A stretch of DNA of 50,300 nt from a virus (lineage: Duplodnaviria > Caudoviricetes): positions 1 to 50,300 of IMG/VR virus record IMGVR_UViG_3300006121_000011, one strand, 5' to 3'. Made by a program: the position numbers and the translations under genes. This document shows, one piece after another, positions 1 to 50,300 of the stretch (positions are counted from its first letter, which is position 1; the number at the start of each line of letters is the position of its first letter). Under the pieces are notes generated by a model. It ran no database searches. It saw only the letters and a list, made by a program, of their open reading frames with translations, and was not told the origin of the DNA.

Positions 1-1
1 G

Positions 2-460
2 CTGCTGATAATAATAAAGCAAATAAGGATAGGCCAAATCAGGAGGATTATCGAATTTAAGGTTGGTTTGGTCATTAAAATAATAATACGGCTGTTGAAC
101 TACTCGATACCCATTACCATCATAATCATACATGGCAATGATTTCCTCAATTGTTTTGCGCGTCATTTTTTGATAATTAACACCCGTAACATAAAGCACT
201 TTATCTTCAAGATAATCTGCTGGAAGCGGTATATAATCGATTGGTGAAGCAACATCCGTGGGATTTGCAGTCATTGTTCCAGTTGTGGAAGTTAGCATTC
301 TCCAATGTCGCAAATCACGATAAATAGCACTTTCTGCTTCAGCAATTATTGTATCAGCTACTGTTTGTACAGAACTATGGTTTAGCCATGCAGCTAGGGA
401 GCCATCCGTTGATGTAGACCCCACTAAAATTGTATAAGATAAAGTGCTTCCTACTGTCAC
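2..460 (-). CDS. Head-tail adaptor / tail tubular protein A-like (3' truncated by window edge)
   Basis: Not in ORF track; GTG at 460 overlaps the upstream stop (GTGA); reads MTVGSTLSY...IIAEAESAIYRDLRHWRM...PLPADYLE...PYYY, typical of podovirus adaptors; open to the edge. Confidence 0.7.
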   Translation of the reverse strand, partial: MTVGSTLSYTILVGSTSTDGSLAAWLNHSSVQTVADTIIAEAESAIYRDLRHWRMLTSTTGTMTANPTDVASPIDYIPLPADYLEDKVLYVTGVNYQKMTRKTIEEIIAMYDYDGNGYRVVQQPYYYFNDQTNLKFDNPPDLAYPYLLYYYQQ

Positions 461-2052
461 GCGGCCTCTTTAGCTTTCTTTAAGAGATAATCAACAATTG
501 ATTTAAATATAATTTCTGGTTTAATCGCCGAAGCACATAATGCCGCACCAGTGCTTTCTACCTTGTTGCAAAAAGTCCAATCATAATGCAATCTATGGCA
601 AGGATAACATGGCGAATTTTTAAGTTCTGGAATTACAACATTTGTATTTTCCCAATTTTTTGTAAGATTTTCATGACTGCTATGGGAAAGATAAATTATT
701 TTGTGTACATCTTTTTCATGGCAAACAGCGTTCATAACACCAGTTTCTGGACCAACAACCACATCAGCAATTGTTGCAAAAGACAATGATTCCCGTATGT
801 TCCACAAACCGCATATTCCTTTAATTCTGTCAGTCGGAATGTTATTGTTTTTCAAACAATCAATAATTGCATCTTGCAAAGGTTTTGCGATGTATTTGTC
901 CCCATAAAGATACACTATCGCGGGAGTTTTTTCAATAAGCCAACTTAAAACAGTATCAACATAAGGATATGTTTTATGATGAGATGTTCCCGTCAAACAC
1001 CAAACAACAACGGGTCCGGAATGTTTAGCTTTTTCTTTTCTTGCCCATTCTTTTTCTAATTCAGTTGCATAAAATTTTACTTTTCCACCATGTGGAACGC
1101 CGGCTATATCTGCCGTTCTTTCCAAATAATTTACACAACCGTATAATTTGCGACGCGTTTCGTCAGCGTAAGAATGTTGCAACTTGCCCGGCATTTGCAA
1201 CAAACCTCCTTCTACACTTTCACAAAGATTAATAACTCTGTCATATCTTTCTTCTAAAGCTTTCCAATATGGCCCCAATTCAGCATTGGGAACTTGGTCT
1301 TGGTCGTGTAAACAAAATTCATCTATTCTTGGATCGTGGCGAATAACGGATATGGTATTAGCGTGCCCCAACCATGTAACGTGCATATTTTGTTGCTTCA
1401 AGCCATCTAATACAGATGATGCTTGCATCAAATCTCCAATAGCGCCAAAACGAATAAGCAAAGCTCGTTTTTTACCATCTGGATTGCGTTGCCATATTTT
1501 TTCAACAAATTTTCCATCGTTTCTTTTTTGAAAAACCAAAAAATGACTATATTCATCATCTTGCGCACGTTCTTCTTTTTCTAATTGCGTCCAACCGCAA
1601 TTAGTATGTTCTTGCAACAATTTTTCAATATCACCGGGGTATATGTCCCATTTATGATCGTCATTTGCTCCTGGCGTCCCTGCTTTCGGATATAAATTAG
1701 CAGAAGGAACATAAAGAACTAAAAACGCACCCTCTCTAAGAACGCGAGTCCATTCTTTCAAAACAAAAGGCACTTCTTTTGGATTAAAATGCTCCAAAAG
1801 ATGGCTTGAGAAAATAGCATCCCAACTTTCATCGCCAAAAAGACACAAATCGCTGCAATTTTGTACAATATCAATGCCAGTTGGTCTTGCGCCGTTTGCT
1901 GCAACACAACTATCAACACTTGTAAAATGTGGCCATGTTTTACGCATACCAGCGCCCAATTCCAAAACGTGGCCGCGTGTATAACGTGTAATTAAATGAG
2001 CAATTTTATTAGATTCAGAAAAACCAGAATTTAGTCCTTCAGTCCAAACCAT
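457..2052 (-). CDS. Class I SAM methyltransferase fused to glycosyltransferase family 9 (RfaF/heptosyltransferase-like)
   Basis: N-half VLELGAG, DAIFSSHLLEH, VLREGAFLVLYVP; C-half LLIRFGAIGD, HKTYP, VVGPETGVMNAV, C-terminal CYPC..C..C. Confidence 0.85.
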   Translation of the reverse strand: MVWTEGLNSGFSESNKIAHLITRYTRGHVLELGAGMRKTWPHFTSVDSCVAANGARPTGIDIVQNCSDLCLFGDESWDAIFSSHLLEHFNPKEVPFVLKEWTRVLREGAFLVLYVPSANLYPKAGTPGANDDHKWDIYPGDIEKLLQEHTNCGWTQLEKEERAQDDEYSHFLVFQKRNDGKFVEKIWQRNPDGKKRALLIRFGAIGDLMQASSVLDGLKQQNMHVTWLGHANTISVIRHDPRIDEFCLHDQDQVPNAELGPYWKALEERYDRVINLCESVEGGLLQMPGKLQHSYADETRRKLYGCVNYLERTADIAGVPHGGKVKFYATELEKEWARKEKAKHSGPVVVWCLTGTSHHKTYPYVDTVLSWLIEKTPAIVYLYGDKYIAKPLQDAIIDCLKNNNIPTDRIKGICGLWNIRESLSFATIADVVVGPETGVMNAVCHEKDVHKIIYLSHSSHENLTKNWENTNVVIPELKNSPCYPCHRLHYDWTFCNKVESTGAALCASAIKPEIIFKSIVDYLLKKAKEAA

Positions 2053-2072
2053 GTATTCTCCTTTTGATGCTT

Positions 2073-2417
2073 CTATAAACCTTTTAAGAAGGCTATAGCT
2101 TGCTCTCTGTTAACGAAAGGTTCACCATAAATAGACAACATTTGTTGCAATTTTTTCCAATGCAAATGCTCTAAATTTGTATCTTTTTCTATTGTTTCTT
2201 CTGATTTAATTTCTTCCTGAACATAACATTTAGGAATTGAACCATCATCAGGGGTAGGGCCATCGGGAATGGAATCAACGGGTCGAAGAGTTGAAAAGTC
2301 AGTGACCAATTCTCCTCGCCCGTTGAATGTTTTACCATTTTGCTGAAATGCAAGGCCCGGTTGACCAAATATCTCAGCATATTCCTGTGTTGGGTCGAAT
2401 TTTATTTCGTCCATCAC
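2073..2417 (-). CDS. Hypothetical protein, late operon
   Basis: 114-aa ORF tightly packed in the operon. Confidence 0.7.
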   Translation of the reverse strand: MMDEIKFDPTQEYAEIFGQPGLAFQQNGKTFNGRGELVTDFSTLRPVDSIPDGPTPDDGSIPKCYVQEEIKSEETIEKDTNLEHLHWKKLQQMLSIYGEPFVNREQAIAFLKGL

Positions 2418-2420
2418 TTT

Positions 2421-2666
2421 TTATCCAATCTTTTTTCCACCTATAGGGCTATCTTCACCAGCGGCAATGCCGTAGTTGCAATATCCCTGTACCAAACAAG
2501 CCTCATCAATATAGCCTGCATTGAAAGTAGATTCGAGATCATAGCCCGGCTTAAACGAAGCCACAGCCACATCAAGGGCGACGCCTTGTGATACGTCGAT
2601 CTTTTTGGTGCCCATAACATCGCCGCCCTGAACAGAATTTTCGTTTTTCAGACCGTCGAGTGCCAT
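2421..2666 (-). CDS. Hypothetical small acidic protein
   Basis: AAGGAG SD upstream; shares a TFxxxxxDEAxLxxG(F/Y) motif with 3025..3357. Confidence 0.7.
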   Translation of the reverse strand: MALDGLKNENSVQGGDVMGTKKIDVSQGVALDVAVASFKPGYDLESTFNAGYIDEACLVQGYCNYGIAAGEDSPIGGKKIG

Positions 2667-2672
2667 GTTGTG

Positions 2673-3023
2673 TTACTCCTTGCTCAGTTTTTTAGAAGAA
2701 GAGGGAATGTCCCGCATTTTTTTCGACACAGGTTTAGCTGTGCCACGACGGGTTTGTTCATCTTCTTCATCTTCCGTTTCCGGGTCTTCATAACCGCCGC
2801 GAGCCGAAAGATGTTCTTTGTCGCCGGTTACATAACCACCGTCGCCAAATTCTTGCGTATACGCGTCCCATTCCGGACCACCGCTGTCATCGCGTGGCAA
2901 CAGTTCATAATCTGGAATAAGTTTAGGTTTAATGTATGAAGCATCTTCGCCGGACAGATAACCGCCCTTGAAAACTGCACCATCAGTCTTTACTCGGCCC
3001 ATAGGGCCATATTTGTCAGCCAT
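2673..3023 (-). CDS. Hypothetical acidic Gly-rich protein
   Basis: AAAGGAG SD; tight packing. Confidence 0.75.
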   Translation of the reverse strand: MADKYGPMGRVKTDGAVFKGGYLSGEDASYIKPKLIPDYELLPRDDSGGPEWDAYTQEFGDGGYVTGDKEHLSARGGYEDPETEDEEDEQTRRGTAKPVSKKMRDIPSSSKKLSKE

Positions 3024-3024
3024 T

Positions 3025-3357
3025 TTAACTCCTTTCGGTTGGTATTCTTGGACGAGTCAAGAAGCCTTTTGAACGAAGATTTTCCGTTCTAAATTGCAAA
3101 TCTTGCTCCATAATATCACGATTGCCCTGATCTTCATCCGGCCATTTTGGCTGGGTAAAACGATCATGGTAATTCGCTTTATCATAATTGGGTAATTCGC
3201 GTACCGTAGGCCGGATAAATCCTAGCTCTAGGTCTGCTTCGTCCGCCCCAAAACCCGTAAAGGTTTTTACGCCTTTAGGGTTAGGGAACTGGACTTCGCT
3301 GGTGCAATAACTCCCCAGCATACCCAAGTCGTCGTATTTATCGCCCTTATCGGACAT
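3025..3357 (-). CDS. Hypothetical protein
   Basis: TAATG coupling to the upstream gene. Confidence 0.75.
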   Translation of the reverse strand: MSDKGDKYDDLGMLGSYCTSEVQFPNPKGVKTFTGFGADEADLELGFIRPTVRELPNYDKANYHDRFTQPKWPDEDQGNRDIMEQDLQFRTENLRSKGFLTRPRIPTERS

Positions 3358-3788
3358 TAGTTACCAGTCCAGCTTGATAGTGGATCGACATAGGCTTCAA
3401 TCTGAACCTGTACCTGCTGAGTTGCATCGGTGCCAGTAACAGCCGCCAAATAACCACCCTTATTCAGAGTTAAGTTAGCATCGGTGTTAATGGTAAATAC
3501 CGTACCAGCGGCACTGGTTGACAGCGTAGCTGTACCAATCGTCGAAGTGGTGGTAAACGTTGCAGAACTTGTCGAGGTAAAGGTTGTACCCGTACCAATG
3601 GCAAACAAAGCAACGCTGGAAGCGCCAGTACCAGCAACCTGAACAAGTGCAGTCGCAGCACGAATGCGCACGTTCGAGGATGGTGAGGTAAACAGCGGAG
3701 TTGTCTTAGACGCACCCGTAATAGCAGAACCAAGAACGATCTGCTGGCGGGTGAGATAAGACGGATGATCGATAGGACCTTGTGACAT
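3357..3788 (-). CDS. Putative capsid decoration/cement protein
   Basis: 143-aa Thr/Ala/Gly-rich ORF directly after the capsid gene, AGGAAAGGA SD; function inferred from position. Confidence 0.55.
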   Translation of the reverse strand: MSQGPIDHPSYLTRQQIVLGSAITGASKTTPLFTSPSSNVRIRAATALVQVAGTGASSVALFAIGTGTTFTSTSSATFTTTSTIGTATLSTSAAGTVFTINTDANLTLNKGGYLAAVTGTDATQQVQVQIEAYVDPLSSWTGN

Positions 3789-3809
3789 GTTTTTGTTCCT
3801 TTCCTATGA

Positions 3810-4793
3810 TTAAGCCGCTGAATCCCACTTGACGATACGAGCCTGTTTGGCTTGCGTTTGCGTCAAGGCGAACCCACCAAGATAGTACCAAGCAATGCCC
3901 TTCGAGCGACCGTAGTCTGACGGAATGGCACCGCGTACTTCTTCTGGAACAACAATAGCTTCAGCAACGGTATCTTCACCAAAGAAGAACGCCCAATCCG
4001 ATAGACCGTTGGTCCAAGTCGTTGTAGCGGTCGTGTTGTTGGCATAACCGTGGCTTACATTGGTTTGTTCGATGAAGCGAACGCCTTCAAACTTACCAAT
4101 TTCGCCGTTGTAGATCATTTGGAAACCTTCATCACGATATGCATAAACGCCTTCCAAATCGTTCTTAACCGGACGCCATGTGGTCGGCCAAGCGATTGCA
4201 AAGTATTCGTCCATCATATACGGAGGAATGTTTCTTTCTTTCATAACGTCCACAATCGATTTAATGTGGTTCTTATGCAAGTTGACGCTGTTTGTCAAAG
4301 TAGCCGTACCATTGGTCGTCAAAGTGACGGCAGTGGTATCAGTACCAGTCGTCGAAGCACCATAAGCGACAACGCGCAAAGGTGTTGAATTAAACTGATT
4401 GAAAGCAAACTGATCGAGTGCTTTTTTGCAATCGTTTTTTAACACCTTATTGATAATTTCCTGTACAGGATGTTTAGACAAATTGTCCAACATGCCAGTA
4501 TAGGGAACTGCGTTGCCAAGTTCCGTAACCGTACCAGTGCCCTGAGCAACCGTAAAGTTGGTCTGGGGAACAGTCGAGGTTTCGGTCAGGACGGTACCCT
4601 GAGTCGCAACATCGTTATAAACGTTCCACGTAAAGAGCTGGCCTTTATGCAAACCCTTATCAGTGAAATCTTTTGCATCAGCAAATTGACGAAATTTGCA
4701 CAACGGTTGTACCGCAGTACGCAAAATATCAGACAATTCAAGCGAGAACATATACCCGCCCAAACTGTTAACAGCCCATAATTGACCGGCCAT
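3810..4793 (-). CDS. Major capsid protein (N4-gp56 family-like)
   Basis: MAGQLW start, FRQFAD, GEIGKFEGVRFIE, FFGEDTVAEA, DYGRSKGIAWY; follows scaffold; strong SD. Confidence 0.9.
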   Translation of the reverse strand: MAGQLWAVNSLGGYMFSLELSDILRTAVQPLCKFRQFADAKDFTDKGLHKGQLFTWNVYNDVATQGTVLTETSTVPQTNFTVAQGTGTVTELGNAVPYTGMLDNLSKHPVQEIINKVLKNDCKKALDQFAFNQFNSTPLRVVAYGASTTGTDTTAVTLTTNGTATLTNSVNLHKNHIKSIVDVMKERNIPPYMMDEYFAIAWPTTWRPVKNDLEGVYAYRDEGFQMIYNGEIGKFEGVRFIEQTNVSHGYANNTTATTTWTNGLSDWAFFFGEDTVAEAIVVPEEVRGAIPSDYGRSKGIAWYYLGGFALTQTQAKQARIVKWDSAA

Positions 4794-4807
4794 TATAGTT
4801 CCTTTCG

Positions 4808-5893
4808 TTATGACATAGACGACTGTCCACGAGCTTTCCGCATAGCTTCAACAATACTTGACCCTGTTGGGTAAGATGATTGTTTTTGCATGGGTTGCAC
4901 TTTGTTGACAGCCTGTGTTGTTGTTGGCGCTGCTCGCTTCCGTTCCACGCGACTTTGAGAAACATTCGCGGTTGTGACGGTTTGCTGAACAACTGGTTGC
5001 GTCTTGTCGGATTCTCTTGCTGTTTCCGTTACGGGTTGAAATTCATCGCGCGTTTCCCTGCACGCTTCGCGATAAAGCTCCAAATCAGATTTGGGCAGAC
5101 CAATGGCCATGTATTTTTGGCGCAATGATCCAACTTTATCGGCTGCGACCAAGGTTTTCGCACGACTTTTGAACACGTCGGCATACTCGCTTGAAATAGC
5201 CTCAAGATTATTTTGAAATTGTACTTGCGCGACAGCACGTTGCGCGGCAGCTTGTACAATTTGATCTGGTGCTGGAACATTCTGTTTAGAAAGAGAAACA
5301 GTAAGGTTCGCAAATTCAGCTAAAGCGGCGGCGGATTCATCTTCGCTACCGTAAAGCATTTTTCTTGCAATGCCTTTAACCGTGTCAATGTTAATGTTGT
5401 TTTTATCAGGCTCAACTTGAGTTTGTTGAATTTGTTGAGGTTGATACTGTGGTTGTTGCGGTTGTTGATTGTACAACGCTTTTTGCGCAAGTTGCTCAAT
5501 TTCTTCTTGCGTTAATTCATATTGTTGGCCATTAATGTTGATTGTTTTTTTAACAGGCAAAACAATTTCAGGTTCTTTTGAGACAATTTCAACTTTTGGT
5601 CCAGGTATTGGCTCCGGCTCTGGCTCAACTGAAGGTGTTTCGGTTTCCATGGTTGCGCCATGACTAATTTGAGCTGCGTACTCTAGTTCGCGCTTATATT
5701 GCTCATTGCGATTAGCATAAATTTTGTCCATAATTTCTTTGCGCGGATCAGACAAAGAATTACTTGACGTATCCTGTTCTTGTTTTTCAACAGATTGAGA
5801 AGGTTGATCGTCATAAATTTGTGAACGGGCAATAGCGCCAGTTTCTGGATCGGCTTCAATTTTCATTCCAGTATCAATTTTAATATCAGTCAT
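4808..5893 (-). CDS. Capsid scaffolding protein (putative)
   Basis: Q/E/P-rich, KKTININGQ motif, basic C-terminal helix (EAMRKARGQ); immediately upstream of capsid. Confidence 0.75.
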   Translation of the reverse strand: MTDIKIDTGMKIEADPETGAIARSQIYDDQPSQSVEKQEQDTSSNSLSDPRKEIMDKIYANRNEQYKRELEYAAQISHGATMETETPSVEPEPEPIPGPKVEIVSKEPEIVLPVKKTININGQQYELTQEEIEQLAQKALYNQQPQQPQYQPQQIQQTQVEPDKNNINIDTVKGIARKMLYGSEDESAAALAEFANLTVSLSKQNVPAPDQIVQAAAQRAVAQVQFQNNLEAISSEYADVFKSRAKTLVAADKVGSLRQKYMAIGLPKSDLELYREACRETRDEFQPVTETARESDKTQPVVQQTVTTANVSQSRVERKRAAPTTTQAVNKVQPMQKQSSYPTGSSIVEAMRKARGQSSMS

Positions 5894-6258
5894 TATTCTT
5901 CTCCGTCAGTTATGATTGCTTGCTCGTCTTGCAACGATTGCTCGGCAATTCGCCCCTTTGATAGAACATTATTTAGGGTGTTAGCAATAAATCTTGCCCT
6001 ATAAACTTTTGCTTGATGACGTATAATCAATTTTGTATCCGTTGGATCAATTCCGGCTAATGCTTCTAAAGATTCTGCCGCTTGCTCACTTATCGCATCT
6101 AAAATAATTCTTAAACATACACTTTCTCTCAATTCTTGCTCTATTTTTAACTTAATGTCAAGTTCTTTGAACCTTTGATCGCCTTTTTTAAGGCGCTCAA
6201 TTAATTCAGGAGTCAGCAAAACATCATCAATTTTTACATTTTCATCCAATTTTTTCAT
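5893..6258 (-). CDS. Small helical protein between portal and scaffold
   Basis: ATGA and TAATG overlaps with neighbours; usual position in podovirus head modules. Confidence 0.7.
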   Translation of the reverse strand: MKKLDENVKIDDVLLTPELIERLKKGDQRFKELDIKLKIEQELRESVCLRIILDAISEQAAESLEALAGIDPTDTKLIIRHQAKVYRARFIANTLNNVLSKGRIAEQSLQDEQAIITDGEE

Positions 6259-8435
6259 CGACGACCAGCCAAATTATTTAATATGTTTTGTTGATTAGAT
6301 TGATGGGCTTGAAACTGCCTATCGCCGTGAGCCATAATTAAATCCTGCACGGTCTGTTGATTATCTCTATGCGTTTCATACTGTTCTTGCATTAAAGTTT
6401 TCTGATAATCAAGTTTAGCAATTTCTAAATCAGTTTGTGATTGTAATTGCCTGTCTTGCATTTTTGCTTGCGCGGTAATTTGCGCAGCTTGTAAACGGCT
6501 AGGATCGTTTTGCGTTCCTTGTTTTCCACCGCCTTGTTTGGATTGTTGCATTTGCTGCATAATCGCGTGAATATCGCTATTGGGTTCAAAAAAGCGATCC
6601 CCATCTTTATATCCGCAAAGACTGAACACCTCCTTGATGACTTCTTGTGGATTCGCGGCCATTGCGGCAGCGGGGCCAAATATCTCGCCTATAGCATGTG
6701 TGGCTGTTAAAAAATTCTGCAATTTTTCTTTTGGATTGGTTGCTCCAAGCCCAACATTGACTTTAACAGTAAGTTCCTGATTTAATAATTCATCGGTTAT
6801 TTCACTAATTCCATATTTTTGTAAAAGTTTTGCATCTTGCCCTGCGTTGGCAATTATAACCGCATCAGTTTCATAAGCCTGTTCCAATTTAACTATTTGC
6901 GTCAAAAGCGGCTCAACAAAAGTTTCAGCCCAAACTCTTTGTTCATATTCACCAATTTGCGAGGCATTGCCTTGCATCATGGTCATATTACCTACGGCTT
7001 CATACACGCCTTTGTTGGCTTGAATCGAACTATTGGAAACTTCGCCAGTTAAATTATCAAAATCAAGGTCAACATGTTCTTGTTCGGAATATGCGCTTGC
7101 CGTAACTTCAGGCGGCCTATCCCAACGAATATCGGCTTCCGGGTCTTTTGTCATAATGACTTTGCCCGGTTGAAAACTACGAACATCGCTTGGATCAATT
7201 CCCTTGCCGTCACGAACAAATTGACGAGGGTTCAAAGCCAATTTAACGTTATCAAGGCGAAGGTTAACAACATCGTTGGCTTGTGATTGCAAATCTTTAA
7301 CAAGCTCAACTTTAGATGCTGGGTATGTCTTATGTGCTTCGGGAACAACAAAACCGCACACATAAGGGCGAACGCCTTGTAAATAAACTTCTTTAACCGG
7401 CCTAGGGATAGATAATAATTCACCAGCACTCGCTAAAGTATAAGAATGCATATCTTCGCCATCAACACGAATAATGTTTTCGCGTATCCAACAAATATCA
7501 AAATCACGCGGTTTCCAGCTATCATGATCTTTACCGGGAACGCGCCCTTGTTCTCGGCTACGACGAGTGACGTCATCATCTAAATCCGTGGCATTTCTTA
7601 ATGAACCATCGGAAACATTTAACCATTCACCTGATTTAATTTTTTGCTTAACGTCCGATATATACATTGGAATAATTTCAATGTTATATGGAGATGTTGC
7701 AATTGGATTGCGCCAATCGGCACCCGGGTCAAACCTAAAATTTTCAGGTGCTATCAAATCTATCCAAGGATGATCTACAATTGTATTGTAAATATCATAT
7801 TCATCAGATAATAGATCGCCCGTTTCTGGATGTATGAGCGGCGCTCCAGTCAAAGGATGTAAAACTGGCTTGCTTTCCGTATGACTGTATTTTTCTTCAA
7901 ATTTCCAATATGCCTTAGCTATTGCGATGCCCATGACTTCTGCGTCTTGACGACCGCCCATCATTGTTAAAAACCAAGGTATCGTTTTGGTCAAACGATA
8001 TTGAACTAATGATTTAAGAATTTCAGCCGAAGCGCGTTGCAAAGGATTGTTATCATCATTAGGACTAATGTTGACAATATCTTCATTTCCAAAAAACGCC
8101 GTTGCGCATTGAGCTTCCGATTTGCGAACCATTGAACGTGTTTTTGGTCGAAACAACCTTGAACGGTATCTATAATCTGTCGAAAGATATTTCGATTCTG
8201 AATTATGCAAACCCTGAAATGCGCGTAACGAATTGTTCCACGCGATGCGCCTACCAGCATTAAGCCAATTTGTGCTGCTTTCATAACAATCACGCGCAAG
8301 CGTGCGAAAATAATTATTTTCTTTTGCAACAGAACTTCCGCCCATTTCCATTGCGTTCTTTTTTGCGCCCTTAACAATATTTGAATAATCTGGCGCATCT
8401 TGAATATCGGGAGGTGTATCGCGTGTGCCAACCAT
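6255..8435 (-). CDS. Portal protein
   Basis: 726 aa; SRLFRPKTR, IAPENFRFDPGA, LQSQANDVVNLRLDNVKLALNP, Q-rich C-terminal coiled coil; upstream of scaffold and capsid. Confidence 0.88.
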   Translation of the reverse strand: MVGTRDTPPDIQDAPDYSNIVKGAKKNAMEMGGSSVAKENNYFRTLARDCYESSTNWLNAGRRIAWNNSLRAFQGLHNSESKYLSTDYRYRSRLFRPKTRSMVRKSEAQCATAFFGNEDIVNISPNDDNNPLQRASAEILKSLVQYRLTKTIPWFLTMMGGRQDAEVMGIAIAKAYWKFEEKYSHTESKPVLHPLTGAPLIHPETGDLLSDEYDIYNTIVDHPWIDLIAPENFRFDPGADWRNPIATSPYNIEIIPMYISDVKQKIKSGEWLNVSDGSLRNATDLDDDVTRRSREQGRVPGKDHDSWKPRDFDICWIRENIIRVDGEDMHSYTLASAGELLSIPRPVKEVYLQGVRPYVCGFVVPEAHKTYPASKVELVKDLQSQANDVVNLRLDNVKLALNPRQFVRDGKGIDPSDVRSFQPGKVIMTKDPEADIRWDRPPEVTASAYSEQEHVDLDFDNLTGEVSNSSIQANKGVYEAVGNMTMMQGNASQIGEYEQRVWAETFVEPLLTQIVKLEQAYETDAVIIANAGQDAKLLQKYGISEITDELLNQELTVKVNVGLGATNPKEKLQNFLTATHAIGEIFGPAAAMAANPQEVIKEVFSLCGYKDGDRFFEPNSDIHAIMQQMQQSKQGGGKQGTQNDPSRLQAAQITAQAKMQDRQLQSQTDLEIAKLDYQKTLMQEQYETHRDNQQTVQDLIMAHGDRQFQAHQSNQQNILNNLAGRR

Positions 8436-8737
8436 TATTTGCTTTCAAAAGAAATTTTATTTAGTTCTTTTTTATTATAATCTTCCATTTCTTCGTTTGT
8501 ATAATAATCCATTTCTATTCTGCATAAAGACTGGACAGGGAACATTTGAATTGTTTTGCTTCCATTATAAATTGTAAGAGTGGAAGTTTTGCTAATTTCA
8601 CCAAAACTATATTCCAATAAAAGGCGTTCATTTTTATCAAGAGAACCACATTTTTCAACAATTGTTGTTTTTCCACTAGAATCCGGCGTGGATTCAATGC
8701 GCACCCGCTTTACCACAAATTTATATGGCTCAATCAT
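8435..8737 (-). CDS. Hypothetical protein
   Basis: Overlapping start/stop with both neighbours. Confidence 0.65.
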   Translation of the reverse strand: MIEPYKFVVKRVRIESTPDSSGKTTIVEKCGSLDKNERLLLEYSFGEISKTSTLTIYNGSKTIQMFPVQSLCRIEMDYYTNEEMEDYNKKELNKISFESK

Positions 8738-9105
8738 AGCACCATTCCGTCTGTAATTACGTCTTTTGTAAAAAAGTCAATCATGTCATTTTCCCTGATT
8801 GAACGACGCGCCATATTATAACGTTCTAAAATTTCTCCTCCAGCTATCATAACACGTTTTTCAATGTTATTTTGGTCTATTTTGTTCAAATGCAACAAAA
8901 AACCATATTTCCAAATTCGCGTTTCTTTGTTTTTGCCTTCGTACATAAGTTGAATGCTAGCATGACCAGATTCATGATTGCAATCAACAAACCAACTATG
9001 GCCAGCATAATACTTTTCAAGAATAGACATAATTTTTTTGCCGATGTCTAAATCTTGCAAATAAAATTTGCCATGTCCCATTGATTCTGTAATTAAATCT
9101 GACAT
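8734..9105 (-). CDS. Hypothetical phage protein
   Basis: YAGHSWFV...GFLLHL...AGGEILERY motifs; upstream of portal. Confidence 0.7.
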   Translation of the reverse strand: MSDLITESMGHGKFYLQDLDIGKKIMSILEKYYAGHSWFVDCNHESGHASIQLMYEGKNKETRIWKYGFLLHLNKIDQNNIEKRVMIAGGEILERYNMARRSIRENDMIDFFTKDVITDGMVL

Positions 9106-9109
9106 TTAA

Positions 9110-9403
9110 TTAATTCAAAATTGAATAATTGTAAGTTGAGGTATCAGTAGCCCCACATAAAACCGTAAATCCAGTGCCAGCCGTAACGGTTTTCATGGCC
9201 GGTGGCGTGGTAATCGTGCCGCCTTGCGTATTCATGGAAATAATAACCATAGAAGTTGCCGCCATGTTTGAATTTGTAATTGTAATAGTACCAGCCCCAG
9301 TACATACAAACGTACCTTTTTGTGGCAAAGCCATTCCAAGAACTGTTTGGGCAAAAGCAGTTGAAGGCAACAAAAACAATAAAAGAGCAACAAGCGTTTT
9401 CAT
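9110..9403 (-). CDS. Small Thr-rich protein with Sec-type signal peptide
   Basis: MKTLVALLLFLLPSTAFA|Q (AxA cleavage motif), then a beta-rich domain. Confidence 0.7.
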   Translation of the reverse strand: MKTLVALLLFLLPSTAFAQTVLGMALPQKGTFVCTGAGTITITNSNMAATSMVIISMNTQGGTITTPPAMKTVTAGTGFTVLCGATDTSTYNYSILN

Positions 9404-9404
9404 A

Positions 9405-11147
9405 TTACAATCCTGTAAAGGTTGAAACCAAAGATGCTACGGGAACAGCCGCAAGTTGATGTCCGGTTGGCGCGGGATGCGTACCGTCAATAGTGGGAAG
9501 CTGTTGAATGATATAAGTGCTGGTTGCATCGGTAGCTACACCAAGATTATAAGATATAATCTGCGTAGCTGTGTTAGCCGAAATTGTGCCTACTGACCCC
9601 GCGCCTGTGCCACCCGTAATGATAATGATATAACCAATCCATTGATTGGTCGTCCATGATTTAGTGGTATCATTTAGATAAGTAGTGCCGCCCGCCCCCG
9701 ATGCCGTACCGGAAACAGCCGGTGAAGTTTGTTGTACCCACCAACGGCCACCATTTTGCGTAAGGACGTTTGATGAATTGGCTTCTACCGTATTCGCCGT
9801 TTCAATATAGCCAGATAATGGAGCCGGAACAGTCCTAATCCATGCGTTAAGCGCAAGGCGATTTGTTTCATAAACTTGAACACCGCCGCCACTTACATAA
9901 GAACCGTTACCGGTTGAACCATTAAGGGTGAAAGTCGTTGCGCCCGTTACAGTGACAACAAAAGTTCCATTAGCCGCCGTGTTGCCTGTAACGCCGGAAA
10001 TAGTCGTTGTTTGCCCTGTCGTTAAATAATGGTTTGACGATGTGGTAATCTGGATCGGGCTTGCATTGGTTGCGCCGCTGATCGTAGTTGTGACCGGCGT
10101 TTGATTAGTCGTTGTAACGAATTTATCCGTTGAAGTTGTGCGTGGAAAATAGGTAGTTTGATATACCGGAATACCGCGAGATGCAAAACGATTCCAATGT
10201 AACAACAAATTGGCCTGTAAAGTTGCCAATGTTTGGTTGTTAATATCGTTGCTGCCCCATTCCGTAATCGCATATTCAAGGCTAGACACATGACGTTGCA
10301 AAGCGGGGGCGTTAGAATAAACCAAACTTTCTGCTAACGTGGAACCAGCAACGGCTAATTGTGCGTAATTAAGAGTTGGGGTAGCTGAATAACCGCCAAC
10401 ACCGCGCACACCAAATCCGTAGTTTTGTGAAGTATAAGTAGAGTTTTGCGGCGTTACATCACCTGAACCGGCCATAATGCTATCGCCAAACAAACCGATT
10501 GCAGCAGAAGTTTTTGGATAAGTAGCCCCAAGAATGGCAACAGGATTATAACAATTAGACCCCGAGCCACTATTGGCTAATGCACCAGTTCCATTTGCGC
10601 TATCTACCGCATTGTTTCCGTAACTCCATGTAGTTGTCCCCTGTGCGTTTAATGGCCATTTTTGCCCAGAAGAAACAGTTACAGTAACGCGTACATAGGC
10701 TGTAGTGGCGGCAGGAAGATCATAAGGAATAACGTCAGAAATAACTTCCGAATTGTTGTTAATTACAACCGCCGAAGAGCCGCTAAATGTCATGGGAATA
10801 TAGGTAGACCCTACTTCCAAGGCGGCATTGACGGTGATTGCATTGCCAGGACCGGCTTGAACCAAAGCCGTGCTGATCCCATAATTCGGAAATACTACTT
10901 TCAAATCATAAGTATATTGTGGAAAATAAAATGGAATACGATAAGTGCGTTGCGTGTCAGTACCGTTGCTTAGACCAGTACCGGCGTTCAAATCGCATTG
11001 CGAGACTATTTGCCCCGCGCCATAAGAATTTAATCGACGAACGATAGATGTAGACAAAGACGTAGCCCCAGTGCCACCAGATGATGTGGCCAATGTGCCA
11101 TTTGTTATGCTTGAGGCATTTGGTGTAGCAACTGCTTTAAGAACCAT
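9405..11147 (-). CDS. SGNH/GDSL esterase-containing virion-associated protein with inserted beta modules
   Basis: Block I FGDSI, block II AVAGS, block III WGSNDI, block V DGTHP; Thr/Gly-rich modules between III and V. Confidence 0.8.
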   Translation of the reverse strand: MVLKAVATPNASSITNGTLATSSGGTGATSLSTSIVRRLNSYGAGQIVSQCDLNAGTGLSNGTDTQRTYRIPFYFPQYTYDLKVVFPNYGISTALVQAGPGNAITVNAALEVGSTYIPMTFSGSSAVVINNNSEVISDVIPYDLPAATTAYVRVTVTVSSGQKWPLNAQGTTTWSYGNNAVDSANGTGALANSGSGSNCYNPVAILGATYPKTSAAIGLFGDSIMAGSGDVTPQNSTYTSQNYGFGVRGVGGYSATPTLNYAQLAVAGSTLAESLVYSNAPALQRHVSSLEYAITEWGSNDINNQTLATLQANLLLHWNRFASRGIPVYQTTYFPRTTSTDKFVTTTNQTPVTTTISGATNASPIQITTSSNHYLTTGQTTTISGVTGNTAANGTFVVTVTGATTFTLNGSTGNGSYVSGGGVQVYETNRLALNAWIRTVPAPLSGYIETANTVEANSSNVLTQNGGRWWVQQTSPAVSGTASGAGGTTYLNDTTKSWTTNQWIGYIIIITGGTGAGSVGTISANTATQIISYNLGVATDATSTYIIQQLPTIDGTHPAPTGHQLAAVPVASLVSTFTGL

Positions 11148-11149
11148 GA

Positions 11150-11488
11150 TTAGTTACCTTCGCCAATCGCAAAATATACGTTTCCAGAACCACTTGCCAA
11201 AATAATGGCAACGTTGGTCGCTGGCATACCCATTCCAATTACAACTTCAGCACCGGGTGCTACAAAATCAGGACTTGACGTGGTTGCTGTTGCCGATGAT
11301 GTTCCATAAGCAATAAAAGCTGTTCCACTTGCTCCATTATAAACATGCAAATCAGTATAGCCCCCAGCAAATCCCGCCGTTCCAGAAACGGCAGCGGGTT
11401 GCGCAACAACGGTATTTTGGCTGCTTGTTGTAGCCGCCAATGTATAGCTGGAACCAAATCCCTTAAAATTCTTTAATGTAATGGTCAC
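11150..11488 (-). CDS. Small beta-rich putative structural protein
   Basis: AGGAGA SD precedes GTG at 11488, which overlaps the upstream TGA; start revised from 11506. Confidence 0.65.
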   Translation of the reverse strand: MTITLKNFKGFGSSYTLAATTSSQNTVVAQPAAVSGTAGFAGGYTDLHVYNGASGTAFIAYGTSSATATTSSPDFVAPGAEVVIGMGMPATNVAIILASGSGNVYFAIGEGN

Positions 11489-13071
11489 GACATTTTCTCC
11501 TGACAAATTAAATTGGCACCAACACTGGCTGGCGTTCCGTTAATAGTTGTAACTGCAACCGATAAAATATCGGGATAATTTCCTTTAATTAAATTAACCA
11601 ATGGAAAGAAATTATTTAAATCAAATGTTTGCAAACCAGAACCACCAGCAGGCGCCGTAAATGCATAAACAACTTCCCCACCCGATAATGCTGTAGCCGA
11701 AACATCTCTTGTTGCAAACGAATAAGCTGAACCCAAACTTGAAAGCGCCACAAATGATGCCCCCGTTAATACAACCGGTGATGTCGGCGTGCTGGCAATC
11801 AATTCAATTTGGCACAATGCACTTGACGTAATCACTAAACTAACAGGCAACAATTGACCACGATTGATATAACCAATTGTATAATTAATACCAGCGGTCA
11901 CCGCAGAAGATATGGGAAGTCCGGTTATAATGTCTTGAAAAGTTAAAGTGTTTGTGGTGTTTGCGGTAATAACTGCCGTTAATCCATTTGTTCCCAATGA
12001 GGGAAACAAAACATATTTACCGACCCATTGATTAGCCGTCCATGGAGTGCCAGAAACAACGGCTGTTGAAGTTGAACCTGATGTTATGGCAGCACTGGCT
12101 TGAGTGTATTCAATTGTCCCCATTGTGCGAGGCTGAATTGACAGAATTGGATAACGGACAGTATTTGAAGAAACGGTACGTTGTGGAACCTGAGCCGCCA
12201 TCCCATAGGAATAGGTAAAGCCACGTTGTGAATCAATGCCCCCCTCAACCAAAACTGAAACACCGTAATGATAAAAAGTTGTGCCACTTGTAACAGTTCC
12301 GATGTTACGCAATTCATAACGAGCAGGCAAATTACCGGTTCGGCACCATGGCGTAGAACCAAAATTTCCTTGCCCAATTTGATGCAAAATGTATTGCTCG
12401 CCATTAATCGTTACGCCCCAACGCAATGAACCAGCCCCATACCAAGCATATTCAATAAACAACATTTGAATGTTGCTCCAATTAATGCCTGTTTTTACAT
12501 TGTAGGGATCAGTCCAATTCTCGTAACTAATGCGAGTGTCCGTAGCAACACCCCCAATATTTGAACGGTAAACGCAAAACATTCCAGATGGGTTGGTTGC
12601 CGTGGGATCGGCCTGTTCAAAAAAGATGCCGTTACCGTCATCAAAAAATCCAACGCGTTGACGTTGATTTGTAACAGCGCCGCCAAAATTACACGCCGTT
12701 GCCATTTTCATGGTTTTGCCCGGCTGATAACGATGATAAGGGCGTGATTGACGAATGGCAATATCAGTTGACCCAGTCGTAATTGTCATTTGAACGCCGC
12801 CAGAAGACGATACAGCGGCTACAGTTGCACTGCCAGCCGTAAATGCTTCCCAACGCAAAGGCTGCGTACCATATTCAAAATCAGCTTCATAAATGTTTTG
12901 ATGAGCCGATATAAGCATACGGCTTGTTACATCCCGCAGACGTTGCGGCAATTGAAAACGAGCAGTGTTGGTTTCAATAGTATTCTGCGCCCCATTGTTA
13001 TCAAATATCGTAACTGGAGTCTTCCCAGCCATGTTGTCAGAAAGGCCAGATGTGCCGGGACTAATTGCCAT
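11485..13071 (-). CDS. Putative virion fibre/spike protein (beta-sandwich, lectin-like)
   Basis: YHRYQPGK, QRVGFFDDGNGIFFE, IEYAWYGAGSLRWG, NLPARYE motifs; Thr/Ser-rich C-half. Confidence 0.6.
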   Translation of the reverse strand: MAISPGTSGLSDNMAGKTPVTIFDNNGAQNTIETNTARFQLPQRLRDVTSRMLISAHQNIYEADFEYGTQPLRWEAFTAGSATVAAVSSSGGVQMTITTGSTDIAIRQSRPYHRYQPGKTMKMATACNFGGAVTNQRQRVGFFDDGNGIFFEQADPTATNPSGMFCVYRSNIGGVATDTRISYENWTDPYNVKTGINWSNIQMLFIEYAWYGAGSLRWGVTINGEQYILHQIGQGNFGSTPWCRTGNLPARYELRNIGTVTSGTTFYHYGVSVLVEGGIDSQRGFTYSYGMAAQVPQRTVSSNTVRYPILSIQPRTMGTIEYTQASAAITSGSTSTAVVSGTPWTANQWVGKYVLFPSLGTNGLTAVITANTTNTLTFQDIITGLPISSAVTAGINYTIGYINRGQLLPVSLVITSSALCQIELIASTPTSPVVLTGASFVALSSLGSAYSFATRDVSATALSGGEVVYAFTAPAGGSGLQTFDLNNFFPLVNLIKGNYPDILSVAVTTINGTPASVGANLICQEKMS

Positions 13072-13082
13072 TTTATAAACCT

Positions 13083-13949
13083 TTAATTAATTTGTTGAAC
13101 GATAAATGACGAACCACTCAAAACGGTAGATGCAGACGCATTGCTTGCATTCTGTGCAAATTGAATCGTAAGCGTACCAGCGGTAGAAACAAAAATAGTT
13201 CCCTCAATATCAATTCGAGCCGCCGTAACAGCCGTAACCGCGCCAACAGCACCAGCTAAAACAACAGAACGACTTTGCGTAATCGACCCACCATTTTGCG
13301 TAGATGCTTCATAAACAATTGTTGAGGCCGTACAAGTCCCGCCTACAGCCGCCTGAACACCACCGGCAACGTTACTTGTCGTGTACAATGTTGCATAAAA
13401 CACATAATTTTTATTGGCCAAAACGTTAACACTAAGGCCAGTAACGTTTGCCAAAACAATAGAATTTGTTACCGAAAATGGTGTCGATACAACTTTTTGA
13501 CCCGACCATTTAACATATCCGGTAACAGTCAAACTTTGTGCAGCATCAAAGGTTGCAGCCAATACAGGGGATGCAGTCCCACCAGTTGTGTAAACATTCA
13601 CAACCCCAGAGGTTCCCAAAGCCCCAATATCAAATTCATTATCAGTGCTATAAAGATAGGCAGCATAAGAATTTACAAATGGAGCAGAACCCCCATTTGA
13701 ATTGTTTATCCCAAAATCTGCGTAATGGGTTAATGCCGTACCCTGATCCGCAGTAACGACATAATCAGAACTTGCCGAAATGCCGTTTGACAAATTTTGT
13801 AAATTAATCTGCCAATAATTGTTTTGATTTGAATTAAGCTGCGCAGCAATCGTTGAATTAACGTCAGAAACACCTGGTGGCCCAGATGTTAATGGACAAA
13901 GAATTTCATCGCCGCCTGTGTAGATGTCTGCTAAACCTGATGCTGGCAT
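13083..13949 (-). CDS. Putative structural fibre protein
   Basis: 288 aa, Ser/Thr/Ala/Val-rich, ends GTLTIQFAQN...GSSFIVQQIN. Confidence 0.55.
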   Translation of the reverse strand: MPASGLADIYTGGDEILCPLTSGPPGVSDVNSTIAAQLNSNQNNYWQINLQNLSNGISASSDYVVTADQGTALTHYADFGINNSNGGSAPFVNSYAAYLYSTDNEFDIGALGTSGVVNVYTTGGTASPVLAATFDAAQSLTVTGYVKWSGQKVVSTPFSVTNSIVLANVTGLSVNVLANKNYVFYATLYTTSNVAGGVQAAVGGTCTASTIVYEASTQNGGSITQSRSVVLAGAVGAVTAVTAARIDIEGTIFVSTAGTLTIQFAQNASNASASTVLSGSSFIVQQIN

Positions 13950-13952
13950 TTT

Positions 13953-14123
13953 TTAATCCGTATAAACATTGGGATCACGTTCAAAAATTCGCCCATTAGA
14001 AAATTCATAAATCCAAGGGCGCGTATATTTGCGATGCCAATCTGGATCAGCAAATAAAACTTCATTTTGCCAAGATATAATCTTGGTCGGTGGAGGCGTA
14101 AATGGATAAAGCGGAGTACTCAA
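13953..14123 (-). CDS. Hypothetical 56-aa protein (not in ORF track)
   Basis: TTG start; MSTPLYPFTPPP...WIYEFSNGRIFERD; fills the gap between neighbours. Confidence 0.6.
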   Translation of the reverse strand: MSTPLYPFTPPPTKIISWQNEVLFADPDWHRKYTRPWIYEFSNGRIFERDPNVYTD

Positions 14124-14124
14124 T

Positions 14125-14337
14125 TTATTTCATCCCAAAATTGCCGCGATCAGTTTCAACCGTCTTGGGTTTTTTGCTTTTAGCCCAATGCATAGCCTTG
14201 CCCGATTTAATTGTTTCAGCCGCCTTCTTCTGGCTATAAGCAATCGCAACAGCCTGCTTTTGTGGCTTGCCAGCCTTCATTTCAGTGGCAATGTTTTTGC
14301 CAAACGCTTTTTTGCTAGGTGATTTAACTAGTGGCAT
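14125..14337 (-). CDS. Small basic phage protein
   Basis: MPLVKSPSKKAFGKNIATEMKAGKPQKQAVAIAY; the KPQKQAVAIA motif is common in phage late regions. Confidence 0.8.
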   Translation of the reverse strand: MPLVKSPSKKAFGKNIATEMKAGKPQKQAVAIAYSQKKAAETIKSGKAMHWAKSKKPKTVETDRGNFGMK

Positions 14338-14522
14338 TATTCTTCCTTATATTCTTCCGGAGATGGGTTTTTAACAATATTCTTAACTGGAGATACCGAA
14401 GCGGCAATCAAACGATGGACATGAGAAGAAGAAAGACCAAATTCATCGCCTAATTCAGAATAAGTCATTCCTTGCGCCCTGCGCCGCACCATCTGCTTAA
14501 CACGATGCTCGTGCTGCCCCAT
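14337..14522 (-). CDS. Small HTH protein
   Basis: RRRAQGMTYSELGDEFGLSSSHVHRLI fits a helix-turn-helix; TAATG coupling. Confidence 0.65.
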   Translation of the reverse strand: MGQHEHRVKQMVRRRAQGMTYSELGDEFGLSSSHVHRLIAASVSPVKNIVKNPSPEEYKEE

Positions 14523-14680
14523 TATTTTTCCTCGTATTCACGATCCATCAAGGGATTATGCTTGATGTTACCACGAAACAAATGCTCGTTTGTATGCAAA
14601 TGCTTTTTCGCACCCTTATGCTCTTTGGGATGCGGCGGCTCAACATTGTTGTGCATCATAGCTTTAACTTTATTTTTCAT
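14522..14680 (-). CDS. His/Lys-rich 52-aa protein (not in ORF track)
   Basis: MKNKVKAMMHNNVEPPHPKEHKGAKKHLHTNEH...; GAGGA SD; TAATG coupling downstream. Confidence 0.65.
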   Translation of the reverse strand: MKNKVKAMMHNNVEPPHPKEHKGAKKHLHTNEHLFRGNIKHNPLMDREYEEK

Positions 14681-14884
14681 TTAATCCTCGCTCTTATAAG
14701 AATTAGCCCGAATACGAGTAGCGCCTTGCTTTTTGTTCATATGCATTAAATGACCATGACGTAAATGTTCCGCAACATGTTCATGTTCTTTTTTGCCAGA
14801 ATGTTTATGTTTGTTTTCAGCATTAACCGCAGCTTTATCCGCCATGCGATCTTCTTTGCTATGTTCCCACTGTTTAAGATTCAT
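14681..14884 (-). CDS. His/Lys-rich hypothetical protein
   Basis: AAGGA SD; abuts neighbours. Confidence 0.7.
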   Translation of the reverse strand: MNLKQWEHSKEDRMADKAAVNAENKHKHSGKKEHEHVAEHLRHGHLMHMNKKQGATRIRANSYKSED

Positions 14885-15187
14885 TTAATTTCCTTGTAAA
14901 ATAGCCGTCACGGCCTTGTTGTTTTCAAAATTCATTGGGAGCCGATTATGTGGGACAGTCTTTTGCGCGAAAGAACATTGAGAATATGATGGAGGGGTAA
15001 TCAAATAATCTCCGCTTTCAGTTATAAGCGCAACCGCAACATAATCGGCCACCTCTGAAGGGTATTCTTCTTTGCGATACATCTGCGCAACCTTGCGGCG
15101 TTCTCTCAATGGAATTTCCTTAATAGGAAAATCAACCAAAATGTGACCTGTGTCTTTAGCCGTTTGTAGATTGGTAAGATAAGACAT
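14885..15187 (-). CDS. Hypothetical protein
   Basis: GGGGA SD and upstream promoter candidate. Confidence 0.7.
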   Translation of the reverse strand: MSYLTNLQTAKDTGHILVDFPIKEIPLRERRKVAQMYRKEEYPSEVADYVAVALITESGDYLITPPSYSQCSFAQKTVPHNRLPMNFENNKAVTAILQGN

Positions 15188-15205
15188 AAAAAATCCCCTA
15201 CCAGC

Positions 15206-15234
15206 ATCTTATGCCATGTGTTTAGTTAAGTCAA
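15206..15234 (-). promoter_or_regulatory. Sigma70-type promoter candidate
   Basis: TTGACT-N17-TAAGAT on the minus strand upstream of 15187. Confidence 0.6.
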
Positions 15235-15353
15235 ACATTCTTATTAAGGGCTTTGCAAAAAGCCTTATGCGTCATTTCTTTTTTTGGTTTTTCCTTAACC
15301 GGCGGCTTAACCGGACGATTAATTGCGCCTGAAGATAATTTATTAACTGTCAT
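15231..15353 (-). CDS. Basic 40-aa peptide (not in ORF track)
   Basis: MTVNKLSSGAINRPVKPPVKEKPKKEMTHKAFCKALNKNV; ATG overlaps the terL end. Confidence 0.4.
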   Translation of the reverse strand: MTVNKLSSGAINRPVKPPVKEKPKKEMTHKAFCKALNKNV

Positions 15354-17022
15354 GGAACACCGGAGGGTCAAGGTTTCTACGTTCATAAGTCATAGGCTCG
15401 ACAAGGTTCATATCATAAACCCTGCTTGTCGCATCAAGTAAATCATCATGTGCCCCAAAAGGAAATTGCAAATATTCCTGCATAAGGCGAACAGTCAAAT
15501 CATAAATTTGTTTTTCATTATCTTTCTTTTTAAGAGCTTTTGCAACAAGATCAAAACTACCAGCATCAAGAAATTGCTGTTGCTTTTTTGTCAGCCCCCT
15601 AAATTCAGAATAAACGATAGCCTGATATTGTTTTGATTCAGGGTCATCCTCAATCCGCCAAGTCTGAGCGCGGCCATCATGCCAAACCGCATTAGGCAAT
15701 AAAAGCCTTCTATTGCGAAAATCAGGCTCAAGCCTGTCAATTCGCGCTTCTTTTGATTGGCCAGAATTGTTTGACCAGTTTAATTCCTCAATCGCAAAAT
15801 TAATCATTGGCTTGTCAACTCGCATCCTTTCCTCAAAATACTCACGATCAGATTGCAAGCCGTATCGTTCCCATCCCACAGAAATGGTTCCTATTCCAGG
15901 TTCCCGCATCCATTTAACGTAAAGATTGCGTAAGGTTTCCCAGCGTTGAGAAAGCGACATCCGATGGCAAGCGCCGTCTAATAAATATTTCACGCCACCC
16001 TTGGCATATCCGATAACAACTATTGCCGTGTTGTCGCTGTCTTTGCCGCGACCAAGCGAAGGGTCGCCCATAATGCCAATATTAAGAATTGCTGGCCTGA
16101 CTTCATAGGACGTAAGCCACAAAGGTTGAAACCGCGCATCTTCATCAGCCAATGGGTTTTGTAATTGCTGACTAGCAATAGATTTTCTAGACGATTTCTT
16201 TTTAATGGTTTCCCATTCATGCTCGCTAAAAAATACTGGCTTTCCATCCATGCGTCCGTTTGAGGTCGCCGGAAACAATCTTTCGGAAACAGCGTTGCGA
16301 GAGATCATTGTCGCATATGTATCGTGCAAGCTATAACGCGTTCCAATGTAACGTTCTATATTTTCTCCGCCACCAAGATTAAGCGACATTTCCCAAGCCG
16401 AAGTCGTCTTTTCTATTTGATCGGCGGTTGATACCGATTCAACCGTCACAACGTCATCATAAACTCTACGCCTAAAATGTTTTGAAGTCGGCTGGCTATC
16501 GACAAGCCCCCAAGCCTCAATCGTCGCCTCTTTTGGATTTCCGTTACGCTTAACAATAATCCCGCCTTGTTCTGACCATTGTTGCGCTTGCTTTTGAGGT
16601 TCCGACCATAAAATATCGTCAAAGTCAGCTTTCAATTCTTCATTGATTTCAAATTCGCGTTTTATTTGTTTAAGAAATGCCGCGCTGATATTTCTGGTAT
16701 GTGCGAACATTCCAAACGTAACATCTGGGTCATTTAGAATATCCTGAATTGTCAAGGCAAAAGTTATGATGGTTGATTTGTAATGTCCTCGTGCCCACAA
16801 ATCCAAATGCCCATTGGGGCTTTCTTGCACTTGGCGGCAACGGTCAAATAGCCAATCTCGATTTGCGTCTGATCTTTTTAATCCAAAAACCAAAAGATAA
16901 AATAAATCATTTTTTGCTAATTGGCGGCGCGTTTCTTTTGCTAATTCGTTTGTCGTACATTTTGACAATGCGTTAGCGTACCAACGAATCGCTTCTTGTC
17001 GCGTTTTGGGTAATACCAACAT
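15343..17022 (-). CDS. terL: Terminase large subunit
   Basis: Walker A-like WARGHYKST, Walker B YDDVV, YIGTRY, nuclease GDPSLG and FPFGAHDDLLDA. Confidence 0.92.
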   Translation of the reverse strand: MLVLPKTRQEAIRWYANALSKCTTNELAKETRRQLAKNDLFYLLVFGLKRSDANRDWLFDRCRQVQESPNGHLDLWARGHYKSTIITFALTIQDILNDPDVTFGMFAHTRNISAAFLKQIKREFEINEELKADFDDILWSEPQKQAQQWSEQGGIIVKRNGNPKEATIEAWGLVDSQPTSKHFRRRVYDDVVTVESVSTADQIEKTTSAWEMSLNLGGGENIERYIGTRYSLHDTYATMISRNAVSERLFPATSNGRMDGKPVFFSEHEWETIKKKSSRKSIASQQLQNPLADEDARFQPLWLTSYEVRPAILNIGIMGDPSLGRGKDSDNTAIVVIGYAKGGVKYLLDGACHRMSLSQRWETLRNLYVKWMREPGIGTISVGWERYGLQSDREYFEERMRVDKPMINFAIEELNWSNNSGQSKEARIDRLEPDFRNRRLLLPNAVWHDGRAQTWRIEDDPESKQYQAIVYSEFRGLTKKQQQFLDAGSFDLVAKALKKKDNEKQIYDLTVRLMQEYLQFPFGAHDDLLDATSRVYDMNLVEPMTYERRNLDPPVFHDS

Positions 17023-17037
17023 TTAATTAAATTAAAT

Positions 17038-17364
17038 TTAATGGGACGGCTTGCTTTCCTCTAGCATAGCCAGCACTTGCGCGGCAATAACATTCGCATC
17101 AGGTTGAGGAATTAAATCTTTGCCGTCTTGTCCGGTAACTTCGGCGCGTGACAATTTCGGAATATGATATTCGACAACGGCCATAAAAGCATTGAATGCG
17201 TCCTTTGGACTTTCTTCGGCCATGCGATCAAGCCAGCCAACAAGTCGATCAGCATTTCCTTCGACAAATTCCGCAATAGCCTGTCGCGCCCGAGTCGTCG
17301 ATTTATTCGGCGCACCCTTTGGTCTACCGCCGCCTTGTCCGTTATGTCCTTTTGGAGCTGCCAT
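17038..17364 (-). CDS. terS: Terminase small subunit
   Basis: MAAPKGHNGQGGGRPKGAPNK N-terminus and EVTGQDG C-terminal motif; upstream of terL; start revised to ATG 17364. Confidence 0.8.
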   Translation of the reverse strand: MAAPKGHNGQGGGRPKGAPNKSTTRARQAIAEFVEGNADRLVGWLDRMAEESPKDAFNAFMAVVEYHIPKLSRAEVTGQDGKDLIPQPDANVIAAQVLAMLEESKPSH

Positions 17365-17370
17365 AAAACA

Positions 17371-17398
17371 AATATAGCAAAGTTTTTTATTTTTGCAA
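17371..17398 (-). promoter_or_regulatory. Late-operon promoter candidate (possibly leaderless transcript)
   Basis: TTGCAA-N16-TATATT with 6 nt to the terS ATG and no SD. Confidence 0.6.
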
Positions 17399-17399
17399 C

Positions 17400-18012
17400 T
17401 GATTTTATAATCGACGCTACGGGGTATAATTTCATCCCACAATCGTTTTTATGTTTAGGCTGGGGCACACAGCCACTTTATGCCAAAAAGCGTTGTACGG
17501 CCAATTTTTTTATCCAAAAAATAATATGTGTTAGATTTGTTAGTATTGTAGGTCTACTTCACCAATATACCTTATTTCCAATGAAGAAAGTATTTGTTGT
17601 ACATCATAGGGTTACATTAAAATTTTTAATCTTTTGTTATTTTTGCCCCCCCCACCCCCCATATGTTCATTTAATAAAAAAAGTACAAATACTAACAATA
17701 ATACAAAAAAAATGGGTGTATCGTAAAGGAAAGAACTGAAAGAATGATATATATATAATATCTTAATATATATATTTACTTATACTATTGTTTTCATTGT
17801 ATGTATTTTTTGTAGATAAAAAAAGTTCTTTCAAAAAAAATGCATCAAAATTCAAATAAAAAAGAAAATTTACCCTAGCTTTTACATTATATAAAATTAA
17901 TACATTGTTAAACCGTCTATTTTGATTGCAATTATCTTCAATAATGACTTATTATAAATTAATGCAATCTCTGCATTTCCTAACAACATCTAACTTATAG
18001 AGGTTTTATAAA
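17400..18012. other. AT-rich divergent non-coding region; candidate replication origin/control region
   Basis: Strand switch; near-pure AT tract about 17746-17780; inverted repeat TTGTTAGTATT 17537-17547 / AATACTAACAA 17688-17698; C8-A-C6 tract 17646-17660. Confidence 0.5.
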
Positions 18013-18528
18013 ATGTCTACAAATCCTGATTTTGAGGTTATCAAGTATGATACCACTCCTTGCTTTAGAAAAAGTAACGTGAGTCGAAAGATTATTGAGA
18101 CTCTTGCTTTTTATGGCGTGAACAATTCTATTAAGATTCGGGCAACGCAAAAGGAGTTATCTGGTCTTTATTCTTATGCACAACGCAAGGGGATTAAAAT
18201 TACGCAACGAAAAATAGAAGATAATCTTTATGAGATCGCCTATATTGGCGATGTTTTTATGGTTCCTAAAAGCAAAACGGATGGCGATCCTGTGGGTTCA
18301 GGCAAAAGTGATTCGGCTAAGAATCCAGTTTCTCCGGCGCAAGAGCAATTCTTGCAGCGGATTAAGCATTATATGGTGGGGGATTATGTCGGTTCCTCGA
18401 TCAAGACGGAAAAAGAGGCGAATGAAGTAATAAACATTGCCCTTAATCGTTTATTCATGGAACTTTCTTTTACAATGGATGAAGAGGGGGCGCTTTTCCA
18501 TGTGTTAAGCAAAGGGGGTAAAAAATGA
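18013..18528 (+). CDS. Early hypothetical protein, possibly DNA-binding
   Basis: GAGGT SD; first gene of the rightward block. Confidence 0.7.
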   Translation: MSTNPDFEVIKYDTTPCFRKSNVSRKIIETLAFYGVNNSIKIRATQKELSGLYSYAQRKGIKITQRKIEDNLYEIAYIGDVFMVPKSKTDGDPVGSGKSDSAKNPVSPAQEQFLQRIKHYMVGDYVGSSIKTEKEANEVINIALNRLFMELSFTMDEEGALFHVLSKGGKK

Positions 18529-18938
18529 GCATTTTTCAGAAAATAGATTTGCCTTTTTGGGTCAATGTAGATTTTCGACAAATGAAAGAGGGCGAAGCCT
18601 TGGTAATTCCAAAAAAGGAAATTGACAAGGACGGCATTTTTTACGTCTTGAAACGTGCAAAAGATCAAGGTGCGCAAATCTTGCATTTTTCACGCGATAA
18701 AGACGTTATCTTTTATATGCAAAAAGCCGAGGATTTGTTGGGGCAAGCCATGATTGCGTTTGAACACAAAAACGCTTTGACCTTAACCGATATTAACAAA
18801 ATTACCTGCTCTTCTTTATGGCCACAGAAAAAGAAGGGCGCAATTTTACAAAAACTGATTGAACAAAATAAAATAAAAAAGGATGAAACGAATACAGGAG
18901 GCAGAAGAAAAACAACTTATTACAAAATAAACCCTTGA
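18525..18938 (+). CDS. Protein whose C-terminal domain is paralogous to the primase-helicase C-terminus (putative winged helix)
   Basis: 20/49 ungapped identities with the segment encoded at 24423-24569. Confidence 0.8.
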   Translation: MSIFQKIDLPFWVNVDFRQMKEGEALVIPKKEIDKDGIFYVLKRAKDQGAQILHFSRDKDVIFYMQKAEDLLGQAMIAFEHKNALTLTDINKITCSSLWPQKKKGAILQKLIEQNKIKKDETNTGGRRKTTYYKINP

Positions 18939-18952
18939 AACATTTGGCAAAG

Positions 18953-18988
18953 AAAACCCTAACCCCCTAAAAGGTTGGGGTTTTTTTT
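18953..18988 (+). terminator. Rho-independent terminator
   Basis: AAAACCCTAACC / GGTTGGGGTTTT stem followed by a T run. Confidence 0.85.
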
Positions 18989-19017
18989 ATGTGCAAAATT
19001 ATTTTTGATTATTTGTA

Positions 19018-19054
19018 TTTTTTATATTGACACTGATTCTGGTTATGGTATGGT
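19018..19054 (+). promoter_or_regulatory. Early promoter (family member 1)
   Basis: TTTTATATTGACA, N16, TGn-TATGGT. Confidence 0.7.
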
Positions 19055-19106
19055 CGGGTTACTGGATGACGGCGGTTATCTGGGGAACAAACAAACGGGG
19101 GATAAT

Positions 19107-19202
19107 ATGCTTACCACAATCCTATGCAACCTCTTTGGGATAGTCCCTGTTGGCTATACCTATGACCGAGTTAACCAGATCATCAGAAAAAGGAAGGTGT
19201 AA
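19107..19202 (+). CDS. 31-aa peptide
   Basis: GGGGGA SD then ATG 19107; the ORF-track start at 18975 lies inside the terminator. Confidence 0.55.
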   Translation: MLTTILCNLFGIVPVGYTYDRVNQIIRKRKV

Positions 19203-19203
19203 A

Positions 19204-19512
19204 ATGGGTACGCACATTTACATTAAAGGCCACGTTGTGCAATCGGATTCTAGCGAAACTTTGGATGGCTTTCCGTTGATTGAAAAAGCTTATGACCTTG
19301 GCAAAAGTCGCAGCCATGAATTAGGCCAAGAAATTATTGAAAACCTTCTCCTTGACGGCAACACTGTCGAACTTACGGACGAAGATATACGCGAATTTCT
19401 CGAAAACGCAGAACTCAATGAAGCTGATGCCCTTCTATTCAAAAACGCGCTTGAATGGGTAGAAAAACTAACAGACGGTTATCGATATGTTATTGTTTCA
19501 ATCAGCTACTAG
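19204..19512 (+). CDS. Hypothetical acidic protein
   Basis: AAGGT SD, ATG 19204. Confidence 0.7.
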   Translation: MGTHIYIKGHVVQSDSSETLDGFPLIEKAYDLGKSRSHELGQEIIENLLLDGNTVELTDEDIREFLENAELNEADALLFKNALEWVEKLTDGYRYVIVSISY

Positions 19513-19527
19513 AAAAAGGAGTAAACC

Positions 19528-19719
19528 ATGAAAAAAGTTATCTGGACATTAGACCCTTTGTCGAAACGCTGGCGTAAGGAACATAAATTGCTTAAATTGC
19601 CTATAAATGCAACTCGTTATATATCCGATTTTATCAATGAAGAATTGGACAGAGGCAATCCTATAACTCCTAAGACCATAAAAACCGCCATTGAGGCTTA
19701 TGAAGGGGGTGCAAGATGA
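19528..19719 (+). CDS. Hypothetical protein
   Basis: AAGGAG SD. Confidence 0.7.
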   Translation: MKKVIWTLDPLSKRWRKEHKLLKLPINATRYISDFINEELDRGNPITPKTIKTAIEAYEGGAR

Positions 19720-19877
19720 CCAAACGCGAAATAGAAAAGATAGCCCAACGGCTTAAAAAAACGTTTAAGGCTGAATACTCAATTACATCTGATAAAAATG
19801 ACCCATTTAAGCGCGGGGTTATGGATGGCATTGACGCGCTTTTGGATGAATTACTAGACAACATGAAGGGGGAATAA
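19716..19877 (+). CDS. Hypothetical 53-aa protein (not in ORF track)
   Basis: ATGA overlap, GGGGG SD; MTKREIEKIAQRLKK... Confidence 0.6.
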   Translation: MTKREIEKIAQRLKKTFKAEYSITSDKNDPFKRGVMDGIDALLDELLDNMKGE

Positions 19878-19878
19878 A

Positions 19879-20169
19879 ATGCCATGCCAATCACTCAACG
19901 CAGGAATACTTACCTCAAGAAAACGCACGATCAAGACGCGCCGGAAAACATCTATAAAGCCGTTTCTTGTTTTGGCCATGCTCTTACTTTCCTTTGTGGG
20001 AGGCTGGAGATCGCACAAGCCGGAAACAATTATCATAACCAAAATAGAAACACGCTACGAAAAAACACCCGCTTTTTTGCCTCTGCCCAAAACCCGCAAT
20101 CTAAAACGTCAAATTGATACGCTGGCAGCGGCAATACCGGAAAAATTACTGCAACCAATGGGGAAATAA
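19879..20169 (+). CDS. Hypothetical single-pass membrane protein
   Basis: Hydrophobic FLVLAMLLLSFVGG after a basic N-terminus; GGGGGA SD. Confidence 0.6.
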   Translation: MPCQSLNAGILTSRKRTIKTRRKTSIKPFLVLAMLLLSFVGGWRSHKPETIIITKIETRYEKTPAFLPLPKTRNLKRQIDTLAAAIPEKLLQPMGK

Positions 20170-20170
20170 A

Positions 20171-20743
20171 ATGGCCAAGCTATACGTCACTCTTGAAGCA
20201 ATACGCGACAAACAACCATGCGAGGATGGATGGCATATACTTTTAGAGCATTTGGGCAAAACAAAAGCTGATAATGAGCCGCTTGCTTTAAGCGAGATAT
20301 TGGAAAGCAACAAAATTTACGATGCAATTTGGTGTTTACGCGCATTGCCTGAACAATATGACAATCGGGTTCGCTTATTTAATTGCGATGTTGCCGAACA
20401 CGTTTTACATTATTTTACAAACAAATATCCATACGACAATCGCCCAGCCGAAGCTATTAGAATAGCGCGGTTGTTCGCAAATGGGCAGGCCACGCAAGAG
20501 GAATTAGATGTTTCTGCCGCCGCCGCTAAGGCTGTTATTGTTGATCGGGCTGTTATTGTTGATCGGGCTGTTCGGGCTGCTTTTTGGGCTGCTTGGGCTG
20601 CTTTTTGGACTGCTAATAATGTTACTTTGGTTGTTGTTGCTGCTGCGAATGCTGTTTCTTTTGCTGCTGCTGATGAAGGTAGAGTCGCTCGGGCTGCTGA
20701 AAGGGAATACTTAAAAGAACTGTTTATTAAACATTTTTGTTAA
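20171..20743 (+). CDS. Phage protein with Ala-rich low-complexity repeat (possibly Imm5-like domain)
   Basis: PCEDGW, DAIWCLRAL, RLFNCDVAEHVL, DNRPAEAIRIARLFANG then Ala-rich repeats ending AAERE; start revised to 20171. Confidence 0.75.
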   Translation: MAKLYVTLEAIRDKQPCEDGWHILLEHLGKTKADNEPLALSEILESNKIYDAIWCLRALPEQYDNRVRLFNCDVAEHVLHYFTNKYPYDNRPAEAIRIARLFANGQATQEELDVSAAAAKAVIVDRAVIVDRAVRAAFWAAWAAFWTANNVTLVVVAAANAVSFAAADEGRVARAAEREYLKELFIKHFC

Positions 20744-20879
20744 CAGAAAGGTAACACATTCCATGTATAACCCAATGAAGCCGAGAGACTACTTGTTTGG
20801 ATGCTTTTTGATTGTCGCCACATGGGCAACAGTCATTTACGCTGTTGTTAAACTGTCAAATTGAAAAAGGGGAAATGCT

Positions 20880-21263
20880 ATGGATAATTTATGGGAAAAA
20901 ATACAATTTTGCGGCGATCAAGAGGGATGGTGTCCGAAATGCGACAAAATACAGCGCGGATATACGCCCGTTAAGGACAACGGAAACATTTATTTTTATT
21001 GCCCTAATTGCCAAAATGACGAAGCGGATTATCACAGAGAATGGAATATACTTGTTAGGGCGCATGACGTTCTAAACGGAATTGTTTGGCAAAGATTGAG
21101 CGAAAAAAACGGCCACAAGTTTTTTGATTCGCTCAAAGATGAAGAATTGAAAAACGCCATTTTGGTTGGGGAATATCTTGCATATGCCGGTATTATTGCA
21201 TACGCACAGCCTAATCACAGAACGGTTGCCGAAATAGATGCAATGGATAACTTTGGGGGGTAA
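20880..21263 (+). CDS. Zinc-ribbon hypothetical protein
   Basis: CPKC...CPNC; AGGGGA SD. Confidence 0.7.
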   Translation: MDNLWEKIQFCGDQEGWCPKCDKIQRGYTPVKDNGNIYFYCPNCQNDEADYHREWNILVRAHDVLNGIVWQRLSEKNGHKFFDSLKDEELKNAILVGEYLAYAGIIAYAQPNHRTVAEIDAMDNFGG

Positions 21264-21265
21264 TT

Positions 21266-21481
21266 ATGCAAAAAATAGAATGTAATGATTGTGGAATTAT
21301 CATGTTTGACATTCGCAAGGCCTATATTCAAGCATTTACGGCGCGAGCTGAATATGCCCGTATCGGTGAAAACAATGAGGCCATAACACAAGCCTATGAT
21401 AGCTTGATAAATGTTATCAGTAATGACCCCAGTTTTAGGGCAAAAACTTATATTGAATTAAGTCAAAAAGAGGAAAATTAA
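21266..21481 (+). CDS. Hypothetical protein
   Basis: GGGGGG SD; N-terminal CxxC. Confidence 0.6.
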   Translation: MQKIECNDCGIIMFDIRKAYIQAFTARAEYARIGENNEAITQAYDSLINVISNDPSFRAKTYIELSQKEEN

Positions 21482-21785
21482 ATGATTGTTTTATTATCAG
21501 AAATTGTAACCGCAATTATTATATTTGGCCTGCCATTTTATGGAAGCTGGTTATATTATGTTGTGACTGGCGACTTTTTGCGGTTTTGAGAAATGGATAA
21601 AAGCAACGAAAAGGCAACGAAAAAAAGAGCGCGAGAAATAAAAAAATTTCTGATAAAGGCGAATAGGGCGAGGAAGAATAAATGGAAACTTGAGGCGCAA
21701 GGTATTAGGGATTGCATTGTTTTATGTGGGGATGAAGTTTATGAGGTCGATAAAATGAACCGTTAACACAAACAGGGGGGATGCA

Positions 21786-22028
21786 ATGCAAAGCGGGATA
21801 AATGTCAACATTAAACCATTCGAGGCAGGCCAAACGGCTATTTATTATAAAGACGGTTATTCTTGCCTATTTAGAATAGAGGCGTGTTACACAATAAAGG
21901 GTGAATGGTTTGCCTTATGTAGGCATGATGCTGGCTTGGTTTTGGAATTGCCCTGCATGTTTATGATTGCCAAAAAATACAAAAAAGGTACTTGGTTGCA
22001 ATCTGTTATAAGGGGTGGAAAAGCATGA
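21786..22028 (+). CDS. Hypothetical protein
   Basis: GGGGGG SD. Confidence 0.6.
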   Translation: MQSGINVNIKPFEAGQTAIYYKDGYSCLFRIEACYTIKGEWFALCRHDAGLVLELPCMFMIAKKYKKGTWLQSVIRGGKA

Positions 22029-22186
22029 CAACGCAAAAAGAACGCAGTTTAATCGCTTTTGAATTACTTGAGGCAATTTCTAGGATTGCCGATCAATTAC
22101 CCAACATTCCTCTTGACATTCTAACCAAAGCGGTGAGGGGCGAAATGTTAAAAATAATTCATGGCAAGTCGGAGCGTGATGGATAA
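22025..22186 (+). CDS. Hypothetical protein
   Basis: ATGA overlap at 22025 (MTTQKERS...). Confidence 0.55.
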   Translation: MTTQKERSLIAFELLEAISRIADQLPNIPLDILTKAVRGEMLKIIHGKSERDG

Positions 22187-22328
22187 TATAAAATAAATGT
22201 GCTAGGGTTTTCTATGGCGGTGTGGAGTCGCGTCCCCGTAAGTATTTTAATTGCTTGATTTTGGGTTCTTCCCTGTTTTCCCATTAATCGCATTGAAGTA
22301 GCCGCCACCATCTTTAACGGGGGTTCTC

Positions 22329-24584
22329 TTGGTCGATATTTCATCTTTTTCCGAACATGCCAATCAATATCTTGCACGAATAATGCAGCCGGAAGATTGG
22401 CGCGATCCCGTTGAAATGTTGCGCGAGGAAATGATTTCCTACAAATTAGAGCCGCCTAGTCATATTCCGTTTGATCGTATTTTTCGGATGAAGGCGGAAG
22501 GTGATGGTAGAAATGAGCAGGCCGGATGGGCAATCGTCCATCGATTAGATCAAATGATTGTTTCCGTTTTTGGTTCTTGGCGCGGCAATCCTGATCGCGT
22601 TTCGTGGTGCAGCCGGAACTTTAACCGGATGGATGACGAGCAAAGGAATTATTATAACAACCGAATAAGGGAAGCGGAAGAAAAACGGGAATTGGCCAAA
22701 AGGGCATTGCATGAAGAAGCCGCGCAACGTGCGTTAGAAATTTGGGCGGAGTCAAGTCCTGCGTCTAAAGATTACCCCTACATCGCACGCAAGGGCATTT
22801 CCAGAATTGAGGGCGTGCGCATTTATAAGAACAAGCTAATTGTGCCAGTTTATAATAAGAGTAAATTAGCTGGTTTTGAATATATCGAGCCGGACGGACG
22901 GAAAACCTCTCTTTACGGAACGGAAAGAAAGGGCGGGTTTTATCAGTTTGATGGCGATGTTGCAAAAATATATATCTGCGAGGGATGGGCAACGGGCGCA
23001 TCGCTTGCGGAAGCTAGCCCGTATGCGGTCGTTTCTGCTTTTGGCGGCGGCAATCTTTTTGAGGTTGCTAATTTATTGAAAAACAAATATCCGGATTCGC
23101 GTTTGATCGTGGCCGGTGATTTGGGCGATGTTGGCAGACAAAAAGCGAGACAAGCCGCCGAAGGAGTGGGGGCAATTTGCATTTTCCCGCCTGATGATAA
23201 TTCATTTGAGGGCAAAGATTTTAATGATTTACATAAAGAAAAAGGTCTTGAGGCTCTTAAAAGTTATTTGGCGAAAGTTGAGATTCCTGTTGTTTTTCAG
23301 GAAGAGAAAAAAAGCGATGATAACGTTTTATTGCCGCCAAAAGGTTTTTTGCGGGATGTGTACGATTATTACAATGCGACAAGCCGCAACCGGCAACATG
23401 GTTTTGCCGCGCAGACCGCACTTGCATTAGGTAGTGTTATTCTTGGCCGTCGATTCAAAACAAATAATGGGAATTATTCTTCCCTGTTTTTTTTGAATAT
23501 CGGTCGGACTGGGACTGGCAAGGAACATTCACGATCTGTCATTACAAAAATTATGGACGCTTGCGGACAAAATGACATGGTTTTAACGGGCGGTTATACG
23601 TCCGAAGGGGCTGTCATTACGGCGTTGTATAAATCTCCAAAACATATTTGTGTATGGGATGAATTTGGCAAAAATTTACAAGCTGGCAAAGCAGCAAAAG
23701 ACAATAATTCGCTTACTTGCCTTTCAAAGCTAATGGAGGTTATTACAGTATGCGGTGGCATTGTTTCGTCTAAAACTTATTCCGGCGCAGCCTTGGGCAA
23801 GGACAAGATAAAAACGGCTGGCTCTATTTCGATTAGACAGCCAGCCCTAACCCTATTGGCAATGACGACACCTTCCACATTTTTTGAGGGCGGCGGTCAG
23901 GGTATGGTTGCAGACGGGTTTGCGGGTCGTTTTGTGACATATATTAGCCATGCCGAACGTGAATTGCGGCGTATGGTCGATGATATTGAGGTTCCTAAAT
24001 CAATTATAGATTGGGTTATAGATGCCAATGATAGGGGAGAGACGGCAAAAACCCAAGATAATCCTGAATTGAATGTTAAACCTGTCATTATAAATATACC
24101 GGAATCAGTATATTTTCATTTTCAGAAGTTTGAGCAATGGTGCATTGATGAGGGCAAAAAGTTAGAAGTTGAGGGTAAGGGGCTGGACGATCTTTTGGTT
24201 CGCACGGCAGAACTTGCGTTGCGGATTAGTATGATCTGCGCTTTGTCGCGCAATATCAAGGCAACGGAGATACAAATAGAGGATATTGATTGGGCGGTTA
24301 ATTATATGCGGAATTGCACAACCGCCTTATTAAAAGAATATAAGAGAAAATTGTCCGGCTCTACCTTTGAGGCCGATAAACTTTCCGCTCTTGAGGCGTT
24401 TCGTAAATTGGGCGAAAAAGGCATGACATTAACCGATCTGAACAAAAAGCATCCTTTTGCCAAGTGGAAAATTAAGGATAGACAAGAGGTATTAAATGCC
24501 CTATTGGAATCGGAATTAATTGATACCCAAATAATTGATACCGGAGGCCGGAAGAAAACTATTTATTATGCGAAGGGGGAATAA
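22329..24584 (+). CDS. Toprim DNA primase fused to P-loop helicase-like (DUF3987-like) domain
   Basis: YIARKGI, LIVPV, IYICEGWATG, IVAGDLGD, KDFNDL; Walker A GRTGTGKE, Walker B VWDEFG; C-terminal TGGRKKT. Confidence 0.88.
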   Translation: MVDISSFSEHANQYLARIMQPEDWRDPVEMLREEMISYKLEPPSHIPFDRIFRMKAEGDGRNEQAGWAIVHRLDQMIVSVFGSWRGNPDRVSWCSRNFNRMDDEQRNYYNNRIREAEEKRELAKRALHEEAAQRALEIWAESSPASKDYPYIARKGISRIEGVRIYKNKLIVPVYNKSKLAGFEYIEPDGRKTSLYGTERKGGFYQFDGDVAKIYICEGWATGASLAEASPYAVVSAFGGGNLFEVANLLKNKYPDSRLIVAGDLGDVGRQKARQAAEGVGAICIFPPDDNSFEGKDFNDLHKEKGLEALKSYLAKVEIPVVFQEEKKSDDNVLLPPKGFLRDVYDYYNATSRNRQHGFAAQTALALGSVILGRRFKTNNGNYSSLFFLNIGRTGTGKEHSRSVITKIMDACGQNDMVLTGGYTSEGAVITALYKSPKHICVWDEFGKNLQAGKAAKDNNSLTCLSKLMEVITVCGGIVSSKTYSGAALGKDKIKTAGSISIRQPALTLLAMTTPSTFFEGGGQGMVADGFAGRFVTYISHAERELRRMVDDIEVPKSIIDWVIDANDRGETAKTQDNPELNVKPVIINIPESVYFHFQKFEQWCIDEGKKLEVEGKGLDDLLVRTAELALRISMICALSRNIKATEIQIEDIDWAVNYMRNCTTALLKEYKRKLSGSTFEADKLSALEAFRKLGEKGMTLTDLNKKHPFAKWKIKDRQEVLNALLESELIDTQIIDTGGRKKTIYYAKGE

Positions 24585-24934
24585 TGCAATACAAATTTAC
24601 TCTTCCTCTTTGTCCATCCGTCAATCAATTATATGGTGGCGGTTCTGCCCAAAAAAGATTTCCATCTAAAAAATATAAAGAATGGTTGTTGACTTGTCCA
24701 AAATTGCCGCCCCTTAATTTGCAAAAAGTTAGATTAGAATATACGTTTTATTTTCCAACTAAAAGGGCGGCTGATTTAGCGAATCGGGAAAAAGCAACAA
24801 CAGATTATCTTGTCAAGCAAAATGTTATTGTTGATGATAATTTTGAGGTTGTACCCGAAATGTTGTTAAAATTTGGCGGTATTAAAAAAAATAATGGGTA
24901 TGTCGATATTTTTATATTGACACTGCCTAAATAA
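24584..24934 (+). CDS. rusA: RusA-family Holliday junction resolvase
   Basis: LPLCPSVNQLY, DLANREKATTDYL, IVDDN. Confidence 0.85.
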   Translation: MQYKFTLPLCPSVNQLYGGGSAQKRFPSKKYKEWLLTCPKLPPLNLQKVRLEYTFYFPTKRAADLANREKATTDYLVKQNVIVDDNFEVVPEMLLKFGGIKKNNGYVDIFILTLPK

Positions 24935-24944
24935 GCTATATATT
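24908..24944 (+). promoter_or_regulatory. Promoter (family member 2) for the recombination operon
   Basis: TTTTATATTGACA, N16, TATATT. Confidence 0.7.
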
Positions 24945-24990
24945 CGTTTTTATCGAAACAACATCCGAGCCACAATGGAGGGCAAAGAAG

Positions 24991-25380
24991 ATGGACTTAA
25001 AAGAAAAGTTATTGCTGTTGCAGCAACAGATACAGTCTCTTAAAGAGCATGAAGCCGACATTAAAGCGCAAATTGTCGAACTTAACAAAAATACGATTGA
25101 AAAAAAGTTAAACGGCAAAGATTACGGATGCGGGTCATTTACACATGACGGCATAAAATTTGCGCGTGACAAGAAAGTTGAATATGACCAAACTGGTCTT
25201 GCTGAAATGTATCGCAAAATTGCAGCGACAAACGAAAACCCTGAGGAATATATCGAAATCAAGTATTCCATTTCTGAACGGAAGTACGCGGCGTGGCCGA
25301 CTTCTATTAAGGAACAATTTGAGCCATTGCGTACAGTAACACCACAACCGATCAAAATAACATTAGCAGGGGAAAAGTAA
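24991..25380 (+). CDS. Hypothetical phage protein with coiled-coil N-terminus
   Basis: GGAGG SD; SERKYAAWP motif. Confidence 0.75.
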   Translation: MDLKEKLLLLQQQIQSLKEHEADIKAQIVELNKNTIEKKLNGKDYGCGSFTHDGIKFARDKKVEYDQTGLAEMYRKIAATNENPEEYIEIKYSISERKYAAWPTSIKEQFEPLRTVTPQPIKITLAGEK

Positions 25381-25381
25381 C

Positions 25382-27397
25382 ATGACAAAGAAGTATGAGC
25401 TTACAAAAGAACATAAGGCCATGTTTCCTGCTTGGCGGGATAAATGGATTGCAAATGCTATGTCAACAAAGGCTATGGATGATGAAGAAAGAGAAAAATG
25501 TCGCGAGGCTGTTAAATCTTTGTATAGATCAGCGAATCTTACGCCGCCGCCAGATCATAGGATTGTTTTTGTGCCTTCACCATTTGTTTTACGTTTTGCC
25601 GCAGGGTTTGCTTGTGCAATTTGGTACATGAAAAATAATAAGACAAAAAGTGTTGATGTTGCGACCCGCGATGCGATCGACGATTCGACCCGCGATGCGA
25701 CCAGCGATGCGACCCGCGATGCGATCGACGCTGCGACCCGCGATGCGACCGGCGCTGCGACCTATCATGAAACCGTTGATGCGATCGACCCTGCTACCGG
25801 CGCTGCGATCGACGATGCGATCGACACTGCGACCTACGTTGCGATCGACACTGCGACCTACGATGCGACCATTGTTGCGACCCGCGCTGCGATCGACGTT
25901 GCGACTCACGCTGCGACCCGCGATGCGACCCGCTATTCGATCGACGATGCGACCGACGATGCGATCGGCGCTGCGACCTATCATGAAACCGTTGATGCGA
26001 TCGGCGCTGCGACCGACGCTGCGACCCGCGCTGCGACCGGCGCTGCGATCGACTATGCGACCGAAGATTCGATCGACGATGCGACCAGCGATGCGACCCG
26101 CGATTCGATCGACGATTCGACCGGCGCTGAGACCTATCATGAAACCATTGATGCGACCATTGCTGCGACCGTTGCTGCGATCGACACTGCGACCTACGTT
26201 GCGACCGGCGCTGCGACCTATCATGAAACCGTTGATGCGATCGGCGCTGCGACCCGCGATGCGACCGGCGCTGCGACCCGCGCTTTGACCCGCGATGAGA
26301 TCGACGATGCGACCGACGATGCGACCCGCGATGCGATCGACGCTGCGACCCGCGATGCGACCGGCGCTGCGACCTATCATGAAACCGTTGATGCGATCGA
26401 CCCTGCTACCGGCGCTGCGACCATTGCGGCGACCATTGTTGCGACCCGCGCTGCGATCGGCGCTGAGACCCGTGCTGCGACCGAAAATGCGACCTATCAT
26501 GAAACCGTTGATGCGATCGACGATGCGACCGACATTGCGACCTGCGATGCGACCTATCATGAAACCGTTGATGCGATCGACGCTGCGACCGACGCTGCGA
26601 CCCGCGATGCGACCGGCGCTGCGACCCGCGCTGCAATGGATAAGAAGAAAAAAGGCAAAAACAATTGGTTTAATTTAGATGTTTCACTGATGGTGAACTT
26701 GTCTAAAAAATTAGGAGTTGGCGAGTTTGGATTAAAATGTTGCGTTGATTGTTATTGGAGGATGTACCAAGGTGGAAATCAATGGTCTGGATGGTCTGCG
26801 TTTCTGACATTTTTTAGATATATTGCCAAACTACCACTGGATTATTCAAAATTTGATGCTTTTGAATATCTTTCTGAACATAGCGGACCCCGTATTATGC
26901 ACAAAGAATTTTGCATGATTAGTGATCGTCCTGAGATATTAAAAGTTGATGACCAGAATCGTCCTCATTCCGAGAATGGACCTTTTTGCAAATGGCGTGA
27001 TGGTACAGCGTTATATGCTTGGCATGGAATATATATTCCCGAATGGTGGATAACAAATAAAGATGAGTTGACACCAGAAATTGCCTTGAAGTGGGAAAAT
27101 GTAGAACAAAGGAGGGCTGCTTGCGAAATGTTGGGATGGGCAAATGTTTTAGAACATCCTAGCTTAAATCCTAAAATTATAAACGAAGATCAGCCTCATA
27201 TCGGAACACTTATTGAGGTGGATTTGCCCGATGCTAAAGGCCAATGGTTTCTTAAATATCAATGTGGAACTGGAAGATGGTTTGCTGAAAGCGTCAATGA
27301 TAAATCGTTTAATACGGCTCTAAAGGCCAATGCTGGCGGGAATGGGTGGCGCGGCGTTGGTAATCCAGAGGACTACATACCCTTTTATCGCACTTAA
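25382..27397 (+). CDS. DUF6745-like protein with a long tetrapeptide-repeat insert
   Basis: N-terminal WRDKWIANAMST...IVFVPSP; C-terminal RPEILKVDDQNRPHSENGP..WRDG..YAWHG...NVEQRRA. Confidence 0.8.
   Translation: MTKKYELTKEHKAMFPAWRDKWIANAMSTKAMDDEEREKCREAVKSLYRSANLTPPPDHRIVFVPSPFVLRFAAGFACAIWYMKNNKTKSVDVATRDAIDDSTRDATSDATRDAIDAATRDATGAATYHETVDAIDPATGAAIDDAIDTATYVAIDTATYDATIVATRAAIDVATHAATRDATRYSIDDATDDAIGAATYHETVDAIGAATDAATRAATGAAIDYATEDSIDDATSDATRDSIDDSTGAETYHETIDATIAATVAAIDTATYVATGAATYHETVDAIGAATRDATGAATRALTRDEIDDATDDATRDAIDAATRDATGAATYHETVDAIDPATGAATIAATIVATRAAIGAETRAATENATYHETVDAIDDATDIATCDATYHETVDAIDAATDAATRDATGAATRAAMDKKKKGKNNWFNLDVSLMVNLSKKLGVGEFGLKCCVDCYWRMYQGGNQWSGWSAFLTFFRYIAKLPLDYSKFDAFEYLSEHSGPRIMHKEFCMISDRPEILKVDDQNRPHSENGPFCKWRDGTALYAWHGIYIPEWWITNKDELTPEIALKWENVEQRRAACEMLGWANVLEHPSLNPKIINEDQPHIGTLIEVDLPDAKGQWFLKYQCGTGRWFAESVNDKSFNTALKANAGGNGWRGVGNPEDYIPFYRT
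25658..26629 (+). repeat. 81 tandem 12-bp units (mostly NNT GCG AYC NNY) encoding x-A-T/I-x
   Basis: Counted unit by unit; no indels; 7 copies of TATCATGAAACC; about 100-bp exact duplication 612 bp apart. Confidence 0.95.
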
Positions 27398-27412
27398 CAA
27401 ACGGAGAGTAAG

Positions 27413-27832
27413 ATGACAGAAGTAATGTTAACAGAAGAAATGTTTTCAACAGGCAAACCTTTTGCTCAAGGCGAAGTTTTGATCTGGATGAAAAAATACG
27501 CCCCAAAAGAAATTTTGGAAAAAGTTGCAGCTTTGAAAAATATGGTCGACATGAAATTGGAAAACGACCAATTAATTCTTGGCCATAGTGAAACCGGTCA
27601 CCACCATGTTTTGGAGCCGGTTAGAAAAGATGTTCATGTTTCTAAAGTTGCTCAAGCTTTAATTGACTTGGCTAATGATAATTTTGTTAACCTTAAACTT
27701 TTGGAGCCTTGCGAGATCATCCATCTTCGCGGTTTTGATACTCATAAATCGATTGTTTTACCTGCTGGTGAATACATTCGAGGATTGCGTGAAGAACAAA
27801 CCGTTGAGGGTTGGGTTCGAGTTGCTGATTAA
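27413..27832 (+). CDS. His-motif partner protein of the DUF6745-like gene
   Basis: AQGEVLI, LGHSETGHHH, IIH...THKSIVLPAGEY, VRVAD. Confidence 0.75.
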   Translation: MTEVMLTEEMFSTGKPFAQGEVLIWMKKYAPKEILEKVAALKNMVDMKLENDQLILGHSETGHHHVLEPVRKDVHVSKVAQALIDLANDNFVNLKLLEPCEIIHLRGFDTHKSIVLPAGEYIRGLREEQTVEGWVRVAD

Positions 27833-27855
27833 CAAATAAAAAAACGGAGAATAAA

Positions 27856-28548
27856 ATGGCACTACAATTTACAAATACATCCGATGTATCTGTTCACTAC
27901 TTAAAAGTGCTAGTACACGGCCCCGCTGGTTCGGGCAAAACCAGATTGGCTGGTACTACAGGCGCGGAAACTCTTATTATTAGTGCGGAGGCTGGTTTGT
28001 TGTCTTTGCGCAATAAAAAGATTGATGTTTTTACGGTCAAGGATATTGCTGGCGTTCGTGAAGTTTACGAATATCTGCTAACCGATAAAAAATATCAATG
28101 GGTTGTCCTTGATAGCATTTCGGAAATTGGCGAAGTTGTTTTGAATAGCGAAATGGAAAAAACAAAAGACCCGCGCAAGGCTTACGGAGAAACGGCAAAT
28201 GTACTTAACGCCTTAATCCGTTGTTTTCGTGATTTGCCTAAAAATGTTTATGTTTCTGCTAAACAGGAACGGACAAAGGACGAAACAACTGGGCAATTAT
28301 TCTGGGGCGCTTCTATGCCTGGCCAAAAATTGGGGCCAGCTTTGCCCTACTTTTTTGATGAAGTTTTTGCCATGCGTACCAAAAATGTTACCGATGAAAA
28401 CGGAAACATAGACACGAAATATGCTTTGCAAACACGGCGTGACGACAGTTACGAAGCAAAAGATAGAAGTGGCGTTCTTGCTAATTTTGAAGAGCCGGAT
28501 TTATCCGCTATCTATGATAAAATCATTAACCAAGTACAAGGAGAATAG
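27856..28548 (+). CDS. AAA ATPase (AAA_24 / Sak4-like recombination protein)
   Basis: GPAGSGKT, SAEAGL, VVLDSISE, LPYFFDEV, AKDRSG. Confidence 0.88.
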   Translation: MALQFTNTSDVSVHYLKVLVHGPAGSGKTRLAGTTGAETLIISAEAGLLSLRNKKIDVFTVKDIAGVREVYEYLLTDKKYQWVVLDSISEIGEVVLNSEMEKTKDPRKAYGETANVLNALIRCFRDLPKNVYVSAKQERTKDETTGQLFWGASMPGQKLGPALPYFFDEVFAMRTKNVTDENGNIDTKYALQTRRDDSYEAKDRSGVLANFEEPDLSAIYDKIINQVQGE

Positions 28549-28550
28549 CA

Positions 28551-29051
28551 ATGGCTTTAATACAAATTCCACAGGAGTTTCAAAAACTAGTTGATGAAAT
28601 TCAAACATCATCCGGCAGGGGATTGCCCAAAATTCCAGAAGGTAAATATCACGGAGTGGCAGTTAAATCTGAACTTGTTACAACAAAAAGCGGCACTGGC
28701 ACAATGTTAGTTGTCACATTTGTTATTACGCAAGGTGAATATCGTGATACAGAATTTACCAAGCGGTTTAATATTAAAAATGACAGTCTACAAGCTGTAA
28801 AAATTGGGTTTGAAGAATTGGCTTCATTTGTAAAGTCCATTCGTATGCCTAAAATTCCAGAAGATAGTTCCGTATTGCATAACAAACCTTTGTTACTTGT
28901 TATTCATGATGTTAAAGGCAAGCCTTGGACGGATGGTGAAGGCAATCAACGGGAGGGGAAAGATTATTCGGAACTGAAAGGTTTTGAGCCATTGCCACAA
29001 GTCGGCATTGCCTCTTCTTCTCCAGCATCGGCAAAGTCGGTTAGCTGGTAA
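28551..29051 (+). CDS. Single-stranded DNA-binding protein (DUF669-like)
   Basis: IPEGKY, TKSGTGTML, GEY, LHNKPL; follows the Sak4-like ATPase; aromatic C-terminus. Confidence 0.75.
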   Translation: MALIQIPQEFQKLVDEIQTSSGRGLPKIPEGKYHGVAVKSELVTTKSGTGTMLVVTFVITQGEYRDTEFTKRFNIKNDSLQAVKIGFEELASFVKSIRMPKIPEDSSVLHNKPLLLVIHDVKGKPWTDGEGNQREGKDYSELKGFEPLPQVGIASSSPASAKSVSW

Positions 29052-29055
29052 AAAA

Positions 29056-29152
29056 TGCCCGTGTAAACGGTAATATCGTGCCAGTTTGTACGCAAATTTA
29101 AGCGGAGGGGACTCGCAGCGCACGACAGCCAGACTAGACGTAAGGTTTGGTA
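29056..29152 (+). ncRNA. Candidate structured RNA with GNRA/UNCG tetraloops and a three-way junction
   Basis: CCGT-GTAA-ACGG; TCGTGC/GCACGA enclosing AGTTTG-TACG-CAAATT and GCGGAG-GGGA-CTCGC; GCCAGACT/GGTTTGGT. Confidence 0.6.
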
Positions 29153-29176
29153 TTTCCTTAACAAACGGAGAATAAC

Positions 29177-29410
29177 ATGAGCGAAATAGAACAATTAAAA
29201 AACGGTCAAAAAAATCCTATTGAGACCGCAACAAATAAGCTGCGCGAAGCCTTGCAAAAAGATGCTCAGGCCAAGATTGATGCACAAGTAAAAAAAACAA
29301 TTGATGCTTGCAAAATTGCTAAAAATGAAAAAGCTGAATTGCAGCGTTTAATTGGTGATTTTGAAAATGAAAAAGCCAATCTTAAAGATTTGCTTGGGGA
29401 TTTGTCGTAA
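29177..29410 (+). CDS. Coiled-coil hypothetical protein
   Basis: CGGAGA SD. Confidence 0.7.
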   Translation: MSEIEQLKNGQKNPIETATNKLREALQKDAQAKIDAQVKKTIDACKIAKNEKAELQRLIGDFENEKANLKDLLGDLS

Positions 29411-29796
29411 TGATAAACGGTGATTCAATAATATATTGGAACGGTTTTTCGGCGAAAGTTAAAGACCTTTTGTCCAATGGCTGGTCGTTAAGAGAAAGAT
29501 TTAAGTTTTCTAAAAATAATTCTGGTCTTAACCCAATTTATTATTTGTCTCACCGCGATCATTCCCTTTTAGCACGTTTTTCTGAAAACAATTTAGGGAT
29601 TCCTAATTATTATGAATTGGATTTTATGATAAATTCAAAAGTAGTAAAAAAGAAAGCATTAATTGTACAAGAAGATTCTTTGGGCATTGAAGATATAGAA
29701 ACTATGTATTTAATTATTTCAAAATTGCAAAAACAATACAAAAAACCAGAAGAAAAGCCCATGCCTGTGGCAGACATAATCAAACTTTTTGCGTAG
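29410..29796 (+). CDS. Hypothetical protein
   Basis: TAATG coupling. Confidence 0.65.
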   Translation: MINGDSIIYWNGFSAKVKDLLSNGWSLRERFKFSKNNSGLNPIYYLSHRDHSLLARFSENNLGIPNYYELDFMINSKVVKKKALIVQEDSLGIEDIETMYLIISKLQKQYKKPEEKPMPVADIIKLFA

Positions 29797-29800
29797 AAAA

Positions 29801-30523
29801 ATGCCCATAATTCCTGTTCAAACTGATCCGACAATAGAAAAAATAAAAAATCAGGCCGCAAAAAGACCGCACAAAAATCGCGGTTATCTTGGCGCGTCTG
29901 AAATAGGCGAACAATGCGCCCGTAGATTGTGGTATTCGCTTAATGGATACGCCAGAAAAGAGATACGCGCTGAATGGCTATGGGCGGCTGATGATGGCAA
30001 TCGTTGCGAGGCCGTGATAGCCGATAGGTTGCGCGATGCCGGTGTTGATCTCGTGACATTTAATGAGGATGGCCAACAAAACGGGTTTAGTGATTTTGAT
30101 GGCAAATACAAGGGGCATTGGGATGGAGAAATTCTTGGCGGTTTATTGCACGCCCCAAAAACTCAAGCAATTTGGGAATGTAAATTAACAAAACAGGAAA
30201 AATTTGCCGATTTTCAGAAAAAGAAGGCCAAATTTGGCTGGAAAAATTGCTTAAAGGAATGGAATTTTGTGTATTTCATACAAGCACAGCAATATATGTT
30301 GTATCGGAAATTAAATCGGCATTACACAAATGTTTGTTTGGCCGGTGGCAGAGATATGGATTCTGCATACACAGAATTTGATAAAGAAATAGCCGAACAA
30401 TATCGAGATAGGGCACAACGAATTATAAATGCCAGAAGTGCGCCGCCCAAAATAAGCGAAAAATCTGACGATTTTAGGTGCCGAATATGTCCGTATAGTG
30501 AGGTTTGTCATGGGAAAAAGTGA
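29801..30523 (+). CDS. Cas4-like PD-(D/E)XK exonuclease
   Basis: YLGASEIG..C.R, GHWDG, WECK, Y..Q.Q.YM, C-terminal CRICPYSEVC (four-Cys Fe-S staple pattern). Confidence 0.85.
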   Translation: MPIIPVQTDPTIEKIKNQAAKRPHKNRGYLGASEIGEQCARRLWYSLNGYARKEIRAEWLWAADDGNRCEAVIADRLRDAGVDLVTFNEDGQQNGFSDFDGKYKGHWDGEILGGLLHAPKTQAIWECKLTKQEKFADFQKKKAKFGWKNCLKEWNFVYFIQAQQYMLYRKLNRHYTNVCLAGGRDMDSAYTEFDKEIAEQYRDRAQRIINARSAPPKISEKSDDFRCRICPYSEVCHGKK

Positions 30524-30677
30524 CATAAAAGACATTGTCTGCAAGGAATGTGGTTTTAGATTTGTTGTTACTTAATCTTGCAAGGAAATGAGCCAATGTT
30601 ATACGCCATTTTATTGCGATCAAAATCAAGGCAATCCTAAAAACAGGTTTAAGAGATATGATAGTAAAGAAAGATAG
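30510..30677 (+). pseudogene. Possible small Cys-rich gene with in-frame TAA at 30573-30575
   Basis: MGKSDIKDIVCKECGFRFVVT*SCKEMSQCYTPFYC...; frame spans the whole gap and overlaps both neighbours. Confidence 0.3.
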
Positions 30678-32382
30678 GTTGTATCAGACGACTTGTAACG
30701 AGGTGACAGAAACATATTTTTGCGATGATTGCAAAAGTGGTGTTGTCGTATTGCCTGTAAATTCAGGTAAAACTTACGTTATGTGTCGAATGATTGAGCG
30801 CATAATGTCAAAATCGCCACGATGCCGAATAATTATTGTGACTCATGTTAAAGAATTAATTGAACAAATGTATGAGGAAATAAAAAAAATTATTCCTGAT
30901 GCTGATGTTGGTATTTATTGCGCAGGATTAGGCCGCAAGGAAATGTCAAATGATATTACAATTTGTTCTATTCAGAGCGTTTGGAATAAAACTAACAATT
31001 TCAATCGCGCCCCTCAAGTCATTATATGCGACGAATGTCATTTGATTCCCCACAATGAGGACACAACCTATAGAAAGTTTTTTACGTCATGTTGGGAACT
31101 TAACCCAAAATGTAAAGTGATAGGATACAGCGGCACGCCATTTCGATCAGACAGCGGTTTTCTTGATGAGGGAAAAGGACGATTGTTTGAGGGGCGCATA
31201 TATGAATTGCCCATGTCATTTATGCTAAAAGAGGGTTATTGGAGTCCGCTAATAACCCCAAAAACAGAAACCTTGTTAGACGCAACCGGCGTGCCGACAA
31301 TTAATGGGGAATATAATTCCGCTAAATTAGAAAAGGCAGTTGATGTTGACGAAAAAACAATTAAATGTGTTGATGAAATAATAAAATATGCAGGCAATCG
31401 CAACAAATGGCTTGTTTTTTGCGCTGGGGTAAAGCATTGCACTCATGTCAGAGATGAAATACGTTCAAGGGGCATTTCTTGTGAAATGGTATTGGGTGAT
31501 ACTCCGAAGCAAGAAAGAGCCGACATTTTGCAGAAATACAGGGATGGCCTGATAAAATGTATTTGCAATGTTGCCACGCTTACCACCGGTATTAACATAC
31601 CGGATATTGATATGATAGCCTTAATGCGCCCCTTAAAATCAAATAATCTTTACATCCAATGTTTAGGCAGGGGCGTGAGAACCGTATACGCCAAGGGCTA
31701 TGATTTGGAGACAAGGCAAGGTCGTCTTGACGCTATAGCCAATGGATCAAAACCAAACTGCATGGTCTTGGACTTTGGAAATATTATTAACACCCTTGGT
31801 CCAATAGATGCAGTTGACATCCGCAAAAGAGAAAAAAAAGAAACAGAAGAAAAGGGCAAAGCGGTAATTAAAATATGTCCAGCTTGCGGAACTGAATGTG
31901 CAGCAGCTCAGCGTTTCTGCTATGAATGTTCTTATGAATTTCCTGTAGCCGCAATAGAAACAACCGCGACAAAAGGGGCTGCGGTTTTATCGGCAGACAT
32001 CGCGCCGGAGGAACACAAAGTCATTGATGTATCTTATAAGATACACAGAAAGAAAAACGATGAATTTGCGTTACCGACTTTGCGCGTTGATTATACTTGT
32101 ATGGGCGGTCGATTTAGTGAATTTATTTGTTTTGAGCATAGGGGAATTGCGCGAAATAAAGCCGTCCAATGGTTCAGGGAAAGACTTCCTTTGTTTCCCA
32201 TACCAGACACCGTAGAATCCGCTGTTGCTTTGCCGTACCCAATGCCAGAGAAAATATCGACAAAAAGAGAGGGCAAGTATAGCCGTGTTATAGGGGTAGA
32301 ATTTCCTGAATTGTTAGAGCCGATTCAGCCACCAAAAACGTATGAACAGGAATTAGAGGATGCTGATGAAATTCCGTTCTAA
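30658..32382 (+). CDS. Superfamily II DExH helicase (RadD/YejH-like) with Zn finger
   Basis: PVNSGKT, DECH, SGTP, LTTGINIP, QCLGRGVR, CPAC...CYEC, EIPF tail. Confidence 0.92.
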   Translation: MIVKKDRLYQTTCNEVTETYFCDDCKSGVVVLPVNSGKTYVMCRMIERIMSKSPRCRIIIVTHVKELIEQMYEEIKKIIPDADVGIYCAGLGRKEMSNDITICSIQSVWNKTNNFNRAPQVIICDECHLIPHNEDTTYRKFFTSCWELNPKCKVIGYSGTPFRSDSGFLDEGKGRLFEGRIYELPMSFMLKEGYWSPLITPKTETLLDATGVPTINGEYNSAKLEKAVDVDEKTIKCVDEIIKYAGNRNKWLVFCAGVKHCTHVRDEIRSRGISCEMVLGDTPKQERADILQKYRDGLIKCICNVATLTTGINIPDIDMIALMRPLKSNNLYIQCLGRGVRTVYAKGYDLETRQGRLDAIANGSKPNCMVLDFGNIINTLGPIDAVDIRKREKKETEEKGKAVIKICPACGTECAAAQRFCYECSYEFPVAAIETTATKGAAVLSADIAPEEHKVIDVSYKIHRKKNDEFALPTLRVDYTCMGGRFSEFICFEHRGIARNKAVQWFRERLPLFPIPDTVESAVALPYPMPEKISTKREGKYSRVIGVEFPELLEPIQPPKTYEQELEDADEIPF

Positions 32383-32533
32383 TTTCCAACTTTTTGCTGC
32401 CCCTGATGACCAGCAGGGGATTGAGCAAGCAAAAGAATATGTGCAAAAATACGACATCAAGGATAAGATAAAAATTGTTAGATTAAATAATCAAATCTTG
32501 GTTGTTACAAAAACAGAAATGAAATTGAAATGA
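32366..32533 (+). CDS. Hypothetical 55-aa protein (not in ORF track)
   Basis: GAGGA SD; MKFRSNFQLFAAPDDQQGIEQAKEYV...; ATGA overlap with the next gene. Confidence 0.6.
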   Translation: MKFRSNFQLFAAPDDQQGIEQAKEYVQKYDIKDKIKIVRLNNQILVVTKTEMKLK

Positions 32534-32925
32534 AGAAAATGAAATGGACGCCAGACTTATTGGATAAAGTAAAAAAACTGGCATCAAGTAAAACAATTCA
32601 ACAGGTGGCCGATATTTTGGGTATTCGTTATCGCCAAGTGTATTCGTGCCGCGAATATGGCATTAAGTTTTTTAAGAAAAAGAAGGAAAAAATGAAACTT
32701 TTTAACAAAAAAATTAGTTATTACCCAGTTTTGCAATTTACAACTTTTAAGAAAAAACCAAATAAATGGATGAAGGTTAAAGACGGTTTGTGTCGTTATC
32801 CCGTCAACGATGGTCCATGCCTTTTGGTTGCGCAAGGCAAAAGTCCATATTGCAAAAAGCATCACGCCATAAGTTTTGTAAAAATAAGGTCTGAATTAAA
32901 TATCAACCCAAATCGTTACAGATAA
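32530..32925 (+). CDS. gcrA: GcrA-like cell-cycle regulator homologue
   Basis: N-terminal WTPDLLDKVKKL...QVADILG HTH; C-terminal CRYPV..C...PYCKKH. Confidence 0.7.
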   Translation: MKKMKWTPDLLDKVKKLASSKTIQQVADILGIRYRQVYSCREYGIKFFKKKKEKMKLFNKKISYYPVLQFTTFKKKPNKWMKVKDGLCRYPVNDGPCLLVAQGKSPYCKKHHAISFVKIRSELNINPNRYR

Positions 32926-33080
32926 GTATTAATAAGGTCGCGAAGGATAAAACTTTTTGTAACCTTTTTACCCTCAATACCATATTTTTTAGCTGCTTTT
33001 TCCAATTTTCGATGTTCTTCTTTATCGGCAGCAAAAATAATCATTTTGCCTTTTGCCCATTTTGCTTGTCTTGAAACCAT
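32916..33080 (-). CDS. Ribbon-helix-helix (Arc/CopG-like) regulator, 54 aa (not in ORF track)
   Basis: KMIIFAADKEEHRKLEKAAKKYG...TKSFILRDLINTYL; AAAGGAG SD; own promoter candidate. Confidence 0.65.
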   Translation of the reverse strand: MVSRQAKWAKGKMIIFAADKEEHRKLEKAAKKYGIEGKKVTKSFILRDLINTYL

Positions 33081-33103
33081 TTTTATAAATCTCCTTTGCC
33101 GAC

Positions 33104-33132
33104 AATATAGAACTGTTTTGAAAAATTGTAAA
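33104..33132 (-). promoter_or_regulatory. Promoter candidate for the RHH gene
   Basis: TTTACA-N17-TATATT. Confidence 0.55.
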
Positions 33133-33157
33133 CATATTTTATTTAGAAGATAACAAA

Positions 33158-33194
33158 TATTTTATATTGACAATGCCGGAATAGGTGATAAGTT
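33158..33194 (+). promoter_or_regulatory. Promoter (family member 3)
   Basis: TTTTATATTGACA, N16, TGn-TAAGTT. Confidence 0.7.
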
Positions 33195-33299
33195 GATGGT
33201 GTCAACAAAGCAATTTTTAGTGTTATTCGTCATAGAGCTTTTGGCGTTGACCCTGAATTTTTGCCAGACAACATTCTTAACCTTGTAAGGAATTAACAC

Positions 33300-33797
33300 A
33301 TGAAAAAAACTGTCATTTTTGCCTCGATTTTAACTGTCATTCTTGCCTTGATTTCATCTATTTTGTCTGGATGTAATGTTGATGAATCTGCCGATTTGAA
33401 AAAGGCTGTTTCGCAAGTTGGTATGCCAGAAATTATTAATTTTCAAGAAAAACGCATGATGAAAACTTTATACGAATTGCGAGATCAATCTGTTGCAACT
33501 CATTCGTATATTGTTAATCAAATGAAGGGTTGTCTTGTGTATTTGGGGGCTTCTATTGGGTACGGAATCCCTTATGCCGCACAATACTCGGCACCACATG
33601 TTCCCCATTATTTTGTTAGTGGTGCGGTAAGTGAGGACGATCAAGCAGAGCCAAATGGATTGTTTATGCCGAACAATGCGCACGGAACATGGGCTATGAT
33701 TAAAGATCAAGCAAGCGACAACGTTAAGCCGGTTTATATTGAGCCTGACGTTATTGTTTCTCCATTTCGTTTGAGCGCACAGGAGTGCAAACAATGA
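33300..33797 (+). CDS. Phage lipoprotein
   Basis: Signal peptide with lipobox LSGC; SIGYGIPY and QAEPNGLF motifs. Confidence 0.75.
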   Translation: MKKTVIFASILTVILALISSILSGCNVDESADLKKAVSQVGMPEIINFQEKRMMKTLYELRDQSVATHSYIVNQMKGCLVYLGASIGYGIPYAAQYSAPHVPHYFVSGAVSEDDQAEPNGLFMPNNAHGTWAMIKDQASDNVKPVYIEPDVIVSPFRLSAQECKQ

Positions 33798-34117
33798 AAA
33801 AAGTTACCAAAAAGCCAGTTAAGAAAATTAAAAAGCCAGCCAATAAATCACAAGCGACCCTCACGGAGACTTCGCCAACTAATTCCACTGTACCTTGCAC
33901 TCCGGCGGCGGCTACCGGAGATGCCATCTCAGGCAAGGACTCAACTGTTGAAAAACAGGAAGCTACGCCAAGGGTGGAATTTTCTGAATTTGAAATTTTC
34001 AAAGCCGGATGCCGTTGGGGCGAATTGATGAAAGCAGATCAATTCCATTGGCCAGAGTTTATTATCGGATTATTGTTTGCGTTAATTGTTGGAACGTTTG
34101 TTTTATGGGTGATGTGA
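33794..34117 (+). CDS. Hypothetical protein with C-terminal TM helix
   Basis: AGGAG SD, ATGA overlap; FIIGLLFALIVGTFVLWVM. Confidence 0.6.
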   Translation: MKKVTKKPVKKIKKPANKSQATLTETSPTNSTVPCTPAAATGDAISGKDSTVEKQEATPRVEFSEFEIFKAGCRWGELMKADQFHWPEFIIGLLFALIVGTFVLWVM

Positions 34118-34479
34118 TGACCATCGATTTATCAAAAATGACGATCAAAAAAGGTGATATTGCTGTTTTTTGCAGTGGTGGAAGGAGTGAGATCGACGCA
34201 GTATTTCATGACGATAAAGGTTATACATTTATATTTAATAAATGTTTTAGTTTTTTTTATTCCGTTAAAGGTGAATTTTCCGGTTGTAAAAATTGTGATC
34301 TAAACATCGTAGCCATCGAACATAAAGAAGAAGAAGAAAGCGAGGTAGATAAGTTTTTTTCTGGTTGTAGATTAGGAATGGGTTTTTATAATCCAGATAC
34401 GAAATGGGCCCCAACAGATTTATACCACTTAGCCCAAGCAATCATGGCTGATGTTGAAAAGAAAATAGGTGGGAAATGA
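34117..34479 (+). CDS. Hypothetical protein
   Basis: TGATG coupling at 34117. Confidence 0.6.
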   Translation: MTIDLSKMTIKKGDIAVFCSGGRSEIDAVFHDDKGYTFIFNKCFSFFYSVKGEFSGCKNCDLNIVAIEHKEEEESEVDKFFSGCRLGMGFYNPDTKWAPTDLYHLAQAIMADVEKKIGGK

Positions 34480-34661
34480 GTAAATCACAATATGTTTGGA
34501 TTGAAAGCAACATATACAAAACTATTGGAGTTAATGTAGGAGGCCAAGTTAAACAAATTCCCATTGATAGCATGGGAGGAGGTGCAATTGGAATAATGTT
34601 TGTCTATTCAAAAATTCCAGAAGGCAAAAATAAAGAAAATTTTTGGAAGGCTGAAATATGA
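34476..34661 (+). CDS. Hypothetical protein
   Basis: ATGA overlap. Confidence 0.55.
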   Translation: MSKSQYVWIESNIYKTIGVNVGGQVKQIPIDSMGGGAIGIMFVYSKIPEGKNKENFWKAEI

Positions 34662-34740
34662 CAGAAATATCGCCAAAGGTGAAATGTTTTTGCCTTATGA
34701 TGAATACAAATTTTGTAAAATTGTAAAGGAGCAGTAGGCC

Positions 34741-34971
34741 ATGACCCCAGAAACAAAAAAGAAAAAACTTTCTCAAATTGTTTTAAGAATTGACGATAAA
34801 TATGGTCATCATATTATTCGTTTTAATGAAACAGGATGGCCGTACACAATAGAGGGATATGTTAAACAACCGGAAAATTATTTGTTGGCTCCCGATTATT
34901 TTTTACCAATTACAAAAGAAGAAGTGCAACAAGAATTTGTAAAACAAGGAAAAGAATGGAGATATGGATAA
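34741..34971 (+). CDS. Hypothetical protein
   Basis: AAGGAG SD. Confidence 0.6.
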   Translation: MTPETKKKKLSQIVLRIDDKYGHHIIRFNETGWPYTIEGYVKQPENYLLAPDYFLPITKEEVQQEFVKQGKEWRYG

Positions 34972-35149
34972 CATGACCCCAGAAACACGCAAGATTGCAC
35001 ATGATGCGTTGGAAAATATCGGAGTCACCGCGCTAACAAGCAATTTCACTGACATTGATTTATTTCTGTCTTATGGCGAACAGGAAACGTCAATAGCCCT
35101 TGCCGTGCTTGATGCCGCACCACAACCACCAGCAAAAGAAGGTGAATGA
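34964..35149 (+). CDS. Hypothetical protein
   Basis: GGAG SD; overlaps the previous stop. Confidence 0.55.
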   Translation: MDNMTPETRKIAHDALENIGVTALTSNFTDIDLFLSYGEQETSIALAVLDAAPQPPAKEGE

Positions 35150-35322
35150 TGAAAATATCTATAGAACAAAATGAAGGAACGCCATTATATCAACGCATGG
35201 ATGCTTACCTTAATGATGATTGTGATATTGACCAATTTGGATTTTCTTTGGAGTGTTTGGTTAAATCTTTTTGGGGCAATCATGTGCAATTATCTATTTT
35301 TGAAAAAATAAAAGGAAAATGA
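35146..35322 (+). CDS. Hypothetical 58-aa protein (not in ORF track)
   Basis: ATGA overlap; MMKISIEQNEG... Confidence 0.5.
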   Translation: MMKISIEQNEGTPLYQRMDAYLNDDCDIDQFGFSLECLVKSFWGNHVQLSIFEKIKGK

Positions 35323-35679
35323 ATGATGGTTCAAGTAAATCTTGGTAATTGGTCAAACGCCAAACATGGTGATATTTGCCAAATAAATTACATTGCTGTA
35401 TTTACTTTAATAAGGTCTGACAATGTAAATAAAAAAATTATGTTTGAGGACGAGCCGGGGTGGATATTAATAAAGGGAACAAATATATCTAATGGTCACC
35501 ATACTCCTGCCAAAAACCAACATGATAGAATTGATTTTAATAAAAGAAATGTAGATGTTTGGTGGGGGAAAGCATGGGTTTGGTTAAATGAACAAGCAAA
35601 AAATTTTTCTGAAGGAAAATCAGTTAAAATTTTTTATAATAATCCTTATAAATCAATAGGAGGTTTTTTTCCGCAATGA
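35323..35679 (+). CDS. Hypothetical protein
   Basis: AAGGA SD; 118 aa. Confidence 0.6.
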   Translation: MMVQVNLGNWSNAKHGDICQINYIAVFTLIRSDNVNKKIMFEDEPGWILIKGTNISNGHHTPAKNQHDRIDFNKRNVDVWWGKAWVWLNEQAKNFSEGKSVKIFYNNPYKSIGGFFPQ

Positions 35680-36037
35680 TTATCCACACCACAACCCTAA
35701 TCTACACAGCCGCAGTATGCGAAATGCGCCAACAATGGAAGTCAGCCGCGTATTATTGGGGGCTTGTGGCAGAACGTCTACCGTATAGGCAGGCTGATTT
35801 GGTTGAAAAACGGCAAGGGGAATGTTTGCAAAAAGCGGGTATGAAGTGACGCCTAATATGTATAAAAAATGGGGTAAAAGGAGTAAGGGAAAATGACGCC
35901 CAAACAAATAGCTCAACATGCAATTAATTACATAAGATTTTATTCAACTCCGTATGGAATGGGTTTTAGTTTTGATTCCAATAAATACGCGCAAGAAATT
36001 ATTAAAATAGAAATCAAAAAAAATAAAACAAAAAACC

Positions 36038-36066
36038 TTGCAAACAAAAAATAAATAAGTTAACAT
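36038..36066 (+). promoter_or_regulatory. Promoter candidate with A-rich UP element
   Basis: TTGCAA-N17-TAACAT. Confidence 0.55.
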
Positions 36067-36070
36067 AAAC

Positions 36071-36272
36071 ATTCCGTAATTGTCATTGGGTGATTAATGA
36101 GATGCCCGATTTTCGATTAAACGCTAAGTGCGTTACGTTTTGGACAGATTATTGGGTTCCGTCTAGCCCTCATCAAGAACTACAACCATGGTGCGGTTGG
36201 TTTAGGCCAATACAACATAGGCATTTGGCTTGGGAAATCGCATGGCCTCACGAAGATCATTTGCATCCTTAA
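36071..36272 (+). ncRNA. Possible structured small RNA (alternative to the doubtful 60-aa ORF)
   Basis: Five consecutive hairpins downstream of a promoter candidate; ORF has odd W/H/P composition and no clear SD. Confidence 0.3.
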
Positions 36273-36466
36273 CTCTTTTTTACAAAAGTTAAATTTTGTT
36301 CTTGTTCCAAGGCGGCTTGCTGTAAATTAATTGATAAAACACGCATAGCCGTCGGCGACATAGGTTTTTCGTAACAAACGGGATCGCCACCGTCCGTAAC
36401 AACGGTTATTCTTAACTTTCCCGCCATGGCGTGAAGAAGTAGCCGGTCGCCGTTAATCATCGTCAT
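36269..36466 (-). CDS. Hypothetical protein
   Basis: Start revised to MTMING, overlapping the end of the upstream gene. Confidence 0.55.
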   Translation of the reverse strand: MTMINGDRLLLHAMAGKLRITVVTDGGDPVCYEKPMSPTAMRVLSINLQQAALEQEQNLTFVKKS

Positions 36467-36659
36467 CTTCCATGCTTTCAAATTTACTTCTTGCCCCGCC
36501 TGTGGCTTGGCCGTGGCGTATCCATTGTTGGTATATTTTTCCATTAACAATTTTAGAATTAACTGTATGCACTAAATGACAGTCGCAACACATGTGGGAA
36601 AAATTGTTTCTGCGAACATGAAACCATTGGCCATCTACTACTTGTTCGTATTCGCTCAT
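36453..36659 (-). CDS. Small CCDCxLVH metal-binding protein
   Basis: ATGA overlap with the phosphoesterase stop; HMCCDCHLVH. Confidence 0.7.
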   Translation of the reverse strand: MSEYEQVVDGQWFHVRRNNFSHMCCDCHLVHTVNSKIVNGKIYQQWIRHGQATGGARSKFESMEDDDD

Positions 36660-37627
36660 GCGTAATACACCTTGCCACGGAATTGAAACCTTTTCTTGTC
36701 CATCACATGGACAATTTCTGGCCAAAGCAATTCGCCATTTTCAAAAGTTAGGACGACAAATCCAGAACGCCAATTCAAAGGGCCATCTTCTGTGTAATCT
36801 AAAAATTGATCCGATGTAGGGCCCTCTTGCGCTGTGTAAACTGGAGCCAAAGTTCCGCAATCGATCCCGTAACGTGTTCCATTGTAATCGCTATAGGGCG
36901 TAACCTTCAAACTGTGAAGGTGGCCGGTAACCATAGATTTGCCGCCGGACAATGTATTATTGTGCGTTGCGTGAAGACCCCCTTTATAACGATGTTTGAC
37001 AACGACATCGTTATTAATCCAAGCCGACCAAGCATTTTCCCATTTTGGAAAATGATCCTTCAAATGTATGCCGTGAATTTTTGCGTATTGCGGGGCTACT
37101 GTAGCAAGTCGCGTCTCAAAACGAGCATCATGATTCCCCAGCGTCCATATTCTGCGTGCCTTTGGGCAGGCCAGTTCTATATCTTCCAGTCTTGCCTTAC
37201 ATTCCTCTATTTCATCAACTAAATCAGGTTTCTTTTCCCAACCTATCGGGGGATGTCTAGAAATACCCGCGCCGTCCAAAACATCGCCGTTCATAATAAT
37301 AAGGCTAGGGTTTAATTCCCTAGCCATTTTGACAAACGCTTTATGAGCCGTACTTACATTATTAGGCCAATAATGAGCATCTGACCCAATTAAAACAATT
37401 CCGTTTTTTATCTCACAATTTATCCTTGCGGAACTTTTTGTCTTGTCAATAATTGGGTTTGAATTTGAATTTTCTAAAATGCCGTATTCAACTGCTTTTT
37501 CTAATCTTCCTGAAAAAGTGCGTTCTGGCAACCCAAGTTGTAAAGCTGATTTTTTTCTTGAAAAATTGTTTAACTTCCATATTTCTACGGCTTCTTGTGC
37601 TTCTATTAAGGATACTTTTTTTGCCAT
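36656..37627 (-). CDS. Calcineurin-like metallophosphoesterase with N-terminal HTH-like segment
   Basis: SDAH, NGDVLD, GNHD, KH, GHLH; N-terminal SRKKSALQLGLPERTF. Confidence 0.88.
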   Translation of the reverse strand: MAKKVSLIEAQEAVEIWKLNNFSRKKSALQLGLPERTFSGRLEKAVEYGILENSNSNPIIDKTKSSARINCEIKNGIVLIGSDAHYWPNNVSTAHKAFVKMARELNPSLIIMNGDVLDGAGISRHPPIGWEKKPDLVDEIEECKARLEDIELACPKARRIWTLGNHDARFETRLATVAPQYAKIHGIHLKDHFPKWENAWSAWINNDVVVKHRYKGGLHATHNNTLSGGKSMVTGHLHSLKVTPYSDYNGTRYGIDCGTLAPVYTAQEGPTSDQFLDYTEDGPLNWRSGFVVLTFENGELLWPEIVHVMDKKRFQFRGKVYYA

Positions 37628-37662
37628 AGAAATTTCCCTTAAAATTTATATAAACACCCTAC

Positions 37663-37691
37663 TGGACTTTTTTATTTTTTTCAATTAGATT
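37663..37691 (+). promoter_or_regulatory. Promoter candidate
   Basis: TGGACT-N17-TAGATT upstream of 37725. Confidence 0.4.
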
Positions 37692-37724
37692 ATAGTTAAC
37701 ATTACAAAATAAAAAGGGGATAAA

Positions 37725-37916
37725 ATGAACAGCATTGTCGCACGTTTTGAAGCATTGGCTATAAAATTTGGCACTCAAATGCACACTATGATTGATGCTT
37801 TTGAATTGTTTTTGGAAAAAGAATTGGCACCGGCTGCACCGGAGCCAGCGAATGATACTGTTGTTGCGCCAACTGTTGTGACGATTGCGCCATCAACAGA
37901 AGCGCCGAAGGAATAA
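37725..37916 (+). CDS. Small protein with Pro/Ala/Thr-rich tail
   Basis: AAGGGGA SD; lone plus-strand gene in a minus-strand block. Confidence 0.7.
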   Translation: MNSIVARFEALAIKFGTQMHTMIDAFELFLEKELAPAAPEPANDTVVAPTVVTIAPSTEAPKE

Positions 37917-37922
37917 GAATTA

Positions 37923-38086
37923 CCCTGCTGGATGCGCCACCAACGGGCATCTTAAGAGTCTGGCAGGGCGTTGGGGGTCGTTGTCCGTACCTTTTGTTAT
38001 AAACGGCTACCGCGCAACCTGTGGAGTAATGCTAGCTGCTTGTACGGACGGCATTAAGTGGTTGGGTGTCAGCGGCTACGCTGTTT
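37923..38086 (+). ncRNA. Candidate highly structured RNA with possible pseudoknots
   Basis: Six stems with multiple G-U pairs that work only on the plus strand; loop-downstream complementarities; terminal hairpin plus TTT. Confidence 0.65.
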
Positions 38087-38291
38087 AATGTTTAGTCGGA
38101 GTTTCCGACATCATTTTAATCAATTCTTGCTGTATTTTAATTGCAGACGCAATAACATGAATTGATTTTTTGTGAACCTCAATAGCTTCTGCCAAAATTT
38201 TGTCGGCCAAAATATATAAATCTAGCTGTTGATTAAGTAAATAATCTGGTTGCGAGGGCGGAAATTTATAGATAATAGCCATTATTGACAC
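38085..38291 (-). CDS. Hypothetical protein
   Basis: Follows Rz1; likely start at TAATG (about 38282). Confidence 0.5.
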   Translation of the reverse strand: MSIMAIIYKFPPSQPDYLLNQQLDLYILADKILAEAIEVHKKSIHVIASAIKIQQELIKMMSETPTKH

Positions 38292-38515
38292 GCCTTATTC
38301 GCGGCAACCAATTTTGTTTCATAAGATTGGCGCATTTTGTTTTCAACTACCAATGCCTTAACCTTGTCAAACAAACTATCCGATAATGCCAATCGTTTTG
38401 TGGGAAAGAAAGGCGGTTTTACTTCTTGCACTTTGCACGTTATCGGCGTGGGAACATATATTTTTTCAGATTCCGCGCATCCCGCTAATACCAATAAGAG
38501 CAATAAACGTTTCAT
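38282..38515 (-). CDS. Rz1: Outer-membrane spanin (Rz1-like lipoprotein)
   Basis: MKRLLLLLVLAGC lipobox, Pro-rich, C-terminal Cys; ATGA overlap with Rz. Confidence 0.8.
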   Translation of the reverse strand: MKRLLLLLVLAGCAESEKIYVPTPITCKVQEVKPPFFPTKRLALSDSLFDKVKALVVENKMRQSYETKLVAANKACQ

Positions 38516-38847
38516 TTCCGCACCACGTTCTGATTAATGAAATCATGCGCCGCCTTGCAATCATCGGAATTATCGGGTTTTGATTGTAAGAGCGTGGCGT
38601 TTTGTGCGTCCATCTTGTTAGCCATTTCCGTAGCGGCTTTTAAGAGCGCATTAGCGCGGTTTTCGCGCTCTTGAGAGGCTTGGGCTTCTGCGTAATAATT
38701 CTTATTGGCGATCTGACAGGCTTGATAATCAACTTGTATGTTGGCCAAATCACCCTGTATTTGCGCCTTGCTAATCACCAAATAGCCGATAAGGGCAATA
38801 ACCAGCAGGATAACGGCCAATTTTACTGTGTTAAGGAAGTATTCCAT
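38512..38847 (-). CDS. Rz: Inner-membrane spanin (Rz-like)
   Basis: N-terminal TM helix, coiled coil, Cys; between lysozyme and lipoprotein. Confidence 0.8.
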   Translation of the reverse strand: MEYFLNTVKLAVILLVIALIGYLVISKAQIQGDLANIQVDYQACQIANKNYYAEAQASQERENRANALLKAATEMANKMDAQNATLLQSKPDNSDDCKAAHDFINQNVVRK

Positions 38848-39263
38848 AAATCACACTCCGCTTGTCTACGTCTGGTTAAACCCATTTCGACCTGACCGTT
38901 GGCCTTGTTCCATTGTATCAAATGTTTGGGAACATCGCCATATTTGCTTTCGTTAAGAACGGTTAAAAGGCCGGAGCCAGCAAAATGCCCCTCGCCCACA
39001 TTAAAGACAAAACTAATAAGGGCAGATAATTGATTGTCATTTAACGGCACTTTAACATGGCGCAAAACTGCGTCCATGGCCTTTTGAGCGTCCAAATTTA
39101 ACAAATAATCGGCTTGGGACAATGTAATTTCCAAGCCTTCGGCAACATCAAGACCGGTATGGCCGAATCCATAAGTCAAAACACCAGCGCCATCACGATA
39201 TGCTTTTAGCCGCAATCCTTCAAATTTTTGTATAATAGCAATTGCTTGTGCGGGTACTGACAC
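38823..39263 (-). CDS. Endolysin, GH24 lysozyme
   Basis: FEGLRLKAYRDGAGVLTYGFGHT (E-D-T triad), ALISFVFNVG, GLTRRRQAE; GTG start at 39263 after GGGAG. Confidence 0.93.
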   Translation of the reverse strand: MSVPAQAIAIIQKFEGLRLKAYRDGAGVLTYGFGHTGLDVAEGLEITLSQADYLLNLDAQKAMDAVLRHVKVPLNDNQLSALISFVFNVGEGHFAGSGLLTVLNESKYGDVPKHLIQWNKANGQVEMGLTRRRQAECDLWNTSLTQ

Positions 39264-39264
39264 G

Positions 39265-39765
39265 TTAAACTCCCAACAATAATGCGCCAAGCAGGCATTC
39301 AGCGGGGGCGGTATGCGTCCCATCCAAAAATCCCCCCCATAATGTATATCCTTGGGGATAGAACTTTTTGCATAAATAATAGGCTGTGGCGATAAAAACG
39401 CCATTAAAGCTGTATAAGCTATAAAGATAGTCGCCAGTCCAATAAATAAGCCCCACAGAAGCCGCAATCGTAAAAGCCACATAACTGTTCCCCATCACTG
39501 CAAAGCAAGCCAGCAACGTTCTGGCGGGGTTGTCCCCCATGCCTTGCCCCCAGCTATGCAGCGGATTGTTAAAAGCAGTGCCAATAATTAATCCAAACAT
39601 TACGGAAGCGTAAAGATTACCAGTTTGAAAGTAAGCGGATAAAAAAGCAAGTGGATAGGCCAAAATGATTTTGGCAAAATGATTGGGATTTAACCATCCC
39701 CCCCACCAACGACGAAAAAAAACGCCAATAATAATTTGTAATAGAAATATCAAGGTTTTTTCCAA
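39265..39765 (-). CDS. Multi-pass membrane protein in the lysis cassette
   Basis: Several hydrophobic segments, RRWWGGW motif; start uncertain. Confidence 0.65.
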   Translation of the reverse strand: MEKTLIFLLQIIIGVFFRRWWGGWLNPNHFAKIILAYPLAFLSAYFQTGNLYASVMFGLIIGTAFNNPLHSWGQGMGDNPARTLLACFAVMGNSYVAFTIAASVGLIYWTGDYLYSLYSFNGVFIATAYYLCKKFYPQGYTLWGGFLDGTHTAPAECLLGALLLGV

Positions 39766-39932
39766 TCCCGAATTGCCAATAAAAGGCGGAAAAACACCAG
39801 AAATACACCAAGAACCGCTGTTACACAACCCGCAATAACACTAAGTTGATAAATCCATAAAGGCACAACTACCGAACTAACGGCAATTCCGGCGTCAACC
39901 AAAACGTGCAAGGGGGGATTATTATCATTCAT
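39750..39932 (-). CDS. Putative holin (small, 2 TM)
   Basis: 60 aa, two hydrophobic segments, basic C-terminus RDWKKP. Confidence 0.6.
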   Translation of the reverse strand: MNDNNPPLHVLVDAGIAVSSVVVPLWIYQLSVIAGCVTAVLGVFLVFFRLLLAIRDWKKP

Positions 39933-40264
39933 AGTACATTCTCCGTGATTTTAATGTCTGGTTGTTTGCCTTTAGTTATGTTTTCTGTCTCCGAAGAAGC
40001 GCCATCGGGTTCGGTCGTGCGTTTGAAATAAATGGATGCTGAGCCACTTGTGAGCAAAGCGGCGACTCCTCCAACATAAGTCAAAACAGCAACAAGAAAA
40101 TCTTGGATTGGAAATGGCTTGCCGGTCAAGTAACCATAAACATACATGGCTACAGCAAGAACAAGAACAATCACTAATATAACCGCATTAACAACCATAA
40201 TGACGCGAGCTATATCGTGCGTTTGATTGTCTTTGCCTGTTGTTATATCGGTTAAGAGTTTCAT
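39929..40264 (-). CDS. Holin-like 2-TM membrane protein
   Basis: TGKDNQTHDIARV followed by two TM helices and KRTTEP. Confidence 0.6.
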   Translation of the reverse strand: MKLLTDITTGKDNQTHDIARVIMVVNAVILVIVLVLAVAMYVYGYLTGKPFPIQDFLVAVLTYVGGVAALLTSGSASIYFKRTTEPDGASSETENITKGKQPDIKITENVL

Positions 40265-40265
40265 G

Positions 40266-41528
40266 TTACTTTTTTTCCAAAACAGAAATTCTTGCTCTTA
40301 ATGATTGTATTTCGGCTACCAAATACGGAACTAATTTGGAATTATCGACACTCCATTGTTTTTGAACTTTTCCATTACCATCAACGGAACCATTGTCGCC
40401 GACTGTTACGGCTTCCGGCAATATTGCATATAAATCTTGTGCAAGAAATCCTACGCCAGACGGCGTACCATCAAGATATTGCCAATTATAAGTTACTGGC
40501 GATAAAGCATCTATAATTGTCCCAGAATTACCAATAGCTTGTACATTATTTTTTAAGCGTTTATCGGAAGATGTATTGTATGATGTTGCTGTAGCTGATA
40601 CGGCGATAGAACCAACTTGAGTTGAGAAGGCTCCCCCAGTAAAGAAAATAGCCGCTAAATAGGTAGCAGTACCGCTAACATTGCTTGTTTCCAACAAATT
40701 GCCGGAATTTGTACAAGTCATTTGAACAATGTTATTACCAAAAATGGATACATTTTGTGCTGAACCTAATGTTAATGCACCACTAGTGGTGGCTTTAATA
40801 AAAGTTGCAGAACCGACATTGTCCAACAAAGAAAAAGTGTTGTCTGCATTTTTAGCAAGTTGCCATTTCAAGGAACCAGCATCAAGAAAAGAAACAACAT
40901 CGCTGTTGCCGCCAGCGGCATTGTCTATAACAATCGTTGATGGATTTGATCCAGTGCTTCCAAAATACGCTTGTTGCTGACCAGCTTGCGTGGCGCGAAG
41001 AACGTAAGAACCTCCGGCATTAGAGGCTGTTATTCCAGATGTTGCGGCGAGAGAAGTGGAACTGATGCCGCCATTGGCGTACATAGTTCCATTTGATGTT
41101 ATTGTACCAGAAACCGTCAAAGATGTGGCGGAAGTTTTTGTGCTTACCGCCGTTACAGTGTCTGGGTTTACAAAAATTGTATCAGTATATCCTTGAGGAA
41201 CGACCACACCCGTTCCGCCAGTTGGCGCAATCGTTAATGTATAAGAACCTGATGTATTGTTATAAATAATATAAGAGCCGCCAGCCGTAGCCGGAAAATA
41301 GACCGTACTATTTGCCGTTAAAGTTCCAGTAAATGTATAATAAAGATTTTGTGCTTGCGTCGAAGTCAAAGTTGTCGTTGTTGCCGACAAAGACAAAGAA
41401 AGGCGACCGCCTAAATTTGTATCAATTAAAGTAAAACAATTTGTGTTTAATGTGCTTCCCCAAGTATTTGAATTGTCTCCGGTTCCCTGCAAAGCATATT
41501 GTTTGTTATTTGTATATGTGGTCGTCAT
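40266..41528 (-). CDS. Tail fibre with C-terminal peptidase S74 intramolecular chaperone
   Basis: N-terminal GDNSNTWG..LN; SSDKRLKNNV, GFLAQD..PEAV, VDNSKLVPYLVAEIQSL. Confidence 0.88.
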   Translation of the reverse strand: MTTTYTNNKQYALQGTGDNSNTWGSTLNTNCFTLIDTNLGGRLSLSLSATTTTLTSTQAQNLYYTFTGTLTANSTVYFPATAGGSYIIYNNTSGSYTLTIAPTGGTGVVVPQGYTDTIFVNPDTVTAVSTKTSATSLTVSGTITSNGTMYANGGISSTSLAATSGITASNAGGSYVLRATQAGQQQAYFGSTGSNPSTIVIDNAAGGNSDVVSFLDAGSLKWQLAKNADNTFSLLDNVGSATFIKATTSGALTLGSAQNVSIFGNNIVQMTCTNSGNLLETSNVSGTATYLAAIFFTGGAFSTQVGSIAVSATATSYNTSSDKRLKNNVQAIGNSGTIIDALSPVTYNWQYLDGTPSGVGFLAQDLYAILPEAVTVGDNGSVDGNGKVQKQWSVDNSKLVPYLVAEIQSLRARISVLEKK

Positions 41529-44413
41529 CTATTTTTTTCCTCTGATTGATATATTGACATTGCCGGAACATTAGACAATATTTTTTGTGAAAGTTTTCGA
41601 GCAACGGAAACGGGTATATCTTGTTCTTTTGCGTATTTTTGAAACAATTCTGGATAATTTCCGGGATTTAACATAATTTCACGTTCAAATTGTTTAATGT
41701 TCTTATATCCTGCACTTTTTATGCTACGACCAACAAGAATGGTGCCAGCGGCTATCTTGCCAACAAGAGGAACATGGGATAATGCGTGAACTGCGCCACC
41801 CCCGGCAACAATTTCCCCAACATCACCAAATTTGTCATGCAGTTTACCAAAAATTGATTGTTTAGGCGATGTTTTTGTTTTTAATTCACCTAATGATCCA
41901 ACACCATTTTTTGCATCTGACATTTTAATTCTTGCAATACGCACAATGTCATTAAATGTTTTTTCGTCACCCAAAAGACGAGTAATAGTTTGTTTATTTT
42001 TTTGCAAATAATTCAACATTTCTGTTGCATTTTTGGGATCACTGCCAAATTTATTTTGCAAATGGTCAATAACTGCGGATTTTATGCCATTTTTGGCTTG
42101 TTCATCATTGCCAATTCTACGCATAACATCATTAGCATTTTTAATTCCATTTTCTTTTTCTATAATGGATTTAACTGCTTTTATTGGGTCGGCATTTTCA
42201 AGAAATTTAGAAGCTGACGACGCCAATAATTGTTTTTTTGAATTTTGCGCGTTTTCAGCTTGTTTACTTAATGTTTCAAAAGCATTGCTTGCATTATTTA
42301 ATTTTTCTTTTAATTCAGGCAATTTTGATAACGCGGATTCATGTTTTATTTGCCAACGCTGCAATCTATCTGCGTCACCATCATCGCCACGCAAAATGTT
42401 GTCAGAACGCAATTTATGAAGTGCCGAATCTTCAATTGCCTCACGCGGAACATTGGCACTAATCAAATTTTCTATATTTTGTCCGCCTTCTGTACCAGAT
42501 TTGAATAATTGCGCGCCCCTAGTAGCTTCAGATTTTGTATATTCGCCATTTTGTTTGGCAAAAGTATTACTTAAAATTTTAGGGTTATCAAATGTTTCCT
42601 TAAGGTTTACATTCGCTTGACGAGCTGTTTTGAATTGTTCGCCCGGAGAAACTCGTCCGCTATTCTCATTATTGCCAAATTGGATTCCTTCAACGCCCGT
42701 TGTTTCATTTGGGCTGCTAGATATTTTTGTAGGTGCGGTGGTATTTTGAGTTTGTCCATTTCTTGCTGTAATAGATTGTTCATTGGAAACTTGCCCTTCC
42801 GTATGATTTGAATATAAATCAGTCAACCAATTTTTAATGGTTTGATGCACAGGGTCTTGATTTTGATCTATAGCATTATTAATGGCAGATTCAACGCTAT
42901 TTTTTAATTGATAGAGGCGTTCTACTGGAGGAGATTTTGCATTAAACCCAGATGCTTTTATTGCATCAGAAATTGCAGAATTAACAGATTTATGAGCGTC
43001 AATTAAAAAACCAAAAGGCACATTTGTATTTGGAAGATTTTTTGCTTTTGTGTATATTTCATTTTCAATTTTTAGAGCACTTTCATTGCCGTTATATAAA
43101 CCCGAATTGCTTTTTTCAGCGAGATTTTTAGCTACAGAAGGAATATCGCCAACATTTACCATTTGTGGGCGCAGGGGATCAAGGGCGGCATAAGCATTAT
43201 CGCGTTGTTTAACGGCTTCGTTGCGAGCCTGTTCGTAACTTTCGGTAGCTTGTATTCCAGCATCTTCTAAAGATTGATTGGGCAATAAACGCGACTTAAT
43301 TGCGTTTTGTCCGGCTTCTGCCGCCCTTTGTTGTTCATTGATTGCATTAAGATGTGAAGTAAATAATTGACCGACGTCTTCCTGATTTCCATTATTTTTT
43401 ATTGAATCAACAAATTGATTGATTGCGTCATTTCTAGCATTATTCATAGTTTGAACGCGCTCTACAAAAGCAGGATCGCCAATTTTCTTAGCTTCTTGTA
43501 ATGTTTGATTTTGATAATTTGCCAATCTTTGATCGGCAGGAACCATTTCCGCAGCAGTTGGATTAACTTGTGGGGCAATAGGCGAAGATTCGCCTGATGG
43601 ATTTTGATTTGCTGCCGATATTTGAGCTTGTTGTGCTAATTCTTGAGGATTGCTTGTATTAGCCATTACATTTTTAATAGCAGCTTGTTTTTGCCCAGTT
43701 TCAGTAATTGGCCCAATCGGTGATTTAATTTTTGATGCGCCCTGTACGGCCATTTCCGGCGTAGCGGCACCGACTAATCCACCAGCCAATTGTCCTATTG
43801 GCCCCCATCCCAATTGGTTGGCTGCTTCAGTTCCAGCAGCCGCGCCTAATGAAGTTGGAATCGTTTTTAAGGAATTTAATGCGGTTTCTGAAGCTGTGCC
43901 AGCAATTTTTGTGCCGCCTGCCGCGCCCATGCCAACAAATTGTTCTCCAACATTTGCTAAATTACCGCCCAACGTTTCTGGTTGGCGTGCGATATATTTT
44001 GTTGTTCCGGTATCTTCACCAATTTTTGATAAAAGTTCGCCAGATGTAGATGGCATATTGGGCAATGGATTAGATTTTCCAGTTGCCATTGAATATGCTT
44101 CACCGGGCAAATTCATAATTCCGGGCCATTGTGCATTACCGCCAGTTAAATAATTGCCTGCCTGTACTGCTATCCTTGCTCCCAAATCAAGGGTATTAGC
44201 TGGCAGCGTGGCCACACCGGCTAAAGTTTGAGCAGCAACAGTTGGCTGTTGTTTTATTATATCTTCATAAGTTGATATTTGTTGTTTTGGTTCTTGTTGG
44301 ATAACATTAGGTTGATTGGGGTCAGATTTATATTTCGACAACCAATTATTATCATCTTGCGGTTGTGGTGCAGCAGACGAAGTTCTGTAATTATCTAACC
44401 AATTATCAGTCAT
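41525..44413 (-). CDS. Large DNA-ejection/internal virion protein
   Basis: 962 aa, helical A/Q/N/K-rich with Gly-rich hydrophobic segments; last of the ejection cluster. Confidence 0.7.
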   Translation of the reverse strand: MTDNWLDNYRTSSAAPQPQDDNNWLSKYKSDPNQPNVIQQEPKQQISTYEDIIKQQPTVAAQTLAGVATLPANTLDLGARIAVQAGNYLTGGNAQWPGIMNLPGEAYSMATGKSNPLPNMPSTSGELLSKIGEDTGTTKYIARQPETLGGNLANVGEQFVGMGAAGGTKIAGTASETALNSLKTIPTSLGAAAGTEAANQLGWGPIGQLAGGLVGAATPEMAVQGASKIKSPIGPITETGQKQAAIKNVMANTSNPQELAQQAQISAANQNPSGESSPIAPQVNPTAAEMVPADQRLANYQNQTLQEAKKIGDPAFVERVQTMNNARNDAINQFVDSIKNNGNQEDVGQLFTSHLNAINEQQRAAEAGQNAIKSRLLPNQSLEDAGIQATESYEQARNEAVKQRDNAYAALDPLRPQMVNVGDIPSVAKNLAEKSNSGLYNGNESALKIENEIYTKAKNLPNTNVPFGFLIDAHKSVNSAISDAIKASGFNAKSPPVERLYQLKNSVESAINNAIDQNQDPVHQTIKNWLTDLYSNHTEGQVSNEQSITARNGQTQNTTAPTKISSSPNETTGVEGIQFGNNENSGRVSPGEQFKTARQANVNLKETFDNPKILSNTFAKQNGEYTKSEATRGAQLFKSGTEGGQNIENLISANVPREAIEDSALHKLRSDNILRGDDGDADRLQRWQIKHESALSKLPELKEKLNNASNAFETLSKQAENAQNSKKQLLASSASKFLENADPIKAVKSIIEKENGIKNANDVMRRIGNDEQAKNGIKSAVIDHLQNKFGSDPKNATEMLNYLQKNKQTITRLLGDEKTFNDIVRIARIKMSDAKNGVGSLGELKTKTSPKQSIFGKLHDKFGDVGEIVAGGGAVHALSHVPLVGKIAAGTILVGRSIKSAGYKNIKQFEREIMLNPGNYPELFQKYAKEQDIPVSVARKLSQKILSNVPAMSIYQSEEKNR

Positions 44414-46119
44414 TAGGGTATTACCGTAGGAGGTATGTTTTTAACATTTGTTGGAATTGGAACCATAAAAGGTTTTCCGTTGTCGGTAGACAATTTGCCA
44501 TTAGAATCTTCAAAAAGAAATTTTGTTCCCGGCAATAAAGATTTTGCTCTTATTTCATTTTTAATAGGCAATGGATGAACTTGACTGGTGGCTCTATCAA
44601 TATAACTTGAAATTGGATTTTGTTTATTAAATTCAATTTCTGCTTGAGATTGCGGCACTCCAGATTGAACTTTTTGCGTTATATATTCATGTTTATCAAC
44701 TTCTCTTTGCGCAGCTTCTGCTGTAGTTGCGTTAAGAAGTTGTCCACCCATGGGGGATAGTTCAACATTAGGATTTGATTTAGATGCCATGTTAATAGCC
44801 ATCATGCTTTCGCGAGAACCAAGCTGTTTAACCATATTAAAAGAAAGGGCGGTGGCTTGTTTGTTAAAATCTTCTGAACTTGCCACCTTTTCTGGATCGA
44901 ATACGTTTCCCTTAAAACCAAATATGGATGAAGCGGTATTAATTGCTTTTGCAGCATCAGCTCTTTCTTCGGCCAAAGTGCCCATGCCAACCCATCCACC
45001 ATTGGAAAGTTTATTCATAGAATTTTGAATAGCTTGGGTTTGTCCCAATGCTTGTTGGGCAGATTCGTATTTATCTTGTTCTTCTTTGCCCAATCCTTCT
45101 TTAAGAAATTTTTCAATTTGAGGAGAAAGGCCAGAAGGAAAAGTCGTATTGTCATTTGGCATTCCCGCACTAATTTGATTGGGTGTCGGCGGATTTGGAA
45201 TTGCTCCCCTAGAAAGAGGAGCCGTTAAAGCTGATGTGGGCATAGCTGGCGTAGCAAAGGTGTCCAAAGGGGTTCCAACGGGAACATTTTGTGGATTATT
45301 GGGTTGAGCAACAGTTTTAATTTGCGTTGGATTTTGAAAAGTTGGTCGGCCATTTTCATAAATAACGCCGCCGGGCGGTATTATTTTAGGAATTTCATGT
45401 TCTTTTTGAATAGCGGCGGGCAATTCAGCATAAGATTCAGCCATTTTTGTTAAATAACTTGGCGCAGTAATACCTATCAGTTGCGCAATACTTACTGCCC
45501 TCATTGCTGTTTCTGAATCACCGTTTTGAACAACGGAGGATAATTGATCCGGATTTCGCATAAGAGCTTGAGCAATTTGTGCATTAGTCATTTTTCCAGA
45601 AGATGGATAATTGTTAATTTGGGGATTTTCTGACACACGAGAGTTTCCCGGAGTTGAACTTGGAGATAATGAAGAAATGTTTTGTGATTTGTCTTGCGGA
45701 GCAGCAAATTGCGTGGTTTGCACGTTTTGTGCTGTTGCTTGTTGTGGAACCGAATTATTTTGCATTATGCCCGGAATGTTGGGCAATTGCATAGTTGGCA
45801 ACCCATAAGATGGATTAATCGCATTTTGCCTTTGCGCCTGAAACATTTGCTGCGCATTGCTTAATTGTTTGGAATAAATATCTTGCTGATATAATTGCTG
45901 TTGTGTTCTTGCTTGTGCATTTTCTTTGGCCGATTGCATGGCCTCAAGGCCACCTTGACCCAAAGCACCAAGAGTTGTCGATCCCGGTTTTGAACCCGCA
46001 GCCATTGTCGCCAATCCAAAATTCATAAGATTGCGATAAAAATCTGGTGATGAACCACTATTATCTTGTGTCGGTTGATAATTAGCATTTGAATCTGTAA
46101 CGTCAAACGGATCGGCCAT
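44413..46119 (-). CDS. DNA-ejection/internal virion protein
   Basis: FGLATMAAGS...LGALGQGG N-terminus, Q/N/P-rich; position. Confidence 0.7.
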   Translation of the reverse strand: MADPFDVTDSNANYQPTQDNSGSSPDFYRNLMNFGLATMAAGSKPGSTTLGALGQGGLEAMQSAKENAQARTQQQLYQQDIYSKQLSNAQQMFQAQRQNAINPSYGLPTMQLPNIPGIMQNNSVPQQATAQNVQTTQFAAPQDKSQNISSLSPSSTPGNSRVSENPQINNYPSSGKMTNAQIAQALMRNPDQLSSVVQNGDSETAMRAVSIAQLIGITAPSYLTKMAESYAELPAAIQKEHEIPKIIPPGGVIYENGRPTFQNPTQIKTVAQPNNPQNVPVGTPLDTFATPAMPTSALTAPLSRGAIPNPPTPNQISAGMPNDNTTFPSGLSPQIEKFLKEGLGKEEQDKYESAQQALGQTQAIQNSMNKLSNGGWVGMGTLAEERADAAKAINTASSIFGFKGNVFDPEKVASSEDFNKQATALSFNMVKQLGSRESMMAINMASKSNPNVELSPMGGQLLNATTAEAAQREVDKHEYITQKVQSGVPQSQAEIEFNKQNPISSYIDRATSQVHPLPIKNEIRAKSLLPGTKFLFEDSNGKLSTDNGKPFMVPIPTNVKNIPPTVIP

Positions 46120-46214
46120 TATTTCACCATTGAATAATTTATAAATTTGTAACCAAGTTCATTGGTAACAACAGCAGCCGGAATAATTTTTTCAACTTCG
46201 TCAGCCATGGCCAT
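46119..46214 (-). pseudogene. Out-of-frame relic of a peptidase S74 C-terminus (or coupling mini-ORF)
   Basis: MAMADEVEKIIPAAVVTNELGYKFINYSMVK matches the S74 tail pattern MAxEVE..P.AV...GY..VNY. Confidence 0.6.
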
Positions 46215-47292
46215 AAACACCACCGCCGCCCAAAAGAGAGCCAACGCCGCCAGCGAGAGAAGCAAAAGCACCAAGATTTTGTGCAGTAGCACTTGTGGGC
46301 GCAAGATTTTCTGTAGGAACTTGATATTGGTTATTAGCTGTTGAGGCAATTCGCAAATTAAGTTGTTGCGCGGGATAATTAACTTGATTAAGAAAGTTCT
46401 GATATGCAGATGTAAGTTGTGCTTGATTAAGAGCTTGTTGTTGCGTTCCCGCATTAAATACTGCATTAGCCCCAGCCAATCCTTGTTGTTGTTGGGCATT
46501 TGATATATTGCCAAATTGACTTCCCTGATTAAGATTAATACCCGCCGCTTGAGAACCAAGATTACTGTATGCTTGCGCGGGATTCAATTGCAATTGTTGT
46601 GCCTGCCCAGCTAAATTTCCGAATTGATTACCGGCTGACAATAAATTTTGATTTGCAGTATTAAATTGACCAAGCCCAGTTTGGTACGCTTGATTTAATC
46701 CCGTGGCCTCTAAATTATTAAGATTTTGACCAGCATAAAAATTATTTAATGCTTGTTCATTTCCATATTGGGCGTCCCCAAAAGCACCAGCCATGGTTGC
46801 ACTTGAATTTATTTTATTGGCGTCTTGTCCTTGTTGTAGTTGCAACGCTTGTATTTGTGGTTGCAAAGCGGCTTGCGCATAAGGAGACATATATTGTTGC
46901 GCAATTTGTGGATTCCATTGTTGCGTTGCGGCTCCAGTCAACATATTGGCCGCACCAAGTTGACCTTGTCCAGCATTGGTTGCGTTGGCTATTTGTTGTG
47001 TTGCGGCTTGCTGATAAGGTTGATACGTCGCGCCAGCATTACTTGTATAATTACTTGCTAAATTTAATGAAGGTTGACCGGCATTAGCGGCTTGCGTCGT
47101 CATGTCAAGACCTTGTTGCTGAAGGGGGGAAAATCCAGCTACAGTTTGACCTTGATAAGTTTGGTATGGTTGACTAGCAATAGATTGAGCAATGTTTTCA
47201 TTGGCTTGCACCATTCCCTGTTGCCAATCAGGAATCGCTTGTGTTTGAGTTACAGTATTACTGCCACCGCCGCTGTTGCCACCACCACACAT
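46201..47292 (-). CDS. DNA-ejection (pilot) protein
   Basis: MCGGG start, YQGQTVAGFSPLQQQG, YMSPY, AGAFG; Q/N/A/G-rich. Confidence 0.75.
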   Translation of the reverse strand: MCGGGNSGGGSNTVTQTQAIPDWQQGMVQANENIAQSIASQPYQTYQGQTVAGFSPLQQQGLDMTTQAANAGQPSLNLASNYTSNAGATYQPYQQAATQQIANATNAGQGQLGAANMLTGAATQQWNPQIAQQYMSPYAQAALQPQIQALQLQQGQDANKINSSATMAGAFGDAQYGNEQALNNFYAGQNLNNLEATGLNQAYQTGLGQFNTANQNLLSAGNQFGNLAGQAQQLQLNPAQAYSNLGSQAAGINLNQGSQFGNISNAQQQQGLAGANAVFNAGTQQQALNQAQLTSAYQNFLNQVNYPAQQLNLRIASTANNQYQVPTENLAPTSATAQNLGAFASLAGGVGSLLGGGGVYGHG

Positions 47293-47738
47293 TAAATAAT
47301 CTCCATTTTATAAATAGAACCAGCTTTTTCCAAACCAACTTTTTTACACAAAAAATCAAGCGCATTTGCATCTTTTAACGAAGAAGTCATAAGCATTATT
47401 TCTTTAACTTTTATTTGTTTTCCAGCCGATACAAAAGCCGACAAAAGTTTTGATCCAGATTTTCCTTTGCGATGTTCCGGCAAAACAAAAAAACCACAAT
47501 CTTGTAACATTAAATCATCGCCAAAAAAATAATCAGTTACCACGCCAAGAATTGCACCAACAATTTTTCCGTCTTTATCGTCTGCAAAACCTAAAAAATT
47601 TCCAGACATTAAATAAAAAAAATGTTTTTTTAATTTTTCTGGATTAAATTTTTTGTTTTTATAACGACCTTCGCCGTGCATAATTTCAGCTAAATGCACT
47701 AATTGCGATATATCGCTAGGCATAATTGTTCTAATCAT
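47292..47738 (-). CDS. GNAT-family acetyltransferase
   Basis: MIR...D start, FFVLPEHRKGKSGSKLL, KVGLEKAG; usual podovirus position. Confidence 0.85.
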   Translation of the reverse strand: MIRTIMPSDISQLVHLAEIMHGEGRYKNKKFNPEKLKKHFFYLMSGNFLGFADDKDGKIVGAILGVVTDYFFGDDLMLQDCGFFVLPEHRKGKSGSKLLSAFVSAGKQIKVKEIMLMTSSLKDANALDFLCKKVGLEKAGSIYKMEII

Positions 47739-48874
47739 TAACCAACTCCGGTTGTGCTTGCCGTTGGATAAAAGTTAAAAGCATTTGTGTTATTTGTGGC
47801 AGGATTGTAATTAGAGAAATTAGCTTGTGGGCCATTATAAGAAGTGGTTCCCAATTGTTGGGCAAAACTAGGCAATTGGCTGGCCGGTGTATATGGTTTA
47901 TTAAAATTTGTTTGGAAATTTTGATTTTGCAAAGTTCCGCTGGCTCCGGGGCCAAATAATTGTTGCCCGGCGTATGAACCCAAGGCACCGCCAGCACCTT
48001 GTGAAAGATTTTTGGTTGTTATGCTATCAAGAAAACTTGGACTTGATGTTTCGCCACCCGGCAAACTCATGCTTCCTAATTGAGGTTGCATTTTCAAACC
48101 ATTCGCCGTTGCCGCTGAAGTTGAATCTGCTGCTGCACCAGTTGTTGCGCCGCTATTACCTACCAAATTTCCAACTGTATTATTAGGACTACCTAAAACA
48201 GAACCAAGCCCCCAACTTCCCAAACCGGCTAATGCGCCACTTTCTAAAGCCTGCGTTGGTTTTTCTCCAGTGGCAACTCCACCTACGGCAGAACCAGCCG
48301 CAGCGCCTAATGGCCCACCAAAAACACCGCCAGCAGCACCCAATGCCATCGGCAGGAAACTTGACCAAAAATTATATTCATGTAACCCAGTTTGTGGATT
48401 TGTACTTGATTGTGGCGAACCTACTGTAAATTGTTCGGGAGAAACACCTTTTTTGGCGTATTCAGATTTTAACGTAGCTAAAACTTTAGGAGTCTGCAAT
48501 TCGGGGGGAACAGTTTTTTCTCCGGGGGTTAAATGTGCAATTGTTGTGTCACCCATGCGCCCAAGAGCAGATAATTCTTGCTCTGTAAATCTAATTTGTT
48601 GGGGCGTCATATGTTGAGGTTGTGCTGGTTGACCGGGCTGTTGTTGCCGTTGCGCCATTATTTGTTGCATGAGAGCCATTTGTTGCGGCGACATTTGGGC
48701 AGCACCTTGTGGCGGCATACCTTGCGGCGGCATACCCTGTGGTTGCATACCTTGCGGCGGCATGGGCGGTTGTGAAGCCGAATTAATTAAATTAGGTGGC
48801 GCAAACCCTTGCTGTTGCACTAATTGTTGAAACGCTTGCATATTTTGAGGTGTTTGTTGTGGCATTGGTTGCAT
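47738..48874 (-). CDS. Internal virion protein
   Basis: GRMGDTTIAHLTPGE and NPQTGLHEY motifs; Gly/Ala-rich hydrophobic segment; PPQGM repeats. Confidence 0.7.
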   Translation of the reverse strand: MQPMPQQTPQNMQAFQQLVQQQGFAPPNLINSASQPPMPPQGMQPQGMPPQGMPPQGAAQMSPQQMALMQQIMAQRQQQPGQPAQPQHMTPQQIRFTEQELSALGRMGDTTIAHLTPGEKTVPPELQTPKVLATLKSEYAKKGVSPEQFTVGSPQSSTNPQTGLHEYNFWSSFLPMALGAAGGVFGGPLGAAAGSAVGGVATGEKPTQALESGALAGLGSWGLGSVLGSPNNTVGNLVGNSGATTGAAADSTSAATANGLKMQPQLGSMSLPGGETSSPSFLDSITTKNLSQGAGGALGSYAGQQLFGPGASGTLQNQNFQTNFNKPYTPASQLPSFAQQLGTTSYNGPQANFSNYNPATNNTNAFNFYPTASTTGVG

Positions 48875-48880
48875 GGCGAC

Positions 48881-49177
48881 CTACTGTGTTGAAGAATTAG
48901 ATTTAAGAACACCCTTATTAATAAGGGCTTGTATTAAAGTACATAAAACTTGCGCTACATTGGTTGTGGTATCTGTTCCCGTAATAATTGTTGACGTGGT
49001 AAATGATGAGGGAATAAAATTAATACCGGCGGGTCTATCATTAATCCTTGATTGTGTTTGCAAATTTGATTTTAGACTGCAAGCCCAACGATACATAGCC
49101 AAATTGTAATTTTTCGGATCAGCAACATAATTGTTATCCATTGGATTTGGCGGCTCTGGAATACCGTACATTTTCAT
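48881..49177 (-). CDS. Small tail-associated protein
   Basis: TAATG coupling; VAQVLCTLIQAL C-terminus. Confidence 0.6.
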   Translation of the reverse strand: MKMYGIPEPPNPMDNNYVADPKNYNLAMYRWACSLKSNLQTQSRINDRPAGINFIPSSFTTSTIITGTDTTTNVAQVLCTLIQALINKGVLKSNSSTQ

Positions 49178-50298
49178 TAACGGCGTGCCCCCGCCACATT
49201 AACATCGGCTTGACAAAGACCAAGCCTGTAATCTCCGCCTAAAACATTACTTTCTATTTTGTATCCAACCAAAGTAGAACCTATTCTTGTGTCAATTAAA
49301 GGAGTGCTATCACTTGCTCCCAATGTATATGTTCCGGCCACTGTTTGTGGGTCTTCTGGGTATGATTGCGTTAAAATTGAAAGCGTACATGCACCAGTTT
49401 GACGTTCAAAATCCGGTAAGAACCCCATTATATCACAATGTCTATCGCCTTTCGATATAGAAGTTGGGCTAAATACAACATAACTATCTAATGGAGCGCC
49501 ATTTGCATCATTTCCGTATTCTTCTTGATAAACATTTCCATAGGCATCGGTTGATATAGGATGAGAAAAAAGTGTCGCGTCAACTTGACTTGTTCTTGTT
49601 TTTGTATCAATTGACCATATTTGTTGGTCAACATGATAGGTGACGGAATTGCTAATTTCAGTATTGCCAAATCCCGGATAATAAAAAGTAACTTCTTTTT
49701 TTGCAACATTTGTAACAGAAAAACATTTTGTTGCTTGACTATTTGTTAAATTGCCAAAAACATAGTCCCTAATGTCATCAGATGGCAATGGATTTACGGT
49801 TCCATTCCAAATCCAAAATTCATTTGGTCCCATCCAATATGCATTGCCGCCAAAAGTTGATATAGCTAATGGCGCTATAAGTCCGCTATTTCTTCCAGAA
49901 GCTGTTGAATCATAAATAAAACTATCACCGCTATAATTAAATGAATAACAACAATTATTTGTTAAAACTAAACTTGTTCCGTCTCTTACCGCAACACCGC
50001 CAACTAAGAAAGAGCCTATTTGCAATGTTCTGGCGTTAGAAGTATTGGTTGGCAACGGTGTCCAATTATTATAATTATTTTGATCTGGCCATGATATTTG
50101 TAAAGCACTTGATGAATTTCCTAATGCAAATACAAATCTTTCTGGAGTAACAAACATAGCCAAAACGCCACTAGATGGCGCATTATACATTGGATAAGCT
50201 CGCCCATTATTGGATGCATAAGTTGTTGGGTCCCATATGTATATTGTACCATTATATGGACTTGCTAAAAGTTGTTGTCCGTAATTGTCTAAACTCCA
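49177..50298 (-). CDS. Tail stabilisation / tubular protein B-like (5' truncated by window edge)
   Basis: Frame open to the edge (WSLDNYGQQLLA...); WPDQNN..W, AYWMG, LPDFE, YRLG, GARR. Confidence 0.8.
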   Translation of the reverse strand, partial: WSLDNYGQQLLASPYNGTIYIWDPTTYASNNGRAYPMYNAPSSGVLAMFVTPERFVFALGNSSSALQISWPDQNNYNNWTPLPTNTSNARTLQIGSFLVGGVAVRDGTSLVLTNNCCYSFNYSGDSFIYDSTASGRNSGLIAPLAISTFGGNAYWMGPNEFWIWNGTVNPLPSDDIRDYVFGNLTNSQATKCFSVTNVAKKEVTFYYPGFGNTEISNSVTYHVDQQIWSIDTKTRTSQVDATLFSHPISTDAYGNVYQEEYGNDANGAPLDSYVVFSPTSISKGDRHCDIMGFLPDFERQTGACTLSILTQSYPEDPQTVAGTYTLGASDSTPLIDTRIGSTLVGYKIESNVLGGDYRLGLCQADVNVAGARR

Positions 50299-50300
50299 TA

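Follow-up and report, generated by a model that had tools for sequence, protein, structure and literature searches.

Mycobacteriophage Tweety gp54 is, among the cases covered by the sources compared here, the closest known case of the repeat design reported below, and no other protein of this kind has had its role tested: Tweety mutants that escape the Phrann gp29/gp30 defense alter the gp54 repeat number (review PMC9262239). Tweety gp54, Che8 gp57, and PMC gp51 carry 48, 26, and 15 repeat units, respectively; the gp54 array has a 12-bp unit with invariant third codon positions and a GC-rich core, and its variation falls at positions 1 and 2 of two codons (PMC2884959). Another in-gene tandem repeat, VR2 of bbp36 in Bordetella phage BMP-1, ranges from 9 to 20 copies between isolates and lies in a nonessential gene; unlike the array described here, its unit is given there as 24 bp (a 19-bp repeat plus a 5-bp spacer), and that description contains no tetrapeptide design (PMC2884959). 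Here, we analyzed a stretch of 50,300 nucleotides (the window; IMG/VR record IMGVR_UViG_3300006121_000011) from an uncultured freshwater phage, with the genome 98% complete. Its plus strand encodes a repeat protein of comparable design, followed by a small His-rich partner protein.

Organization of the repeat gene

The repeat gene (25382 to 27397, plus strand) is an ORF of 671 aa. The suggestion, made from the sequence alone, that it encodes a DUF6745-like protein was correct: Pfam PF20530 (DUF6745) matches residues 489 to 617 and scores 52.4 bits, where the cut-off is 27 (54.4 bits in a six-frame search), and the protein also matches phrog_31813 (E value of 1.4e-8). The gene consists of an N-terminal conserved domain of 92 aa (25382 to 25657, plus strand), supported by an HMM and an AlphaFold2 model; an in-frame array (25658 to 26629, plus strand) whose 81 units of 12 bp each encode a tetrapeptide of the form x-A-(T/I)-x; and a C-terminal globular region (26630 to 27397, plus strand) containing the DUF6745 domain, with the Pfam match at 26846 to 27232. 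With an HMM of the N-domain, built on an alignment with the window protein as the first row, the N- and C-domains were found together in 118 of 120 homologues, and the array does split two conserved parts of one protein.

The repeat protein has 198 relatives of 369 to 1175 aa (E ≤ 1e-3), and relatives of the C-domain profile occur on at least 504 viral contigs, with DUF6745 found by tblastn in only 11 of 50,697 deposited phage records. Both ends are predicted by AlphaFold2 with high confidence (pLDDT of 86 to 96 for residues 1 to 80 and about 77 to 97 for residues 430 to 650). No sequence relatives in the PDB were found for the N-domain, the C-domain, or the C-domain profile; the C-region model had no clear fold relative among known structures, and neither domain model displayed a recognizable fold or catalytic motif. 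An NCBIfam scan of the repeat protein and its partner returned nothing meaningful, a blastn search with the region found no match among phage records, and the literature searched contained no mention of DUF6745 or PF20530 by name. Predicted promoters and terminators were not above shuffled sequences (25 versus 19.2 ± 5.0 and 12 versus 10.3 ± 3.1, respectively).

The 81-unit array

Tandem Repeats Finder (TRF) described the array with a period of 12, 80.6 copies, 0% indels, and a score of 492, and found a higher period of 120. Parsed into units, the array contains 37 different DNA sequences and 36 different peptides, again with no indels, and the GC content in 300-nt windows was 0.62 to 0.65 within the array versus 0.39 to 0.43 in the flanks; the sequence-only reading, which had counted 81 consecutive, indel-free, GC-rich units, was accurate in each respect. 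Third codon positions are nearly fixed as T (80/81), G (72/81), and C (80/81) in the first three codons, and are C in 59, T in 20, and A in 2 units in the fourth. The load of minor bases in codon 1 is 16 at position 1 and 39 at position 2, and in codon 4 it is 37 and 46, respectively. Residue 2 of the unit is Ala in 65 of the 81 units, and residue 3 is Thr in 60 and Ile in the other 21. Of 148 nonmajority codons, 145 are nonsynonymous and 3 synonymous, in agreement with the earlier statement that variation sits at positions 1 and 2 of codons 1 and 4 and changes the amino acid; the synonymous share expected from single-step neighbors is 0.22 (binomial P value of 9e-13, although the copies are not independent events), and counted as distinct codon types the numbers are 2 synonymous versus 25 nonsynonymous. 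The variable codons follow the pattern NNC/NNT, in which changes at positions 1 and 2 cannot make stops.

The higher-order structure noticed earlier was recovered as well: the motif xTYHET(V/I) occurs in seven copies, and the repeat of about 100 bp proved to be an exact duplicate of 104 nt (25705 to 25808 and 26317 to 26420, both on the plus strand), the second copy being shifted by 612 nt (51 units). The encoded peptide is acidic, with 66 D+E versus 18 K+R and a net charge of –0.15 per residue. AlphaFold2 builds the array as long helices with a pLDDT of 40 to 65; at this low confidence the proposed rod is tentative, and the array may be in an extended helical or flexible state.

Array variation among relatives

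A database protein of 611 aa (P0001) equals the window protein minus one block of 60 aa (15 units); the two have a common prefix of 304 aa and a common suffix of 309 aa, and the missing 180-nt segment (26288 to 26467, plus strand) is edged by ACCCG microhomology. The length polymorphism may be real, or the two assemblies may differ at this place. In homologue pairs with at least 90% identity in the N- and C-terminal flanks, the middles differed in 36 of 36, and pairs with 100% identical flanks differed in the middle by up to 90 aa. The array had been predicted to vary in length and sequence, and it does so even where the flanks are 99 to 100% identical; by these comparisons, the arrays change much faster than the flanks. 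In homologues carrying both domains, the middle measures 32 to 649 aa (median, 89). A crude detector found at least five period-4 units, in frame and stop-free, in 108 of 120 homologues; among complete ORFs, 25 of 66 fall below the period-4 threshold, middles shrink to 0 aa, and those of P0010, P0023, and P0110 are degenerate and nonperiodic.

Further unit types in the family are SAVx, xQLx, SSLx, SVxx, and QVxx. Synonymous codon choice is constant within an array but differs from array to array: the core is encoded by GCG-ACC in the window and in loci L006 and L012, GCC-ACG in L005 and L008, and GCG-ACT in L011, and AGC-GCC-GTT is also found. In L008, with 72 units, variation is almost confined to two bases. 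Because codon choice differs between arrays and the peptide core is kept, selection, as judged from codon usage, is shown to act at the peptide level and not at the DNA level. Recombinational reshuffling of the array, as claimed earlier, is consistent with the 104-nt duplicate and with the 15 units that P0001 lacks, but no reshuffling event was directly observed.

It is possible, although on balance we consider it unlikely, that the count and order given here (81 units, with the 104-nt duplicate) and the 15-unit difference of P0001 are products of short-read repeat assembly. The freshwater runs X1 to X5 contain 66 to 92% of the sequence words of the phage, and none of the 11 runs listed is an RNA run. 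In Logan contigs of four freshwater runs, the flanks and many array pieces of 62 to 177 nt matched, and no contig spanned the array, so the exact unit number and order rest on one assembly; the exact 104-nt repeat might itself produce a misjoin. Furthermore, a contig edge is reached by 34 of 80 viral loci and, in the loci retrieved through the partner, by 67 of 147 distinct DUF6745 ORFs, which indicates that such arrays often break assemblies. On the other hand, the array pieces from the four runs agree with the window at many places with 0 differences, and like arrays are present in Sanger-sequenced Tweety and in many independent assemblies; the objection touches the exact count and order only, not the existence of the array. 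Because they often end metagenomic phage contigs, DUF6745 arrays are a systematic source of broken assemblies and of wrong repeat counts.

The partner gene and its linkage to DUF6745

The partner gene (27413 to 27832, plus strand) is an ORF that starts 15 nt past the stop codon of the repeat gene and encodes a His-rich, mostly beta protein of 139 aa. It contains the motifs QGEV, GHSETGHHH, LPAGEY, and RVAD, and residues Q19, G20, P31, H65, H104, R106, D109, H111, G119, Y121, E128, and D139 are invariant. Its relatives comprise 272 close homologues and 675 cluster representatives (profile, E ≤ 1e-3). The window partner had no direct match in Pfam or PHROG (PHROG E ≤ 0.01), and phrog_27831 was matched by 11 of 12 distant partner-profile hits tested; a thirteenth such protein that was scanned, P0351, is an outlier of 1312 aa. 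PF31129 was named for the partner by the Atlas structure search only. The AlphaFold2 model is beta-rich with a pLDDT of 88.9; it matched no solved structure and showed no cupin or other known fold, and no sequence relatives of the partner profile were found in the PDB. The metal binding suggested earlier for this protein is weakened by the model and stays putative; the enzymes considered were those of the cupin or 2-oxoglutarate oxygenase kind, which have a double-stranded beta-helix with a His/acid metal site.

The earlier statement that a His-motif gene accompanies DUF6745 genes was substantiated by a neighborhood survey from both sides. The partner profile retrieved 166 loci. DUF6745 is the adjacent gene in 145 of them, on the upstream side in 124 and on the downstream side in 21; it is located elsewhere in the locus in 3 and absent in 11, with flanks too short in 7. 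In 80 viral loci fetched with DUF6745, the partner lies within 3.5 kb in 74 (immediately downstream in 51, immediately upstream in 4, and elsewhere within that distance in 19) and is absent in 4, with flanks too short in 2. Judged by these neighborhoods, the partner is a near-obligate companion of DUF6745 genes. A word search for longer proteins revealed no DUF6745-partner fusion, and none of the first 182 loci has both domains in one ORF; separately, one row of the Atlas structure search hints at such a fusion, with a TM of 0.61, which is under the naming bar.

Complex prediction, proposed earlier as a check on the pair, gave an ipSAE of 0.53 (0.53, 0.61, and 0.51 in individual runs) versus 0.00 for the best of three controls; the runs share at least 75% of contacts, and the partner retains a pLDDT of at least 77. 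Of the 157 solved complexes used for calibration, 116 pass the mark of the tool, as do 2 of the 215 mismatched pairs, and at scores of 0.60 or below just 18 of the 157 solved complexes passed it, together with both passing mismatches. By the verdict of the tool, the model lends weak support to physical binding of the repeat protein and its partner.

Possible function of the module

We infer from analogy that the function of the module lies in tunable host interaction or counter-defense. In its fuller form, to which we would give somewhat less than an even chance, the pair is an early-region accessory module directed at a host factor, a tunable device that probably serves counter-defense or host takeover. 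The conserved N-domain and the DUF6745 C-domain are kept apart by the long tetrapeptide array, in which two positions per unit (Ala and Thr/Ile) are fixed and two are free to vary. Since the units are near-identical 12-bp DNA repeats, recombination can add, delete, or reshuffle them in frame; slipped-strand or unequal homologous recombination would do so at high frequency, altering the length and surface of the middle and leaving the end domains untouched. The small His-rich beta protein would cooperate with the DUF6745 core, and the two probably form a complex. A counter-defense role is suggested by Tweety gp54, where a change in repeat number leads to escape from Phrann gp29/gp30, and the idea of a counter-defense decoy has the same footing in repeat design; against both, the flanks of gp54 are not homologous to those of the window protein. 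Nor did either protein match the PADLOC defense-system models (best E value of 0.031), and the domain models lack a recognizable fold or catalytic motif. Some family members are, moreover, array-less (Ma-LMM01 gp174 and others with middles down to 0 aa), so the core and partner are evidently able to work without an array.

The genome neighborhood would also suit a pair that is a recombination or replication accessory rather than a means of defense evasion, for instance, one modulating host nuclease or repair (Gam/Abc-like) or serving as a single-strand-annealing cofactor, with the array as an acidic extended spacer; this we regard as unlikely, though not negligible. The pair was placed earlier in a recombination operon upstream of a Sak4-like ATPase and SSB, and this placement holds: it is tightly packed between RusA and a Sak4-like gene (phrog_124, E value of 2e-49) followed by SSB (DUF669/phrog_6015), and a Cas4-like exonuclease/helicase is also present. 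Across a diverse set of 12 viral loci (47 flanking ORFs), the nearest neighbors include a RecE-like exonuclease (L186), a phrog_69 exonuclease (L190), Erf and NinB (L225), RecT (L231), a replication initiator (L204), and a DNA polymerase exonuclease (L196), and Ma-LMM01 gp174 adjoins a uracil-DNA glycosylase. However, in 6 of these loci no neighbor belongs to recombination or replication, and terminase (L201), integrase (L196), and elsewhere regulators or unknown genes are found in this set; anti-defense and recombination genes are mixed in early regions anyway, and the fold matches were under the tool's meaningful level. The negative charge of the window array, which suits an acidic spacer, is not a family constant, since among the middles of 118 homologues 60 are acidic, 57 neutral, and 1 basic; the earlier idea of an acidic nucleic acid mimic, a kind of protein exemplified by Ocr, ArdA, and Gam, is weaker for this reason.

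Two further explanations remove the array from the proposed function. It might be a tolerated, slippage-prone, low-complexity linker in neutral drift, with function residing in the DUF6745 core and partner only, as the array-less members, the degenerate or subthreshold middles, and the low AlphaFold2 confidence on the array would allow. Synonymous variants should then be common, but they are nearly missing from the window array (3 of 148); the Ala-Thr core is kept across lineages with different codons, the arrays stay in frame and stop-free in most homologues, and the NNC/NNT codons are protected from stops, all of which makes neutral drift improbable in our view. Alternatively, the 12-bp repeats might act as DNA (iterons, an origin, or sites for replication or recombination proteins), with the coding frame secondary; the position within the replication module, directly behind the primase/helicase gene, a fixed 7-mer (TGCGAYC) separated by five variable bases with a period near one helical turn, and the openness of all six reading frames through the array are in keeping with this. 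But the DNA core is unconserved between relatives that conserve the peptide, 10 to more than 80 units and wholly different unit types (xQLx, SSLx) misfit a single binding site, and the design occurs at other genome positions, e.g., beside terminase. A DNA-level function was rejected as the main reading, because the codons of the fixed residues differ and the peptide is kept, and we consider it very improbable.

On a bolder reading, which we hold to be a long shot, the array is more than a spacer: it is a recognition surface that recombination can program. The invariant Ala and Thr/Ile residues would form a regular scaffold and the two free positions per unit a combinatorial face; shuffling of 12-bp units would create a specificity repertoire in the phage population, with the DUF6745 core and the His-rich partner as the constant effector. 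If real, such a surface would be to phages what leucine-rich-repeat (LRR) diversity is elsewhere, and it would fit an Atlas cluster in which cyanobacterial proteins combine LRR repeats with DUF6745.

Comparison with known systems

In the targets of diversity-generating retroelements (DGRs), variation falls at the first two positions of codons unable to become stops (AAC), and the variation of the window array at the first two positions of NNC/NNT codons is alike in this respect. The variable region of the window differs in being a tandem array without a template repeat, and no reverse transcriptase was found (0 matches to PF00078 in the whole record and none in a PHROG scan of 44 ORFs). The array was rejected as a DGR target on account of this lack of a reverse transcriptase in the genome.

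Three annotated genomes carry recognizable versions of the pair. Ma-LMM01 gp174, prophiGD102-1 gp38, and the MW202476 protein UOF77368 have the C-domain and the N-domain of the window protein, and all three are annotated as “hypothetical protein.” Next to gp174 of Ma-LMM01, a Microcystis phage, lies the partner homologue gp175 (hhalign probability of 97.8%); gp37 of the M. abscessus prophage prophiGD102-1 is adjacent to gp38 (70.6% over 49 columns); and in MW202476 the partner homologue is an unannotated adjacent ORF (L015:3507-4046). Period-4 arrays of the xQLx and SSLx types occur in prophiGD102-1 gp38 and the MW202476 protein, whereas Ma-LMM01 gp174 is without a repeat array, and the gene order differs from that of the window in Ma-LMM01 and the mycobacterial prophage, where the partner comes first.

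The array itself most resembles that of Tweety gp54. Both have an in-frame 12-bp unit that encodes a tetrapeptide, in which two small residues are fixed and the other two vary, fixed third codon positions with variation at codon positions 1 and 2, and a GC-rich core that stands out from its surroundings; in both, the unit number varies among close relatives, the N- and C-terminal flanks are conserved, and the gene lies in the early region. The unit type is AAxx in gp54 versus xA(T/I)x in the window protein. Tweety gp54 has no DUF6745 or other Pfam match, its C-terminal part is about 45 aa, and its best BLASTP E value against the window protein is 28; no His-rich partner was seen beside gp54 when its neighbors gp53, gp55, and gp56 were compared with Pfam, which gave no related match. 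Because the flanks are nonhomologous, the analogy concerns the repeat design only. That such a design recurs in a large, unrelated family whose members have a near-obligate partner points to a general and so far unstudied route by which phages may evolve fast against their hosts.

Architecture and codon usage of the repeat array

The repeat gene (25382-27397, 671 aa) carries at 25658-26629 an array of 81 in-frame units of 12 bp, for which TRF reported period 12, 80.6 copies, 0 indels, and a score of 492, together with a further period of 120; the GC content is 0.62 to 0.65, compared with about 0.40 outside. There are 37 distinct units at the DNA level and 36 distinct peptides. Residue 2 of the unit is Ala in 65/81 and residue 3 is Thr in 60/81 and Ile in 21/81, while 9 kinds of amino acid occupy residue 1 and 10 kinds occupy residue 4. 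Third codon bases are nearly constant in each of the four slots (T in 80/81, G in 72/81, C in 80/81, and C, T, or A in 59, 20, and 2 units), and 145 of the 148 nonmajority codons change the amino acid, with 3 being synonymous. The synonymous share expected from single-step neighbor codons is 0.22 (binomial p = 9e-13, the copies being nonindependent events); counted by codon types, 25 are amino acid-changing and 2 synonymous. The motif xTYHET(V/I) occurs seven times, and a 104-nt block (25705-25808) recurs exactly at 26317-26420, offset by 612 nt. The sequence-only reading had described an indel-free, GC-rich series of 81 units, near-fixed third positions with almost exclusively amino acid-changing variation, seven motif copies, and a block of about 100 bp recurring after 612 bp, and the counts agree with it on each point. 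Three ORFs crossing the array (25589-26560 on the minus strand; 25650-26288 and 26295-26678 on the plus strand) were rejected as genes, being by-products of the stop-free repeat.

Both array flanks, as well as many array pieces of 62 to 177 nt, are matched at 0 differences by contigs of four freshwater metagenome runs in the Logan contig resource, all dated 2017 and possibly from a single campaign. The array content is therefore supported by several data sets; since none of the Logan contigs of these runs spans the array, the count of 81 units and their order rest on one assembly. Arrays of this type commonly end contigs: the contig edge is reached by 34 of 80 viral loci fetched with DUF6745 and, in loci fetched with the partner, by 67 of the 147 distinct DUF6745 ORFs.

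The repeat protein family

Residues 489 to 617 match Pfam DUF6745 (52.4 bits; cutoff, 27), as the first reading had proposed, and the protein also matches phrog_31813. A search confined to proteins of 369 to 1,175 aa returned 198 homologues; among the best 120, the N- and C-terminal domains occur together in 118, consistent with the proposal that the array splits two conserved parts. The middle between them measures 32 to 649 aa (median, 89) in these 118, and at least five period-4 units were found in 108 of the 120 by a crude detector. The unit core is mostly Ala-Thr (AATx, xATx, SATx, DATx), and SAVx, xQLx, SSLx, SVxx, and QVxx units also occur in the family. The window array (324 aa) exceeds the middles of all complete ORFs from the fetched loci (n = 66; maximum, 316 aa). 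AlphaFold2, run with 57 sequences, gave confident models for residues 1 to 88 and 430 to 650 (pLDDT of about 77 to 97) and, for the array, long helices that are not reliable (pLDDT 40 to 65); no sequence relatives were found among solved structures. Outside the window, a cluster of 72 cyanobacterial proteins (682 aa) in the Atlas protein-cluster resource joins LRR_4/LRR_8 repeats to DUF6745, so that in cells the domain is coupled to another repeat-type binding scaffold, LRR.

The array varies among relatives in length and sequence, as had been suggested, and evolves rapidly under selection at the peptide level. P0001, a close relative encoded on a contig of 51.4 kb, differs from the window protein only by the absence of a 60-aa block, which corresponds to 15 units at 26288-26467 with ACCCG at its bounds. 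Among the 120 homologues, all 36 pairs with at least 90% identical N- plus C-terminal flanks differ in their middles, and the difference reaches 90 aa in pairs whose flanks are 100% identical. The closest viral relatives (C-domain identity, 80 to 84%) have arrays of other unit types, without the HETV unit. A diversity-generating retroelement is excluded because the window genome contains no reverse transcriptase.

The partner protein and its linkage to DUF6745

The gene directly following (27413-27832) encodes a 139-aa protein with no direct assignment in Pfam, PHROG, and NCBIfam scans. Its close homologues number 272, and at E ≤ 1e-3 there are 675 cluster representatives, almost all 105 to 145 aa long; distant members fall in phrog_27831, for which no function is given. 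Invariant residues include H65, H104, R106, D109, H111, Y121, E128, and D139, and H58, E60, H63, and H64 are nearly invariant, which makes a putative metal site plausible. The model is mostly β and confident (pLDDT 88.9). P0351, a 1,312-aa database protein, matched the partner profile in nine short stretches and also gave low-complexity-type PHROG/Pfam matches; its partner match is probably compositional.

The association of this His-motif gene with DUF6745 genes, put forward in the first reading, was recovered from both directions. Among 166 partner-fetched loci (viral, metagenome, and genome collections, with at least four contigs counted in two collections), 124 have DUF6745 directly upstream on the same strand, 21 have it downstream, and 3 have it elsewhere in the locus; it is absent in 11, and the flank is too short in 7. 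Conversely, a DUF6745 C-domain profile fetched 80 viral loci, of which 51 have the partner directly downstream, 4 directly upstream, and 19 at another place within 3.5 kb; 4 lack it, and 2 have flanks that are too short. In the 19 nonadjacent IMG/VR loci, DUF6745 ORFs are often short (~290 aa). No fusion ORF was found among the first 182 loci; Atlas gives a structural hint only.

Because the genes are tightly linked, physical binding of the two proteins is predicted as likely. A model of the N-domain, C-domain, and partner scored an ipSAE of 0.53 (runs, 0.53, 0.61, and 0.51; best of three controls, 0.00), with at least 75% contact agreement and partner pLDDT of at least 77. The tool grades this as weak support: 116 of 157 solved complexes attain its mark, as do 2 of 215 mismatched pairs, and at scores of ≤0.60 only 18 of the 157 attain it, plus both passing mismatches.

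Pairs were also observed, presumably within prophages, in contigs of Mycobacterium/Mycolicibacterium and of many Alphaproteobacteria (Xanthobacter, Mesorhizobium, Bradyrhizobium, Sphingobium). The genome locus nearest to the window lies on a 2-kb contig from a Spartobacteria MAG (61% identity); these occurrences do not point firmly to a host of the window phage.

Genomic context

The window is an entire IMG/VR virus record (50,300 bases), estimated to be 98% complete. Its structural genes are podovirus-like, and the plus strand carries an early block. This block runs from a primase/helicase (Toprim plus DUF3987, 22329-24584) through RusA (24584-24934), a phrog_2480 protein (24991-25380), the repeat gene, and the partner gene to a Sak4-like ATPase (27856-28548) and a DUF669 SSB (28551-29051), with a Cas4-domain exonuclease and a helicase farther along; spacing between genes is 1 to 56 nt. 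The pair thus sits in the recombination region before the Sak4-like ATPase and SSB, where it had been placed. The top promoter-like site of the region (24917-24944, plus strand; TTGACA-16-TATATT, 11/12), just 5' of ORF 24991, could serve the genes from 24991 on; the counts of the scan overall did not rise above those of shuffles.

A 23-nt element, TTAACAAACGGAGA(G/A)TAA(G/C)ATGA, occurs at 27394-27416 and 29158-29180, before the starts of the partner and of ORF 29177-29410. In 4/4 runs, one contig reaching 27416 carries on with letters identical to the window from 29181; it could be a coexisting variant without the partner-Sak4-SSB block or, alternatively, the phage's own downstream contig placed on the short repeat. 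In one freshwater run (X2), a contig enters the partner gene at 27467 with different upstream letters coding another N terminus, which suggests a related partner allele in the same sample.

Possible function of the pair

We tentatively regard the pair as a tunable host-interaction module, most likely in counter-defense, and give this reading a little less than an even chance. The constant, working part would consist of both end domains and the partner, the array may fix the spacing of the end domains or display a variable face, and recombination between 12-bp units would retune it. The main rival, in our estimate unlikely, is that the pair acts in recombination or replication, as its Sak4/SSB neighbors and the RecE-like, Erf/NinB, RecT, or exonuclease genes near the pair in 4 of 12 other loci would suggest. 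The net negative charge of the window array also fits that rival; however, charge is not constant across the family, which weakens the idea of an acidic nucleic-acid mimic first proposed.

Two further explanations concern the array itself. Neutral drift of a linker is disfavored because of the codon statistics, in which 145 of 148 deviating codons change the amino acid. A function of the 12-bp repeats at the DNA level is disfavored because synonymous codons of the fixed residues, uniform inside one array, differ from array to array: GCG-ACC in the window, GCC-ACG in the related loci L005 and L008, GCG-ACT in L011, and AGC-GCC-GTT in L010. Near-exclusive two-base variation is found in 72 units of L008 and 24 units of L010. 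This codon pattern speaks against a DNA-level binding site and for recent recombination-driven expansion in each lineage, with the peptide core apparently retained and change at the free positions favored.

Comparison with known systems

For gp54 of mycobacteriophage Tweety, the 2007 genome paper describes a 12-bp unit in which two Ala codons and the third positions are invariant and variation falls at positions 1 and 2 of the remaining two codons, as well as a GC-rich core, with 48 units in Tweety, 26 in Che8, and 15 in PMC (PMC2884959); mutants escaping Phrann gp29/gp30 defense gained or lost repeats in gene 54, according to a review (PMC9262239). Tweety gp54 (EF536069) has no DUF6745 match, nor is it similar to the window protein in BLASTP, so the two share a repeat design but belong to different families.

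By tblastn, DUF6745 was found in 11 of 50,697 deposited phage records. The Manatee Spring virus protein has SSLx units and an adjoining, unannotated partner ORF; gp38 of the M. abscessus prophage prophiGD102-1 has xQLx units, and gp37, upstream of it, is distantly related to the partner (hhalign probability, 70.6%); gp174 of the Microcystis phage Ma-LMM01 group has no array, and adjoining gp175 is clearly homologous to the partner (probability, 97.8%). These DUF6745 proteins are annotated as hypothetical throughout.

In the literature searched, no mention of "DUF6745" or "PF20530" was found, and tetrapeptide repeats with prophage led to the Tweety work only, besides an unrelated review. The repeat principle is thus already in print for one unrelated protein, Tweety gp54; the same design in a very large DUF6745 family with an obligate partner was not found in that literature. 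To this, the window contributes an array that ranks among the longest, a length variant that is otherwise nearly identical, and linkage counts taken in both directions.
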